Source: a virus (Duplodnaviria; Caudoviricetes). Taken from it: DNA of 53,650 nucleotides. Under the pieces are notes generated by a model. The model was not told the DNA's origin and ran no database searches. It saw nothing but the letters and a program-made list of their open reading frames with translations. The stretch lies in the IMG/VR virus record IMGVR_UViG_3300035161_000034, positions 1 through 53,650 of that record; one strand, given 5' to 3'. Made by a program: the position numbers and the translations under genes. Numbering within the stretch: position 1 is the first letter of the stretch; each line of letters opens with the position of its first letter. Below, piece by piece: positions 1 through 53,650 of the stretch.

Positions 1-26
1 CAATTAAGGATGGCTACGACAAACCG

Positions 27-245
27 ATGACCCCCTTGGATGATCGCAGTCTGGCATGGCGTCAGATATTTGGCTGTAATGACGCGGACATCTGGACAAT
101 TGCGGATGTTAAAGCATTGCGCCCCGGTCTTGATGATGAATATTGCATGGATGTACTGGATACCGTACTCGCCGACAACAAAGCCAAACGAGGTATTACT
201 GAACAGATGCTGATTGATGCGGCAGAGGATCTATACCCGAAATAA
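27..245 (+). CDS. hypothetical phage protein, paralog of the C-terminal half of 873..1247
   Basis: Shares the motif IWTIxDVK..RP.L.DE.CM.VL...A.xLYP with ORF 873..1247. Confidence 0.65.
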   Translation: MTPLDDRSLAWRQIFGCNDADIWTIADVKALRPGLDDEYCMDVLDTVLADNKAKRGITEQMLIDAAEDLYPK

Positions 246-327
246 ATAAACAAAGATTTTTCAACTCAAAAAGGAGGACGCAATTTCTGTGACGAATAAA
301 CCCTAAATCAAATTAAAGAAGACTCTA

Positions 328-355
328 GTCCGGCGGGTGTCGATCCCTGCCGGAC
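328..355 (+). other. stem-loop upstream of an RBS
   Basis: GTCCGGCGGG...CCTGCCGGAC, 10-bp stem with one G-U pair, just before AAGGAG/ATG379. Confidence 0.45.
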
Positions 356-378
356 CCTTAAAAACAAGGAGACAACGA

Positions 379-876
379 ATGAAAGAATCCATACGACAAA
401 AACTCGCACGTAATATTCTGGCGGATACCCACATGACCGAGTTCACGGACATGATTGAAGAAGCCATTTGCAAAGACGCACTGGCAACATTGCCGCAGCC
501 GATCAAAAATCTAATCAGATCACACCCGGATCTGGAACGGTTCTTGAAAACCGGATGGATTAGCTTTGGTGACATAAGTGTCGTCGTATCCAATCCAGAA
601 TATAAAATGTCAGCAAGTGTTAAAGAAGAATGCGACGACATGCTGATCCAGCATCACGATCAACTTAAACGGCGCAAGGATCTGCGGCTGAAACTGCTGG
701 CCCTGTTACGGAAATATGAAACGGCTGAAGATTTTGTGGCTGAACACTGGCAATTTAAACACTACCTGCCGGAGAACTGGACAATCAGCGACAGTCATGC
801 CGCCATGACGGACGGCAGTCTCAGATCGCTATTAAACCTGCCCAAGTACGCAGAGAAAGAAGGAGATACCGAATGA
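379..876 (+). CDS. hypothetical protein, possibly Nmad5-like
   Basis: AAGGAG RBS before ATG379 (ORF track starts at 337); C-terminal LL..YET.......W.F...LP pattern loosely recalls Nmad5. Confidence 0.55.
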   Translation: MKESIRQKLARNILADTHMTEFTDMIEEAICKDALATLPQPIKNLIRSHPDLERFLKTGWISFGDISVVVSNPEYKMSASVKEECDDMLIQHHDQLKRRKDLRLKLLALLRKYETAEDFVAEHWQFKHYLPENWTISDSHAAMTDGSLRSLLNLPKYAEKEGDTE

Positions 877-1247
877 AAAAGGAAGTTATTGTACTGACGT
901 GGACAAGTGATGAAGCTGTATTTGTCCGGTACACATTTGATATAACAGAATCTCAGAGAGAACTCGGCAAGCATTTTAATATGGCTTATGACAAGGCTGA
1001 AGCTGAAGGGTATGGCAATCCGATGGTTGCGTTTGATGATACCAGTCCCGCATGGTGGGAAGTATTTGACAGCAGCCGCAGTGTTGCCGTTATCTGGACG
1101 ATTGAGGATGTAAAAATGCACCGGCCCGACCTGACAGATGAACAGTGCATGGAGGTATTAAAGTATATCCGCGATAACAATGCCGAGTTGAGTGAGACAA
1201 GTTACATACTGCAAGATACCGCAGATGAACTTTACCCACTGAAATAA
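873..1247 (+). CDS. hypothetical phage protein
   Basis: AAGGAG RBS, ATGA overlap with upstream stop, shares a domain with 27..245. Confidence 0.7.
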   Translation: MKKEVIVLTWTSDEAVFVRYTFDITESQRELGKHFNMAYDKAEAEGYGNPMVAFDDTSPAWWEVFDSSRSVAVIWTIEDVKMHRPDLTDEQCMEVLKYIRDNNAELSETSYILQDTADELYPLK

Positions 1248-1259
1248 CCACGTCTTAAC

Positions 1260-1288
1260 TTGACTTACAGTGCATAATTGCGTATAAT
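1260..1288 (+). promoter_or_regulatory. sigma70-type promoter
   Basis: TTGACT (1260-1265), 17-nt spacer, TATAAT (1283-1288), upstream of ardC. Confidence 0.85.
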
Positions 1289-1332
1289 AGGTATTGTAGG
1301 TTGATGATTTAAATACACAAAGGAGAAGTAAC

Positions 1333-2259
1333 ATGAGTAAGAAAACCACCACCAAAAAAGACTTGTATCAGGAAATAACCGACCGCATCGTGGCCTACCT
1401 TGAGAAAGGAGTCAAGCCGTGGGAAAAGCCGTGGCATGCAGCATCCAAGCATGGTCATGTATCCCGGCCATTGCGCTATAACGGCGAGCCGTATCAGGGC
1501 GTAAACGTGATCAATCTGTGGATGTCGGCAATGGAGCAGGGCTTCAGCACACCCATATGGATGACCTACAAACAGGCAGAATCATTGGGCGGTCAGGTCC
1601 GTAAGGGTGAGAAGGGATCGCTGTCGGTTCGGGCTGGTACGTTTCTTAAAACCGAACAGGACCGTAATGGGGATGAAGTGGAAAAGACACTGCGATTCCT
1701 GAAACGATTTGCCGTATTCAATGTGGATCAGATCGACGGATTGCCGGACAAATACTATGCAACACCGGACGAACTGGTGCCGTTGAGTGAGGATGAACGT
1801 ATTGACCGCGTGGATCAGTTTTTCAAAAACACCGGTGCATCCATTCAGCATGGCGGAGCCAGTGCGTTCTACAGTCCGACGCATGACTTTATTAACATGC
1901 CACCGTTTGAACGGTTCTTTAATCGGGAGAGCTATTACGCGACACTGGCGCATGAAACCACCCACTGGACCCGGCACAAGTCACGGCTTAACCGCGACCT
2001 TGGCCGCAAGTCTTGGGGCGATGCCGGGTATGCGATGGAAGAACTGGTGGCGGAACTGGGGGCGGCATTCTTATGTGCCGATCTTGCGATTACACTGGAG
2101 CCGCGTGATGATCATGCCGACTACATTGGCGCTTGGCTGGAAGTCCTGAAGAAGGACACCCGCGCCGTGTTTACCGCAGCCAGCCACGCCACCAAAGCGG
2201 TGACCTACTTGCACGAACTACAACCGGGCAGTGAAGTATCTGCACGCGCCGCTGCTTGA
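1333..2259 (+). CDS. ardC: ArdC-like ssDNA-binding antirestriction protein with zincin-like domain
   Basis: N-terminal YQEITDRI...PWEKPW...YQGVN...WMTYKQA...GGQVRKGEKG; HETTHWT zincin motif; YAMEELVAELGAAFL. Confidence 0.92.
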   Translation: MSKKTTTKKDLYQEITDRIVAYLEKGVKPWEKPWHAASKHGHVSRPLRYNGEPYQGVNVINLWMSAMEQGFSTPIWMTYKQAESLGGQVRKGEKGSLSVRAGTFLKTEQDRNGDEVEKTLRFLKRFAVFNVDQIDGLPDKYYATPDELVPLSEDERIDRVDQFFKNTGASIQHGGASAFYSPTHDFINMPPFERFFNRESYYATLAHETTHWTRHKSRLNRDLGRKSWGDAGYAMEELVAELGAAFLCADLAITLEPRDDHADYIGAWLEVLKKDTRAVFTAASHATKAVTYLHELQPGSEVSARAAA

Positions 2260-2270
2260 CACCCTGACAG

Positions 2271-2295
2271 AGACTGACCGCCAAAGGCGGCAGTC
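2271..2295 (+). other. intergenic stem-loop
   Basis: GACTG-a-CCGCC-aaa-GGCGG-CAGTC after the ardC stop; no U-tract. Confidence 0.5.
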
Positions 2296-2305
2296 CGCTT
2301 CGCTG

Positions 2306-2325
2306 AACTGGTATTTCTACCAGTT
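2306..2325. repeat. 20-bp palindrome, copy 1 (TTTC core)
   Basis: AACTGGTA-TTTC-TACCAGTT. Confidence 0.95.
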
Positions 2326-2356
2326 ACACCATTAAACACACAAAGGAGATGACACC

Positions 2357-3178
2357 ATGACAAAATTTTATTTACCAAACGGCATGACCAACGGGCTTGA
2401 GGTTGAATGGCTGCATGAATTCACACTACAGCGACGTTTTATTAACGCGCTGAATGAATCATCCAAGGCACCGGCATCGAAGTCACTATATGACAACCGC
2501 TTTGTCGGGACGCTGAATATACGGCTGATACATGATGAAGAATTGACATGGAAATGCCACACCTATCTGGCTGCCACGGACTGCACAATGGCAATGATAT
2601 TGAACCAGACGACCCACGCACTGTGCTTCGATGAATCAACTGAAACACCAACTATCGCGGAGTCGGTGGAGTTTAACGTGTCGCTGACAGCCCTGTACCG
2701 GTTTATGCAGAACTTCCCGGCGAAAGAAGTACACAAGGTGCTGATATCCGTTGTCAAATATGTCAATGGCTCATATGAGATCTATGCATCATGTAATACC
2801 GATTGCATCGAGCTGGCTCTATTGGATATCGTGTATCCAAACGTAGCCAAAACCGTACCAGATCACATATCGGAAGTGACTGCGTATTTTTCCGACGCAA
2901 CACTGGAAAAGGTGCTGAAGATTAATAATTTTCTTAAAGGTAAAACAAATGCGAAGGGCGCGGTATCGGTTATGATTCGGCATAATGGTAATCGATCCAA
3001 CGTGGTATCACTGAATGACGGCGATTGTGTGCTGGTCATCATGCCGGTTAGATTAGGCAAGTCGGATGATGAGGCACTGAATAATGAATTCCGCTATCAA
3101 CAATCGTGGGTAAAGCATATGTGCGAGGCCAAATCACAACGAATTACCGACAGGATGGACATGCGCAAGGCGGGTTGA
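2357..3178 (+). CDS. hypothetical protein, possible partial beta sliding-clamp-like fold
   Basis: LAATD and VLVIMPVRL resemble the ATD and MPMRL motifs of DnaN; ACACAAAGGAGA leader. Confidence 0.5.
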   Translation: MTKFYLPNGMTNGLEVEWLHEFTLQRRFINALNESSKAPASKSLYDNRFVGTLNIRLIHDEELTWKCHTYLAATDCTMAMILNQTTHALCFDESTETPTIAESVEFNVSLTALYRFMQNFPAKEVHKVLISVVKYVNGSYEIYASCNTDCIELALLDIVYPNVAKTVPDHISEVTAYFSDATLEKVLKINNFLKGKTNAKGAVSVMIRHNGNRSNVVSLNDGDCVLVIMPVRLGKSDDEALNNEFRYQQSWVKHMCEAKSQRITDRMDMRKAG

Positions 3179-3197
3179 ACTGGTATTTCTACCAGTT
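3178..3197. repeat. 20-bp palindrome, copy 2 (TTTC core)
   Basis: AACTGGTA-TTTC-TACCAGTT, overlapping the upstream TGA stop. Confidence 0.95.
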
Positions 3198-3234
3198 CTG
3201 AAGAATTACTTAATTACACAAAGGAGATTTGAAA

Positions 3235-3564
3235 ATGACTGACAGAACTATTCACCCTGAAAGAATTATTTTGCCGGTTGACGGCGAGCCGGACTTGGCA
3301 TTTACCGGTACATTATTGGCAAAGGTTTTGGATAACGATGAACCTGATGATGAATACTGGACCATACTGGCGTTGTATATTACGACAAAAGGTCAGTATG
3401 TAATTCATCGCACAGATGACTCGCGCCGGTCGAATTATCCTGCGATCCACCTTGCAAAAGTATGCAGCACACCGCAAGAAGTGATTGAGTTTCTCGGTCA
3501 AGATACGTTACCGAAAAGACTGTACGAAGCGGCCAGCATTCCTAACATCCGTGAGATCGAGTGA
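3235..3564 (+). CDS. hypothetical phage protein
   Basis: ACACAAAGGAGA leader at 3216-3227, ATG3235. Confidence 0.75.
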   Translation: MTDRTIHPERIILPVDGEPDLAFTGTLLAKVLDNDEPDDEYWTILALYITTKGQYVIHRTDDSRRSNYPAIHLAKVCSTPQEVIEFLGQDTLPKRLYEAASIPNIREIE

Positions 3565-3571
3565 GGCTGAC

Positions 3572-3805
3572 ATGAACCTTAAACAGAAAGACCTGTTGAT
3601 GTTGACGCGAAAAATTGGCGGCTATACGCCTGCGCCGAGGTATCAAATGACGGAATCCGAGTGCCAAGCACTATGCGGGTTACACAACCTTGGATTTGCA
3701 AAAGTCGCCCCGGACTGGAGCTTTATGCTAACGAAACAAGGGGAAGCAAAAGCGGATGAACTGATCAGACAAGGAGATAACCTATGCAACCACGACTCAA
3801 TCTGA
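3572..3805 (+). CDS. hypothetical protein, possible winged-helix
   Basis: GAGG before ATG3572; L..LG.......LT.QG pattern. Confidence 0.55.
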   Translation: MNLKQKDLLMLTRKIGGYTPAPRYQMTESECQALCGLHNLGFAKVAPDWSFMLTKQGEAKADELIRQGDNLCNHDSI

Positions 3806-3963
3806 TCGAATCCCCGCAGCCGGACAGCTATGCCGATCCGTCGGCGACACCGTATATGATGCGCCGCCAAGGGCGTCTGCATCGCATTCATGCCGGGCCT
3901 ACGGGCGGGATGTATATTATCATAAAAGGACGCAAAGTCGGCTTAAGCCGGAAAAGGCGTTAG
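3784..3963 (+). CDS. small basic protein, 59 aa, absent from the ORF track
   Basis: AAGGAG at 3771-3776, ATG3784, open to TAG3961-3963 (MQPRLNLIES...GRKVGLSRKRR). Confidence 0.65.
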   Translation: MQPRLNLIESPQPDSYADPSATPYMMRRQGRLHRIHAGPTGGMYIIIKGRKVGLSRKRR

Positions 3964-4003
3964 GCACTATCACGGCACCGTGACCGGTGGCGGCTATTAT
4001 TAA

Positions 4004-4023
4004 AACTGGTAGAAATACCAGTT
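4004..4023. repeat. 20-bp palindrome, copy 3 (GAAA core)
   Basis: AACTGGTA-GAAA-TACCAGTT. Confidence 0.95.
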
Positions 4024-4030
4024 ACATTTA

Positions 4031-4084
4031 GTAACTGCTTAAGGTGGTGGTTTAACCAGTTAAGACCCTGCCTTAAGCAGTCAA
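4031..4084. promoter_or_regulatory. three-box module A
   Basis: TTAAGCAGTTAA-like 12-mers at 4031 (inverted), 4052 and 4073; 21-bp period. Confidence 0.7.
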
Positions 4085-4104
4085 AAACACAAAGGAGACA
4101 CATC

Positions 4105-4521
4105 ATGAGTCAGAATAAAATTTTACTGGGTAAGACCGCCGAACACGGAGTTATTTATCTGGAAAAACACAGTTGGGATTGCGACTGGTACTGGGGCTTT
4201 GGCTATGTTGGCAACAACCACAGCCATTTTCATTTTGAGTCGTTCCTCGGCAGTGAAACCGATATCCATAAGATATTCGAGGAAACGCCGTTGACACAGC
4301 TTCAGTGGTGGGTACTGCGCGATCTGTTTATTCAAGCCTATGCCCTGAAGAAAGCCGCAGAAGTGTATCGTTACGGCGGTCATCAGATAGATAGAGTCAT
4401 TTGCCGCGTCATTGTCGACAAGGAAAAAGCCAAGATTCTTAACCATGATCTGGAAGTGGTATTGAACTGGATCTGGCAGTTGTTACAGGGTTGGTCTGAA
4501 GATTGGACAGGCAATCATTAA
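4105..4521 (+). CDS. hypothetical phage protein
   Basis: ACACAAAGGAGA leader; distinctive WDCDWYWGFGY motif. Confidence 0.8.
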   Translation: MSQNKILLGKTAEHGVIYLEKHSWDCDWYWGFGYVGNNHSHFHFESFLGSETDIHKIFEETPLTQLQWWVLRDLFIQAYALKKAAEVYRYGGHQIDRVICRVIVDKEKAKILNHDLEVVLNWIWQLLQGWSEDWTGNH

Positions 4522-4655
4522 GAATCACGGCGACCTGAAGCTGAAAAGGCAGGTTTCAGCGGGCCGCCGCTTGGAAGTGATGCTCAAAATTACGATTGGA
4601 GATACTACTAGTGTAAAACTGAAAGACAATCGAACCCGATTTGGCGGTGCGGATT

Positions 4656-4689
4656 CCGGGGCGGGTTTAGTTCGAGAGATTCGCCCCGG
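4656..4689 (+). terminator. possible terminator or RNA hairpin
   Basis: 13-bp stem with three G-U pairs followed by a short TTT run. Confidence 0.4.
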
Positions 4690-4863
4690 TTTCACACACA
4701 ACACACAATTGCCACACCAAATAAAACAACATGAGTCCGACGAAATGCATCATACCGAAGCGGCAGACAGATGTAAAGGGGTAAAACAAATCTGAATTGA
4801 TACGTGAGGTAAAACAAGCTATTATCGCGGACTTTACATTAATGACACAAAGGAGATACACCA

Positions 4864-5505
4864 ATGAGAGCCTATTATCCACCTGAACTCAAAGCCGATA
4901 TTGTTGCGGAAGCATCCAAGCCCGGTGCGCGGTGTGCGGATGTTGCCGAACGGCATGGCATCCGTACCAATCTGGTCAGCCGGTGGGTGCGGGAAGCCAA
5001 ACTTCCCGGCAAAAAACGATCGTGGATGTCGCAACGCGCCGAGGCATGGATAGAAAAGATTAATGAACTGACCGCGCTGAACAAGGCGCAGGCCGACACC
5101 ATTGCCAAGCTGGAAGAAAAGCTGGAGCAGCAGACCGGACATGCGGAACTGGCAAGAAGTTGGGATGATGTTGATGAAGTCGGCAATACGCTCGTAACCA
5201 GCGACGAAACCGCCGCAGAAATGGCACGGTTGCAGGCGTTACTCGAATCCTGCCGTGAGAAGTTAGATGAAAAAGACAATCAGATTGCCGCACTACACCA
5301 GAATGCCGAGCATCAACAGCGGCGCGAAAATATGTTCAACGCCATGCATGAAAAACTGCTGGCGATAGATGACGCACTGGATGCCATGACCATCGAGCGT
5401 GATATGCTGCGCAACATGATGATCGCGGAAGAACGTAAGAAACGGAAAAAAGCGCAGGTATTAAAACATTCGGTGCTGTGGGATACCGGCAAAAAGGAAG
5501 ACTAA
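4864..5505 (+). CDS. HTH protein (IS3/IS66 OrfA-type HTH) fused to a coiled coil
   Basis: YPPELKADIV...GARCADVAERHGIRTNLVSRW; heptad-rich C-terminus; no DDE partner. Confidence 0.75.
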   Translation: MRAYYPPELKADIVAEASKPGARCADVAERHGIRTNLVSRWVREAKLPGKKRSWMSQRAEAWIEKINELTALNKAQADTIAKLEEKLEQQTGHAELARSWDDVDEVGNTLVTSDETAAEMARLQALLESCREKLDEKDNQIAALHQNAEHQQRRENMFNAMHEKLLAIDDALDAMTIERDMLRNMMIAEERKKRKKAQVLKHSVLWDTGKKED

Positions 5506-5506
5506 A

Positions 5507-5581
5507 GACTAACCGGTGTGGGCGGGAGACAACATCCATACGTCAGCACGAAATGAAAAAGCAGTACCCACACCGTTAGTC
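5507..5581. repeat. 75-bp imperfect inverted repeat
   Basis: GACTAAcCGGTGTGGG ... CCCACACCGTTAGTC, 15 bp with one bulge. Confidence 0.8.
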
Positions 5582-5684
5582 GTCACAAAGGAGATTCAGA
5601 TGGCCACCACACCATGCTGAACTGTTGCCGCGTGACCAGCAACCCGACCATTGTATAACAAAATGAACCATGACGGAGACAACA

Positions 5685-6350
5685 ATGTTAAGTATGACCT
5701 TGAACCAAATCTGGCAGCATGACCCCTGCGAGGAAAGTTGGGACACGCTGGCCGCGACCCTTGGCGTCAGAAACCATATCTCATTGCAGGATTGCGAAGA
5801 TACCGGCAAGCTGGTCGATTTCAACAAGCCGATCCCGCTGACGGTGGTTTTGAAAAGTAACGGTATCGTCGATGCGTTATGGTGTGTGGATCGCGGCACC
5901 AGTCGGTTAATTCGCGTCAAGGTTTGTTTTATGAGTGCGAATTACATTGCCCATCACGCATCGTCGGATCTGTACCTGATATTCAAACACTTTAGAAATG
6001 AGGTAGATGAACTTTGGCTGGAAACCCTCAGTGTGCCGGTTGTTGACCCCAAAGCATGTGCAGATCGGCTTGAGCAGATCATGGATGACTATGAAAGCAA
6101 ACTGCATGATGCGGTGAAGGATTTTTTAGCACAACCTTACGATGCGCACTGGGAAAAGGTCCAGCGGGAGCGGATGGTGATGGTGATTCGATTGCGCCGA
6201 CTCAAGCAAGATTGGTCAGCAATGACGACTTATTTACGGACCCATCTATACGTCCGGCAATACCTGAATGACTTTTTAACCGAGGAAGAATTTAACGATA
6301 TGTACGAGAATCAACTGGTTAAACTACTTAATCAAGGTAGATTGTCATGA
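5685..6350 (+). CDS. hypothetical phage protein
   Basis: GGAG before ATG5685 (alternative start 5670); TLN.I..H.PC...W..L...LG...SNG..DALW N-terminus. Confidence 0.75.
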   Translation: MLSMTLNQIWQHDPCEESWDTLAATLGVRNHISLQDCEDTGKLVDFNKPIPLTVVLKSNGIVDALWCVDRGTSRLIRVKVCFMSANYIAHHASSDLYLIFKHFRNEVDELWLETLSVPVVDPKACADRLEQIMDDYESKLHDAVKDFLAQPYDAHWEKVQRERMVMVIRLRRLKQDWSAMTTYLRTHLYVRQYLNDFLTEEEFNDMYENQLVKLLNQGRLS

Positions 6351-6634
6351 TACGGCAATCGGAGTTAAAAAAGATCCTGCATTATGACCCGATCAAAGGG
6401 GTTTTCACGCGGCTGGTTAAGGTGAATAATCGCAAGATTGGTTCTGTCGCCGGATGCATACAGAACGGCTATATCACCATCATGATTGCGGGCAAACCCT
6501 ATCAAGGGCACCGGCTGGCATGGATATACATGAAAGGCAATAAGGATATGCCGTACCGCTTAACGCTGAAGAACGGCATCCGGCACGACATCCGGTGGGA
6601 AAATATTGCCGTACTGAAACAACGGTTATGCTGA
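6347..6634 (+). CDS. HNH homing-endonuclease-like protein with degenerate active site
   Basis: L.YDP..G.F, G.VAG....GY, HRLAW scaffold; IDHING replaced by LTLKNG and DNR by DIR. Confidence 0.75.
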   Translation: MIRQSELKKILHYDPIKGVFTRLVKVNNRKIGSVAGCIQNGYITIMIAGKPYQGHRLAWIYMKGNKDMPYRLTLKNGIRHDIRWENIAVLKQRLC

Positions 6635-6730
6635 AGATTGAACAACTTGCCGAGTGCGGTAAAACTTGAGTCAGGGCTGGATCTGGTGTAGTATGAGCTA
6701 TCCATTATTTAAAGATACAAGAGGTTCAGA

Positions 6731-6982
6731 ATGGTCGATCTAGTAGAACTGGCAGACCGGGAAAATGTTAGCGTCGAAGAATTCATGGACGCGATACTTT
6801 GTTATACCGCCGCGATTGCAAACGCGGCAATTGACAAGCACGACGACCCGGACAGCGAAAACAAAACAGAATTTATCCTGCATAATGTCAATTACTCGTA
6901 CCGTATCACCGTGGAGCGCCTGCCGCTACCGCACAGTGTTTACAACGGGACTTTTGACAGACGAAAAAAACAACGCGCATGA
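6731..6982 (+). CDS. hypothetical protein
   Basis: GAGG RBS, co-oriented with neighbours. Confidence 0.65.
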   Translation: MVDLVELADRENVSVEEFMDAILCYTAAIANAAIDKHDDPDSENKTEFILHNVNYSYRITVERLPLPHSVYNGTFDRRKKQRA

Positions 6983-7034
6983 ATTTTTTAAACCGTCACG
7001 GCTTGGCATAACCCGCCAAGCCTGACAGATATTT

Positions 7035-7355
7035 ATGGATGACCGTGACGAGGGATTTGTCATCAAGGTTGGGCTGGCTGAAGTGCTGGCACAGTTGGTT
7101 GAGGCTTATATCGGTGGGGTGGACGAATACGTGAATGATGTACTTTACGGTCTGATAACGTATAGCGATCTGATCGACTTCATTGAAGCGCAGCCTAAAG
7201 TACATGCCCACATCGTCAAGACCCTGATGGAAATTGACGGCGACGATGACAAAGTATTTGAGTACATCCATTATCTGGCGCAGACCATGCTGGATAAAAC
7301 CACGCAGTGCGGCGAAAATCATTTTGTCGGCCTGCCAAGCAGTAGCATTCATTAA
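7035..7355 (+). CDS. acidic hypothetical protein
   Basis: Fills the gap in the + strand run; weak RBS. Confidence 0.6.
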   Translation: MDDRDEGFVIKVGLAEVLAQLVEAYIGGVDEYVNDVLYGLITYSDLIDFIEAQPKVHAHIVKTLMEIDGDDDKVFEYIHYLAQTMLDKTTQCGENHFVGLPSSSIH

Positions 7356-7372
7356 CACAAAGGAGAGACACC

Positions 7373-7663
7373 ATGTACCAGTATATGAGTAAAGGCAAGT
7401 TTATCGAACGGTTGTCGGACGATCTGACACGCACTAACGCAACCGCGTTATTCGAGCATTTAGAGATTATTCACCGGGGTGAATACTTGTTTGATATTGG
7501 AGATATTCGCCAGCAATTTGATCAAACCACGCTGGACGAAATCCGCAAAGTACATCCGGTTGAGTTCGCCGATCTGGATGACTGGCAGGTATTAAAAAAA
7601 CTTGGCCGAATGACCTTAATCATCCAGTCGGATGAAGAACCGTATCTGATTGGCCGGTTTTAA
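7373..7663 (+). CDS. hypothetical phage protein
   Basis: ACACAAAGGAGA leader at 7355-7366. Confidence 0.75.
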   Translation: MYQYMSKGKFIERLSDDLTRTNATALFEHLEIIHRGEYLFDIGDIRQQFDQTTLDEIRKVHPVEFADLDDWQVLKKLGRMTLIIQSDEEPYLIGRF

Positions 7664-7664
7664 A

Positions 7665-7684
7665 AACTGGTAGAAATACCAGTT
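7665..7684. repeat. 20-bp palindrome, copy 4 (GAAA core)
   Basis: AACTGGTA-GAAA-TACCAGTT, 1 nt after a stop codon. Confidence 0.95.
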
Positions 7685-7686
7685 TG

Positions 7687-7740
7687 TCAACTGCTCAAGT
7701 CAGTACCTTGAGCAGTTAAGAACACCATTTAAGCAGTTAA
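7687..7740. promoter_or_regulatory. three-box module B
   Basis: 12-mers at 7687 (inverted), 7708 and 7729; 21-bp period, same geometry as module A. Confidence 0.7.
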
Positions 7741-7761
7741 AGACACAAAGGAGAGATCACA

Positions 7762-8169
7762 ATGTCCGTAGGGAAACTGGATACTGTCGGCATGTCGCTG
7801 GAACTGGCGCGTATCGACGAAAAACATAATGGCCGGGTGGAAGCATTCGCGCGGTTGTCTGGCGTACTGTCGAATCTGCTGGAGATCGAGCAGGCCAAGG
7901 AGCATTTGCTGGATGCGGAAATCTTCAGCCTGAGCATCACGGAAGCGACGATCCGAACCTTGATGCGGCAAGCGCCGAACAACCAGAAAGGCCGGGAGTA
8001 TAAGGCGGAGTGGATGGGTAAACGCGCCAATCTGATGTCCGCGATCAAGGTGCGCAAACGGCAGGCGGAACAGACCCGCAAGCGATTGGGCAAACTCAAC
8101 AGCATGTTGAATCAGGTCGTCGCATTCAACAAGTTGACCGATGCCGCGCAGGAGGTGGACGATGGGTAG
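7762..8169 (+). CDS. coiled-coil hypothetical protein
   Basis: ACACAAAGGAGA leader at 7743-7754. Confidence 0.75.
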   Translation: MSVGKLDTVGMSLELARIDEKHNGRVEAFARLSGVLSNLLEIEQAKEHLLDAEIFSLSITEATIRTLMRQAPNNQKGREYKAEWMGKRANLMSAIKVRKRQAEQTRKRLGKLNSMLNQVVAFNKLTDAAQEVDDG

Positions 8170-8527
8170 AAAAGCAATGATTTACTACAAAGGCAAGACC
8201 ATGAGCCTTAGCGATCTGTCCCGGCAGGTTGGCATTCCACCGACCACATTGTATTCGCGCATCAAGCGCGGCTGGACACTGGAAGAAGCGGTCGCCGGTC
8301 GGCCCGGTCAGGAATTTGAGGTGCGGCGCAAGGATATTAAAGTGCATTACACCGGGACCAAGTACCCGTTAAGCACCGGAAAGCGGTTGAATCTGGTGGA
8401 GTGGTCAAAGGAGATCGGCGTTAATGTCAGCACGTTGCGCAGCCGGTCATACCGGCACTGGCCGGACAACGATATTATTGAAGGACGAGGGGAGGATTTG
8501 CGGGTTGCCAAAATGCGCGATGATTGA
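8162..8527 (+). CDS. tandem HTH-like DNA-binding protein
   Basis: GGAGG RBS; two G....L.(D/E).S...G....TL.SR....W repeats resembling C-terminal modules of phage HNH endonucleases. Confidence 0.7.
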   Translation: MGRKAMIYYKGKTMSLSDLSRQVGIPPTTLYSRIKRGWTLEEAVAGRPGQEFEVRRKDIKVHYTGTKYPLSTGKRLNLVEWSKEIGVNVSTLRSRSYRHWPDNDIIEGRGEDLRVAKMRDD

Positions 8528-8723
8528 CGAGATTACCATGATGATTTTATTTGCCAGCTACCAGTACACCTTATGTGCCTGTGTCACCGGCTTTTGTGTC
8601 GCGCAGTTTTATCAAGGCATGCCGGTGCGCTGCCGTGTTGCGCGGATTATCGCAGGCGGCTTGTTGTGGTGGCTGACCCTGCCGTGGCTGTTTTTTCAAT
8701 TGCGTCGCGGGAGCCGACAGTGA
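8520..8723 (+). CDS. small membrane protein
   Basis: Two hydrophobic stretches; overlaps both neighbours. Confidence 0.5.
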   Translation: MIDEITMMILFASYQYTLCACVTGFCVAQFYQGMPVRCRVARIIAGGLLWWLTLPWLFFQLRRGSRQ

Positions 8724-9250
8724 CGGAAGCCGACCTGATTGACGACAGCCCCCTGACGCCTGAAAAACGGGCATGGTTTAAACTGGAAACACGGCGGCTG
8801 ATGCTGCTGCTCGGCTCCATGCACATTCTGGAATCGCTAAAACTGCCGGAGCCGAAAACGGATAAGAAGCCGATTATCAAGGCGCGTCGCTGTGTCCGTC
8901 TTGAGCAGAAGCAAGTGGACGATATGAAGGCCATTATCCGACCATTGGTGGAGGCCAAGCTGCCGCAGCGGGAAATACTTGATGCGATTGAGGATGCCGG
9001 ACTGGACATCTGCAAGCGGACCGGCCTGACGGTATCGCAGGCCAAGCTGTATGACCTGATCGTGCAGGTCAAACGGGAAACCGGCAATTTCTACACGACG
9101 ATTGACGCACTCGGCCAGCAGATTTATGAGCTGCGGGAAAACGGTATGTTAAATAAAGACGTGGCGCAACTACTCGGCATTAATCCGGCCACTGCGTCAA
9201 CGACATACAGGCGATATAAATTCGGCCTGCAACAGGAGCAAAAGCGGTAA
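8720..9250 (+). CDS. HTH domain protein
   Basis: GGGAG then GTG8720; C-terminal IYELRENGMLNKDVAQLLGINPATAS HTH. Confidence 0.65.
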   Translation: MTEADLIDDSPLTPEKRAWFKLETRRLMLLLGSMHILESLKLPEPKTDKKPIIKARRCVRLEQKQVDDMKAIIRPLVEAKLPQREILDAIEDAGLDICKRTGLTVSQAKLYDLIVQVKRETGNFYTTIDALGQQIYELRENGMLNKDVAQLLGINPATASTTYRRYKFGLQQEQKR

Positions 9251-9279
9251 TTTATTCACTTCAACAAGGGGAACAGAGC

Positions 9280-9888
9280 GTGTTAAAGAAACTCGTCAAA
9301 GAAATCAAAAACCGGTACCATCAAAAATTATTCGCACGTCAGTTGCGCCGATCTGCCGCCGATAATTACTTTCACTATTTGACTGAATCAACACCTGACG
9401 CGGCGCAAGTGGCGCGTCAAAAAGAGATTGATGATGCGGTCAGTCGATTGATGCGGGATGAACCCGACACGCTGATACGGCCCGATCCGATTACCGATGA
9501 CGAACGGCAGCGGCTGCACGACTTTGCGCGGGATCTGTATGACCGGCATGCCCCTAAAAAGGTGCCGCATGCACCCGAGTGGTCACAGGCACCCGTACCC
9601 GTGAAGCGGCCCCCGGCGATAGACCCGGACACCTCGGTGTATGTCAAGAAACTGAACCCGATGACAATGGCGGATCACTGGGGGTATTACGACGGCACCA
9701 TGCCGATTGTGTACGCCTACCATATCAACCACCAGCATTTTATCGAGGTATCATTCGACCGCACCACCATGATGTGGTTTAGTGAACTACTTAACGTGCA
9801 TATGCCGGAAGAAGTTTTCGCCGGATGGATACCGGTATTTGTGGTGCTGCCGGAAGCCTTGCCAACCCAACCACCTGTGAGGGATTAA
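9280..9888 (+). CDS. hypothetical protein
   Basis: 202-aa co-oriented ORF with purine-rich RBS. Confidence 0.65.
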   Translation: MLKKLVKEIKNRYHQKLFARQLRRSAADNYFHYLTESTPDAAQVARQKEIDDAVSRLMRDEPDTLIRPDPITDDERQRLHDFARDLYDRHAPKKVPHAPEWSQAPVPVKRPPAIDPDTSVYVKKLNPMTMADHWGYYDGTMPIVYAYHINHQHFIEVSFDRTTMMWFSELLNVHMPEEVFAGWIPVFVVLPEALPTQPPVRD

Positions 9889-10197
9889 ATGACGGATACC
9901 GCGAACTGTGAACCTAAACTACTTGCCGAAGTGCATGACCGGGCGCGGCGTATTGAAACCAAACTCAGCCATTTGTGCGAACGGCTGGACATTGATCTGC
10001 GCGTCAAGCCGATCCGTATTGTGATTAAAAACGATACGTGCAGTGCATTGATACCCGGTAACGATGTGACGGTATCGGCGATCCGCAAGGCGTTGCACGA
10101 CAATCAACTGGTGCCGAATAAGGTGGGTGCGGTCGCGCTGTTTGACAGCACGGAAGTCCCTTACCGCAATATCGGATCAATTGAATTTCAGGAGTAG
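9889..10197 (+). CDS. hypothetical protein
   Basis: Abuts the upstream stop; GAGGG RBS. Confidence 0.65.
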   Translation: MTDTANCEPKLLAEVHDRARRIETKLSHLCERLDIDLRVKPIRIVIKNDTCSALIPGNDVTVSAIRKALHDNQLVPNKVGAVALFDSTEVPYRNIGSIEFQE

Positions 10198-10202
10198 TTA
10201 AG

Positions 10203-12608
10203 ATGGGCGAGATCAAACTACTAGCTTTCGATCTGGAAACTCCGCAGGTTGAGCCGAGTTATGGCCTGCAACCGTGGCGGCTGAAGACCGGTGAAGCGGT
10301 GATTCAGAGCTATGCCGCATGGTCGGAAGACGGCATTATTTGCGGCGCGAAAAAGCGGCCATCCGTTGCCCTGCTGCGGGGATTCTTGCAACTTGCCGCC
10401 GTCAGGGGTTACACGCTGGTCGGCTGGAATGTGCTGTTCGATGTGGCTTGGCTGGTCGCTGCCGGGTTAATGCCGGAATTGAAAAAATGTCAGATTCTTG
10501 ACGCCATGCTATTATTAAAGCACGTCGATCCGTGGCTGGACAAGGCGCACGGCGGACCCGGCTTCGGGCTGAAGTCGGCAGTCGCGCGAGCTTGGCCGGA
10601 ACATGCCGCGTATGCGGCTGAAGTCGATGTCACGCTGGTGCCTGAGACTGCGGAAGAATGGACGCGATTGCTGCGCTATAACCTCGACGACAGCCGCTTT
10701 ACCGGTCGGCTGGCGCGGGAATATCTCAACGTACTATCACAGTCTGAGATACAGAACTGCCTGATCGAGGCAAGTTCGATCCCGGATGTGGCGCTGTCAT
10801 ACATCAATGGCATCCACATCAACGAGGCGGCAATCAAACCGTTTCGCGAGCAGGTGCAGATCATGCAGGATGAAGCCATGCCGGTGTTCGGCGCGACGGT
10901 TGATGTAGTTCGATCCCCGAAAAAACTGGCCGAACTGCTGTTCGACAAGTGGGGGTACGAGCCGGTCGGCCAAACCAAGACCGGCAATCCGTCAACGGAC
11001 AAGGAATCGTTGATGAAACTGGCGATTGAAAACCCGCAGGATGAACGCTTTGCCGCGTTGATGAAACTGCGTAAGTGCAACACCAAAAGCAGCAAGTTTT
11101 TAGGTGGCGTAATCAAGGCAATGGAATACCACGGCGAACCGGTGGCACGACCAGCACCGGCGATTTCCGGCACGATGACGGGACGCTTTGTTTATTATTC
11201 GACGCAAGGCAAGAACAAGGGGCTGATTCAGACCGGCATCGCCCTGCACCAGTGGGAACGCGACCGCGAAACGCGCGATCTGTTGACCGCGCCACCGGGG
11301 TATCTGCTCGCGGAGTTTGACTTTTCCGGGCAGGAAATGCGCCTGATGGCAATCCTGTCGGAAGACGATGTGATGCTGGATCTGTTCGCCAATGGCGGCG
11401 ACGGCCATGCCTACATGGGTGCCAGCATTGAAGGCGTGGATTATGACTGGGTGCGGCAAAAAGCGGATGTGGATAAGAACGCCAAGGCGATCCGCAACCT
11501 TGGCAAGTTTTGTGTGATGGAAGGGCAACCGGTGCTGACCGAGCGTGGACTGGTGCCGATTGAAAAGATCCGGCTGAACGACCGGGTGTGGGATGGCGTG
11601 GAATGGGTGACTCATTCCGGCGCGGTCTATCAAGGAGAATGCGATGTCATGTACTACCAAGGAATCTGGCTTACCCCGGACCACTATGTCTGGTGTGAGG
11701 GACGACATGAGCCGGAAAGATTTTACCAAGCTGCATCCCAAAGGCTACAACTCACTCGTACCGGAAATGGTGGGCGTAAAATTCGGTGCGTGGACGATTG
11801 TATCCGACGAGATTACCCGCAGCCCGAACCATCCCCGCACCGTGCGGGTGAAGGTCAAATGCGGCGGGTGCGGCACCCGGCAATGGATTACGCTGTCCAG
11901 TCTGATCGACCACCAGTCGAAGTATTGCACCCGGTGCAGCGTGAAACGGCGACCCAAGGCGACGATCCAGCTATTCAATCTTTCCAAACCCAAAGTAATG
12001 TAGCCGTATGGGATATTACCAATGCCGGACCGCGCCGCCGTTATACCGTGTGCGACCGGCTGGTGAGCAATTCCAACCTGTCGTTGCAGTACCGGATCGG
12101 GGTGGATTCGATCATGTCCCGCGCGTTGACGCAATATAACCTGCAACTCTCAAGGCATAAGGCGCAGCATATCAAGACGACCTACCTGCAAACTTACAAG
12201 CAGGTGCCGCAGTACTGGCATCAGGCGATTAACCGGGCAACCATGAAGAAGTATGCCGAATCACTGGGCGGACGGCGCATCCCGCTGACCGATCTGAATG
12301 TGTACCAGCAGCAGCAGACCGCGATCAACTTTCCGATTCAGGCGACCGGCGGCGATATGAAGGCGCTGGCACTGGCGGTTTCGCGCAATCTGTTCGATAA
12401 TGACTTCATTTATGCATGGGATCTGCATGACGCCTTGTTCGTGTACGTGAAGAACGATCAGAAGGCAAAGGGGCGTATCCTCGCCATGCAGAAGATTTTA
12501 AGCCACCTGCCATACGGTGCGGCATGGGGCTGGCATCCGAGCATTGATTTGCCGGTGGACGCCAAGGTCGGCAGGACTTGGGGCACATTAAGCGCCGTAC
12601 AATCATAA
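10203..12608 (+). CDS. polA: family A DNA polymerase with 3'-5' exonuclease, intein-interrupted
   Basis: ExoI FDLET; TGR; motif A DFSGQEMR; motif B RNLGKF|SNLSLQY split by the intein; INFPIQ; motif C LHDA. Confidence 0.95.
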   Translation: MGEIKLLAFDLETPQVEPSYGLQPWRLKTGEAVIQSYAAWSEDGIICGAKKRPSVALLRGFLQLAAVRGYTLVGWNVLFDVAWLVAAGLMPELKKCQILDAMLLLKHVDPWLDKAHGGPGFGLKSAVARAWPEHAAYAAEVDVTLVPETAEEWTRLLRYNLDDSRFTGRLAREYLNVLSQSEIQNCLIEASSIPDVALSYINGIHINEAAIKPFREQVQIMQDEAMPVFGATVDVVRSPKKLAELLFDKWGYEPVGQTKTGNPSTDKESLMKLAIENPQDERFAALMKLRKCNTKSSKFLGGVIKAMEYHGEPVARPAPAISGTMTGRFVYYSTQGKNKGLIQTGIALHQWERDRETRDLLTAPPGYLLAEFDFSGQEMRLMAILSEDDVMLDLFANGGDGHAYMGASIEGVDYDWVRQKADVDKNAKAIRNLGKFCVMEGQPVLTERGLVPIEKIRLNDRVWDGVEWVTHSGAVYQGECDVMYYQGIWLTPDHYVWCEGRHEPERFYQAASQRLQLTRTGNGGRKIRCVDDCIRRDYPQPEPSPHRAGEGQMRRVRHPAMDYAVQSDRPPVEVLHPVQRETATQGDDPAIQSFQTQSNVAVWDITNAGPRRRYTVCDRLVSNSNLSLQYRIGVDSIMSRALTQYNLQLSRHKAQHIKTTYLQTYKQVPQYWHQAINRATMKKYAESLGGRRIPLTDLNVYQQQQTAINFPIQATGGDMKALALAVSRNLFDNDFIYAWDLHDALFVYVKNDQKAKGRILAMQKILSHLPYGAAWGWHPSIDLPVDAKVGRTWGTLSAVQS
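11511..12071 (+). mobile_element. intein, 187 aa, in polymerase motif B
   Basis: Cys1 CVMEGQPVLTERG; block B LTPDH; block F VWDI; terminal LVSN followed by Ser+1; removal restores motif B. Confidence 0.92.
11707..12003 (+). CDS. nested +1-frame zinc-finger protein inside the intein
   Basis: GVKFGAWTIV...KCGGCG...L....SKYCTRC; GAGG 6 nt before ATG11707; alternative ATG11644 has AAGGAG 6 nt upstream. Confidence 0.7.
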   Translation: MSRKDFTKLHPKGYNSLVPEMVGVKFGAWTIVSDEITRSPNHPRTVRVKVKCGGCGTRQWITLSSLIDHQSKYCTRCSVKRRPKATIQLFNLSKPKVM

Positions 12609-12619
12609 AGGAGAATAAC

Positions 12620-12820
12620 GTGAAAATACCGACTTTCAAGAACCGCCGCGCAGCGATTGAATTTTATACCAATGTGATCGAGGTATCGAAGGAAACCCGT
12701 AATGCGCTGGTAGAAGACATCCGTAACGGCATGTCCCGACCGGAAGTGTTTAGCGCGATCCGGGAAATGGACGGCCATATTAAAACACTAGAGATTGAGT
12801 TGGCACGATGGAAGAAATAA
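12620..12820 (+). CDS. hypothetical protein
   Basis: AAGGAG RBS, GTG12620. Confidence 0.65.
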   Translation: MKIPTFKNRRAAIEFYTNVIEVSKETRNALVEDIRNGMSRPEVFSAIREMDGHIKTLEIELARWKK

Positions 12821-13011
12821 CAGCGCTGTATTTACACAGCAAGGAGGAACATCGTACGCATCTGGAATATCGTGTATTATCATACGATAAGACGACAAAA
12901 CGGGGGCGGATTGTCGGATCGTGCAACACACCGTTCGAGACAGACCTGTCCGTTGAGACATTGAAGAAATACGGCTGGTATCTGGATACCAAACCGTACC
13001 CGAAAAACTGA
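12808..13011 (+). CDS. hypothetical protein
   Basis: Overlaps upstream stop; co-oriented. Confidence 0.6.
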   Translation: MEEITALYLHSKEEHRTHLEYRVLSYDKTTKRGRIVGSCNTPFETDLSVETLKKYGWYLDTKPYPKN

Positions 13012-13027
13012 TTTGGAGAGATTAATC

Positions 13028-13291
13028 ATGCCGAAGAAATATCCCCGTAATTACAAACGCGAACTGGAGTTGCAGAAAAAACGCGGCGACGACAAGAACA
13101 AGGCGCTGCGCATGAAGGCGCGGCGGAAGATGGTTAAACTCGGCTTGGTTAAAAAAGGTCAGGACGTAGACCATAAAAAGCCACTCAGCAAAGGCGGCGC
13201 GGCAACAGCCGTCAGCAACCTACGTGCGGTTTCACCCAGTAAGAACCGCAGTTTTAAACGCACCAGCAAAGGTGCTATCAAGGGAGACTAA
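13028..13291 (+). CDS. small HNH endonuclease
   Basis: DVDHKKPLSKGG...SNLRAV....NRS. Confidence 0.85.
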   Translation: MPKKYPRNYKRELELQKKRGDDKNKALRMKARRKMVKLGLVKKGQDVDHKKPLSKGGAATAVSNLRAVSPSKNRSFKRTSKGAIKGD

Positions 13292-13293
13292 CC

Positions 13294-13656
13294 ATGTCGG
13301 AATCAACTAAAAAAACACAGGAACAAGCGACTGAAGATTTATGGAAAGATGTTGAAGAACAGATTTATGAAAACCCGGAACAAATGCTGCGCATGCTGAA
13401 TTCGCAGTTGTTAAATACGGTCAATCTGGTTGAAAAGCTCACAATTGTTGTCGTGCAATCCTGTGATGACGACACGTTGAAAAAAACACTGGTGGAAGAA
13501 GCACTGGTATGCCAGCAGACCCGCATGGCGATCATAAAAAATCTGGACAAGTCATTCGAGGAACAGCGCAAAATTGGCCGTGAAGAAATGAAAAAGATTG
13601 CCAAGGCGATTCTTGAAGAAGTCAGGCAACCCAAAACTAAACACATGGCATCTTGA
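13294..13656 (+). CDS. hypothetical helical protein
   Basis: GGGAG RBS, tight packing. Confidence 0.65.
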   Translation: MSESTKKTQEQATEDLWKDVEEQIYENPEQMLRMLNSQLLNTVNLVEKLTIVVVQSCDDDTLKKTLVEEALVCQQTRMAIIKNLDKSFEEQRKIGREEMKKIAKAILEEVRQPKTKHMAS

Positions 13657-13665
13657 GGGTACGGC

Positions 13666-13974
13666 ATGAGTGATATTGAAGAACGGCTACAAAAACTGGA
13701 AGCGCGGAACGCCAAACTGGAAGTTGGCGTTCACCTGCTGATGTCGCATTTGCTTAACATGCAGGAGTTAATTCTTGACCTGACCGATACCTATGCGAAA
13801 GGTGTGGATGATTCACCGATACGCACCGAAATTATTTCCCGCAGTGTGCTATACCATGAAATAGCCCGAGCGATTAAAGAAAACCCGGACCTGAAATTTC
13901 TGGAGCAGCGCAGTATCGGTTTCGCCCAGTACAACCAGAAAGTCGATGAAGTACAAAAAGGTAGGCGGCGATAG
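13666..13974 (+). CDS. hypothetical helical protein
   Basis: GAGGG RBS, tight packing. Confidence 0.65.
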   Translation: MSDIEERLQKLEARNAKLEVGVHLLMSHLLNMQELILDLTDTYAKGVDDSPIRTEIISRSVLYHEIARAIKENPDLKFLEQRSIGFAQYNQKVDEVQKGRRR

Positions 13975-14244
13975 ATGCTTGAGACAATTCACGTATTAAA
14001 GCAGGACGACTCGATGTTTCAGGCCATTGTCGATGGCCGTATGCGAGCGATTAACCGTTTTAACGACCGCGATTATCAGGTCGGCGATATTGTCACGCTG
14101 CGCGAAGGCTCACTGGATAAGGGTGAGTTTAAACTCAGTGGCCGCACTGTCAGCGCGGTCATATCACATGTTGACGACTTCGGTTGTCAGGGGGGTTTTG
14201 TCACGCTGTCACTGGCGCGAGTCGGTATGATCATTGTGTCATGA
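13975..14244 (+). CDS. ASCH/PUA-like (DUF3850-type) protein
   Basis: IHVLK....FQAIVDG......R.NDRDYQVGD...LRE. Confidence 0.82.
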   Translation: MLETIHVLKQDDSMFQAIVDGRMRAINRFNDRDYQVGDIVTLREGSLDKGEFKLSGRTVSAVISHVDDFGCQGGFVTLSLARVGMIIVS

Positions 14245-14245
14245 C

Positions 14246-14464
14246 ATGAAAACCCTTATTACGATAGCACTGTGGCCGGTTTTGTTGGCTGGCATCCTAC
14301 TGGGCTTTTTGTTCAGTATGCTGGTTTACGCAGTGGTATCGGTGTTTCGCGATACCCGGCAGTTTGAAGCACGGGAGGCCGCACTTCGCGAGATCCGCTG
14401 CGCAGAATGCAGGCAGCAGGAAAAAGAGATTGAATATCGGCAGGATGTCGATAACTGGCAGTAA
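14246..14464 (+). CDS. small membrane protein
   Basis: Long N-terminal hydrophobic segment, charged tail. Confidence 0.55.
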   Translation: MKTLITIALWPVLLAGILLGFLFSMLVYAVVSVFRDTRQFEAREAALREIRCAECRQQEKEIEYRQDVDNWQ

Positions 14465-14492
14465 AACATTTAACGGCATAAAGGAGAACACC

Positions 14493-14672
14493 ATGAGACT
14501 ATTTCTATTAACAGTAACCCTTGTCGCTGCAACAATGGCTTTTGGCTTGGACATTGACAGCATGGACCGGGGATTTTACGACTATGACTTTGACGGTCGG
14601 CTGAACGATTACGAGCTTGATTTTATGCTCGATGACGCTAAACAGGCCGCTCGTCAGGACAACCCCTGCTAA
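14493..14672 (+). CDS. small exported protein with EF-hand-like loop
   Basis: AAGGAG RBS; signal-like MRLFLLTVTLVAATMAFG; DYDFDGRLNDYE. Confidence 0.65.
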   Translation: MRLFLLTVTLVAATMAFGLDIDSMDRGFYDYDFDGRLNDYELDFMLDDAKQAARQDNPC

Positions 14673-14683
14673 AAGGAGACTAA

Positions 14684-15043
14684 ATGACACAAGATGCGGT
14701 ATCACTGGATGCCCTGACGCAAAATATCGAAAAATGGGCGCATGACTGCAACCTGTTTGATGAAGGCAATAAACTCACACAGGGCTTGAAGCTGGTTGAG
14801 GAATTCGGTGAACTGGCCGCAGCACTGCTACGCGGCAAGAACATCGAGGACCATGCCGGTGATATGTTCGTCGTGCTGGTAATCCTGACCCGACTGGCTG
14901 GCACCACCATGTCAAAATCGGTGGCGGTGGCGTATGACGAGATCAAGGACCGGCGTGGCGTGATGCTGGACGGCGTGTTTATCAAGTCAACCGATGCGGC
15001 TTATCCGACGGCGCTGGCGACGATTGCCGCGCGGCAGACTTAA
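14684..15043 (+). CDS. MazG-like nucleotide pyrophosphohydrolase
   Basis: IEKWA....KLVEEFGELA....D..GD..VVL...AYDEIKDRRG. Confidence 0.88.
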   Translation: MTQDAVSLDALTQNIEKWAHDCNLFDEGNKLTQGLKLVEEFGELAAALLRGKNIEDHAGDMFVVLVILTRLAGTTMSKSVAVAYDEIKDRRGVMLDGVFIKSTDAAYPTALATIAARQT

Positions 15044-15127
15044 GGGGATTTATCTAAACACAACCAACAATACAAATGTGACAGATTAGCAAAGGAGCCT
15101 TTTTTAATTTTATTGGAGGCAGGTACT

Positions 15128-15679
15128 ATGAAGTTAATCAAGTCGGGTTTGGCATTGTTGGTTGCCATCCTGTTAATCAGCCCGGTGATGGCAATGCAGC
15201 CGATCATGCTGAAAGTAGATGGCGTCGGTCATATGCGTAACGCAGCGGTTCCGTCATTTCGTGGTGTCGGCACCGAACCGGCAATGTGCTTCGATCTGGC
15301 ACTGCTGGATCTGACGACCGGCAAGCGGATCGGTCGCGCGACCGACTGCATGTCGGAAGTGGTGCCGAACGAACAAGGCGGACTGGTGACGGTTGCCACC
15401 ACGACGTTTTTTGTGGAAGGTGGATCGGCGACGGTACAGACATTTGTATCGGTGCAGCCAGTGACACAACCGGGGCGTTTTATTGACCGTGATGGGCGTA
15501 ACTACACCCATATGTCCGGCGCGGTACGCGATCAGAGCAAGGTGATCGCAAGCACCGGCACGTTAAGCGGACTTTCCGGCACCGCGCGTATTTCCGGCCT
15601 GTTGGACATGGGCCATTTTAATCAGGTGGAAGGTGATATTGTTATCTTCAACTGCTTATTTGAAGTCTATTTGGATTAA
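15128..15679 (+). CDS. exported beta-barrel protein, possible dirigent/allene-oxide-cyclase-like fold
   Basis: Signal peptide MKLIKSGLALLVAILLISPVMA; beta-rich, STG.L.G.SG.A pattern. Confidence 0.6.
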   Translation: MKLIKSGLALLVAILLISPVMAMQPIMLKVDGVGHMRNAAVPSFRGVGTEPAMCFDLALLDLTTGKRIGRATDCMSEVVPNEQGGLVTVATTTFFVEGGSATVQTFVSVQPVTQPGRFIDRDGRNYTHMSGAVRDQSKVIASTGTLSGLSGTARISGLLDMGHFNQVEGDIVIFNCLFEVYLD

Positions 15680-15682
15680 CCA

Positions 15683-15702
15683 AACTGGTAGAAATACCAG
15701 TT
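15683..15702. repeat. 20-bp palindrome, copy 5 (GAAA core)
   Basis: AACTGGTA-GAAA-TACCAGTT, 3 nt after a stop and followed by extra Ts. Confidence 0.95.
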
Positions 15703-15745
15703 TTTAACCAGACGCCCGTAAGGGCGTCATATAAAGGAACCCCTC

Positions 15746-16429
15746 ATGAAACCGAAAGCATGGAGTTATTCGGCGCTGAACAAGTTTCTCAACTGCCCAA
15801 TGCAGTATTACGAGGTCAGTGTCACCAAGCGATTTGCCGATGACACTACGGAAGAAAACCTGTGGGGTGCGCGAGTACACGACGAGATTGACAAGCTGAT
15901 CTGCTTGGGCCGGTATGATATGGCCGGTGCCAAGGATCTGACCCCGGCGATGCAGCAGCATGTGGCGCGGGTACTTGAACCGATGACACAGTACGGACTG
16001 TTGATGTCGGAGTTGAAAATCGGCCTGAACCGCCGCTTGCAGCCGTGCGACTGGTTCGATAACAAGAACATCTGGCTGCGGGCAATACTGGACATTCTGC
16101 ATGTGCATAATGAAGTGGCAACGGTTTGTGACTGGAAAACGGGCAAGGTCCGTGCCGACATGAAACAGATGAAACTGTTTGCGCTGGTGACGTTCTGGAC
16201 CCGTCCCGATATTGAAGTCGTCAATACCCGATTGGAGTGGTTGAAGTATAACGACTGCACCGAAGTGGATTTTGACCGTGACGATGTGCCGATGCTGGAG
16301 GCGTCATTTACCGGGGATATTACCCGCTTCAGGCAGGCATTTGTCGAGGAACGCTTCCCGGCCAAACCGTCCGGGCTGTGCAAAAAATACTGTCCGGTAT
16401 TGTCCTGTGAACATAATGGGAGGGTGTAA
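15746..16429 (+). CDS. PD-(D/E)XK nuclease (Cas4/RecB-like exonuclease)
   Basis: WSYSAL..F..CP; G..VH; D.....DWKTGK; C-terminal C..YC....C. Confidence 0.9.
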   Translation: MKPKAWSYSALNKFLNCPMQYYEVSVTKRFADDTTEENLWGARVHDEIDKLICLGRYDMAGAKDLTPAMQQHVARVLEPMTQYGLLMSELKIGLNRRLQPCDWFDNKNIWLRAILDILHVHNEVATVCDWKTGKVRADMKQMKLFALVTFWTRPDIEVVNTRLEWLKYNDCTEVDFDRDDVPMLEASFTGDITRFRQAFVEERFPAKPSGLCKKYCPVLSCEHNGRV

Positions 16430-16471
16430 TGCAACAGAATGATATAACAACAATAACTGACATTGAAGGGC

Positions 16472-16500
16472 TTGCAATTGACGATGATTCAGGTGATAAT
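16472..16500 (+). promoter_or_regulatory. possible sigma70 promoter
   Basis: TTGCAA-N17-GATAAT in an AT-rich patch. Confidence 0.45.
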
Positions 16501-16584
16501 GGGGTAAAACAGGTAGCAAGCCCATTTGTGCGGCATGAGGGGTCAGCACCCAATCTGCCGCCAATTCTGAAATCGGGAGGCGAT

Positions 16585-17100
16585 ATGCCGGAGTGGTCGA
16601 ACTTCGATTGTGACGAAAGATTGCCGGTGTTTGGTGCGCAGACGATACCGGCTAAATCGCTGTACGCTTTTTGCGCCGAGAGTCATGCCATCGAGGGCGT
16701 GTTCGATTCCGCGTTGACGGAAGAACTGGCGGCGCGGACGGCGGATTTTCTGGACACCGAACTGAGTCTGGATTCACTCAGCGCCTTTAACATCAAAGGG
16801 CATTTGCGTTCGCAGTACGGCATGGCACTAAGGGTTGGCCCTTATGTGGCCCCGGCAGGCGGACCGCCGGTACGGGTGGCGTTGCGTAATCTACTTACCG
16901 GCATTGCGCAGCATGAAACCAGTTCGTATGACGCGCACTGTGAATTCATGGCGTTGCTGCCGTTTACCGACGGTAACGGGTTGTCCGGTCGGGCGTTGTG
17001 GCTGTATCACCGGCTGCTGGCGGATGAAGGGGTGCCGCACAAGTTTCTGCGCAACTGGTATGTGAGCAGTTTGAGTCACTGGCGCAACCGTTTGGGGTAA
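16585..17100 (+). CDS. Fic-domain protein with degenerate catalytic motif
   Basis: ES.AIEG; LPFTDGNGLSGR versus canonical HPFxDGNGRxxR; GGGAGG before ATG16585 (frame is open from 16429). Confidence 0.85.
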   Translation: MPEWSNFDCDERLPVFGAQTIPAKSLYAFCAESHAIEGVFDSALTEELAARTADFLDTELSLDSLSAFNIKGHLRSQYGMALRVGPYVAPAGGPPVRVALRNLLTGIAQHETSSYDAHCEFMALLPFTDGNGLSGRALWLYHRLLADEGVPHKFLRNWYVSSLSHWRNRLG

Positions 17101-17510
17101 TGGCAAAAACCCCGGAAGGCAAGGTTAAGGACCGGCTTAAAAAGTTTCTTAACCAGTTTGAGTATTTGTATCAGTTTTGGCCGGTGCAAAACGGCATGGG
17201 GCAACCGACACTGGATGTGATTGTCTGCTACAAGGGCTTTTATCTTGCGATAGAAGCGAAGCCGGGGAAAAAGCAGATGACCGAACGACAGTCGCTGACC
17301 GCTGAAGACATGCGGAATGCGCGGGGTTGTGTATTGTTAATTAATGACGAGGCAGCAACGTGGCGGCAACTGGTGACGTGGATAGATACCGTCGATCAGA
17401 TGGCGCAGGCACTTGCTGGCGTATATGCTTATACACACAGAATCAAAAAGCCTGCTGCTGCGGGTCAAGGACGCAGCGCGGGTGACGGAATTGCTGGCAA
17501 ACCGATGTAA
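17100..17510 (+). CDS. VRR-NUC domain nuclease
   Basis: TPEGKVK...G...LD......G....IEAK......T.RQ. Confidence 0.85.
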   Translation: MAKTPEGKVKDRLKKFLNQFEYLYQFWPVQNGMGQPTLDVIVCYKGFYLAIEAKPGKKQMTERQSLTAEDMRNARGCVLLINDEAATWRQLVTWIDTVDQMAQALAGVYAYTHRIKKPAAAGQGRSAGDGIAGKPM

Positions 17511-18978
17511 GCCGATTACTTATAACGGCCATAATCTGGCCGTCCGGCATGGTCTTGACGAAACCAAGATTTTAAACAATATCGGCATTAAAGCGCCGAG
17601 TCCGATTCACTATTACTATGATTGGCCCGGCAAATACCGGCCAATGGCGCACCAGCGGGACACGGCGGCGCGGCTGACCATCCACCGGCGCATGCATGTA
17701 CTGAACCAAGCCGGGACCGCGAAAACCGCAGCCGCGCTTTGGGCGGCGGATTATCTACTATCCGTCGGCGCGATTCGGCGGGTGTTGGTGGTTGCCAAAC
17801 TGTCCACCTTGGAGCGGGTTTGGATGGAGGAAATTTTCAGCGTATTAATGCATCGCACCGCCGCCTTATTGTATGGCGCGAAGTCACGGCGAGTTGCACG
17901 GCTGGAACAGGATGTGGACTTCTACGTGATTAATCATGAGGGGGTGCGCACCATCAAGAAGGAAATTAAAAAGCGTACCGACATTGATCTGATCATACTG
18001 GACGAGGCCAGCGATTACCGCAATGCATCGACAGACAAGTACAAGGCGCTGGCCGATATATTGCAGCCGGAAATGCGTTTCTGGTCGATGACGGCCACGC
18101 CCTGCCCAAACCATCCGACCGATGCGTGGGCGCAGGCAAGACTGGTATCACCGTCGAAAGTACCTGAGTACTTTGGTACTTTCCGGCGCATGACCATGCG
18201 GCAGATCAACCAGTTCCGATGGGAGCCGAAGCCGCACGGATTTGAGTTGGCGTTTGAAGCATTGCAACCGGCAGTGCGCTATAAAAAGTCGGAATGCATG
18301 GACCTGCCGCCGGTGATTACCAAAGAACGGTCAGCGGAGTTGTCCAAGGAGCAGCACAAGGCGGTGCGGGATCTGATCAACAGCTATGTGCTGAAAGCGA
18401 AGTCCGGCGAGAAGGTGTCGGCGGTCAATGCGGCGGATCGCGTCAACAAAATCCTGCAAGCGTTATGCGGCAGTGTGCGCAACACCGATACCGGCGAGTA
18501 CTTGGCTATTGATTATAGGCCGCGCTTTGACGTACTGATGGAGTGCATCCAAGAGGCGGATGCAAAAGTGGTTGTTGTGGTGCCGTTTAAAGGCATCATA
18601 CTGGATTTGCAGAAACGGATTTCAGCGCATTATAGCTGCGAGATCCTGAACGGGGATGTCTCCCCGAAAAAACGTAACGAGATCGTCACCCGGTTCAAAA
18701 CGTGCAAAGATCCGCATGTCCTTGCCTGCCACCCGAAAGTGATGTCGCATGGCCTGAACCTTACCGAAGCAGATACGACGATCTTTTACGCGCCGATCAA
18801 CAGCAACGATGAAGCAATGCAGGTGGTTGAACGGTTTAACCGGCCCGGTCAGACCCGCAAGATGACCATTGTGCGGATCGGGGCGCATAAACTGGAGTGG
18901 GACCGATATGCCGTTCTGGACGGTCGAGAGAAAGGACAGGACAGCATGTTACAGATGTATAACAATTTAATATCATAA
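17425..18978 (+). CDS. SNF2-like SF2 helicase
   Basis: HQ; AGTAKT (variant Walker A); ILDEA; TATP; GLNLT; R..RPGQ. Confidence 0.9.
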   Translation: MLIHTESKSLLLRVKDAARVTELLANRCKPITYNGHNLAVRHGLDETKILNNIGIKAPSPIHYYYDWPGKYRPMAHQRDTAARLTIHRRMHVLNQAGTAKTAAALWAADYLLSVGAIRRVLVVAKLSTLERVWMEEIFSVLMHRTAALLYGAKSRRVARLEQDVDFYVINHEGVRTIKKEIKKRTDIDLIILDEASDYRNASTDKYKALADILQPEMRFWSMTATPCPNHPTDAWAQARLVSPSKVPEYFGTFRRMTMRQINQFRWEPKPHGFELAFEALQPAVRYKKSECMDLPPVITKERSAELSKEQHKAVRDLINSYVLKAKSGEKVSAVNAADRVNKILQALCGSVRNTDTGEYLAIDYRPRFDVLMECIQEADAKVVVVVPFKGIILDLQKRISAHYSCEILNGDVSPKKRNEIVTRFKTCKDPHVLACHPKVMSHGLNLTEADTTIFYAPINSNDEAMQVVERFNRPGQTRKMTIVRIGAHKLEWDRYAVLDGREKGQDSMLQMYNNLIS

Positions 18979-18990
18979 AGGAGAATCACA

Positions 18991-19413
18991 ATGACGGCAC
19001 ACCCAATTAAAGACAGCGAAATTTCACTGGATAAACTGATCAGCATTTATATTAAAATCCGTGACGCCAAGTCGGAACTCAAGAAAAAACAGGATGCGGA
19101 AATGCAGACGCTGACCGATCAGCAGGATATGATCGCCACCGAACTCAAGCGCCGCGCAATGGATGCCGACGTGACCGCATTTAAGACGGCGGCGGGTACG
19201 GCGAGCATGGTAACGAGTATTAAAGCCAGTTGCGGCGACTGGGACGCATTTGGTGAATTTCTGAAGGACCAAGACCCGGTTGAATTTCTCGGCAAATCGG
19301 TGAAGGCGGCAACCATTCGCGCCTACATGGACAGTCACGACGGCGCACTGCCACCCGGCATTAACATCTTCAAGGAAATCTCGGTTAGCGTCAGACGTGC
19401 CAACAGTGCATAA
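18991..19413 (+). CDS. phage replication-module protein of unknown function
   Basis: AAGGAG RBS; YIKIRD coiled coil, F.T..GT, DW..F, LPPG. Confidence 0.75.
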   Translation: MTAHPIKDSEISLDKLISIYIKIRDAKSELKKKQDAEMQTLTDQQDMIATELKRRAMDADVTAFKTAAGTASMVTSIKASCGDWDAFGEFLKDQDPVEFLGKSVKAATIRAYMDSHDGALPPGINIFKEISVSVRRANSA

Positions 19414-19442
19414 CAATAAACTTTCAATTCATGGAGAGAACA

Positions 19443-20543
19443 ATGAGTAACAATACAAAACTTACTTTATTTAACAGCCCACAGTTGCCGAGCTATCTGG
19501 CCGATGCGTTCAGCGACGAGGAAACCAATCTGGTTGTCGCGGAAAGCATCCCGACCCTGACGTTCCGGGGTAAGCAGTTTCGTATTCGCATTGGCGGCGA
19601 GGAACATCTGTTGCAACGTACCGTTGATGGCGAACTGTACCCGGTGCCATCAATTAAAGTGATTGTGCTGGATGTCAACCCGAACCGCAGCCGGACCTTT
19701 TTCGAGGGGGCGTATGTGTCCGGCGAAAACCGCGCACCGGACTGCTGGTCGAATGACGGCAAGGAACCGGACCCGACCGTGGCGCAGCCGCAAGCAAAGA
19801 CTTGCGCCGCCTGTCCGAAATCGGTCAAGGGATCGCGCATCACCGACAATGGCAAGGAAGTCTCTGCCTGCACGACCAACCGCAAGCTGGCCGTCATTCC
19901 GTGGAACAAGCTGGATATGGAACCGCTATTGCTGAAAGTCCCGCAAACGTCAATGTGGGACAAGGATAACAAGGAGAACGAGGCGCAAGGCTTTTTTGCA
20001 TGGGATCAGTATGTCGCATTCCTGCGCGGTCGCGGGGTGCCGCATACCGCTGCGGTGGTGACACAAATCAAGTTCGACAACACCGAGTATCCGAAATTGC
20101 TGTTCTCCGCGCACAGTTGGGTGGAAGGCACCGACATGGCAACAGTGAAGGAGCTGGTGCATAGTCAAGCGGTGGCCGACATTATCAACAAGTCGGACGT
20201 GGCGAAGAACGGCGATCACGCCCCGGAAACCGAACCGCAATCGGCAGATGCGGCTCCGAAACCCGAGCCGAAACCCGAGCCGGAAGTAAAACCGGCTCCC
20301 AAACCGGCCAGTCGCAAGAAGGCAAAACCGGCTCCCAAACCGGCCCCCGAACCGGATACCAGTGATGACGACGGTGACGACACGGACTGGGGCGGTGCCG
20401 CGACACCGGAACCCAAAACCGTCGAAGCGGCAGGTAAAGGTAAGAAAGTGGCGCAAACTCCGGCCATACCACCTACGACGGAAGAAGCTAAAATATCAGG
20501 TCTTGCCGATCTCGCTGCTTCGTGGGATGATGTGGATGATTAG
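19443..20543 (+). CDS. probable ssDNA-binding/annealing protein
   Basis: PDCWSNDG..P, C..CP, Pro/Lys linker, acidic tail WDDVDD; lies between helicase and primase. Confidence 0.65.
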   Translation: MSNNTKLTLFNSPQLPSYLADAFSDEETNLVVAESIPTLTFRGKQFRIRIGGEEHLLQRTVDGELYPVPSIKVIVLDVNPNRSRTFFEGAYVSGENRAPDCWSNDGKEPDPTVAQPQAKTCAACPKSVKGSRITDNGKEVSACTTNRKLAVIPWNKLDMEPLLLKVPQTSMWDKDNKENEAQGFFAWDQYVAFLRGRGVPHTAAVVTQIKFDNTEYPKLLFSAHSWVEGTDMATVKELVHSQAVADIINKSDVAKNGDHAPETEPQSADAAPKPEPKPEPEVKPAPKPASRKKAKPAPKPAPEPDTSDDDGDDTDWGGAATPEPKTVEAAGKGKKVAQTPAIPPTTEEAKISGLADLAASWDDVDD

Positions 20544-20553
20544 TCTCGCCCTA

Positions 20554-20703
20554 GCGGTTTTCAGGTTCCGCTTGACAAAAACCTGACCTGCAAGACTCAG
20601 GTTATCAAGTTCCTCTAGCCAAGAAAAACTTGGGCGGTTTTCAGGTTCCGCCTGACCAAAAACCTGACCTGATATTTTGCCGATCCCGGTCCGGGTTCAG
20701 GTT
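20554..20703. repeat. direct-repeat cluster, candidate replication origin
   Basis: 37/38-bp near-identical repeats at 20554-20590 and 20634-20671; six TCAGGTT/AACCTGA heptamers. Confidence 0.75.
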
Positions 20704-20719
20704 TCTGTTGAGAATAAAA

Positions 20720-23488
20720 ATGAAAGACTTTTTTAAGAAGCTGATGCCGGAAGGCTTTGTTGTGATTGCGCACCCGAATGGCCGGGGCGGATTCACCCAC
20801 CACGTTTGCGATGATGTTGACATGGTGCAGAAGAAGCTGGCGCAGTTAAACCCGGCTAAACGGGATCTGTTCTTCGGCCTCGGCACGGTGCGGCAGCGGT
20901 CGGTGAAACTGGATAATGGCCGCACTGCCGTGCGCGTCAAGGACAACATTGCCGGGCTGAAAAGTTTTTTCCTCGATCTGGATGTCGGCGACGCCCCGAA
21001 CAAATATCAAACGCAAGAAGCCGCGATTGCGTCGATTAATGAATTCTCGGAACTGAACGGTTTTCCAAAACCGATGCTGGTATCCAGCGGACGCGGGGTG
21101 CATGTCTACTGGCCGCTGAAAAAAGCAGTTTCGGCGCGGCTGTGGTCGGATACGGCGGCACTATTCAAGCAATGTCTGGCCGCGCATGGTATCAAGACCG
21201 ACCCCTGTGTCACTGCCGATGTTACGCAGTTACTGCGGGTGCCGGGTACGATCAACCACAAGGACGGCTCACCGGTACGCCTGTTGCAGGATGCCGAACC
21301 GACCAGCGGCAAGGCGTTCGTTGCCAAACTGTTTGAAATGGCAAAGGATCTGAAGGTTGACACCCCGCTGCCAAACCTGTCGGGTGGCGAACCACCTGAA
21401 GGCTTCAACCAACTCGGCAGTAATACACAGCCAACCGACGACTTCCCACCATCCGATTTTGACCGTATCAAGGTGGAATGCAATCAGGTCAAACGCATGA
21501 TTGCCACCGGCTGCGATACCGAACCCATGTGGCATGCCGGGCTTTGCTTGGTAAAAGCCGTCACCGACCCGGAACAGGCCGCGATTGAAATATCGCGCAA
21601 TCACCCGGAGTATGACGAAATGGTGATGCGCCGCAAGCTGGCGTATGCGATCAGTACCGGTGTCGGCCCGACCACCTGTGATCGGTTGCGGCGCTTGAAT
21701 CCAAAGTCCTGCGAGGGGTGCCGCCACAAGGTTACGTCGCCGATTCAACTGGGGGTGACCCCGGTCAGATTGCCGCAATCCAATGATATTCCAATCGCCC
21801 TGCCGCACCCTTATGTGGTCGGGCCGAGAGGCGAGGGCGTGGCGATAGCCGGGCAGGAAAAGGTCGAAATATGTTCGATGGACGTGTACCCGAAACTGCG
21901 CGTTGATGATGAAACAACTGGTGAGGCCAGCACCACATGGTGTTTTCGCGATCCCCGGACCCGCCGGTTTGTCGAAATACCGATTCCGCAAAGCACCCTT
22001 GCCGACCCCCGCGCCCTGCACCGTGTATTGCTTGGCAAGAGTATCACGGTTAATCACCATCAACTGCTTAAAATGACCAACTTCATGATCGCCTACATTA
22101 AAAAACTGCAAGAAGAAGCGCAACTGGAACACAAGTTTTCATCCCTTGGCTGGCGCGACGAGGACCGCTCGTTTGTCCTTGGTGACAAGGTGTATGACCG
22201 TAACGGCATTGCCACCACGCATCATCTGTCGAATGATATTGTCAACGCAATACCGGGGCTGGAAAGCTGTGGCACCCTGCAAGGCTGGATAGACGCGATG
22301 CAGTTTTATAATGCCCACGGCCATGAGGCGCACCGCTTTGTACTGTATGCCGCATTCGCGTCGATCATTTATCATATGACCGGCCACACGGCAGCACTGT
22401 GCTTTCTGACCGGCAAGTCGGGTTTTGGCAAGACCACGGTGTTACGCGCGGTCAATTCGATCTTCGGGCATCCATCCAAACTGGGCGTCAACGGTACGAC
22501 GACCGGCACCACGGAAAACGCCATGTACGGTATGCTTGGCAAATATCACAATATCCCGATGTGTCTGGATGACATGTCGCACTGGGAGTCCAAGCTGTTC
22601 GCCCGGTTCGCGCTGTGCATATCCCAAGGCTCCGGCAAACGGCGCAGCACCAAGTCGGGCGGTGTCAGCAACCTGCTGGACCTGTGGTCGCTGATCGCCT
22701 TTGCATCCGGCAACAGTGACGCCTACACCACACTGGCAAGCGCCCGGTCGGATGTACTGGCTGAAGCGATGCGGATCTTCCAGATCCAGATGACCCTGCC
22801 AAGCACGTACTCGGTTGATCAAGCCAATCATTTTGCCAACACGGTGATGTATCAGAACTACGGGCTGGCCGGACATGCGTATGTGCCGTGGGTGACGAAA
22901 AACTATGACAAGGTGCGCGACGTGCTGCACCAGAACATGGACCGGGTATCGAGAGAATCCCGCGCGATTTCGTCAGAGCGTTACTGGACCAGCATCATTG
23001 CGTCGGCGGCGACATCCGGCAGTATCGTGCGGCGCATTGGCCTGCTGCCGGACTTCCCGGTAGAAAAGGATATTGCATGGGCGGTATCCCATATGAACAC
23101 GGTCAGAACGCAAGTGGTGGACAATTCCGTCACACCATCCGAACTGCTGTCTGAATACCTGTCGAGCCGCATTAACGAAACCCTGACCGTGCTGACCAAC
23201 GATGCCGGGCATGTGCGCATTGATTCGGAGCCGCGTAACAACCTGCTGGTACGGCGCGATCTGGCATTGAAAACCGCGCAGATCAACCGCAAGGATTTTC
23301 GCAATTACTGCATTGAACGGGGGTGCGTGGTGCGTGACGTGATTAATACTTTGACCGGATCACGGGTGATTGTCGCGAACGGTTCACTGGTGACACTGGG
23401 GCGCAAAACGGCTTATGCCGCCGGTCAGATCCGCGCCATTGAAATTGATCTGGACCGGCTTGAAACATTAGTCCCTACCGAGAAATAA
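20720..23488 (+). CDS. primase-helicase (AEP/RepB-like N-terminus, DUF927-type ATPase)
   Basis: FLDLD, SGRGVHVYW, LRVPGT.N; C...C.GC zinc site; Walker A GKSGFGKT; Walker B CLDD. Confidence 0.88.
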   Translation: MKDFFKKLMPEGFVVIAHPNGRGGFTHHVCDDVDMVQKKLAQLNPAKRDLFFGLGTVRQRSVKLDNGRTAVRVKDNIAGLKSFFLDLDVGDAPNKYQTQEAAIASINEFSELNGFPKPMLVSSGRGVHVYWPLKKAVSARLWSDTAALFKQCLAAHGIKTDPCVTADVTQLLRVPGTINHKDGSPVRLLQDAEPTSGKAFVAKLFEMAKDLKVDTPLPNLSGGEPPEGFNQLGSNTQPTDDFPPSDFDRIKVECNQVKRMIATGCDTEPMWHAGLCLVKAVTDPEQAAIEISRNHPEYDEMVMRRKLAYAISTGVGPTTCDRLRRLNPKSCEGCRHKVTSPIQLGVTPVRLPQSNDIPIALPHPYVVGPRGEGVAIAGQEKVEICSMDVYPKLRVDDETTGEASTTWCFRDPRTRRFVEIPIPQSTLADPRALHRVLLGKSITVNHHQLLKMTNFMIAYIKKLQEEAQLEHKFSSLGWRDEDRSFVLGDKVYDRNGIATTHHLSNDIVNAIPGLESCGTLQGWIDAMQFYNAHGHEAHRFVLYAAFASIIYHMTGHTAALCFLTGKSGFGKTTVLRAVNSIFGHPSKLGVNGTTTGTTENAMYGMLGKYHNIPMCLDDMSHWESKLFARFALCISQGSGKRRSTKSGGVSNLLDLWSLIAFASGNSDAYTTLASARSDVLAEAMRIFQIQMTLPSTYSVDQANHFANTVMYQNYGLAGHAYVPWVTKNYDKVRDVLHQNMDRVSRESRAISSERYWTSIIASAATSGSIVRRIGLLPDFPVEKDIAWAVSHMNTVRTQVVDNSVTPSELLSEYLSSRINETLTVLTNDAGHVRIDSEPRNNLLVRRDLALKTAQINRKDFRNYCIERGCVVRDVINTLTGSRVIVANGSLVTLGRKTAYAAGQIRAIEIDLDRLETLVPTEK

Positions 23489-24029
23489 CATTGGACAGGG
23501 TGCGGCCAAACTCCAGCGCGGAGAACACCGCCTTATTTTCATTTCCAACCTTAATCAAATTCTTGACATCATCCCGGTACGCTTGCGCCAAGCGATTGTA
23601 GCTGCCGAGAATACGCTGATCGACCGTGGTGTATTCATCCCATTTCTTCACCACCAGTTGCCGCACTCGCTCATATTCCACCAGCAGCTTGTCGAAGTCC
23701 GGCTCGAACTCGGCAAATGACGTATCCAGTATGGCTTCGGGCAATGTATCACGGTCCAGAAACGCACGCCATTTATTGCGAAACGCAATATACTCCCCCA
23801 ACGCCTGCTCCAGAACCTGACGTTCTTCCAAGGTATGGTACACGCTGGTGATTACGATTCCGGCCTCGCCAGACAGGATCAGATCGTCAACCTGATTGGC
23901 CTCGGCTATCAGTTCGTGGGTATCCTGCAAGGCTTCACACGCGGTCAGTAAAAAGGTGGTCACACTGCCAAGCGTCAAGCCGCCGAAGCTGAGCAGAAAA
24001 ATAATCAGTTTGCTTTTCAAATTAACCAT
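23475..24029 (-). CDS. putative lipoprotein or membrane-anchored lysis accessory protein
   Basis: Hydrophobic N-terminus ending in lipobox-like LTAC; follows the endolysin. Confidence 0.6.
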   Translation of the reverse strand: MVNLKSKLIIFLLSFGGLTLGSVTTFLLTACEALQDTHELIAEANQVDDLILSGEAGIVITSVYHTLEERQVLEQALGEYIAFRNKWRAFLDRDTLPEAILDTSFAEFEPDFDKLLVEYERVRQLVVKKWDEYTTVDQRILGSYNRLAQAYRDDVKNLIKVGNENKAVFSALEFGRTLSNVISR

Positions 24030-24390
24030 GCCACCTCGCCTTATCGTGTCGAATATCTACATGCGTAAATGTTGCGTACGCGCCTAATCCCCCGGACCAG
24101 TGCCGCGCCCACGACTGAAAATCTTTCGGGTCCATGCCGACAATCACAATGTCTGCCGCCATGCCGTGCAGGTGCATACTGTTCTTGCCGCCACCGACTT
24201 TTTCGTTATGTGATGGGGTACGGTAGCCGGAGTTGATTATAATCGGTCGCTGCAATACATCACGAATTACTTGCAGCCGTTGTGCAAGGCTGCGAATATT
24301 CCCCACCTGCCCAAGATTCGGTAACGGCTCGCCTTCCACCAGAAATTCCGAAAAGCGGAAGTTAGAGGTTACCAAAAAATCGTTGTTCAT
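24022..24390 (-). CDS. endolysin, peptidase M15 family
   Basis: NF..SEF; INSGYRT..HN..VGG..NS.H..G.AADI; FTHVD. Confidence 0.9.
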   Translation of the reverse strand: MNNDFLVTSNFRFSEFLVEGEPLPNLGQVGNIRSLAQRLQVIRDVLQRPIIINSGYRTPSHNEKVGGGKNSMHLHGMAADIVIVGMDPKDFQSWARHWSGGLGAYATFTHVDIRHDKARWHG

Positions 24391-24721
24391 ACACTTTTCT
24401 CTCCCAACGGTCTTTACATGAATCACCTGCACAAGACTTGATTGACTTGTGCAACCATTGCAGATTCCATACCGTATCGCAGCCCCCCCGCGCAAGCGGA
24501 ATGACATGATCGACCGCCCAATCCTTGCGGTCATACTGCGGCGGTAACGGGTGAATCTGCTCAAACTTGCGTACCACGTATGAATTACGTTTGATCCGCC
24601 CCGTGCTGGTGCGCTCGGGCGGTCCGCAGTAACGGATCTCTTTTAGATGACTGTCGGCAGGTACATCCTCAACAAACAGCATTGCGACCAGCGTCACAAT
24701 GACGCAGGCGTTTCTATTCAT
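24362..24721 (-). CDS. HNH-family protein with N-terminal signal or TM segment
   Basis: VDHVIPLARGG.D...NLQWL; hydrophobic N-terminus. Confidence 0.75.
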   Translation of the reverse strand: MNRNACVIVTLVAMLFVEDVPADSHLKEIRYCGPPERTSTGRIKRNSYVVRKFEQIHPLPPQYDRKDWAVDHVIPLARGGCDTVWNLQWLHKSIKSCAGDSCKDRWERKVYEQRFFGNL

Positions 24722-25001
24722 GCCGCGACGCGCTGTTATAATGGGTCTGTTTGCAAGGGACGCCATCCAGCTTGTTTTCAATGCGCAGCAGAATGGCATG
24801 GATTTTTTGATCGGCTTTGTTATGATCTTCCTTGGTGATATAACTACCGGCGACCAGCACTTCCACTTTCTGCTGGCGGTCTTCCGATTTATCCTGATTA
24901 TCCGCCAAGCGGTTAATGCGGCTGTGCAAATAATTCAATACGAACAATGTCAACCCTCCCAAACCGGCAAGCAATACATTAACAATGGTCTGCAAATCCA
25001 T
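24714..25001 (-). CDS. holin-like membrane protein
   Basis: One N-terminal TM helix plus coiled coil, upstream of the endolysin. Confidence 0.6.
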   Translation of the reverse strand: MDLQTIVNVLLAGLGGLTLFVLNYLHSRINRLADNQDKSEDRQQKVEVLVAGSYITKEDHNKADQKIHAILLRIENKLDGVPCKQTHYNSASRHE

Positions 25002-25040
25002 CCGTAAAACCTCTGTGTGTTTTGGCTGTCCATGATGCCT

Positions 25041-25352
25041 CTACGGGTAAAAGCGAAGCTCGTCAGGACAAGGCGTGATTCCGCGCGTCTTACCGACCAG
25101 ATCCGTAATGCGGATGGAGATGTCATACACCCCGGCCACCGTAATGTCCGGGTTTAGAATCAGCAAGGTTATGACACTGCCAACCACGGTGACACCGCCG
25201 CCGGATTTGGTATAGGTAACTGTATTGGTGGCATCTGCTTTTTCTGTCAAAACAACAGTCATATCGACAATATCGGTTACAGTGAACCCACTGTCGATGG
25301 TGAGCAGGACATCCACATCGGTGTTGATATAGAGAACAGGTGTACAAGTCAT
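25041..25352 (-). CDS. small beta-sandwich virion protein
   Basis: Thr/Val-rich strands, AG.YD motif. Confidence 0.6.
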   Translation of the reverse strand: MTCTPVLYINTDVDVLLTIDSGFTVTDIVDMTVVLTEKADATNTVTYTKSGGGVTVVGSVITLLILNPDITVAGVYDISIRITDLVGKTRGITPCPDELRFYP

Positions 25353-25354
25353 AG

Positions 25355-26620
25355 CTAGATTGTCATAGAGATTGATTGATCACTGTCAGCCATACCAACT
25401 TCTGGACTGAGTAATGATGTCTCGACACTTTGTTGCTTCATGGAGACAACTACTTCAGGAGCTAACAATACCATACTAATTGTGGTTGTGCTTTCAAGAA
25501 TAATGTCCTCTGGCGATAAGCCGAGAACAGTGGCAGAACCTGCCGCTATACCGACGGATTGCGCGGTACTTTGTGCAACAGATGAAACACTTGCAGACCC
25601 CGCAGCACTGCCGACACCCCGTGCGACAGGTGCGGCAGTTGAACTACTTGTCGATGATCCTGACGCGGCACCGTCACCCAACCCTTGCGGCGCACCAACG
25701 GCACTCGCCGTAGCAGATCCGGCACTGCTGCCGACCCCGGTTTTGGCAGCACCGGTTAGCCCTTGAACCAGACTGGTGCCGGACGCATTACCGACGCCTT
25801 CGGTATTTGCCGCGCCGACCGCCGTATCGGTTGAACTGCCTGACGCCGCGCCGATTGCTTCGGCAAAGGCTTCAGCAATAGCAGCAACGGTGCATGATCC
25901 TGAACTACTCCCTGCGGCCTCGGCAGTTGATGTTGCTGTCGCGGTAACGGTCGATGTGCCAGCAGCAACCCCATCACCGGAAGTCCCGGCAGAACCGGTC
26001 GCCGTGGCGGTACTGACACCGCTTGAGCTACCGACGCCACTGGTGGAGGCGGCACCGCTACCAGTCGCAGTCGCAACACCACTGGTGGACCCGACAGCTT
26101 CAGCAGTCGAAGATCCGACGGCGGTATCGGTACTGGCACCACTCCCGGCCCCGGCAGCTTCTGCCGTTGACGATCCGACGGCGGTATTGGTCGATGTGCC
26201 TGCCGCTGCGCCATCCGCCTGATTCTCGGCCAGTCCGGTAGCTAGTGCTGTGCTGGTGCCTGCCGCACTACCTGCGCCTTCAACCTGTGCGGTGCCGACG
26301 GCGGTGGCCGTACTGGTGCCTTCGGCCAGCCCTTCACTATCGGTCGTGCCGACCCCGCTGGCTGCGGCAATACCAGCAGCAGAACCAACCGCCTTATGCT
26401 CGGCAACCCCAACCCCGGATGCGGCTCCGACCCCTGCCGCCGTGCCCGGATAAGCGATGGTGACATTGCTCGTCGCGGTTGCGCTGGCGACCCCGGCACT
26501 GCTGCCGACCGCCTGATGTTCGGCAATACTGGTGGCTGACGCAGACGCTGTGCCTGCTGCCGCGCCGACCGAGCCGGTATCCGGGGCAATGTTGCCGAGA
26601 AAAAGGCGAAAAGATGCCAT
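25355..26620 (-). CDS. Ala/Gly/Ser/Thr-rich repetitive fibre-like protein
   Basis: About 19-aa repeats G.AAG.S...A.G across most of its length. Confidence 0.75.
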   Translation of the reverse strand: MASFRLFLGNIAPDTGSVGAAAGTASASATSIAEHQAVGSSAGVASATATSNVTIAYPGTAAGVGAASGVGVAEHKAVGSAAGIAAASGVGTTDSEGLAEGTSTATAVGTAQVEGAGSAAGTSTALATGLAENQADGAAAGTSTNTAVGSSTAEAAGAGSGASTDTAVGSSTAEAVGSTSGVATATGSGAASTSGVGSSSGVSTATATGSAGTSGDGVAAGTSTVTATATSTAEAAGSSSGSCTVAAIAEAFAEAIGAASGSSTDTAVGAANTEGVGNASGTSLVQGLTGAAKTGVGSSAGSATASAVGAPQGLGDGAASGSSTSSSTAAPVARGVGSAAGSASVSSVAQSTAQSVGIAAGSATVLGLSPEDIILESTTTISMVLLAPEVVVSMKQQSVETSLLSPEVGMADSDQSISMTI

Positions 26621-26621
26621 A

Positions 26622-26936
26622 TTATGTTGTCGTCGGGATGCTCAGTGAAAAGTCCGCCCACTCTTTCGGATCGGTCTGGTCAATACCGGTGACGAGGATA
26701 TTATCTGCGTTCATTTCCGTCGCGCTCAGGGTGACTTTCACTGCAACCCCACTGGCCGGGGTGACGGTCGGCAGCGTGGTCAGATTGGCAAATGCCCCAC
26801 CATCCTTGGAGATTTTAAAATCGCCTGCGGCGATGGTGGGATTGGCTTTGAACGATAGATTATCGTCCGCGTCGGTCAAGGTAATGTAGACAACAAAGTC
26901 CTCATTCTTGACTGGTGGATTGTACGGAGCTGCCAT
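26622..26936 (-). CDS. small virion protein, probably Ig-like
   Basis: ISKDGGAF; L.L.A.EM pattern. Confidence 0.65.
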   Translation of the reverse strand: MAAPYNPPVKNEDFVVYITLTDADDNLSFKANPTIAAGDFKISKDGGAFANLTTLPTVTPASGVAVKVTLSATEMNADNILVTGIDQTDPKEWADFSLSIPTTT

Positions 26937-26955
26937 TTACTTTCCTTTCAATAAG

Positions 26956-28107
26956 TTATAACCCAATTGCAGCAGTTGCAATGCCTTTACGAGTGCGCAG
27001 ACCGCAGACGTTGAAGATCATGCAATAACGGACATTCTTGTCAGATCCACCATATCCGGCAACTGAGAACGCCCCGGAATTATCCAACCGTTTAATGGCA
27101 TGATATGTTTCGTCCGACATTCCTTGTACTTTTAAATATGATGAGAGCGAACCGGTTTCGATACTTCGACCATACAAGGTGCTTGACGTTGTTGTCGTCG
27201 GTCGCATGGTAATGCCGTACGACTGACCGGCCCGTAACGTATGCTCTGACGCAAACAACAGATTCCACTCCGAACCGTTGATCATCGTACCGGATTCATC
27301 AACCGAAAGGGCTTCCAGTAAGGTCGGTGTGCCAAGCGGATCTGAATACAGGCAAATTTCCAGATCGGCCTGAACCAGCGCGGAAAACGTCACCCCACTG
27401 ACAATAATGTCAAACTCCGGGGTGATCAGATTGCCGTACTCGTCCGCACCGCTGGTATTCACAGCGAATGAACTTGTAATGCCAAACGACATTATCGCAC
27501 CACCGGAGATCCAACCGAGCGTACCGTCATCAAACTGAATCGCACAGCACGGCACACCGTTGGCAACCGCAGGTGATCCGTCATCAAGCCACACACCCGG
27601 CAGTCCCGGTGTGGTGTCATCATGAAATACATCACCCATAGACAGTATCGAAACATAATCCGAACCGCCATGCGATGTAAACTCAAACGCCACCGCAACA
27701 AAATCACCGTGACTAAGTGTTTTAGTCCCGGACTCCATAGCCGTTTCGTAATCATCATTGCTGACCAGTGAATCCGTGCCCCCAACCAGATCGGCATACA
27801 CATCAAAGGTGTGATCACCGTGCGCCGGTTGACTGGTAACATCAAGATCCTGCAAACCGATTCTGAGATTGGTGCTGGCATTGGAAAACGCGATAACCGT
27901 ATTTGTGCGCCACAGAATTTTCCCGCCGCCAGCCGCCGACACCGTTTTCGATCCGGCATCGGGGCCACCTTCGATCATGATCTGACCGACAAAATGCACG
28001 ATCTCATTGGCGGCATTCAAGGTATGATTATAGGTGGTGACTGTCGAATCCGCCCAAAACTTCGGCGGATAGACCAGTGACTGACCGTTCAAGCGCGTGA
28101 AACTCAC
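26956..28107 (-). CDS. putative tail or receptor-binding protein
   Basis: Beta-rich 383-aa ORF in the tail module. Confidence 0.65.
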   Translation of the reverse strand: MSFTRLNGQSLVYPPKFWADSTVTTYNHTLNAANEIVHFVGQIMIEGGPDAGSKTVSAAGGGKILWRTNTVIAFSNASTNLRIGLQDLDVTSQPAHGDHTFDVYADLVGGTDSLVSNDDYETAMESGTKTLSHGDFVAVAFEFTSHGGSDYVSILSMGDVFHDDTTPGLPGVWLDDGSPAVANGVPCCAIQFDDGTLGWISGGAIMSFGITSSFAVNTSGADEYGNLITPEFDIIVSGVTFSALVQADLEICLYSDPLGTPTLLEALSVDESGTMINGSEWNLLFASEHTLRAGQSYGITMRPTTTTSSTLYGRSIETGSLSSYLKVQGMSDETYHAIKRLDNSGAFSVAGYGGSDKNVRYCMIFNVCGLRTRKGIATAAIGL

Positions 28108-28108
28108 G

Positions 28109-28537
28109 TTAGTCCTCCGTGATCGCGGTCGCGGTGGTCAACACCGGCGTGACGCCGGAGCCGGTCACGATGTTCGGTGTCACCGTACCAGAGTACAGGA
28201 GCTTACCAGTACCTGACACAGCCGTACCCACACCGAAGTGAGTCACCGTACCAGAGCCGCCGGTGCCTGCCGGGAAGTTGATATTCGATACCGGGCTGAC
28301 GCTGTTGCCGGATACCGTCCAACCACCGGAAGTCCTTGCCACCGCCACCCGCGCATAACTGGTGTAGGTCGCCTCGTTGGTTGTCTGATCACCTGCCTCA
28401 CCGGGATCGGAAGTATGCAGGCTGACATACAGATTGGTGAGCGGGCTGGTTGCCGCGTTGTCTGCGATGTTGGCAATTGCGGTTGCATTAAAAGTTAGCA
28501 ACAATAAATCATTTTCCCACTGATTGGCCTTACTCAT
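28109..28537 (-). CDS. phage tail-associated structural protein
   Basis: LYVSLHT.DPG....NE.TY..YARVAV; I.FP; THFG. Confidence 0.8.
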   Translation of the reverse strand: MSKANQWENDLLLLTFNATAIANIADNAATSPLTNLYVSLHTSDPGEAGDQTTNEATYTSYARVAVARTSGGWTVSGNSVSPVSNINFPAGTGGSGTVTHFGVGTAVSGTGKLLYSGTVTPNIVTGSGVTPVLTTATAITED

Positions 28538-28556
28538 TTCTTAATATCTCCAATTT

Positions 28557-28573
28557 AAAGTAGTTATCTACCT
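28557..28573 (-). promoter_or_regulatory. 17-bp late-region motif, copy 1
   Basis: AGGTAGATAACTACTTT on the minus strand, identical to 49348-49364. Confidence 0.65.
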
Positions 28574-31500
28574 TCCGCCAGCCGCTCTCGTAAAGCTGCC
28601 GTAGGTAGTCCGCTAAACGCCGTCTGCAACCGGTAAGCATCCCGGACACTGGTTGCACCCGGTGTCTGAAGTACTTGAGCCAAGTCCAGCTTGCGCTGTT
28701 GGTTGGTGACGATCCTTGCCAGATCGAAATCACCGTGATCCGGGTTACGGGTCTGGAATGCAATCAACTCCGCTGCCTTGGCGTTAATCGCGTCCCGATC
28801 CCCGGATTCAATAGCTTTCACCATGTCCCGCCCCAGTTCAGTCTTACGCGCCGCCAGCAGTCGTTGCTGCGTGGTGAACGAACGCGCGTTGCGCTGAAAC
28901 TCAGTCTTGATTGCCGGGGTGAAATTAAGGAATTGCGTCATGATCTCCCAGTCCGTGGCGGCGATAGGTAGTTTGTTACCTTTCATGTCCGTATAGCCAT
29001 TCATGAGTAGATCCGGTCCTTTGACAAATCCCTGCAACGCGGCAGGTAGCATCATTGCCATACCCTTGAAAATGTCACCGTCCGCCATCTTCATCGCACC
29101 TACCCCGATATTCGTCATCGCGCCGATGGACGGTCCTAAAGTACTTAGCGCCAATGAGTCTAGTTTATCGGAAAATTCGCGCCGGTCGCGCAGAAATTCA
29201 GACGCAGGTAGTAGATCACCTAACGATAATCGCGTGGATAACGTGGTGCCGGTCAGTGGGTCAATCGCACCGTGGGCAATCATGTTCGCGGCATCCGGCC
29301 CCAACATATCCGACAGGAAGTGGGTAAAGTCAGCGCGAAGTTCGCGTGGATCGTCATCATCGCCCAGTCCGTTATACACCGCTGCAATCGCGGTCATAAA
29401 CGGCAGGCCCATCGCCCCGGCCAGTGTCATCGTCGCGACCATCATACCGGCCAGCGAGCGCCGCGCGGCAATCTTGTCTTCAAGCGATGCATTGCCAAAC
29501 GCCTGTGTCGAAAGATCCACAAGTAGTTGGATCATCTGCATGTTGAATTGCATGAACCCGGTGAACAGCGGCGTCAGCTTACCGAAGATGCCGTTCTTGG
29601 AGAACGCATAGCCCCGGTTGGCCGGGTCGTAGTTGAACTGAGTCCGGTCGATGGTGAACTCGGCAAACCGTGCCGCGTCAAGGACGCGCTGATCGTCGCT
29701 GGCTTCCGGGTTAAGTTTTTTCAGCCGTTCGTATTCCAGATTGAATGCGGCAAGGCCGGTCACCAGCCGGTTCGCGGCTTCGGAGTAATGCGACATCGCA
29801 CCGAACAGTTTGACCGCGACTCCGCTTGACCGCGCGTCCGCGCCCTGTTCCACCCGCGCCAGTCCGTGCGCTTGGGTGAATTCCACCACCCCGGAGTCCA
29901 CCAGAATATGCAGTGCGCGGGTCTGCTGTTTGGACAGCCCGGCCCGGTCAACAATAATGTGGGCGTCAAGTACTCCCTTCCAGCCTTTGCCATCTACCCA
30001 TCCTTGCGACACGGTATCCTTGAGTACTTTGGATATGCTCTGGTACGTGTTGAACATCGTGCTGGCCGTCTTGGTGAAGCCGAACTTGCCGCCAAGCACC
30101 GGCAATGTGGTCTGGAACGGTTGCGCCATATTCGCCACGATGTACGGAATATTGCTTGCCAGAAACATCGAATAGCCTATCGAGGACAGATGGTCCAGTG
30201 TCGGGGTGGACAGCGGCTTCAATGCATTGTTATGGCGTTTCTTGATATGGTTGAACATATCCTGCGCCATTTCCCGGACGCGCGGATCAGCGGTCGGATC
30301 TTGCCGCATCGCCGTGATCTCGGCACGAAACGATTTCAGGGCTTCCATCACCTCCGGCTGTGCGGTATTCTGCGCGACGAAAAACATGTTCGCGCGGGAC
30401 CGCTTCACAAAATTGCGGCGCATATCCAGCGAGTAGCCCGGTGTGCCCTTGCGTCGGGCCAGTGCCTTGCCGCCTGACATTTCCGGCAGCATTTCCACCA
30501 TTGTGCGGCGGATCAACTCCTTGGTCTGTTCGCGGAATTCTTCATCCAGATTGGTGTTGGTGTCGATTTTCACCAGCACGTTTTGCATGAAGCCGACATT
30601 GCTGAAGTCCAGCTTGGAAATGTTTTCCTCGATCTTGCCGCTGGAAACCTTGTCAATATGCCCTGCCGCCTGTAATTGCTTCAGGGCGCGATCCTGCGTC
30701 ACCCAAGACGAGTATGTCTCGAAGCGGTTGAACACATGGTCGGCATCCTCTGACACAAACGCTTCACTGCGCAAGCCGGTTTCTTTAAGCATGGCCTGCA
30801 CCGCCTGCTGCGCTTCCGGGTTTTTCGCGATGTCATACTGCACGAAATAATCCCCATGCCGCCCCAAGTGGAAATACGGCCCTTGCAGGCGGCTGGCACG
30901 GAAGTCGCGCATGTTCTGGATCGTCAGCCGCGCCGGTTCGCCACCGGTATTGATAACCTCGCGTTCCAACTGCGTTACCGCGTTCTTGAAGCGCATGCGG
31001 ACCTTCGCATCGTCACTCACCGCGTCTTGCGGATTGACTTCGCGCCAGCGGTCTTTCGGCACTTCAAAGGTAAACGCGACACTGCGCAACAGCGAGCCGT
31101 ACGTCATTTCCAGATCGCGCTCATTATGCGCGATGGCCTTGTCGTACACCGCCGCAATGCCGGGCTGGTTGTACATCGTCTGCAATTTGTTGTACAACTG
31201 CCGGTTCTTGGATTCGTTCTCGTCGTGCAGCCACGGCTGATTGCGAAACGGCTTGTTCGGATAGATGCCAAGCCGGGTGGATTCGCCAGCCAGTTCATTA
31301 AAGACAGCCTGCGATTTTTCCGGCAACCGCGCCATTTCCTGCTCCCGCGCCGACAGATCCTTGCCATGCTTGGCGACCGTCGCCGACGCCACCCGTTCTG
31401 CGCGGTTCTGTTGGGTGATCGCGTCCTGCACTTCCTGATTGAATATCCGGGCATGGTAGGACGCCAAGAAGTTACCGGTGGAAAGTTCCAGTCCGCGCCG

Positions 31501-34500
31501 GTTCAGCCAACCCGTCACCGCCGGTTTGTAATTGTCCACCGCCTTCGCCAGCGACGACAGTATACCGTCCACCTTGTCCATTGCCTGCGCTGGAGAGGTG
31601 TTAGGTTTGCTGGAGAGCCGGATGTCCGGTGCCAGCGGTGCCGTTGGCCGTTGCGCATTCAAGACCTGACTGTCTGCGGCCAGTCCCGCCTCGGTCGCCC
31701 CGGCGACAATTTCCTCAACGGCGGTATCGGTCAGATTGAAGTTAATGCCGAACACGTCATACAGCCATTGCGATACCGCGTTATAAATCCGTGAAAACAG
31801 ATTCACCGACCGCGCCTCACCCACTTTCGCCATGTCCGCCAGCACTTCCTCGATGGCTGTCAGTTTCAGCGTCATCGGACTGTTCTGCAAGGCGGTGCGC
31901 GCTTCACCCGTGCGGCTGTTCAACAGATCGGCCTGATATTGTTTCACACGGTCACGTACCAACTGGTTGCGGTCATAAATATCCAGCAGGGCGCGGTTCA
32001 TGCGGCTACCGAATACGGTGCGCAAACCCTTATGCGCGGCTTCGTGCAGTGCGACAAATACCGCCTCACGCGGCGAATGAATATTCTCAGCCAGCAGCCA
32101 GATTTGATCCTGTTGACCTGTGGCATCGCGACTTAAGAACATGCCGCGCGTCAGGTGCCCTTTGTCGATATTTGCAACCAATTCCTGTCCGGCCTTGGGC
32201 AACTGGTCAACCGATTCGGCAATGCGAATCACCGGCCCACCTTTACGCTGCAACGGGGTGATGGCCTCAAGTATCTGCGACCGCGACAACGGTTGTTTTG
32301 GATCGGCGGGATCAGCAATCCCGACCCCGGATCGCAGATCGGGAATCGTATTTAACCGGGTTGATTCCATCGCCGCGCGGTGTGCGGCCACCACATCGCC
32401 ACCCTGTTCAAAATCCGCACTCGGGCGGGTGTATTCATTCAGCAATGACTCACGCAATTCAATCGTGTCAACGGCGTTCTGCACCATCTCCGCCGGGGGT
32501 GTATTGTCGATCAGCCCGGCATTGATCGCATGGCTCACTACATCCGGGTGGCTCTGAATGATCTCAACCAGTGCTTGTTCCTGCTGCGGAGTCAGTTCTT
32601 TCACCAGCCGCTTTAACAGGTTGTCGGATACCCCCGGCACCAGCGATTGTTCTTCATGATGAAAACGAAAGTTATCCTGTGGCCGGGTGCGCAGCACCAG
32701 CCGGGTCGATTCCGTAACCGGGATCTTAGCCAGAATTTTCTCGCGTAATACATCGGTCATCAGCCCGGCCTGCTTGATCTTCAGCTTGGCACTGATCGCG
32801 TTCAGATCCGGTCGTCCGGCCACTGCGACAATCTGCTGTGCGGTTTCCGTATGCAGGCCATCAGTCACGGCGCGTTTAACGATTTCAGCCTGTGCGCGGC
32901 GCACCAGTTTTTCCCGGTTGTTAATCGCTTTAACTTCCATCGCAGCGATAATGCGTTCAACATCCGCATCGGATTGCGTGGCAAGATCCTCAACCACCAG
33001 TGCATCAGCCCCGGATTTAATATCCGCGACGAATTCCGCCACTTCTTCATTGGTCAATTCAGATGTCAACTGCGGTGCGGTTGCAACCGTTTTCAAACGC
33101 GGTTGTGGCTGACGGCTCTGCGCCAATAACTGCAAGGTCTTGGCATTGGTCAGTACGGATGAATAACCGGTGCCTTCGGTCTGCATCTCGGCAATCAGGG
33201 GCAGCGTGGCATAATTCTGCGGTTTGCGTACCCCGGCACCGGTAGCTACACGGTCAAGATCCTTACGAGGGAGTTTCAACAACTGGTCGGTATCCTGCAC
33301 ATTGACCATGCCCAGTCCCGGCGCATCGACAAAACGCGATTTCACCAGATTGACCAGTGTTGGCGGGGTGATCTGCCGTTTTGCCTGCTCAATGACGAGC
33401 AGGGACGTTCCCGGTTGAACCCCGGTGTTTTCCGCCGTTTCCGTGTTTTCTTCCGAAGCCTGATTTGGATTCGGCAATAAACGGCTATCGGTATACAGAT
33501 CGGCAGGGGTTAATCCTTCCAGAAAATTACGCGGTGCCGACGTTGACTCCTGCCCGGCTTGCTGCTGTGACTTCGGCTCACGCCTGAGCGTATCCCCCCG
33601 GATCGCCTCGGTTTTCAGCCGCGCTCCGACCGTCACTTCAATAATCTTATCGGCAATTTGCTGCTTGGTATCCCGACTGGTTACATGGATGTCCAACGCC
33701 TTCGCCAGCTTGACATGATCCTGCTTGGTCTTGACTTCACCGGCCAGCAAGGTTCGAGCGGCATCTCGGTCAGCGGCATTCGTCAGGCGTTCGGGCAATG
33801 CCCCAGTGCCCAAGTTTGCCTCGGTTTGCTTGTCGTTGATTTCATTGACATTCTCAACGCCCAAGTTTGCCTCAGTTTGCCCGGTGACAGGCGGTGCCTT
33901 ATCATCCGTATCCGATTCGCCAAGGGCGGCGGCAATCGCCTCGCCTTGCGTCGGGGTCGAATCTTCATTGGTGCTAAAGTCAATCGGGCCGGTATCACCT
34001 TCCACGGGTGGTTCGGTCGATGCGACCAGTTTTTCAATCAGCGTGTCACGGGTATCCTTGGCTTTGACATCAATGCCGTTATCACGGCCATACTTAAACA
34101 GCGCCGCCTTCTTCAGCGAGCGATCTGCCTTCATGTCGGTCACGCTTGCCGGAACCGTCTTTCCGTTAATCTCAAAGTTCGGGATGACTTCATCCTCGAT
34201 CAACCCCGAATTTTCGGGTGCTTGAGGCGCTCGTTCTTCAACCTGTGTTTGTGGTATGCCCTGCGCGGCTAACGGCTCTGCTTCGACCGTTGCGTCAACT
34301 TCAACCGTCGGCAGCGGTGTTTCACGACTGGCCGGTATTCGTGGTGCTTTTGGCACCCCTTCCAGTTTCGGCAACGGGGCTTTTTCCTCACGGTTCAGCG
34401 CAATCTCACTGTCCGGCAGCAGTGGTGCCACCTCAGTCAGGTCCAGATCCGGCAGGAAGTCACCCCGCGCGGCCAACGCCTCCCGCGTCAACTCACCCGT

Positions 34501-36177
34501 CGGCTCCTGAATACTTGCACTTGCGGCCAGTGCCTCGGCAATCTGCCGGTCCTCCCGGCTTATGGGTTGTGCTTCGCCGGTCAACTGCGCCAGTACCCGC
34601 CGTGCAACGTCCGCGTTATCCGGGTTATTGCGGTTCTTGGCAAATTGCTCGATGGTCGCATTTAAGCCGCTGATCCGTTCTTCGTCGGTCGCCGCATTGA
34701 GATTCTTTTTGATCCGGGCCAGTGCCTGCTTGGACGGCTGCAACACATCATCTTCGACCGTTACTGCATTCTGAATCAAGGCATCCACGCGGTTCTTGTT
34801 GGCATCCTGCACGGCTGTCCGTACCTGCTCAAGTCGGGCTTCTTCCGCCGCGCGTAATACTGAGGTATCCCCGGCCTTGCGGCGCAAGCCAAAGATCAGA
34901 TCCGCATCCGATACACCCTCGACATCCAAGCCGACCTGACGTGCCGCTGCCTGCAACGTGGCGCGATTGGCCGACCCGATCACCGACGGCGGCAAGGTTT
35001 CAATCAGGTTACCGTCATCGTCAGTACGGCCATAGGTATTAACCCCTTCAACAATCCGCGCGACTTTCTTGTCATCCACATCGGTAGGCGCTTTAGCCGG
35101 TTGCGGCACTGCCGGTTCCGATGTTTCCGCCGCTTTTTCCCGTTCAGCCGCCGCCAGTTCATTGCGCCGCTGCTCAGCTTTCTCCATCCGCGCTTCGCGG
35201 GTGGCATTCACCTGCCCGGTCACACCGCCAATCGTGCCACCCACAGCAGCACCGATCACCGCACCTTCTACGGCGGATTCAAGCGCATTGACCAGCAGGT
35301 TGTCCAGTTTTGCCGCCGACGGATCGACAAAGGTGCCAGTGGTCAGATCCTGTGCGATGGACTCCAGCGCCGATTGTGAAAATTCCTGCACCGCTTCGCG
35401 CCCGGCCCCTTTCGTACCGGCCTTCAACAGCCCGGTTGACGCGGTGACCGATTCGTCAAACACACCCCCCGCCGATCCTTTCAACAGCCGACCGGCAAGG
35501 GCTGAGCCGCCCAACGTCGCCAAGGCGTTACCAGTCGCACCGGTCAGCATGGCTTGACCTTTCAGTTCACTACGGGCCTGTGCATCGCGTTCATTGTCCG
35601 GCAAACCGTCATACTTCGCGTACGCATCGCGGAATGCCTGCGAGGTCTGCAACAGGTTCGCGGTCGAACGGTTCTCGATACTGGACGCCTGATTCGATGC
35701 ACCGCCTGCCGCAGACAGCCCGGCTTCGGTTGCAACCGAGCCTGCACCCAGTCCAATCGCCCCGCGCGTGGCTGCACGAATGCCTAAACCGCCGACACCG
35801 GCGGCTGCGGTACTGGGCAGCGCCCTTGCGCCTTGGATCGCGAGAAACCGCGACAATGGGACATCCCCGCCAAATCCGAACACGCCAACATCGCCGATGC
35901 CCGAATCAAACGCCTGTTGACCTGCCGGAGATAGCGAGGCTGTCCGTTCTTGAACTGCCTGCTGGTGCTTCTGGCGGAATTCCTGTCCAATCCGTTCCAG
36001 CGGTCTGCTGCCGCTGGCGGCACCAATCGCCTCGGGGATTGCACCCAGTGAGCCGACCAGTTCCTGTGCGCCGGACAGGGCTGACTTGCCGACATCCGAT
36101 AACGTGATGCCGTTATCGCGGCGGCGTGGTTGAAATTCCGGTAACGGAGCAAAGAACTGACTGGTATCAATCGCCAT
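28564..36177 (-). CDS. giant internal virion (ejection/polyvalent) protein
   Basis: 2,537 aa; Gly/Ala-rich N-terminus; HEAAH...EE zincin-like motif; YFHLGRHG resembles the PLxRFG domain. Confidence 0.8.
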   Translation of the reverse strand: MAIDTSQFFAPLPEFQPRRRDNGITLSDVGKSALSGAQELVGSLGAIPEAIGAASGSRPLERIGQEFRQKHQQAVQERTASLSPAGQQAFDSGIGDVGVFGFGGDVPLSRFLAIQGARALPSTAAAGVGGLGIRAATRGAIGLGAGSVATEAGLSAAGGASNQASSIENRSTANLLQTSQAFRDAYAKYDGLPDNERDAQARSELKGQAMLTGATGNALATLGGSALAGRLLKGSAGGVFDESVTASTGLLKAGTKGAGREAVQEFSQSALESIAQDLTTGTFVDPSAAKLDNLLVNALESAVEGAVIGAAVGGTIGGVTGQVNATREARMEKAEQRRNELAAAEREKAAETSEPAVPQPAKAPTDVDDKKVARIVEGVNTYGRTDDDGNLIETLPPSVIGSANRATLQAAARQVGLDVEGVSDADLIFGLRRKAGDTSVLRAAEEARLEQVRTAVQDANKNRVDALIQNAVTVEDDVLQPSKQALARIKKNLNAATDEERISGLNATIEQFAKNRNNPDNADVARRVLAQLTGEAQPISREDRQIAEALAASASIQEPTGELTREALAARGDFLPDLDLTEVAPLLPDSEIALNREEKAPLPKLEGVPKAPRIPASRETPLPTVEVDATVEAEPLAAQGIPQTQVEERAPQAPENSGLIEDEVIPNFEINGKTVPASVTDMKADRSLKKAALFKYGRDNGIDVKAKDTRDTLIEKLVASTEPPVEGDTGPIDFSTNEDSTPTQGEAIAAALGESDTDDKAPPVTGQTEANLGVENVNEINDKQTEANLGTGALPERLTNAADRDAARTLLAGEVKTKQDHVKLAKALDIHVTSRDTKQQIADKIIEVTVGARLKTEAIRGDTLRREPKSQQQAGQESTSAPRNFLEGLTPADLYTDSRLLPNPNQASEENTETAENTGVQPGTSLLVIEQAKRQITPPTLVNLVKSRFVDAPGLGMVNVQDTDQLLKLPRKDLDRVATGAGVRKPQNYATLPLIAEMQTEGTGYSSVLTNAKTLQLLAQSRQPQPRLKTVATAPQLTSELTNEEVAEFVADIKSGADALVVEDLATQSDADVERIIAAMEVKAINNREKLVRRAQAEIVKRAVTDGLHTETAQQIVAVAGRPDLNAISAKLKIKQAGLMTDVLREKILAKIPVTESTRLVLRTRPQDNFRFHHEEQSLVPGVSDNLLKRLVKELTPQQEQALVEIIQSHPDVVSHAINAGLIDNTPPAEMVQNAVDTIELRESLLNEYTRPSADFEQGGDVVAAHRAAMESTRLNTIPDLRSGVGIADPADPKQPLSRSQILEAITPLQRKGGPVIRIAESVDQLPKAGQELVANIDKGHLTRGMFLSRDATGQQDQIWLLAENIHSPREAVFVALHEAAHKGLRTVFGSRMNRALLDIYDRNQLVRDRVKQYQADLLNSRTGEARTALQNSPMTLKLTAIEEVLADMAKVGEARSVNLFSRIYNAVSQWLYDVFGINFNLTDTAVEEIVAGATEAGLAADSQVLNAQRPTAPLAPDIRLSSKPNTSPAQAMDKVDGILSSLAKAVDNYKPAVTGWLNRRGLELSTGNFLASYHARIFNQEVQDAITQQNRAERVASATVAKHGKDLSAREQEMARLPEKSQAVFNELAGESTRLGIYPNKPFRNQPWLHDENESKNRQLYNKLQTMYNQPGIAAVYDKAIAHNERDLEMTYGSLLRSVAFTFEVPKDRWREVNPQDAVSDDAKVRMRFKNAVTQLEREVINTGGEPARLTIQNMRDFRASRLQGPYFHLGRHGDYFVQYDIAKNPEAQQAVQAMLKETGLRSEAFVSEDADHVFNRFETYSSWVTQDRALKQLQAAGHIDKVSSGKIEENISKLDFSNVGFMQNVLVKIDTNTNLDEEFREQTKELIRRTMVEMLPEMSGGKALARRKGTPGYSLDMRRNFVKRSRANMFFVAQNTAQPEVMEALKSFRAEITAMRQDPTADPRVREMAQDMFNHIKKRHNNALKPLSTPTLDHLSSIGYSMFLASNIPYIVANMAQPFQTTLPVLGGKFGFTKTASTMFNTYQSISKVLKDTVSQGWVDGKGWKGVLDAHIIVDRAGLSKQQTRALHILVDSGVVEFTQAHGLARVEQGADARSSGVAVKLFGAMSHYSEAANRLVTGLAAFNLEYERLKKLNPEASDDQRVLDAARFAEFTIDRTQFNYDPANRGYAFSKNGIFGKLTPLFTGFMQFNMQMIQLLVDLSTQAFGNASLEDKIAARRSLAGMMVATMTLAGAMGLPFMTAIAAVYNGLGDDDDPRELRADFTHFLSDMLGPDAANMIAHGAIDPLTGTTLSTRLSLGDLLPASEFLRDRREFSDKLDSLALSTLGPSIGAMTNIGVGAMKMADGDIFKGMAMMLPAALQGFVKGPDLLMNGYTDMKGNKLPIAATDWEIMTQFLNFTPAIKTEFQRNARSFTTQQRLLAARKTELGRDMVKAIESGDRDAINAKAAELIAFQTRNPDHGDFDLARIVTNQQRKLDLAQVLQTPGATSVRDAYRLQTAFSGLPTAALRERLAEGR

Positions 36178-36180
36178 GTT

Positions 36181-37191
36181 TTATTGACCTTGATTCTGTA
36201 ATCGCTGAAACTGTAGTAACTGGTTAGGCTGCAACCCGGCAGTAAAGGCACGTAACACATCCTGATCTTCCGGCGTCCCTTGGCCTGCTTGAACACGTCG
36301 GATAACATCCGCAATGATCTGCTCTTGCAGCGTCGGCGGATTTGTGACTGCCTGTGCTTTTTGTATTGCTTCCGGCAATGACAGCCCTTCCACCCCGGTA
36401 TAATGATTGATTAACTGTTCACCAATGGATTGCTTTCCACCCGTTGCCGAGATCCGCGCCGCATCCCGCAATCCTTGCGCCTTGATGTCCTGCGCCAGTG
36501 CTTCAACACCGCCTGCCCGTTGTACCCGCTCCAGTCCTTCCAGTACGCCCGGTTGCAGGGATTCAATGGTAAATTCGCCATCCTGCCCCGGCCCTGCCCG
36601 GTCAAACAGCTTGAAGCTGCGGTTCATGCCCCGGATCACTTCCACCCCTTTACCATCCTGTATATCCTTCAGCACGGCGGCAAGACGGTTCGGCTGTGCC
36701 GGTTGCCCGGTTGCTGCACCGCGTGGTTGTGCGGCATTACCCTGACCGGCGGCACCTTTTTTGATACCAGATCGCTGATCAACCGCACTCGCCGCGTCAG
36801 CCGCATCCAGCCGGTCCTTATGGCGGCGGAAAAGTTCCTGCGCCTGCACCTGCTGATCTTTGGTTACCTGTGATGCTTGCACTGCCGGTACAACATTTTC
36901 TGTACCGAACACACCCCGAACAACGCCTTTACTGACATCTTTCAAGGCATTAATGCCGGTAATCTGATTAAACCCCTCAACCAGATTCAGTGTATCCTGC
37001 GGGAATCGACGAATTCCTTGACCAATCGCTTCACCAAGCTGCCCGGTGGTTGTCGTCGCAACTTTTCTCGCTGCGTTAGCGACAAGGTTGTCCGGGTTGT
37101 ACGCTTCAGACAAAGGTTTCGTGAGTCGTTGACCGAGTGGCAGCAGATTTTCATCCATGCGCTTTTGCAGTTCTGTTCGTTCGTCAGTCAT
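36181..37191 (-). CDS. putative internal virion protein
   Basis: Q/A/G-rich, immediately upstream of the giant protein. Confidence 0.65.
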   Translation of the reverse strand: MTDERTELQKRMDENLLPLGQRLTKPLSEAYNPDNLVANAARKVATTTTGQLGEAIGQGIRRFPQDTLNLVEGFNQITGINALKDVSKGVVRGVFGTENVVPAVQASQVTKDQQVQAQELFRRHKDRLDAADAASAVDQRSGIKKGAAGQGNAAQPRGAATGQPAQPNRLAAVLKDIQDGKGVEVIRGMNRSFKLFDRAGPGQDGEFTIESLQPGVLEGLERVQRAGGVEALAQDIKAQGLRDAARISATGGKQSIGEQLINHYTGVEGLSLPEAIQKAQAVTNPPTLQEQIIADVIRRVQAGQGTPEDQDVLRAFTAGLQPNQLLQFQRLQNQGQ

Positions 37192-37451
37192 ACGGTTTCA
37201 TCCTCATTCAGATTGGTATCCAGCAGCGTTGAATTGCGCACCGCACCACGGCGTGAACGACGAAACGGTCTGCCGGTTGCCGGATCGAGCGCGACACGCA
37301 CCTCGTCGGTCGGTTGATCGACCAGTCCGAGGCGGGTTTTCAGACTCTGCTGCGCGTTAATTACATCAGTGACGACCCCTGCGCGAAGATTGCGGCGCAG
37401 CCTTCGTTGACTGTCTCTGACCTGTTGTGCGACGGGTATGCCTAAAGCCAT
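37188..37451 (-). CDS. small basic hypothetical protein
   Basis: Fills the gap with a 4-nt overlap. Confidence 0.55.
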   Translation of the reverse strand: MALGIPVAQQVRDSQRRLRRNLRAGVVTDVINAQQSLKTRLGLVDQPTDEVRVALDPATGRPFRRSRRGAVRNSTLLDTNLNEDETV

Positions 37452-37452
37452 G

Positions 37453-39231
37453 TTATAAACTCACTACTAAGGTGTTGGTAAAGGAATTCGACCACGCCTC
37501 GATACTGCGTGCTTCTTTCAGATGCGTGGTGTTATGCGAGGTGTTGAACGCGGTCGAATTCGACGTCGATTCGGACGTGCTGTTATTGTTGCTGATCGAA
37601 TGCTTGCTGATTTCCGCAGCCGCCAACTGTCCGTCAATCTGCCCTTTCTGCCGTTCGTTGGCCTGTTGAATATTTGACGCGGCGACAATCGTACGGGCAC
37701 GGGCCAAGATGGACTGCGCGGTAATGCTGGAACACAACAGATCAACATCGGCGCTGATCATTTCACCCTTGGCGGCAAGCCCGGCAATATCGCCGAGCGC
37801 ATCAAGGCGCACACTCTCAACATCGACATGCGCGGCAATCGCCGCCGTATCTGCCGCTATCTGCGCGGCCTCCGCCGCAATGACCGACACAAACGCATCC
37901 ACCTCTGCCGCCAGTACTTCCGCCGGGAACAACGCATTCACATTGACATCCGCTTCCAGTTGCGCGATCTGTGCGCGGACGACCGCCCCGTACGCATCCC
38001 CCTGCGCCCGGTACGCCTGCGCTTCAGCAACATAGGCATCCACTTTCAGCCCTTCAGCGGCGACCTGCGCCCCGTACGCCTGCTGTGCAATATCGTCGGC
38101 TTCGACGGTTGCCTTGTATGCTTCCAGCCGCCCTTTAAACACATCCAGCCGTGCAGTGTTGACTTCGGCCTGCGCTTTCGCGGCTTCCACCTGTGCGCGG
38201 AACACTTCGACCTGCGCGTTAATGCCTTCCAGCCGTCCCAAGTACACCTTAACCTGACTCTCGTTCAGTTTCGCTACCACCTGCAAGGCTTCCAGTTCGG
38301 CGCGGTAAACCTCCAGCTTCGCCAGTTCCGCTTCCAGTTGCACCATGAAAATCTCGGCACGGACCCGGAACACCTGTGCGTCCACTTCATACAGGCTGAC
38401 TTCCGCGTTAAACAGTTTCACCGCCAGCTCTACCGCTGCGGCACGGCCTTCCAGTTCGCGCTGCTGATACTTGGCATGATTGTCGATGCGCATGGATTCA
38501 AACTTCAGAATCGCATCTACCGCCGCGCGGAAGTTTTCCTGCTTCAGCCGCGCGATTTCGATCTTGACTTCCCGGTCGAGCGACTGTTCTTTCATCATCC
38601 GTGCATGCAGGGCGCGTTGTGCGAAGTCGATTACGACCGCCTGCGGCACCTTCAGACCGCGCGATTTCACCACCTGCGTGACCCGGCTGACCATGCTGTT
38701 ATACAGTTCATCCTGACGGCTCCGGGCGCGGTTCCAGATCGCGTCCTGCACGTCGATCACCACACCCGTCGAATCATTCTCGACAAACTCCAGCAGCCGG
38801 GTTTCAATGTCCTGACTCAGTTGCGTGGTCAGATCCGCGTTCACCCAGTCAAACGTCGCATCCGGGGCATCCGGCAGCGTCGGCGCTGTCGCGTCAAACG
38901 ACGGCAGGTTCAACGTCGGCGCAGTCGGCAGATCCAGTGACCGGATCGTCGGCACCGGCGGCAGCGTGAAGTCCGGGGCGACCGGAATTTCGATCACCGA
39001 TAAGCCCGGCTCTGCTGGTAATGATGGCCGGACAATATCCGGGATGGTGATACTGGACAGCATCGGGCGGGTAACATTGAAGTCCGGCACCGTGCCAATA
39101 CTCAATGGCGTCACGTCGCCCAGTTCCGGGCGGGTCGGTGCGACCGGAAAGGTTGGCGTCAGACATTGAATACTGTCAGCAATATCCGGTAATGTAATAT
39201 TTGCAGGTGTTATTTGCGCATTGCAAGTCAT
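37453..39231 (-). CDS. coiled-coil virion protein, paralog 2
   Basis: Pro-rich N-terminus, long Ala-rich heptads, Ser/Thr tail. Confidence 0.8.
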   Translation of the reverse strand: MTCNAQITPANITLPDIADSIQCLTPTFPVAPTRPELGDVTPLSIGTVPDFNVTRPMLSSITIPDIVRPSLPAEPGLSVIEIPVAPDFTLPPVPTIRSLDLPTAPTLNLPSFDATAPTLPDAPDATFDWVNADLTTQLSQDIETRLLEFVENDSTGVVIDVQDAIWNRARSRQDELYNSMVSRVTQVVKSRGLKVPQAVVIDFAQRALHARMMKEQSLDREVKIEIARLKQENFRAAVDAILKFESMRIDNHAKYQQRELEGRAAAVELAVKLFNAEVSLYEVDAQVFRVRAEIFMVQLEAELAKLEVYRAELEALQVVAKLNESQVKVYLGRLEGINAQVEVFRAQVEAAKAQAEVNTARLDVFKGRLEAYKATVEADDIAQQAYGAQVAAEGLKVDAYVAEAQAYRAQGDAYGAVVRAQIAQLEADVNVNALFPAEVLAAEVDAFVSVIAAEAAQIAADTAAIAAHVDVESVRLDALGDIAGLAAKGEMISADVDLLCSSITAQSILARARTIVAASNIQQANERQKGQIDGQLAAAEISKHSISNNNSTSESTSNSTAFNTSHNTTHLKEARSIEAWSNSFTNTLVVSL

Positions 39232-41054
39232 CGGCAGTTCCCCAAATGTGGTCCGCGACCGGACGTGTCGATGGCGATCCCTTCCAGCGATTGCGAGTTG
39301 ATGACATTGTTCGAGGACGATTCTGCCGACGAACTAATGCTGACACAGGACTTGGTGTCGGAATCATTGAACGACTCGGACGTTGTTCGGGAGGTACTTC
39401 TTGAAATATTGCGCGACTGATTGAAGGTTTCCACCGAAATCGTCGCGGCTTCCGCCATTGCCTGCGCTTGCAGTTCGGCACGTACAATGGTCGCATCCAG
39501 TGCGTCGTTAGCCACTTCAATACGGTCGTTGGCGTCGATCCGCGCATCACTGACACGCTGACCGGCCAATGCCGACTTCATGTTCGCACCTTCGCTATCC
39601 ATCCGGGCAGACTCCGTTTTTATCACTGACGAAACACTCGCCTTGTACAACTTCGCTAATTCGCCCTGAATACCGCCTACGGCCTCAATTCTACTCCTTT
39701 CGGCATCGACTTGGGCCTTAAATGCATTATTCTGTTGTTTATATACTTCCAGCGGTGCCTTCTGGTTCGCGTTAAATTCCGCCAGTTGCGCCGCAACCTG
39801 TGCATCCACCAGTGTTTTATATACTTCCGCCTTGTCCCGGTGCGCCTCGGCTTGCGCGGCGAACGAGGTGAACCGTTGCGTTTCCGCCTTAATCTGTTCC
39901 ACGAAGCCATCGACTTTAGACTTCTCAGCCAGCAATGAGTACTTGGCTCCATCTACTTGAGATCGGTATTTCTCCGCGTTATTCAGATCGGTCTGCACCT
40001 TGATCTTCGCCGCCTCGACATTGCTCTTGTAAATGTTGACCTGCGCTTTAACGCCTTCCACCTGCGCCACATACAGATCCACCGCCGCCTGATCCAATTC
40101 CGCAATCAGTTGCCGCGCCTCCAGTTGCGCCTTGAATACCTCCAGCTTCGCCAGTTGCGCTTTCAGATTGGTACGGAACACATCGGCCAAGGTGGAGAAT
40201 ACCTGCACATCGACCCGCGCCAGTCCCAAGTGTGCGTTAAACAATTCAATCTTACTGTTCACCGCGATTTTCGCCGCATCCAGTATGCGCTGCTGCATGC
40301 GGTTATGGTCCTCGAACACCAAGGCTTGCTCCTGAATCCCGGATACCATGCCAAGCAACATGTTTTGCTGCTCCAGCCGTACCTGCTCGATCATCAGCTT
40401 GCGCGATTCTTCCGACGCCTGATCGACACCGGCTTCAAACTGGTCGGCGATTTGCCGCAAGGCCGCGCCGCCCGGCAGGATATGCCCCCGGCCACCATGC
40501 GCTTCAAAGGTTTTCGCCACGACATCCTGATCCACCTTGGCCGGGACATCCCGCGCCTTGTCCGCGATCAGGGCTTCAACATCCGGCGGCAGCGCGGTTG
40601 CCAGTCCCAAAATAAACTGCGACTGCTTCAACGCCAGATTGGTCAGTAACTGACTGCTGTACGCCTGATCACTCCAGACAAATGATTCGCTCTCCGGGAT
40701 TAACGGTGCGGAACGGAATACCTCGTTAAACACCGGCAGATTCACTACCGGTTCATCCGGGATGTCCAGACTCAACAGTGTCGGTACATCCGGCAAGGTG
40801 ATGGTCGGCGCTGCCGGGTTTTCCACCACCGTCAGATCCGGCGCTTCCGGCACCGGCCCGGCCAACGGATTCGGAAACGTAATCGTCGCCAGTAACGGCG
40901 GCTGCGAATCGAACTCCGGCGCATCCGGGATGTTCAGGCTGGCTATCGGTTGCGTCGTCACATTGCCGGTAAATGTTGAGAATTCAAAACTGCCAGCGGC
41001 GGCAACCGCGTCCGCTACGGCAGTCACCAGTACATCAGAGCCTAAGCAAGCCAT
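39228..41054 (-). CDS. coiled-coil virion protein, paralog 1
   Basis: Same architecture as 37453..39231. Confidence 0.8.
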   Translation of the reverse strand: MACLGSDVLVTAVADAVAAAGSFEFSTFTGNVTTQPIASLNIPDAPEFDSQPPLLATITFPNPLAGPVPEAPDLTVVENPAAPTITLPDVPTLLSLDIPDEPVVNLPVFNEVFRSAPLIPESESFVWSDQAYSSQLLTNLALKQSQFILGLATALPPDVEALIADKARDVPAKVDQDVVAKTFEAHGGRGHILPGGAALRQIADQFEAGVDQASEESRKLMIEQVRLEQQNMLLGMVSGIQEQALVFEDHNRMQQRILDAAKIAVNSKIELFNAHLGLARVDVQVFSTLADVFRTNLKAQLAKLEVFKAQLEARQLIAELDQAAVDLYVAQVEGVKAQVNIYKSNVEAAKIKVQTDLNNAEKYRSQVDGAKYSLLAEKSKVDGFVEQIKAETQRFTSFAAQAEAHRDKAEVYKTLVDAQVAAQLAEFNANQKAPLEVYKQQNNAFKAQVDAERSRIEAVGGIQGELAKLYKASVSSVIKTESARMDSEGANMKSALAGQRVSDARIDANDRIEVANDALDATIVRAELQAQAMAEAATISVETFNQSRNISRSTSRTTSESFNDSDTKSCVSISSSAESSSNNVINSQSLEGIAIDTSGRGPHLGNCR

Positions 41055-43210
41055 TAGTACACCTCCATTACACGTGTGTACGTGTTAAGTGAAAAATCTG
41101 CTGAGAAGTAACCGCCGAAACCCCCTGCCGCTGACCACGCACTTTCCGTCGATCCCTGCGATGTGCTGGTATTGGACCAGATGGTGCTAATCTGACCGTC
41201 ACCGTAATCGTCGCCATTTCGCGCCGTTGCTTGAAAAGTGCTACTGGTGTACAAAACGAACGGGTTTGAGAGCGGGTGCAACTCAGCGTCGATCAACTCC
41301 TGTATGCCCGGCGAGATATCATCAATATCAACCGTAATCCTGACATCCTTGACAGCACCAAAGCAGCTATTTTCTTGCCAGAAATCAATCCCGTTACCGG
41401 GCGATTCACCCTGCGCAATCGTAATTCGACTGGTGCCGCCGCGCATCGGTGTGTAAACTCCCGGCGGTGATGTCAACCGGCCAAAGACCTGATTGAAATC
41501 TGGATCGCCGTTAAATACGCCGATCATCGACAAGGTGCTGGGCAGCGAGGCGCTGGCACAACCTTCCGGCGCATTTTCCAATAGTTTTGCTTTTACCTGA
41601 TCACCGCCGAATGCCATCTGTGCCAGTGTGGTATTAATGACGTTGCGGGCAAAGCCGTCACTGATTAAAGCGGCTGCCGGGGATAGATCAATGCGCGGAT
41701 GATAAATAGAATCCGCCGGGAACTGTACGGCGTTCGGTTCGACATCCGGTCGCCAAGGTTCATCCTGCTCTGCAATTTCCTCTTCCAGAATCGGTGCGAC
41801 AAACAACCGCTCAGGTGTGTGCGGCGGCTGCGGTGGGGGCATATACGCGAAAACACCGCCGCTCCACCACCACGGTCCATGACCATTGGTGCCACGATCC
41901 GGCACCTTTGATGCAGTTTCATCTTTCTGACTGCCGGTCAGAAATGATTGCAACACGCCCGGTGTATTCCAATCTTCGTCCGCCCACTCCTGATACCATG
42001 CCGCCGAGCTACGAAGCCGGGGAAACCAGCCGCCGGGCAGGATTGACGACAAATATCCGGTATAGGCTTCAATCGTGACTTCATATTTATCAATCAGCTT
42101 GTACGGCCCCATGCCGATCTGCACATGCAGATCAAATTCTGTATTGTGAATGTTGTACTGATCGATAAACCATTCACCGCCCATCATCACCTTGATCGCG
42201 TAGCGACCAGATCTCGGTGTCACACAACCGGCCCCGGACCGATCCGTTACCGGTGTATCGTCATTGGTGCGGCGGCTGCGGATAATGACATCCCAATATT
42301 CTTCTTCATGATCCTGTGCATTCTCACCGTAATCCGTCGCGATGTAATTGAATTCATCGCCATCATCACCGGTAATCGCCGGATTCACCCATACTTCCAG
42401 TTTTGACGCATCACTGACTTCCGTATCCGCAGACTCCGCAACACAACGCCCGTCCGGGTACAGTTCCGTCGGCCCCTCCTGAGCCAGATCTTCACGGTTT
42501 TCAACTGCTTCTGTATGACTGCCGAATAGGTGCGGCAACACTGCCTGATCGGTAAACATGGCACGGTTGGAAATGACGTTATGCGTCGCATTGTCATTGC
42601 TGTCCGGGTTGATGGGTTCGTACACCACCAGATGCGGATAGACAAAACGGTTACCGCGCTCACTGCCCCACCCGGCAAAATCTGGATACCGCATATCACC
42701 GCCGGATCGGTGATGAATGCCCACCCACAAAAACGGCATGAAACCGCGTTCCGGCTCGGTGAGATCTTGTTCCGGGATATCCGGTAACTGGGGATTGTCC
42801 GGTGTCGGAGTGTCAATAATGGTACGCGACAGCGCCCCAAGGGATTGTGTCTTAACCACGGTGCCATCTTCAAGCTGTCTCACCCGCACCACATACGGTG
42901 GGTTTTCGCCTTGCGCCTGAATGACATTAACCCCGCTTTGCAGCTTCAGATCCGCCATCTGACGCATCGCAATTTTGCGATTGCGCAGCTCTTTATCGCT
43001 TAGCCCATTTAATGCCAGCTTGCCGAGGACCGGATCAAGCGGCTGATTGGTAACTTCCGGCGGCGCAATACGGAACAGTTCGCGCAACCCTTCGTCGAAA
43101 TCATCATTGGAGGCGAAATTAACCAGATCGTCGGCATTGATGATTTGCTCGGTATCAAAGCCGTCATCGTCTGGATGGGGGCCAAGATCGTCAAATTCAT
43201 CATCCATCAC
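41054..43210 (-). CDS. acidic hypothetical structural protein
   Basis: 718-aa ORF coupled to both neighbours. Confidence 0.75.
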   Translation of the reverse strand: MMDDEFDDLGPHPDDDGFDTEQIINADDLVNFASNDDFDEGLRELFRIAPPEVTNQPLDPVLGKLALNGLSDKELRNRKIAMRQMADLKLQSGVNVIQAQGENPPYVVRVRQLEDGTVVKTQSLGALSRTIIDTPTPDNPQLPDIPEQDLTEPERGFMPFLWVGIHHRSGGDMRYPDFAGWGSERGNRFVYPHLVVYEPINPDSNDNATHNVISNRAMFTDQAVLPHLFGSHTEAVENREDLAQEGPTELYPDGRCVAESADTEVSDASKLEVWVNPAITGDDGDEFNYIATDYGENAQDHEEEYWDVIIRSRRTNDDTPVTDRSGAGCVTPRSGRYAIKVMMGGEWFIDQYNIHNTEFDLHVQIGMGPYKLIDKYEVTIEAYTGYLSSILPGGWFPRLRSSAAWYQEWADEDWNTPGVLQSFLTGSQKDETASKVPDRGTNGHGPWWWSGGVFAYMPPPQPPHTPERLFVAPILEEEIAEQDEPWRPDVEPNAVQFPADSIYHPRIDLSPAAALISDGFARNVINTTLAQMAFGGDQVKAKLLENAPEGCASASLPSTLSMIGVFNGDPDFNQVFGRLTSPPGVYTPMRGGTSRITIAQGESPGNGIDFWQENSCFGAVKDVRITVDIDDISPGIQELIDAELHPLSNPFVLYTSSTFQATARNGDDYGDGQISTIWSNTSTSQGSTESAWSAAGGFGGYFSADFSLNTYTRVMEVY

Positions 43211-44481
43211 GTAATCCGCCGTTTGGTATCCTCTACATCAAAGGTAATCGCCCGGATCGCCACTGACCCGCCGGTCGAATTAAAGCCCCACTGCCAATGC
43301 CGTCCAACGACCCCTAAGCCTAACTTCACTTTCGCGCCATGCAGTCCGGTCAGCTTGCGCTGCACCGTGTACGACCGCTCGGTCTTGTTGTCCGCCGCCA
43401 TCGACATCGTAATGTCGCTACTCGCGTCAATCACCACATACGCCAGCGGAATCTTCTTGACACGGGTGCTGTTAATATCGGTCAGCCCGGATCGCACACG
43501 GGTTGCAATCGCGGTGCCTGAATCGGTTATGCCGGTCAACGCCACGATACCGGCATCCGTCGCAGCAAGGTCCAGCCCGGCAAACTTGGTCATACTGTTA
43601 ATTTCAAGCCCGGTGTATTCGGTTACCGCGTTCAGCCGGGTATTCACCGCCAGTCCTTCAAATACGGCAGTGACAACCGCCGCCACCCCTGCCGCATCGA
43701 CCACGGCGCTCGGTACGGTAATCGCCACCGACCCGGTATTATTCCCGGCATGGCTGGCAATAATCGTGGTACTGGGCACGGTAATACTGCCAGTGCCGAC
43801 CCGCCCGGTAACGCCAATACCCTGTATCGTCGGTGCCACCGTAACGGCTCCGGATATGATGGCGGCTTGCGAGCCGTTGCCATCGACCAGCGGGGCCGTT
43901 ACGGTAATCGACCCGGCTTGTGTGCCTGCCAGCGGGGTACTTTCCAGCGTCGCCGATACGACCACCCGCCCACCATTAACAGCCGCCAATCCAAGTCGGC
44001 CATTTTGTCCGACTGCACCAATTGTCGGTGCAGAAACATCGACCTCAGCGTAATCACGGCTACCCGCACGAACGTCCGCGCCGGGCAATAGCACCGATCC
44101 CGTGCCAATCGGCCCGTTAAGACCACTGCCAACGGCGGTAACATCCGGCGTATCCACATCGCCAGTGCCGGGAAAGCCAATCGCGCCGGTACTCGAAACC
44201 GTGACACTCGGGACAATGATATGGTCCTGAAGCCCCTGTCCGCGCACCCGCACCACCGGCGGGATGATATTCGCAACCCCGACCTTGCCGGACTGATTGG
44301 TGGTCGTGGTAACGGTAACGGTCGGCGCGGTAACACTGGCCGACCCTGCCCAACCGGTAAATCCTGACGCTAACGCCGTACTGCTAGGCGCAGTGACCTC
44401 ACCGGGGCCAAACGGTCCCGGATACCCGGCACCTAACGGGGCCGGGGCGGATGCGGTAACGTCACCAGTGCCGGTTGCCAT
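43207..44481 (-). CDS. Gly/Thr/Val-rich repetitive tail protein
   Basis: Repeated G.VT.P units; globular C-terminal domain GRHWQW. Confidence 0.75.
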   Translation of the reverse strand: MATGTGDVTASAPAPLGAGYPGPFGPGEVTAPSSTALASGFTGWAGSASVTAPTVTVTTTTNQSGKVGVANIIPPVVRVRGQGLQDHIIVPSVTVSSTGAIGFPGTGDVDTPDVTAVGSGLNGPIGTGSVLLPGADVRAGSRDYAEVDVSAPTIGAVGQNGRLGLAAVNGGRVVVSATLESTPLAGTQAGSITVTAPLVDGNGSQAAIISGAVTVAPTIQGIGVTGRVGTGSITVPSTTIIASHAGNNTGSVAITVPSAVVDAAGVAAVVTAVFEGLAVNTRLNAVTEYTGLEINSMTKFAGLDLAATDAGIVALTGITDSGTAIATRVRSGLTDINSTRVKKIPLAYVVIDASSDITMSMAADNKTERSYTVQRKLTGLHGAKVKLGLGVVGRHWQWGFNSTGGSVAIRAITFDVEDTKRRIT

Positions 44482-44488
44482 CTACTGA

Positions 44489-45262
44489 TTAGGTTTCAGG
44501 TAGTGTAATGCTGAACGACGACACGGTTTGCGTCGCGGATGTGACAAACGAGGTGCTGGACATGTTCAACTGCTGGCCGGATGTTCCGACCGCGCCGTCC
44601 ATGCGCACTTCTGTTTCCAGTGAATCCGCCGCCCCGCTGTCGGCAACCGCGCTGGTAAAGCGAAACCAACCTGCCGTACCGGTCGCAACTGCAACACCTG
44701 TCCATGTCTGACTGGCATCCTTGGTCAACACCCCTGCCGCGACCGGGCCGAAATCCAAGCCGTTGACGCTGTTGACACCGCCCGACATATTGGTGTCGGT
44801 CTTGGTAATCGTCGTGACCGTGGAGGCGACAACCAGTGAGTTTGCGCCGGTGCCGACACCCAGTTTAGCGGCGATGGTAATCACCGCGCCGGATGCTGAA
44901 GCCGTATATTCCGGGAACGACTGGCCGTTATTGATCGCATCCGCGACATCGCTGGCGGTCTGTGCCAGTGAGGTATTAAACGGTACTGCCGCTGGTAGAA
45001 TGGCAACACTGTCAACGGTAATGGCATCAACCGAACCACTCGCGCCACCCGTTAGTTCGACACTGCCGGTCGCCTTGACTTCATTGGTATGCGCACCGCT
45101 TGCGTCGGTAATGGTAACGAGCAATGTACCTGTCGGCGCATCGTCCGCGCTGGACGGCTGCGAGCCGGAATAAATCTGAATTTTGCCGCCGTTTAACGCG
45201 GAACGGTACGAACCTTGTTGGGCGACATGGTTACGAAAACCCTTGCTGAACCTGACTGTCAT
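44489..45262 (-). CDS. tail structural protein
   Basis: G.IQIYSGSQP..AD.A.TGTLL; GTAGWFR; R.DG.VG. Confidence 0.8.
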   Translation of the reverse strand: MTVRFSKGFRNHVAQQGSYRSALNGGKIQIYSGSQPSSADDAPTGTLLVTITDASGAHTNEVKATGSVELTGGASGSVDAITVDSVAILPAAVPFNTSLAQTASDVADAINNGQSFPEYTASASGAVITIAAKLGVGTGANSLVVASTVTTITKTDTNMSGGVNSVNGLDFGPVAAGVLTKDASQTWTGVAVATGTAGWFRFTSAVADSGAADSLETEVRMDGAVGTSGQQLNMSSTSFVTSATQTVSSFSITLPET

Positions 45263-45271
45263 TTGAGACTC

Positions 45272-46486
45272 CTATTGCTGTTGAACTACAATGTATTGAT
45301 GCACGTCTGACGTGCCGCGAAACAAGGCAGCGCCTTTACGCCGGGCCGTCACGTCGTAGCTGTCCGAGGTCAGGTTGACGAGGGTGCCGTCAGCGAAACC
45401 CGCCAACACCCCTTCCACCGACACAAACACCACGACATTCTGTCCGGCGAGTTCGATGCGACCGAACAACTCGTAGCCGTCCGCAATGACTGCCGTACCC
45501 GGAACGACACGACCAATCGAGGCGCGTGTCGCCTTCAGAGAGCCTTGTGCGTCGCCCTGTAGCACACTGACCCCTTCTTCCGTTCCAATAAATACCACTG
45601 ACTCCAGCGATGCCAGCATGTTGATGCGGCTTCCGTCGCAGGCGATGTACTCGCGCAGATCGACATGCTCCAGACTGTGTGTCGAGGTAACGTAAATTTC
45701 TTCGCCGCTGGCTATCAGGATGCGTCCCTTGTAGAACGTCAACCACTGCCCGGCGGGTGGTTTCTGCAACCATTGCAGATTGAGCGGCACCGACAACGGT
45801 GCGCCTGAATGCGTGAACGACTCGTCACCAACCGGTGCGGTCCCGGCCAAAAACAGCGCCTCGCCGTCGCGGTTGCTGACATAGATATTGATGTGACTGA
45901 TTTCAGTATCGCCGCTGTCCAACCATGTCACGGTAATCGAGGAATTATCGGCAAGATCAATCGTGTCCGGCAGACTGGTGCCGGATTCCACACCGTTCGG
46001 ACGCATCGCGGTCAGCACCACCTGATAACGTCCGGCCAGTAGAAGTCCTGAACCACTACTTGTCAGTCCGGCAATCAACGGCGGGTTCAACCCCCACGAC
46101 CGGTTCAGGCCGTTGTCGATAACACCGGTCAAGGTGCCGTCCGTCCAGTACACGCGGTCATCCACGCGCTGGAATACGACATCGGCACCGACACCACTGC
46201 GAATACTGGTGGTTGTCATATCCGGCCATAACCGCTTCAATACGCCGCCATCCACATAAAACGCCACTTCGCCGTCCGACCATAGGGATGTCGGTGATCC
46301 TGCCACCTGCAAGGTGGTGCCGGTACGACTGCGGATTTCGCGCCGGTCGGTAATGTCAATATTGCTGCCTGCGGTCAGTTCAGCAGGCAAGGATTCCTTG
46401 ACAGGTGAGATCCACCCGCTTTGCAGGCTTTCAGGATTGGCCTTGTTGTTGATTCCGGCGAATTGCTGGATGGTTTGTTCTGGCAT
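45272..46486 (-). CDS. tail tubular/nozzle-like beta-propeller protein
   Basis: F.GINN N-terminus, N.DI....I..R.G; TAATG coupling with the upstream gene. Confidence 0.7.
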   Translation of the reverse strand: MPEQTIQQFAGINNKANPESLQSGWISPVKESLPAELTAGSNIDITDRREIRSRTGTTLQVAGSPTSLWSDGEVAFYVDGGVLKRLWPDMTTTSIRSGVGADVVFQRVDDRVYWTDGTLTGVIDNGLNRSWGLNPPLIAGLTSSGSGLLLAGRYQVVLTAMRPNGVESGTSLPDTIDLADNSSITVTWLDSGDTEISHINIYVSNRDGEALFLAGTAPVGDESFTHSGAPLSVPLNLQWLQKPPAGQWLTFYKGRILIASGEEIYVTSTHSLEHVDLREYIACDGSRINMLASLESVVFIGTEEGVSVLQGDAQGSLKATRASIGRVVPGTAVIADGYELFGRIELAGQNVVVFVSVEGVLAGFADGTLVNLTSDSYDVTARRKGAALFRGTSDVHQYIVVQQQ

Positions 46487-47247
46487 TACCGGCTCCAAGA
46501 AAAGCCGTTACCGCCATAGCGTATTTGCGCGGGTGCGAATGTCTTACGCTTGAATTCTTTGATGGCGTTTTTGACGGCTTCGTCAAACGCCTGTTTATGA
46601 CTTTCAACGTCGATCTGACTGCCTTCATCGGCATCGAAGCCGCGTTTGGCGCGGTACGCCGCCCACTCCAGTACATCCAACTGGTAGTCGAGCGGAATCT
46701 CAGACTCGCGCGACTGCGAGAACTCCGAGTAGGTCGTCATCGGCAGTCGCGCGACACGCAAGTACACAGTATCGCCATTCTGATCGGCTGAGGGTTTCGG
46801 ATAGACCGACAATGTGACGCGGTTGTTGCCGCCGAACACGACCGTTTCATCGGTCCAGAATGCCAGCGGTTTACCGTTAGGTAGATCAGTACTTATGGTG
46901 GGGTCAAAGGTCAGAAATTCCGGTGTCGTCACTCCGGCGGCGACGGCATGGCCGGTGCGTACCAAGTCGTTGACCTCGGTATCGTATTTGGCGGAAATCA
47001 CTGACAGCACCGACGCATCCAGTGCGTAGTTCTGTGTGTCCGTCGCCAGTGTCACCTGTGTTGCCGCAACCGTGGTCGAGTCACGTAACAGCAGGGTCTG
47101 CCGGGCGAAACGGTATTCCGCGTCCTTGATAAATCGGATCAGCCGGGCATCGGAAAACAGGCGGTCATCGACACCGCCCGGTGTCAGATCGCTAATATCG
47201 CGAAGTAGATGCGTCCTGAGTTCATCCAACTGATCTTCAAGGTTCAT
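46486..47247 (-). CDS. head-tail adaptor (tail tubular A-like)
   Basis: L.D......FSD..L..FI..A; YP.P; IP..Y......WAAYRA. Confidence 0.75.
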   Translation of the reverse strand: MNLEDQLDELRTHLLRDISDLTPGGVDDRLFSDARLIRFIKDAEYRFARQTLLLRDSTTVAATQVTLATDTQNYALDASVLSVISAKYDTEVNDLVRTGHAVAAGVTTPEFLTFDPTISTDLPNGKPLAFWTDETVVFGGNNRVTLSVYPKPSADQNGDTVYLRVARLPMTTYSEFSQSRESEIPLDYQLDVLEWAAYRAKRGFDADEGSQIDVESHKQAFDEAVKNAIKEFKRKTFAPAQIRYGGNGFSWSR

Positions 47248-47588
47248 TAGTCGAGTGACCGGAAAGGAAAGCGCAGCCGGTCACGGTAGCCAATCACTTC
47301 ACCGGCGCTGTTGGTGATTGCAAATGTTTGCACCGCGTCATTCAACACGCTGACAATTTCTTCCGGCACATCCACCGGCTTACCGGCTTCAAGAATGTAC
47401 GCGCGGCCATTGACCGAGAAAAACTGGCCGGTTGGCGGAATATGCTCGTTATCTTCCAGCAGGATCTTGCGGCGCTTGACGGCTTCTGCCTGTTTCGGCG
47501 CGGACCGCTTGGCGGGTTTTTTCGCCGGTAGCGGATTCGGATCGCCACCGCCGTGCAGGTTTGATTTAAGTTCGAGTTGTTCGCTCAT
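47247..47588 (-). CDS. phage hypothetical protein
   Basis: F.VNG..Y....G..V.VPE....VL..A; RFPF. Confidence 0.75.
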   Translation of the reverse strand: MSEQLELKSNLHGGGDPNPLPAKKPAKRSAPKQAEAVKRRKILLEDNEHIPPTGQFFSVNGRAYILEAGKPVDVPEEIVSVLNDAVQTFAITNSAGEVIGYRDRLRFPFRSLD

Positions 47589-47839
47589 TTTTTACCTTTT
47601 GGTGGTTTGTTTAGTTTTTCAAATTCAGCGGAGAATTCCTCCGTCTGCTCTTTTTCCCGGACTGCCTTGATGATCGGCTCTATGTGCCTGAATACATCTT
47701 TTATCTCGTCGAATACGAATTCCTTATCAGGGTCTTTGAACATGCCATCCGACGACCGATTGGCCTGTAGGATCGACGGATCTTCATAACAAAGCGTGTA
47801 GCCGTTATCCAGTACCTTGATACGGAATTCGTGGCGCAT
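47585..47839 (-). CDS. hypothetical protein
   Basis: I....NGY motif; tight packing. Confidence 0.65.
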   Translation of the reverse strand: MRHEFRIKVLDNGYTLCYEDPSILQANRSSDGMFKDPDKEFVFDEIKDVFRHIEPIIKAVREKEQTEEFSAEFEKLNKPPKGKK

Positions 47840-47841
47840 CT

Positions 47842-48168
47842 TTAACCTTCGACCAGTAATGCAAACGCTTTACTTGCCGCCATTGTGACCGCTGTAAACG
47901 TGACATCGCCACCAGACACCGTAACGCCGTTGGTGGTTTCCAGTGTGCGTGTACCCACCGCAACACTGTGCAGCGAACTGGCAGCGGCCATGCCGCTGAA
48001 CCACTCGTCAGAGATACGGTCGGTCAGATTGTGAAGGACTACCCGTTTCGGCTCGAAGCCGAAAGTAAATGTCAGGGCTGTCGCCGTGGCAGCACTGGTC
48101 GTTACGTACACCTGTTCGCGGCGTACCACACCATCGGCTTTCGTCCGGGTTTCTGTATCAATTGGCAT
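47842..48168 (-). CDS. putative capsid decoration protein
   Basis: AGGAG RBS; GFEP..V; directly after the major capsid gene. Confidence 0.65.
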   Translation of the reverse strand: MPIDTETRTKADGVVRREQVYVTTSAATATALTFTFGFEPKRVVLHNLTDRISDEWFSGMAAASSLHSVAVGTRTLETTNGVTVSGGDVTFTAVTMAASKAFALLVEG

Positions 48169-48189
48169 TGCTTTCTCCTAAAATTTTTG

Positions 48190-48216
48190 AAAAACCGGGC
48201 CAGCCAGCGGCCCGGT
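48190..48216 (-). terminator. rho-independent terminator after the major capsid gene
   Basis: Minus strand ACCGGGCC-loop-GGCCCGGT then a T run. Confidence 0.75.
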
Positions 48217-48238
48217 AAACCCCCCACCAGGTTTGATC

Positions 48239-49273
48239 TTACGCAGTTGCTGCGGCTTCCCAACGTACCAAGAAGGCATCTTGCAGAATGACCGTTGCAT
48301 TGTATGTTTTCCAGCCAACCGTACCACGCTGTGCCAGCGGATCGCCGGGTGCCGGTTTTGGATTGACGACCATTGGGTGAATGCTATTCTCGCCTTTCAG
48401 CGGCACCAGACCGTAGGCGTCGCGAGCGATCACCAGAATCGGATACACGTCAGCCGATGTACCGGTGGTGGAACGCATCAAGCCTTTCGCACCGCCTGCA
48501 TCGGCAAATGGGGCAAAAACGGTCGAGGTCAGATAGCGCACCTGTTCAACCGTACCGATTTCATTCTCGAACGGGGTTGCCGAACCGTAATCTTTAGGAT
48601 TGATGTAACCACTCAAGGTCCGAATGTCGGTTTCCGAATCCGGGTGACACAGTGCGATGTACGACGCTTCAACCGACTGCTTGGCATAGCTTGGCGTGCT
48701 GGATAGCACTTGCGTCAATTTCTTGGCATTCTGCCGGTTCATCGACGTGGTAATCTGGCGTTGTACTGCTAAAGTCGGTGCGGTATTTACCGCGTTGCGT
48801 GCGCCACCGTTGTTGTAGAACACGTTGGTTCCGGCTTTCAGTACGTTAAAACGCAAGGTTTCAATCGTCTGTGCAGCAGATTCACCAAGGACTTCCATTG
48901 CTTGTTGCAATACCGGATCTTCATGGGTATCCATGACCACATCGGTAATCGTCACGAAATCGCCGTATTGCTGCAACGTTGCCGTGTAGTCAACACTGGC
49001 GAGTTTTTTGCCGGTCGGAGTAATCCCTTCAACCAGCGGTGTCGTTGCCAACGGTGTGTAAAAAGCAGCGGTTGCATCGCCGTCACCGGCGGCACCGGTT
49101 GCACCACTTAAGAAATAACGACGCCATTTAGCGGTTTTAGAGCTTTTCTTCGGCAGTGGATAAGATTGACCAAAGCGTTCAATGACTAAGTAAGGTAACG
49201 CGCGTTTGAGCAGTTCAGTCACTGCATAGGCGGCAGTCCGTGGGCTAATATCCCCGTAAACTGTAGATGGCAT
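48239..49273 (-). CDS. major capsid protein, N4-gp56-like
   Basis: YGDISPRT; FGQ..P.P; L.EG.TP; QYG....TD; EIG....VR; DPL.QRG.VGWK. Confidence 0.92.
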   Translation of the reverse strand: MPSTVYGDISPRTAAYAVTELLKRALPYLVIERFGQSYPLPKKSSKTAKWRRYFLSGATGAAGDGDATAAFYTPLATTPLVEGITPTGKKLASVDYTATLQQYGDFVTITDVVMDTHEDPVLQQAMEVLGESAAQTIETLRFNVLKAGTNVFYNNGGARNAVNTAPTLAVQRQITTSMNRQNAKKLTQVLSSTPSYAKQSVEASYIALCHPDSETDIRTLSGYINPKDYGSATPFENEIGTVEQVRYLTSTVFAPFADAGGAKGLMRSTTGTSADVYPILVIARDAYGLVPLKGENSIHPMVVNPKPAPGDPLAQRGTVGWKTYNATVILQDAFLVRWEAAATA

Positions 49274-49347
49274 GTTGCATTCTCCAAAAGAGTTGTCGCC
49301 ATGTCATAAACGCCAGCTTGTTTTGGCTTATCACAAGAGCGGTTATA

Positions 49348-49364
49348 AAAGTAGTTATCTACCT
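49348..49364 (-). promoter_or_regulatory. 17-bp late-region motif, copy 2
   Basis: Identical to 28557-28573, about 75 nt upstream of the capsid ATG; degenerate copy at 49384-49395. Confidence 0.65.
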
Positions 49365-49392
49365 AAATATAACACGTTTTTCGAGTAGTTGT

Positions 49393-49683
49393 CTAAAGTA
49401 TGTAACGGTAGTCATCGGCCAGCCAGTAAAGTCCTTCAACCTCTAAGGGCAGGTGGATGCTGTCGCAGCAGGCTGGCGGCAATGTCAGACCGAAATCATA
49501 GCGCGTTTCCATCGCATCGAGCGATTCTTCGTTAAAAGAATCGTCCAATACAGCAACATCTTCCAATGCCGTCACGTCAAAGTATTTGACCGGATCAAAA
49601 CACTCTCGATCTTGCAGCCAGTTAAGAAACCGGTCTGTTTTTATTGTCAGGTTCCTCAGTCTTGACGCTGGCAAATATTTCAT
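49393..49683 (-). CDS. hypothetical protein
   Basis: ATGA coupling with the scaffold stop. Confidence 0.55.
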   Translation of the reverse strand: MKYLPASRLRNLTIKTDRFLNWLQDRECFDPVKYFDVTALEDVAVLDDSFNEESLDAMETRYDFGLTLPPACCDSIHLPLEVEGLYWLADDYRYIL

Positions 49684-50642
49684 TTCATTGCGGCGAACTC
49701 TTTGAAAGCGGCGCTAAAGTCGTTGGCATCAGGTTCTGTCCGGTCCTCAGACCGTTTTGTTTTAACCACTCGGAGAGCGGCAGCGGCTGCGGCCTTCTTA
49801 GGATCTGGCGTTGGCGCTGCTGGCGCAGGTGCGACTGACGCAGCAGGCGCAGGTGCTGTTTTGCCATAATTCGTTGCCTGTTTATAGAGGTTGATAAAAT
49901 GCGCGACTTCCTCAGCGGTGCCGTTATCAATCACCTGCTGATAGGCTGCTTTCAAGTACTCGGGCTGTTGCCCGGCCCATTCAATCGCTTTATCGCGTAC
50001 GTCATCGTAATCATCAACCCGCGCCTTAATATCGGCATACTGGTCGCGGCCACTGCGCCCTTCCACATAGTCCAGTGCCGGGCCGTAAACCCCGTGAATC
50101 TGGTCAAAGATGTACTGCACCAACTGCTGGTATTCCGCCCGGCGCGTCAGTGCTTCGCCGCGCTGCACATCGCCCCAGTCCTCGGCGTACTGCTTCAATA
50201 GCTGCTGTTCGTCGTCGGTGTACAGGGGTTTCTGTTCGGTTGGCGCTTCCGGTTCGGGTTGCGGTTGGGGTGCCTGTGCCGTCTGTTGCGCCTGCTTTAA
50301 TTGCTCAATCTGCGCTTGCAGTTCTTCAATAATTTGAGACTGATCAGCGGCGGCAGGTGCTGGCGGCGTTTCATCCATCGGCGCGGGGTTATCCGCGTCT
50401 GCGACGGTTTGATCTGGCGCGGCGTCATCGCTTGCAACCGTATCATCACCGGCAACGGCGGGTTCACCGTCACCCACCACTGCGTCAGATTCGCCTTCAA
50501 CCACGGTATCGTCAGTGGCATCAGGTTCATCCACTTGTGGTTTTTGCATTTCTGAGAAGGCATCGCTGTATGCTTTTTCATCATCGGTCAATACCTCGCT
50601 GTCATCGGTATAGGGGTTAATATCTACATCATCTTCGGCCAT
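49680..50642 (-). CDS. capsid scaffolding protein
   Basis: Acidic disordered N-terminus, helical core, upstream of the capsid gene; GGAGG RBS. Confidence 0.75.
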   Translation of the reverse strand: MAEDDVDINPYTDDSEVLTDDEKAYSDAFSEMQKPQVDEPDATDDTVVEGESDAVVGDGEPAVAGDDTVASDDAAPDQTVADADNPAPMDETPPAPAAADQSQIIEELQAQIEQLKQAQQTAQAPQPQPEPEAPTEQKPLYTDDEQQLLKQYAEDWGDVQRGEALTRRAEYQQLVQYIFDQIHGVYGPALDYVEGRSGRDQYADIKARVDDYDDVRDKAIEWAGQQPEYLKAAYQQVIDNGTAEEVAHFINLYKQATNYGKTAPAPAASVAPAPAAPTPDPKKAAAAAALRVVKTKRSEDRTEPDANDFSAAFKEFAAMK

Positions 50643-50651
50643 ATCGCCTCC

Positions 50652-50885
50652 TTATTGCTTGGTTATCGGTTTACTGTTATTGAAGTCCCGAATCAAGTCC
50701 TCTAACACTTGTGCCCGTGCCTGCTCCGCCAAGAAATTCTCCGGCGGCACCTTCACCAGCCGGTCCTTGCACCGCGCCAGCCGAAGGTCCAATAAAGCCA
50801 GCACCGCCGTCATCGCCGACTCCATCCGCAGGTTGCGGATTCGGTCCAGTAGTTGGCTCTCCTTCAAGTCCTTTGTCTGTTGCAT
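50652..50885 (-). CDS. small helical protein overlapping the portal 3' end
   Basis: GGAGG before ATG50885; amphipathic helices of the kind found after podovirus portals. Confidence 0.7.
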   Translation of the reverse strand: MQQTKDLKESQLLDRIRNLRMESAMTAVLALLDLRLARCKDRLVKVPPENFLAEQARAQVLEDLIRDFNNSKPITKQ

Positions 50886-52923
50886 TGATTCCCACCTCCA
50901 AGGCATCTAAAACAGTTTTCGCCTGCTGCGCTTCCGCAGCGGCATTGTGTTTCACCGACAGCGACACATCTTTCAGGGCGCTTGCCAGTGTTTCACGGAT
51001 TTCAGCGCGGATCATTTCCGCCTCACGTTGCTGTGCTTCCTGTTGTTCTTTCGCAGCCGCCGCATCCAGTGCCTGTGCTTCGGCTTCGGACACGACAATA
51101 TCGCTGTCATCCAGATCGCGTACGCGAATACGCGCCATTGCCAGCCGTCGGAAGTTAATGTAGCGTTTTTCCTCGTCGGTCAGCGTGGTTGCCAGATTAT
51201 CCAATTGAATGCCCTGCACCTCTTTGGCGATCAGGCTGGTCGCACCGCGCGCTTTCGGCAGGAAGTCGCCGCGTATGCGCGTATCGTCAGAGAACACCTT
51301 ATTGAAGGTAATAATCGACCCGATCACCGATTCGGTGAAAATGTCAAAGTTGCGAACCACATCCTTGAACGGCAGCGCCGCCTGCCCTTGCAACATGCTG
51401 GCTCCGGCAGCGGTGCGCAGCGGCTCACTCGGGCCGTTCTGCAAATCCCCGCCGGTGGCCGGACTGACAAAGGTTTCCTGATCGGAAAACTGCTTGAACA
51501 ATTCCACCACGGCTTGCAGTTCCGGCAAATGCATCGGCAGGTCAATCGACCGCACCGCCGGGACGTTGACGGTCGGCCCGTCATCCTCGCGATACCAGAT
51601 TTTGTCGGTTTCTATCGCGGTCATGTCCTGATCCGGTCGGAGTAGTTCGGTATTGACCTCCAGATTGCGCAGCACCGACGCATTGTCCAGTATCATACGC
51701 ACCGCCGCACACACCCCCAACTGGCTGTCACGCACGATATTCGGCAGACCGGAGCCAAGAATGCTGGTTTCGTCATCCTCGAAAATGAAGTGGTGGTACA
51801 TCTTCATCGTCATGCCATCAGGGAGTAGATCACTCCACGGACTGGTCTGTGCCTTGATTACGATGCCGTCCACCATCCAGATATGCGCCTGCAAATCTTC
51901 TTCCAGCCGGTCATCCGGTATTTCAATCCCGGCCTGTTTCAACAGCCGCCCGGACAGCGCCCCATCCCATATCACCACGTCGTATTTGCAGCGCCCTTGC
52001 GCGTTGACATTCTTCTGATCACCGTGCTGCGTCATATCCACTTCAAACTCACGGCGGCGGTAATTGCCGTCCGGCAGTCTTTTCAGTACGGTGTCGATGG
52101 CATCACTGATAAAATCCTCACGCCGTTTCAGACCGATCAACTCATGCTTGGTCATTACCGGGCGTTCAAACTGCCCTTCCATCTGATCCAGCGATTTCGC
52201 CGACATATCCGGGTAATAATCCCACAGTTTGACGAACTCGAAACGGGGCCGGTATGCGGTGGTCGGCACCGCCATCAGCCGCCCGGAGGTATCCGCCAGC
52301 CATGTGCGCCGTTGCACCGTTTCGACGAACGGGCCTTTCAGCACCCCCATACCGTAGTCGATGCCGCTGACCAGCACCTTCCGCGCCAGCGCGGTATAGG
52401 ACAACGACCGTGAGCCGCCCAAGTCCTGCAATTGGTCGCTGATCTCGCGCGACAGGTTCTTGCCGCGTTCCCGCGCAAACTGACGGATCGCTTCTTCAAT
52501 CTGTGCATCATCCGGGTTGGGGGACTCCAGCGCATCCAGTACCTGTTGCAGGTCGTCTTGGTGCAGGTCTGGTACATCGGAAGGGGTTACCGTCCAGTTG
52601 GTTTCGGATGCCGGGAACAGCAGGTTCATCAGGCGCGACACCATGCTGACGCACTTTACGCGGGTGATTTTCGGGTATGCCTTACTGCGGTTTTCGCCAA
52701 TCTGCCGTTCGATTTCCGGGTCGTAGATGCCCTGCTTCTGCCGCGCGTTCTGCGCCCATCGTTTTTCGGCAATCCGGCGGTCGGCTTCATACATCTCGAA
52801 CTTGGTCATCAAGTGCCGTCCGAGTACTTTGAGTCCTTCCTTGTTCAGCACGGTCTGAACCACGCCCCCACTGCTCGGATCGGGGAGTTGTACTTCGTTA
52901 ATTTCCGCTGTTTCTTCAGTCAT
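50677..52923 (-). CDS. portal protein
   Basis: RS.AYPKITR.K; G.G..KGP; YPD; G.GLP; RTA.G.SML; follows terminase. Confidence 0.9.
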   Translation of the reverse strand: MTEETAEINEVQLPDPSSGGVVQTVLNKEGLKVLGRHLMTKFEMYEADRRIAEKRWAQNARQKQGIYDPEIERQIGENRSKAYPKITRVKCVSMVSRLMNLLFPASETNWTVTPSDVPDLHQDDLQQVLDALESPNPDDAQIEEAIRQFARERGKNLSREISDQLQDLGGSRSLSYTALARKVLVSGIDYGMGVLKGPFVETVQRRTWLADTSGRLMAVPTTAYRPRFEFVKLWDYYPDMSAKSLDQMEGQFERPVMTKHELIGLKRREDFISDAIDTVLKRLPDGNYRRREFEVDMTQHGDQKNVNAQGRCKYDVVIWDGALSGRLLKQAGIEIPDDRLEEDLQAHIWMVDGIVIKAQTSPWSDLLPDGMTMKMYHHFIFEDDETSILGSGLPNIVRDSQLGVCAAVRMILDNASVLRNLEVNTELLRPDQDMTAIETDKIWYREDDGPTVNVPAVRSIDLPMHLPELQAVVELFKQFSDQETFVSPATGGDLQNGPSEPLRTAAGASMLQGQAALPFKDVVRNFDIFTESVIGSIITFNKVFSDDTRIRGDFLPKARGATSLIAKEVQGIQLDNLATTLTDEEKRYINFRRLAMARIRVRDLDDSDIVVSEAEAQALDAAAAKEQQEAQQREAEMIRAEIRETLASALKDVSLSVKHNAAAEAQQAKTVLDALEVGINATDKGLEGEPTTGPNPQPADGVGDDGGAGFIGPSAGAVQGPAGEGAAGEFLGGAGTGTSVRGLDSGLQ

Positions 52924-52931
52924 GGCAATCC

Positions 52932-53650
52932 TTAACGCGCGATATACGGGTTACTAAATCTCGGTATTGTAAACGGTTTATGTTTCTGCCGCGATCCTTT
53001 TACCGGATCGGTACGGACGCAGTAACGGCAGACATAACCGACGGCATCGCCCGGATGGGAGGATTCATTCTTGACCGGCTTGGTCTTTTCTTCACCTTTT
53101 AAAGTCTTTTCATAACGCCAACCACTCGCCAATGCCCGGATTACTTTCTTGCAGCGCGGATCGACCAGAAACGCCGGTCCCACTTCAGTCAGCCGGGTGG
53201 TGAAATTGTCGATAGCTTCCAGACGCGGCGATAAAAGATTGGTGTTATCTACTTTTACCGTCCAGAATTTCTTGTATTTATTTTGCTTGAGTACTTGAAC
53301 TACCGTTCTTTCATCGGTCGGGGTGCGTGAATTACCTGCCGGGTCGGGTGCGATAATCACTTCCATGCCGCTATACCGCAGCTTCAGTTTCGGCAGCAGC
53401 TTGTCGCGGATCATGCGTTCGGTGCCAAAGCCGGTCAGCACCAGCTCGTCGATAATGCACAAGCGGCCATACAGGTCATACTGCCCAAACACCAGCGCCG
53501 ACACCATACCCGGATCGTAACCGATAATAAGCGGCAAGAGTGGATCAGGACTTAACGGCGCTTGGGCGACGTGAATGGTGCGATTAAAGGTCGGCACGAC
53601 CGGCTCTCCGGCAAGAGAAAAGCCCCAGTTGGCATGAATGAACTGCTCGA
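52932..53650 (-). CDS. terL: terminase large subunit, C-terminal nuclease domain (5' partial)
   Basis: IGYDPG, DE, DPAG, KN..SH..DA; frame open to the window edge. Confidence 0.9.
   Translation of the reverse strand, partial: EQFIHANWGFSLAGEPVVPTFNRTIHVAQAPLSPDPLLPLIIGYDPGMVSALVFGQYDLYGRLCIIDELVLTGFGTERMIRDKLLPKLKLRYSGMEVIIAPDPAGNSRTPTDERTVVQVLKQNKYKKFWTVKVDNTNLLSPRLEAIDNFTTRLTEVGPAFLVDPRCKKVIRALASGWRYEKTLKGEEKTKPVKNESSHPGDAVGYVCRYCVRTDPVKGSRQKHKPFTIPRFSNPYIAR

What the first reader, a model, noticed from the sequence alone, without database searches (positions are those of the whole stretch)
11644..12003. A second gene hidden in the +1 frame inside the DNA polymerase intein
Seen: the 187-aa intein (11511-12071) has no in-frame endonuclease. 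Its central insert reads as featureless R/P/Q-rich sequence (RRDYPQPEPSPHRAGEGQMRRVRHP). The +1 frame over the same DNA is open from 11644 to 12003 and stops at the start of intein block F. It encodes GVKFGAWTIV...VKCGGCG.....LSSL....SKYCTRC, which has two CxxC pairs. Both candidate starts have Shine-Dalgarno sequences 6 nt upstream: AAGGAG for ATG11644 and GAGG for ATG11707, the latter just after block B. Established: intein homing endonucleases are normally in frame between blocks B and F, and the G.xFG.xTV...C..CG...C..C pattern resembles the N-terminal zinc module of free-standing phage HNH/AP2-type endonucleases. Inference: an endonuclease gene invaded the intein out of frame, is translated separately, and has shrunk to a zinc-finger DNA-binding module while both frames stayed stop-free. 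I see no catalytic HNH motif. Caveat: the AAGGAG overlaps ordinary intein codons and could be coincidental. I cannot confirm whether this architecture is already described.
Basis: partly seen in the sequence, partly recalled or inferred. Interest (0 to 1): 0.88.

Follow-up and report, generated by a model that had tools for sequence, protein, structure and literature searches.

The report
Remnant out-of-frame endonuclease gene in intein
The +1-frame reading frame inside this phage's DNA polymerase intein is the shortened front end of a homing endonuclease gene that related inteins carry whole in that shifted frame, a rare but already described arrangement.

Summary
PolA (10203-12608) carries a 187-aa intein (11511-12071) whose middle is featureless in frame, and a 119-codon +1 ORF (11644-12003) overlaps it.

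Openness alone is weak evidence: shuffling frame-0 codons leaves the +1 frame open in 4-9% of trials. Homology is decisive. An HMM built without the window hits only this ORF in the six-frame window (E 2.2e-9, model positions 1-62 of 189).

In 80 IMG/VR relatives of the intein, 56 of 57 long inteins hold the full gene in the +1 frame, labelled PHROG 374 'HNH endonuclease'. None holds it in frame. In 35 unique 309-aa inteins the most variable codon position switches from frame 0 to +1 across the insert. Frame 0 has no stops there, against 12.8 expected.

The window keeps only the four-cysteine N-terminal module plus an SD-like site and ATG. The catalytic part is deleted, so I read it as a decaying remnant. 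Translation and DNA binding are untested.

Out-of-frame endonucleases in inteins are already in print (2025-2026 preprints, which cite Gorbalenya 1998). My searches found no paper on this PolA family. Verdict: new member of a known kind, moderate interest.

The parts
10203..12608 (+). Family A DNA polymerase gene (801 aa precursor), intein included
   Evidence: Pfam PF00476 E 1.4e-41 and PHROG 17 E 1.1e-48; a single open frame.
11511..12071 (+). Intein, 187 aa, inserted in polymerase motif B (RNLGKF | SNLSLQY)
   Evidence: Cys1, T55-x-x-H58, terminal Asn187 and Ser+1. The AF2 model matches solved inteins: NpuDnaE 4kl5_A at E 7.8e-4, prob 1.00, TM 0.71 on the target.
11511..11780 (+). N-terminal splicing domain (intein residues 1-90)
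   Evidence: pLDDT 90-98; 42-56% identical to 80 IMG/VR relatives.
11796..11985 (+). Frame-0 linker (about intein residues 96-158), read through but not a folded domain
   Evidence: pLDDT 42-47 over residues 100-150 with no secondary structure. No similarity to the frame-0 inserts of relatives.
11986..12071 (+). C-terminal splicing domain (about intein residues 159-187)
   Evidence: pLDDT 96-97; D168, G173, R177, L184 and N187 invariant in 46 sequences.
11644..12003 (+). +1-frame ORF, 119 codons plus stop: truncated endonuclease gene
   Evidence: Gene callers on two metagenome contigs called the same ORF from later ATGs (P0001 98 aa, P0002 105 aa).
11632..11637 (+). AAGGAG, 6 nt upstream of ATG11644 (Shine-Dalgarno-like)
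   Evidence: In the 309-aa relatives an SD-like motif lies 4-10 nt before the +1-frame ATG at intein nt 146 in 26 of 31 sequences. The window's ATG is at intein nt 134.
11697..11700 (+). GAGG, 6 nt upstream of ATG11707
11767..11964 (+). Part homologous to the N-terminal zinc module of the intein-nested endonucleases; begins at ATG11767, the family's conserved 'MVG' ATG at intein nt 257
   Evidence: HMM positions 1-62 of 189, E 2.2e-9. 40% identity over 60 aa to the Gardnerella phage +1 ORF. ATG at nt 257 in 32 of 35 relatives. pLDDT 87-90 for residues 1-50.
11860..11871 (+). First CxxC pair (C32, C35 of the product counted from ATG11767)
   Evidence: Invariant in 37 of 37 aligned sequences.
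11926..11937 (+). Second CxxC pair (C54, C57)
   Evidence: Invariant in 37 of 37 aligned sequences.
11965..12003 (+). Non-homologous tail and TAG stop, downstream of the deletion that removed the catalytic part
   Evidence: Outside the HMM match; pLDDT 49-55. The last two codons differ in variant P0001, by changes that are silent in frame 0.

Best explanation
The window's PolA gene carries a class-1 intein in motif B. This intein belongs to a large phage family whose homing endonuclease is not fused in frame. It is a separate gene read in the +1 frame of the DNA between the two splicing domains.

In full-size members (about 255-330 aa) the +1 gene encodes an N-terminal four-cysteine module followed by a domain that PHROGs label HNH endonuclease. 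Frame 0 over the same DNA is only a stop-free, disordered linker. It is kept open because the polymerase must be translated through it and then spliced.

In the window, a deletion that preserved frame 0 removed the catalytic two thirds of the +1 gene. What remains is an SD-like site, an ATG, a 41-aa leader that overlaps the splicing domain, the zinc module and a 20-residue unrelated tail.

I read this as a homing endonuclease gene part-way through decay, with the intein on its way to a mini-intein. It can no longer cut DNA and so cannot drive homing. It may still be translated into a small zinc-binding protein, but nothing requires that.

Shown here: homology, frame, family-wide selection on +1, selection for an open frame 0, and loss of the catalytic part. 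Inferred: decay rather than a new function, splicing competence, and internal initiation.
For: 1. Homology in the +1 frame only. tblastn of the ORF against phages lands inside annotated DNA polymerase CDSs of Gardnerella phage vB_Gva_AB1 (E 2e-4), Streptococcus phage PhiSdyV1524 (E 7e-3) and Javan422 (E 0.4), each time in the +1 frame of the CDS. For the insert alone, +1 gives 40% identity over 60 aa, and frames 0 and +2 give nothing. The HMM built without the window gives E 8.4e-10 / 2.2e-9.

2. Full-length versions exist. The +1 ORFs of L002 and L003 hit PHROG 374 'HNH endonuclease' at E 6.6e-24 and 9.5e-23. L053, L067 and L024 hit it at E 1e-25 to 1e-30.

3. Survey of 80 IMG/VR loci, the best 80 of 411 relatives. 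Of 57 long inteins, 56 have the +1 gene. Of 10 loci whose intein end I could not place, 9 have it. Of 13 mini-inteins, 2 hold remnants and 11 hold nothing. There were 0 hits in frame 0 or +2.

4. Frame-specific selection in 35 unique gapless 309-aa inteins. The most variable position is frame-0 position 3 at nt 1-189 (0.44-0.63), +1 position 3 at nt 253-819 (0.44-0.62), and frame-0 position 3 again at nt 883-927.

5. Frame 0 is kept open. There are 0 stops in 35 of 35 sequences. Synonymous randomisation of the +1 codons gives a mean of 12.8 stops and is stop-free in 3 of 7000 trials.

6. Structure. The intein's splicing domains are confident and match solved inteins, and the frame-0 insert is disordered. 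Residues 1-50 of the +1 product have pLDDT 87-90.

7. Decay series. Remnants of different extent occur in Javan422 (HMM 1-48, second CxxC lost), L062 (1-29 plus 77-101) and L057 (1-22).

8. No assembly artefact. Contigs of runs X3, X8 and X11 cross the intein with no inserted or deleted letters.
Against: The remnant looks better kept than a long-dead gene. All four cysteines and 4 of 5 near-invariant residues are retained. It keeps an SD-like site plus ATG at about the family's position. Its fold is predicted with confidence. Its identity to relatives (0.34-0.38) is only about 0.5-0.9 SD below that of intact genes at similar intein divergence (0.42-0.48, sd 0.12). So the deletion may be recent, or the module may still be under selection.

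I could not measure selection in the window's own lineage. Only 3 substitutions were seen, and 34 variant rows were not shown.

The SD-like motifs overlap conserved frame-0 codons and could be by-products. No expression data exist.

The label 'HNH' is a PHROG name. No Pfam HNH model matches, and no PDB relative is found by profile. The position where I expect the first His, a motif recalled from memory, is an invariant Arg in 36 of 36 sequences.
Confidence: 0.78

Rival explanations
1. The shortened ORF is still a working gene. On this reading a small zinc-binding DNA-binding protein is translated from the +1 frame and kept for its own sake, for example by binding the polymerase motif-B target site or regulating expression. 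That would be a domesticated endonuclease DNA-binding module.
For: The four Cys are invariant and retained. AAGGAG lies 6 nt before ATG11644. pLDDT is 87-90 over residues 1-50. Divergence is only slightly above that of intact relatives. Two independent metagenome contigs carry the ORF intact.
Against: The near-invariant Gly49 is replaced by His. The tail is unrelated and unstructured. All 3 known substitutions change the +1 product and are silent in frame 0 (codon assignment inferred from single-base changes). The profile search among proteins of 41-139 aa found only 5, one of them the window's own, so there is no sign of a family of stand-alone modules. Remnants in other inteins stop at different points, which fits decay. 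The +1 frame stays open by chance in 4-9% of shuffles.
Confidence: 0.15
2. In the family, the endonuclease is not initiated internally. Instead it is made by ribosomal frameshifting from the polymerase frame, giving an N-extein-intein(N)-endonuclease fusion. The window's ORF would then be the dead end of such a shift.
For: The conserved ATG at intein nt 257 has no SD-like motif in 0 of 32 sequences. The +1 frame is free of stops from codon 48 onward in all 35 sequences. The sister clade uses the other shifted frame, +2.
Against: An ATG at nt 146 is present in 31 of 35 sequences and has an SD-like motif 4-10 nt upstream in 26 of those 31. +1-frame stops are common right up to codon 47, just before it. 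I did not look for slippery sites.
Confidence: 0.04
3. The ORF is a chance open frame in G+C-rich DNA and its motifs are coincidental.
For: Codon shuffles leave the +1 frame open in 9% (78 codons) or 3.9% (130 codons) of trials. The window ORF has no Pfam or PHROG hit below E 0.006.
Against: The HMM hit at E 2.2e-9 is unique among 860 segments. The frame, the position (ATG at intein nt 257) and the cysteine spacing match 36 relatives.
Confidence: 0.01
4. Two compensating sequencing or assembly frameshifts hide what is really an in-frame domain.
For: None found.
Against: The contigs of three runs show no indels across the intein. The same frame offset is seen in 7 named phage genomes and 67 IMG/VR loci. 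No relative has the domain in frame 0 (0 of 80).
Confidence: 0.01

Closest known systems
Cyanobacterial DnaX intein with an out-of-frame LAGLIDADG homing endonuclease (Phillips, DeSimone, Gogarten, bioRxiv 10.64898/2026.09.14.751524; I read the abstract, Results and one Discussion section)
   Same: A bona fide intein whose in-frame middle is disordered. The endonuclease is read in a shifted overlapping frame. Selection follows the shifted frame across the insert. Mini-intein alleles lacking the endonuclease coexist with full ones.
   Different: The host gene is dnaX of bacteria, not a phage PolA. The endonuclease is LAGLIDADG in the +2 frame, not the zinc-module/'HNH' type in +1. The window holds a truncated remnant rather than a full gene or a clean mini-intein.
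Actinobacteriophage inteins with non-canonical endonucleases (Gosselin, Arsenault, Gogarten, bioRxiv 10.1101/2025.01.02.630785; I read passages and one Discussion section)
   Same: [quoted passage not shown] The authors propose that a free-standing endonuclease gene invaded an intein, and they predict decay to mini-inteins.
   Different: Their out-of-frame case is an endonuclease VII-like gene in frame 3, and HNH appears there only in frame. Their text names 'DNA polymerase' among the four host protein types. Which polymerase and which architecture may be in supplements that I could not open.
ShiLan domain: hidden HNH endonuclease in a phage methylase insertion (Arsenault, Gosselin, Gogarten, Genes 2025, PMC11855218; I read the abstract, Discussion and passages)
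   Same: An HNH-type gene with flanking zinc fingers is read out of frame inside an insertion that stays stop-free in the host gene's frame. How it is translated is open.
   Different: That insertion has no splicing domains and is thought to stay in the protein. Here the carrier is a recognisable intein.
PolA motif-B inteins of Jerseyvirus, Dhillonvirus and EBPR siphovirus 2 (GenBank records NC_028698, NC_013600, NC_073068, JF412297)
   Same: Homologous intein and homologous endonuclease (PHROG 374 at E 8e-47 and 7e-32). The endonuclease is out of frame and frame 0 is open. The Salmonella and Sodalis phage inteins sit at the same motif-B position as the window's.
   Different: The endonuclease is in the +2 frame, not +1, and is full length. 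The SO-1 record annotates the nested gene (gp39) but calls it a group I intron.
Fractured genes with split inteins and a free-standing endonuclease gene between the halves (Dassa et al. 2009, PMC2677866; passages read)
   Same: A separately translated endonuclease gene lies between the two intein halves.
   Different: There the host gene is broken into two ORFs and splices in trans. Here one continuous frame reads through the endonuclease gene.

Membership tests
Intein (Hint-fold protein-splicing element, class 1) | N-terminal Cys/Ser (block A) and block B T-x-x-H | tested here: met
   C1, T55 and H58 are invariant in 46 aligned sequences, the window included.
Intein (Hint-fold protein-splicing element, class 1) | C-terminal Asn followed by Cys/Ser/Thr of the C-extein | tested here: met
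   ...LVSN|S at 12069-12074. N187 is invariant.
Intein (Hint-fold protein-splicing element, class 1) | Penultimate His (block G) | tested here: not met
   The window has Ser186 where at least 90% of 46 sequences have His. L067 and L077 also end in SN. From memory, some active inteins lack this His.
Intein (Hint-fold protein-splicing element, class 1) | Hint fold | tested here: met
   The AF2 model has pLDDT of 90 or more for residues 1-90 and 160-187. Foldseek's top hits are solved inteins (4kl5_A at E 7.8e-4, prob 1.00), followed by dozens more inteins.
Intein (Hint-fold protein-splicing element, class 1) | Protein splicing that restores an intact host protein | not testable with these tools
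   Joining the exteins gives a motif-B-like RNLGKF-SNLSLQY. Splicing itself needs an expression assay.
Intein with an out-of-frame (overlapping) homing endonuclease gene | Endonuclease homologue read in a shifted frame between the splicing domains, with frame 0 open across it | tested here: met
   The window's +1 ORF matches HMM positions 1-62, and frame 0 is open. The relatives carry the full gene in +1 in 56 of 57 long inteins.
Intein with an out-of-frame (overlapping) homing endonuclease gene | Purifying selection on the shifted frame across the insert | tested here: inconclusive
   It is clear in 35 relatives. In the window's own lineage only 3 substitutions are known, all silent in frame 0 and lying at the edges.
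Intein with an out-of-frame (overlapping) homing endonuclease gene | Complete endonuclease with its catalytic domain | tested here: not met
   HMM positions 63-189 are absent from the window's ORF and from the rest of the window.
HNH (beta-beta-alpha-Me) endonucleases | Match to a curated HNH model | tested here: not met
   There is no Pfam family at E<=0.01 for 5 full-length out-of-frame ORFs, nor at E<=1 for L002. The PDB profile search found nothing at E<=1. Only PHROG families annotated 'HNH endonuclease' match (374, 3377, 2081). The window ORF itself matches none of them.
HNH (beta-beta-alpha-Me) endonucleases | Catalytic His-Asn-His/Asn signature (signature recalled from memory) | tested here: inconclusive
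   In 36 full-length sequences the invariant residues of the motif are D131, R132, N143 and N155 (D-R-I-D...GN...N). Arg stands where I expect the first His. The window lacks this region altogether.
Zinc ribbon / four-cysteine zinc module | Two CxxC pairs at conserved spacing | tested here: met
   C32, C35, C54 and C57 are invariant in 37 of 37 sequences. Metal binding was not tested. Foldseek found no solved look-alike at E<=0.001.

The most novel reading that the evidence does not exclude
The zinc module was not simply left behind. After the catalytic domain was lost, the intein or the phage kept translating a small +1-frame DNA-binding protein that recognises the polymerase motif-B target. 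It could, for example, shield intein-free or related alleles from cutting by endonucleases of co-infecting relatives, or tune polymerase expression. That would be a domesticated fragment of a homing endonuclease, encoded entirely inside the disordered linker of a spliced-out protein.
Probability: 0.1. Interest if true: 0.8.

Novelty: new member of a known kind. Interest (0 to 1): 0.55.

Why it matters
Inteins are usually taught as in-frame fusions of a splicing domain and an endonuclease. The few out-of-frame cases in print are used to argue that free-standing endonuclease genes invade mini-inteins.

The window belongs to what may be the largest such set so far. There are 411 tblastn-confirmed relatives in IMG/VR, of which I examined 80. 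The endonuclease was never in frame in those 80: it is +1 in this clade and +2 in the Jerseyvirus/Dhillonvirus/EBPR clade.

The set also holds a graded series of decay products, and the window is one of them. Some members sit in easily grown coliphages, so two open questions become testable at the bench: how an endonuclease buried in another gene's frame is translated, and whether it drives homing.

For annotation, the lesson is practical. These polymerase genes hide a second gene that gene callers almost never report. Only 5 proteins of 41-139 aa matched the profile in 5.8 billion clusters.

Tried and rejected
Close relatives of the window's phage were not obtained. The search for related loci with the intein on viral contigs found no relative, and with PolA on metagenome contigs found none. 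The best phage PolA match is about 30% identical. The lineage-specific selection test therefore could not be done.

Read laying gave contigs only. 34 of 74 variant rows were not shown, so I cannot say where X11's remaining differences lie. No RNA holder was listed, which says nothing about expression. No joint (intein-free allele) appeared in the four runs laid, which is no proof of absence.

The window ORF alone gave no significant Pfam or PHROG match. Foldseek of its model found no solved analogue, with a best E of 0.28. The PDB profile search with the full-length family found none. No sigma-70-like promoter lies in 11300-12200.

Chance ORF and assembly frameshift were considered and rejected; see the rival explanations.

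Literature. Searches found the out-of-frame architecture for other inteins, but no paper describing it for PolA motif-B inteins. The APSE paper only mentions loss of the polymerase intein. Gorbalenya 1998 is not held, and I know it only through citations. Those of Gosselin et al. may list polymerase inteins that bear on novelty.

Full report
WHAT IS THERE

The window is a virus record. ORF 10203-12608 on the + strand encodes a family A DNA polymerase (Pfam PF00476 E 1.4e-41, matched in two stretches; PHROG 17 E 1.1e-48). Between RNLGKF and SNLSLQY of motif B lies a 187-aa insert, 11511-12071. It starts with Cys and has T-P-D-H at residues 55-58. It ends in Asn and is followed by Ser.

An AlphaFold2 model built on 46 aligned sequences is confident for residues 1-90 and 160-187 (pLDDT 90-98). 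It has no structure for residues 100-150 (pLDDT 42-47). Foldseek places it among solved inteins: NpuDnaE 4kl5_A at E 7.8e-4 and probability 1.00, followed by dozens of other inteins. So the element is an intein, and its in-frame middle is not a domain.

It runs from ATG11644 to TAG12003 (119 codons), and the +1 frame is open from 11611. AAGGAG lies 6 nt before ATG11644, and GAGG lies 6 nt before ATG11707.

IS IT MORE THAN CHANCE?

Openness alone is weak evidence. When the frame-0 codons are shuffled, the +1 frame stays stop-free over 78 codons in 1791 of 20000 trials, and over 130 codons in 789 of 20000. The ORF has no significant Pfam or PHROG hit of its own.

Homology settles the question. 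A tblastn of the ORF against 50,697 phage records gave 6 records. The three best lie inside annotated DNA polymerase genes of Gardnerella phage vB_Gva_AB1, Streptococcus phage PhiSdyV1524-fexAoptrA and Streptococcus phage Javan422. In each case the match is offset by +1 from the annotated CDS.

I then restricted the comparison to DNA downstream of the splicing domain, so that conservation of the intein frame could not leak into the result. There the +1 product is 40% identical over 60 aa to the Gardnerella +1 product. Frame 0 and frame +2 of the same DNA show nothing (best E 4.5 and 10).

I built an HMM from five full-length sequences, without the window or Javan422. It matches the window's +1 ORF at E 8.4e-10 over model positions 1-62 of 189. 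This is the only hit among 860 open segments of the six-frame window (E 2.2e-9).

WHAT THE RELATIVES SHOW

In the Gardnerella and PhiSdyV1524 phages the intein is 309 aa. The +1 frame there holds ORFs of 267 and 195 aa that match PHROG 374 'HNH endonuclease' (E 6.6e-24 and 9.5e-23). Frame 0 over the same DNA is an open, basic, featureless stretch.

A pattern scan of IMG/VR with the N-terminal splicing domain found 411 confirmed relatives, and the best 80 were kept. I translated all three forward frames of each and searched them with the HMM:
- Of 57 inteins of 255-442 aa, 56 carry the gene in the +1 frame with at least 140 model positions. The exception is L080.
- Of 13 mini-inteins of 120-157 aa, 11 carry nothing and 2 carry fragments (L057, L062).
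- In 10 loci I could not place the intein's end. Four are cut by the contig end, and the others end in a different extein context. Nine of the ten have the +1 gene.
- No locus has a hit in frame 0 or frame +2.

Three further +1 ORFs taken from these loci hit PHROG 374 independently (E 1e-25 to 1e-30).

SELECTION

Forty inteins are exactly 309 aa, and 35 of them are unique. They align without a single gap. Mean pairwise diversity by codon position shows which frame is being read:
- In nt 1-189 the most variable position is the third position of frame 0 (0.44-0.63).
- From nt 253 to 819 it is the first position of frame 0, which is the third position of the +1 frame (0.44-0.62, against 0.13-0.28 for frame-0 third positions).
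- In nt 883-927 it returns to frame 0.
- The two transition windows are depressed at all positions, as expected where both frames matter.

Conversely, frame 0 has no stop over the endonuclease span in any of the 35 sequences. Rewriting the +1 codons with synonymous codons, drawn from each locus's own extein usage, gives a mean of 12.8 frame-0 stops and a stop-free result in 3 of 7000 trials.

So two things are selected in the full-size family: the +1 protein, and an uninterrupted frame 0. That is what an essential polymerase needs if it must be translated through a nested gene and then spliced.

HOW THE NESTED GENE MAY START

In the 35 sequences, +1-frame stops are frequent up to codon 47 and absent afterwards. 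An ATG follows at intein nt 146 in 31 of 35. Of those 31, 26 have an SD-like motif 4-10 nt upstream. The ATG of the conserved 'MVG' at nt 257 is present in 32 of 35 but has no such motif in any.

Internal initiation at the upstream ATG is therefore my preferred reading. The motifs overlap conserved frame-0 codons (R/K-E-V and Y-D/E), so they could be by-products. Frameshifting is not excluded.

The window has its SD-like site and ATG 12 nt upstream of the family's position, and it keeps the nt-257 ATG exactly (11767).

WHAT HAPPENED IN THE WINDOW

The window's +1 product aligns with the first 62 model positions. That region holds the invariant C32, C35, C54 and C57 and four of the five near-invariant residues. 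Gly49 is replaced by His. After that it runs into about 20 unrelated residues and a stop.

AlphaFold2 gives pLDDT 87-90 for residues 1-50 and 49-55 for the tail. The catalytic two thirds of the gene is nowhere else in the window. The intein is 187 aa, against 255-330 aa for the intact forms, so a deletion that kept frame 0 removed it.

Other inteins hold remnants cut at other points:
- Javan422: model positions 1-48, with the second CxxC lost.
- L062: positions 1-29 plus 77-101.
- L057: positions 1-22.

This graded series, together with clean mini-inteins, is the expected picture of endonuclease decay after an intein stops homing.

RELIC OR LIVE GENE?

I could not measure selection in the window's own lineage. 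The phage occurs in metagenomes of nine studies. Contigs from X3, X8 and X11 cross the intein without indels. X3 and X8 show no differences inside 11631-12172, but 34 variant rows were withheld.

Two near-identical ORF variants from metagenome contigs differ from the window at three residues: R to K, V to A and M to T. If each is a single base change, all three are silent in frame 0 (GAG>GAA, AGT>AGC, AAT>AAC; read). They lie over the splicing-domain edges, so they say little about the zinc module itself.

The module's identity to relatives (0.34-0.38) is somewhat below that of intact genes at comparable intein divergence (0.42-0.48, sd about 0.12).

I put about 0.8 on a decaying remnant that may or may not still be translated, and about 0.15 on a retained small DNA-binding protein.

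COMPARISON WITH WHAT IS KNOWN

The architecture is in print. [quoted passage not shown] It proposes invasion of inteins by free-standing endonuclease genes followed by decay to mini-inteins.

A 2026 preprint shows a +2-frame LAGLIDADG gene in the cyanobacterial DnaX intein, with frame-dependent selection, and credits Gorbalenya 1998 with the first hint.

A 2025 paper describes a hidden HNH gene in a non-intein insertion of a phage methylase.

None of my eight literature searches found this arrangement described for PolA motif-B inteins. In the 2025 preprint, HNH appears only as an in-frame type. The GenBank record of Sodalis phage SO-1 does annotate the nested gene (gp39), but as a group I intron.

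I therefore file the family as a new member of a known, rare kind, and the window's copy as a degenerate example of it.

The name 'HNH' needs a caveat. It rests on PHROG labels. Pfam HNH models do not match, and no solved structure is found by profile. The motif's invariant residues are D-R...N...N, with Arg where I would expect the first His (the expectation is recalled from memory).

SCORES

Novelty: new member of a known kind. Interest: 0.55.

The window's ORF is probably a relic. The family it reveals is large and clean, and it is partly available in cultivable coliphages.

Noticed in passing
L004 2345-3091, L005 2330-3091, L006 2330-3091, L007 2312-3106: In Salmonella phage f18SE (Jerseyvirus), Sodalis phage SO-1, Escherichia phage Pubbukkers (Dhillonvirus) and EBPR siphovirus 2, the homologous endonuclease lies in the +2 frame of the PolA intein, not +1. 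Frame 0 is open (PHROG 374 at E 8e-47 and 7e-32). Of the 60 rows listed, 39 have a 'polymerase' feature under the endonuclease match. I checked frames in only six named records.
   Followed up: partly
L005 2333-3091 (NC_013600 gp39): The SO-1 GenBank record annotates the nested ORF as an HNH endonuclease and notes a 'type I self-splicing intron'. However, the polymerase frame reads through it and the flanks have intein blocks, so the intron note looks like a misannotation.
   Followed up: partly
window 11508-11513 and 12069-12074; L001-L007: There are two insertion points four residues apart in motif B. The window, the Jerseyvirus/Dhillonvirus phages and several IMG/VR loci (such as L067 and L077) have the intein after position 6 (GKF|S, GKA|C). 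The Streptococcus and Gardnerella phages, EBPR siphovirus 2 and most IMG/VR loci have it after position 10 (ELA|C). Yet the window's intein sequence is closer to the second group (Streptococcus/Gardnerella phages). This was read by eye from the translations.
   Followed up: partly
L080, L086, L059, L040, L068, L071: The same intein family also sits at a second polymerase site, ending ...HN|C(E)N/VIVQALAR near the C-terminus. L086 and L059 carry the +1 gene there. L080 (442 aa) and L040 gave no hit to the endonuclease HMM in any forward frame.
   Followed up: no
alignment A5 (36 full-length +1 ORFs from IMG/VR loci): The endonuclease family has an invariant D-R-I-D...GN...N with Arg where an HNH His would be expected. 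It has no Pfam HNH match and no PDB relative by profile search. Its catalytic chemistry is therefore open.
   Followed up: partly
window 12173-12259: In the contig of run X8, nine substitutions cluster 100-190 nt downstream of the intein, with none in the 540 nt before them. Two of the nine (12227, 12259) recur in X3. This could be a recombination or co-conversion boundary next to the intein.
   Followed up: no
window 13013-13291 (+): A 92-aa ORF just downstream of PolA contains ...DVDHKKPLSKGG...N..., which looks like a small free-standing HNH protein of another type. That motif is recalled from memory and no search was run.
   Followed up: no
L034, L023, L057, L041 (mini-inteins): In several mini-inteins the +1 frame still begins with MV(G/N)xQ(Y/F)GWV and then runs straight into the +1 reading of the C-terminal splicing blocks (…ARL.FMTYEMP…VLPYR). 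This shows deletions of different sizes with the same left end.
   Followed up: no
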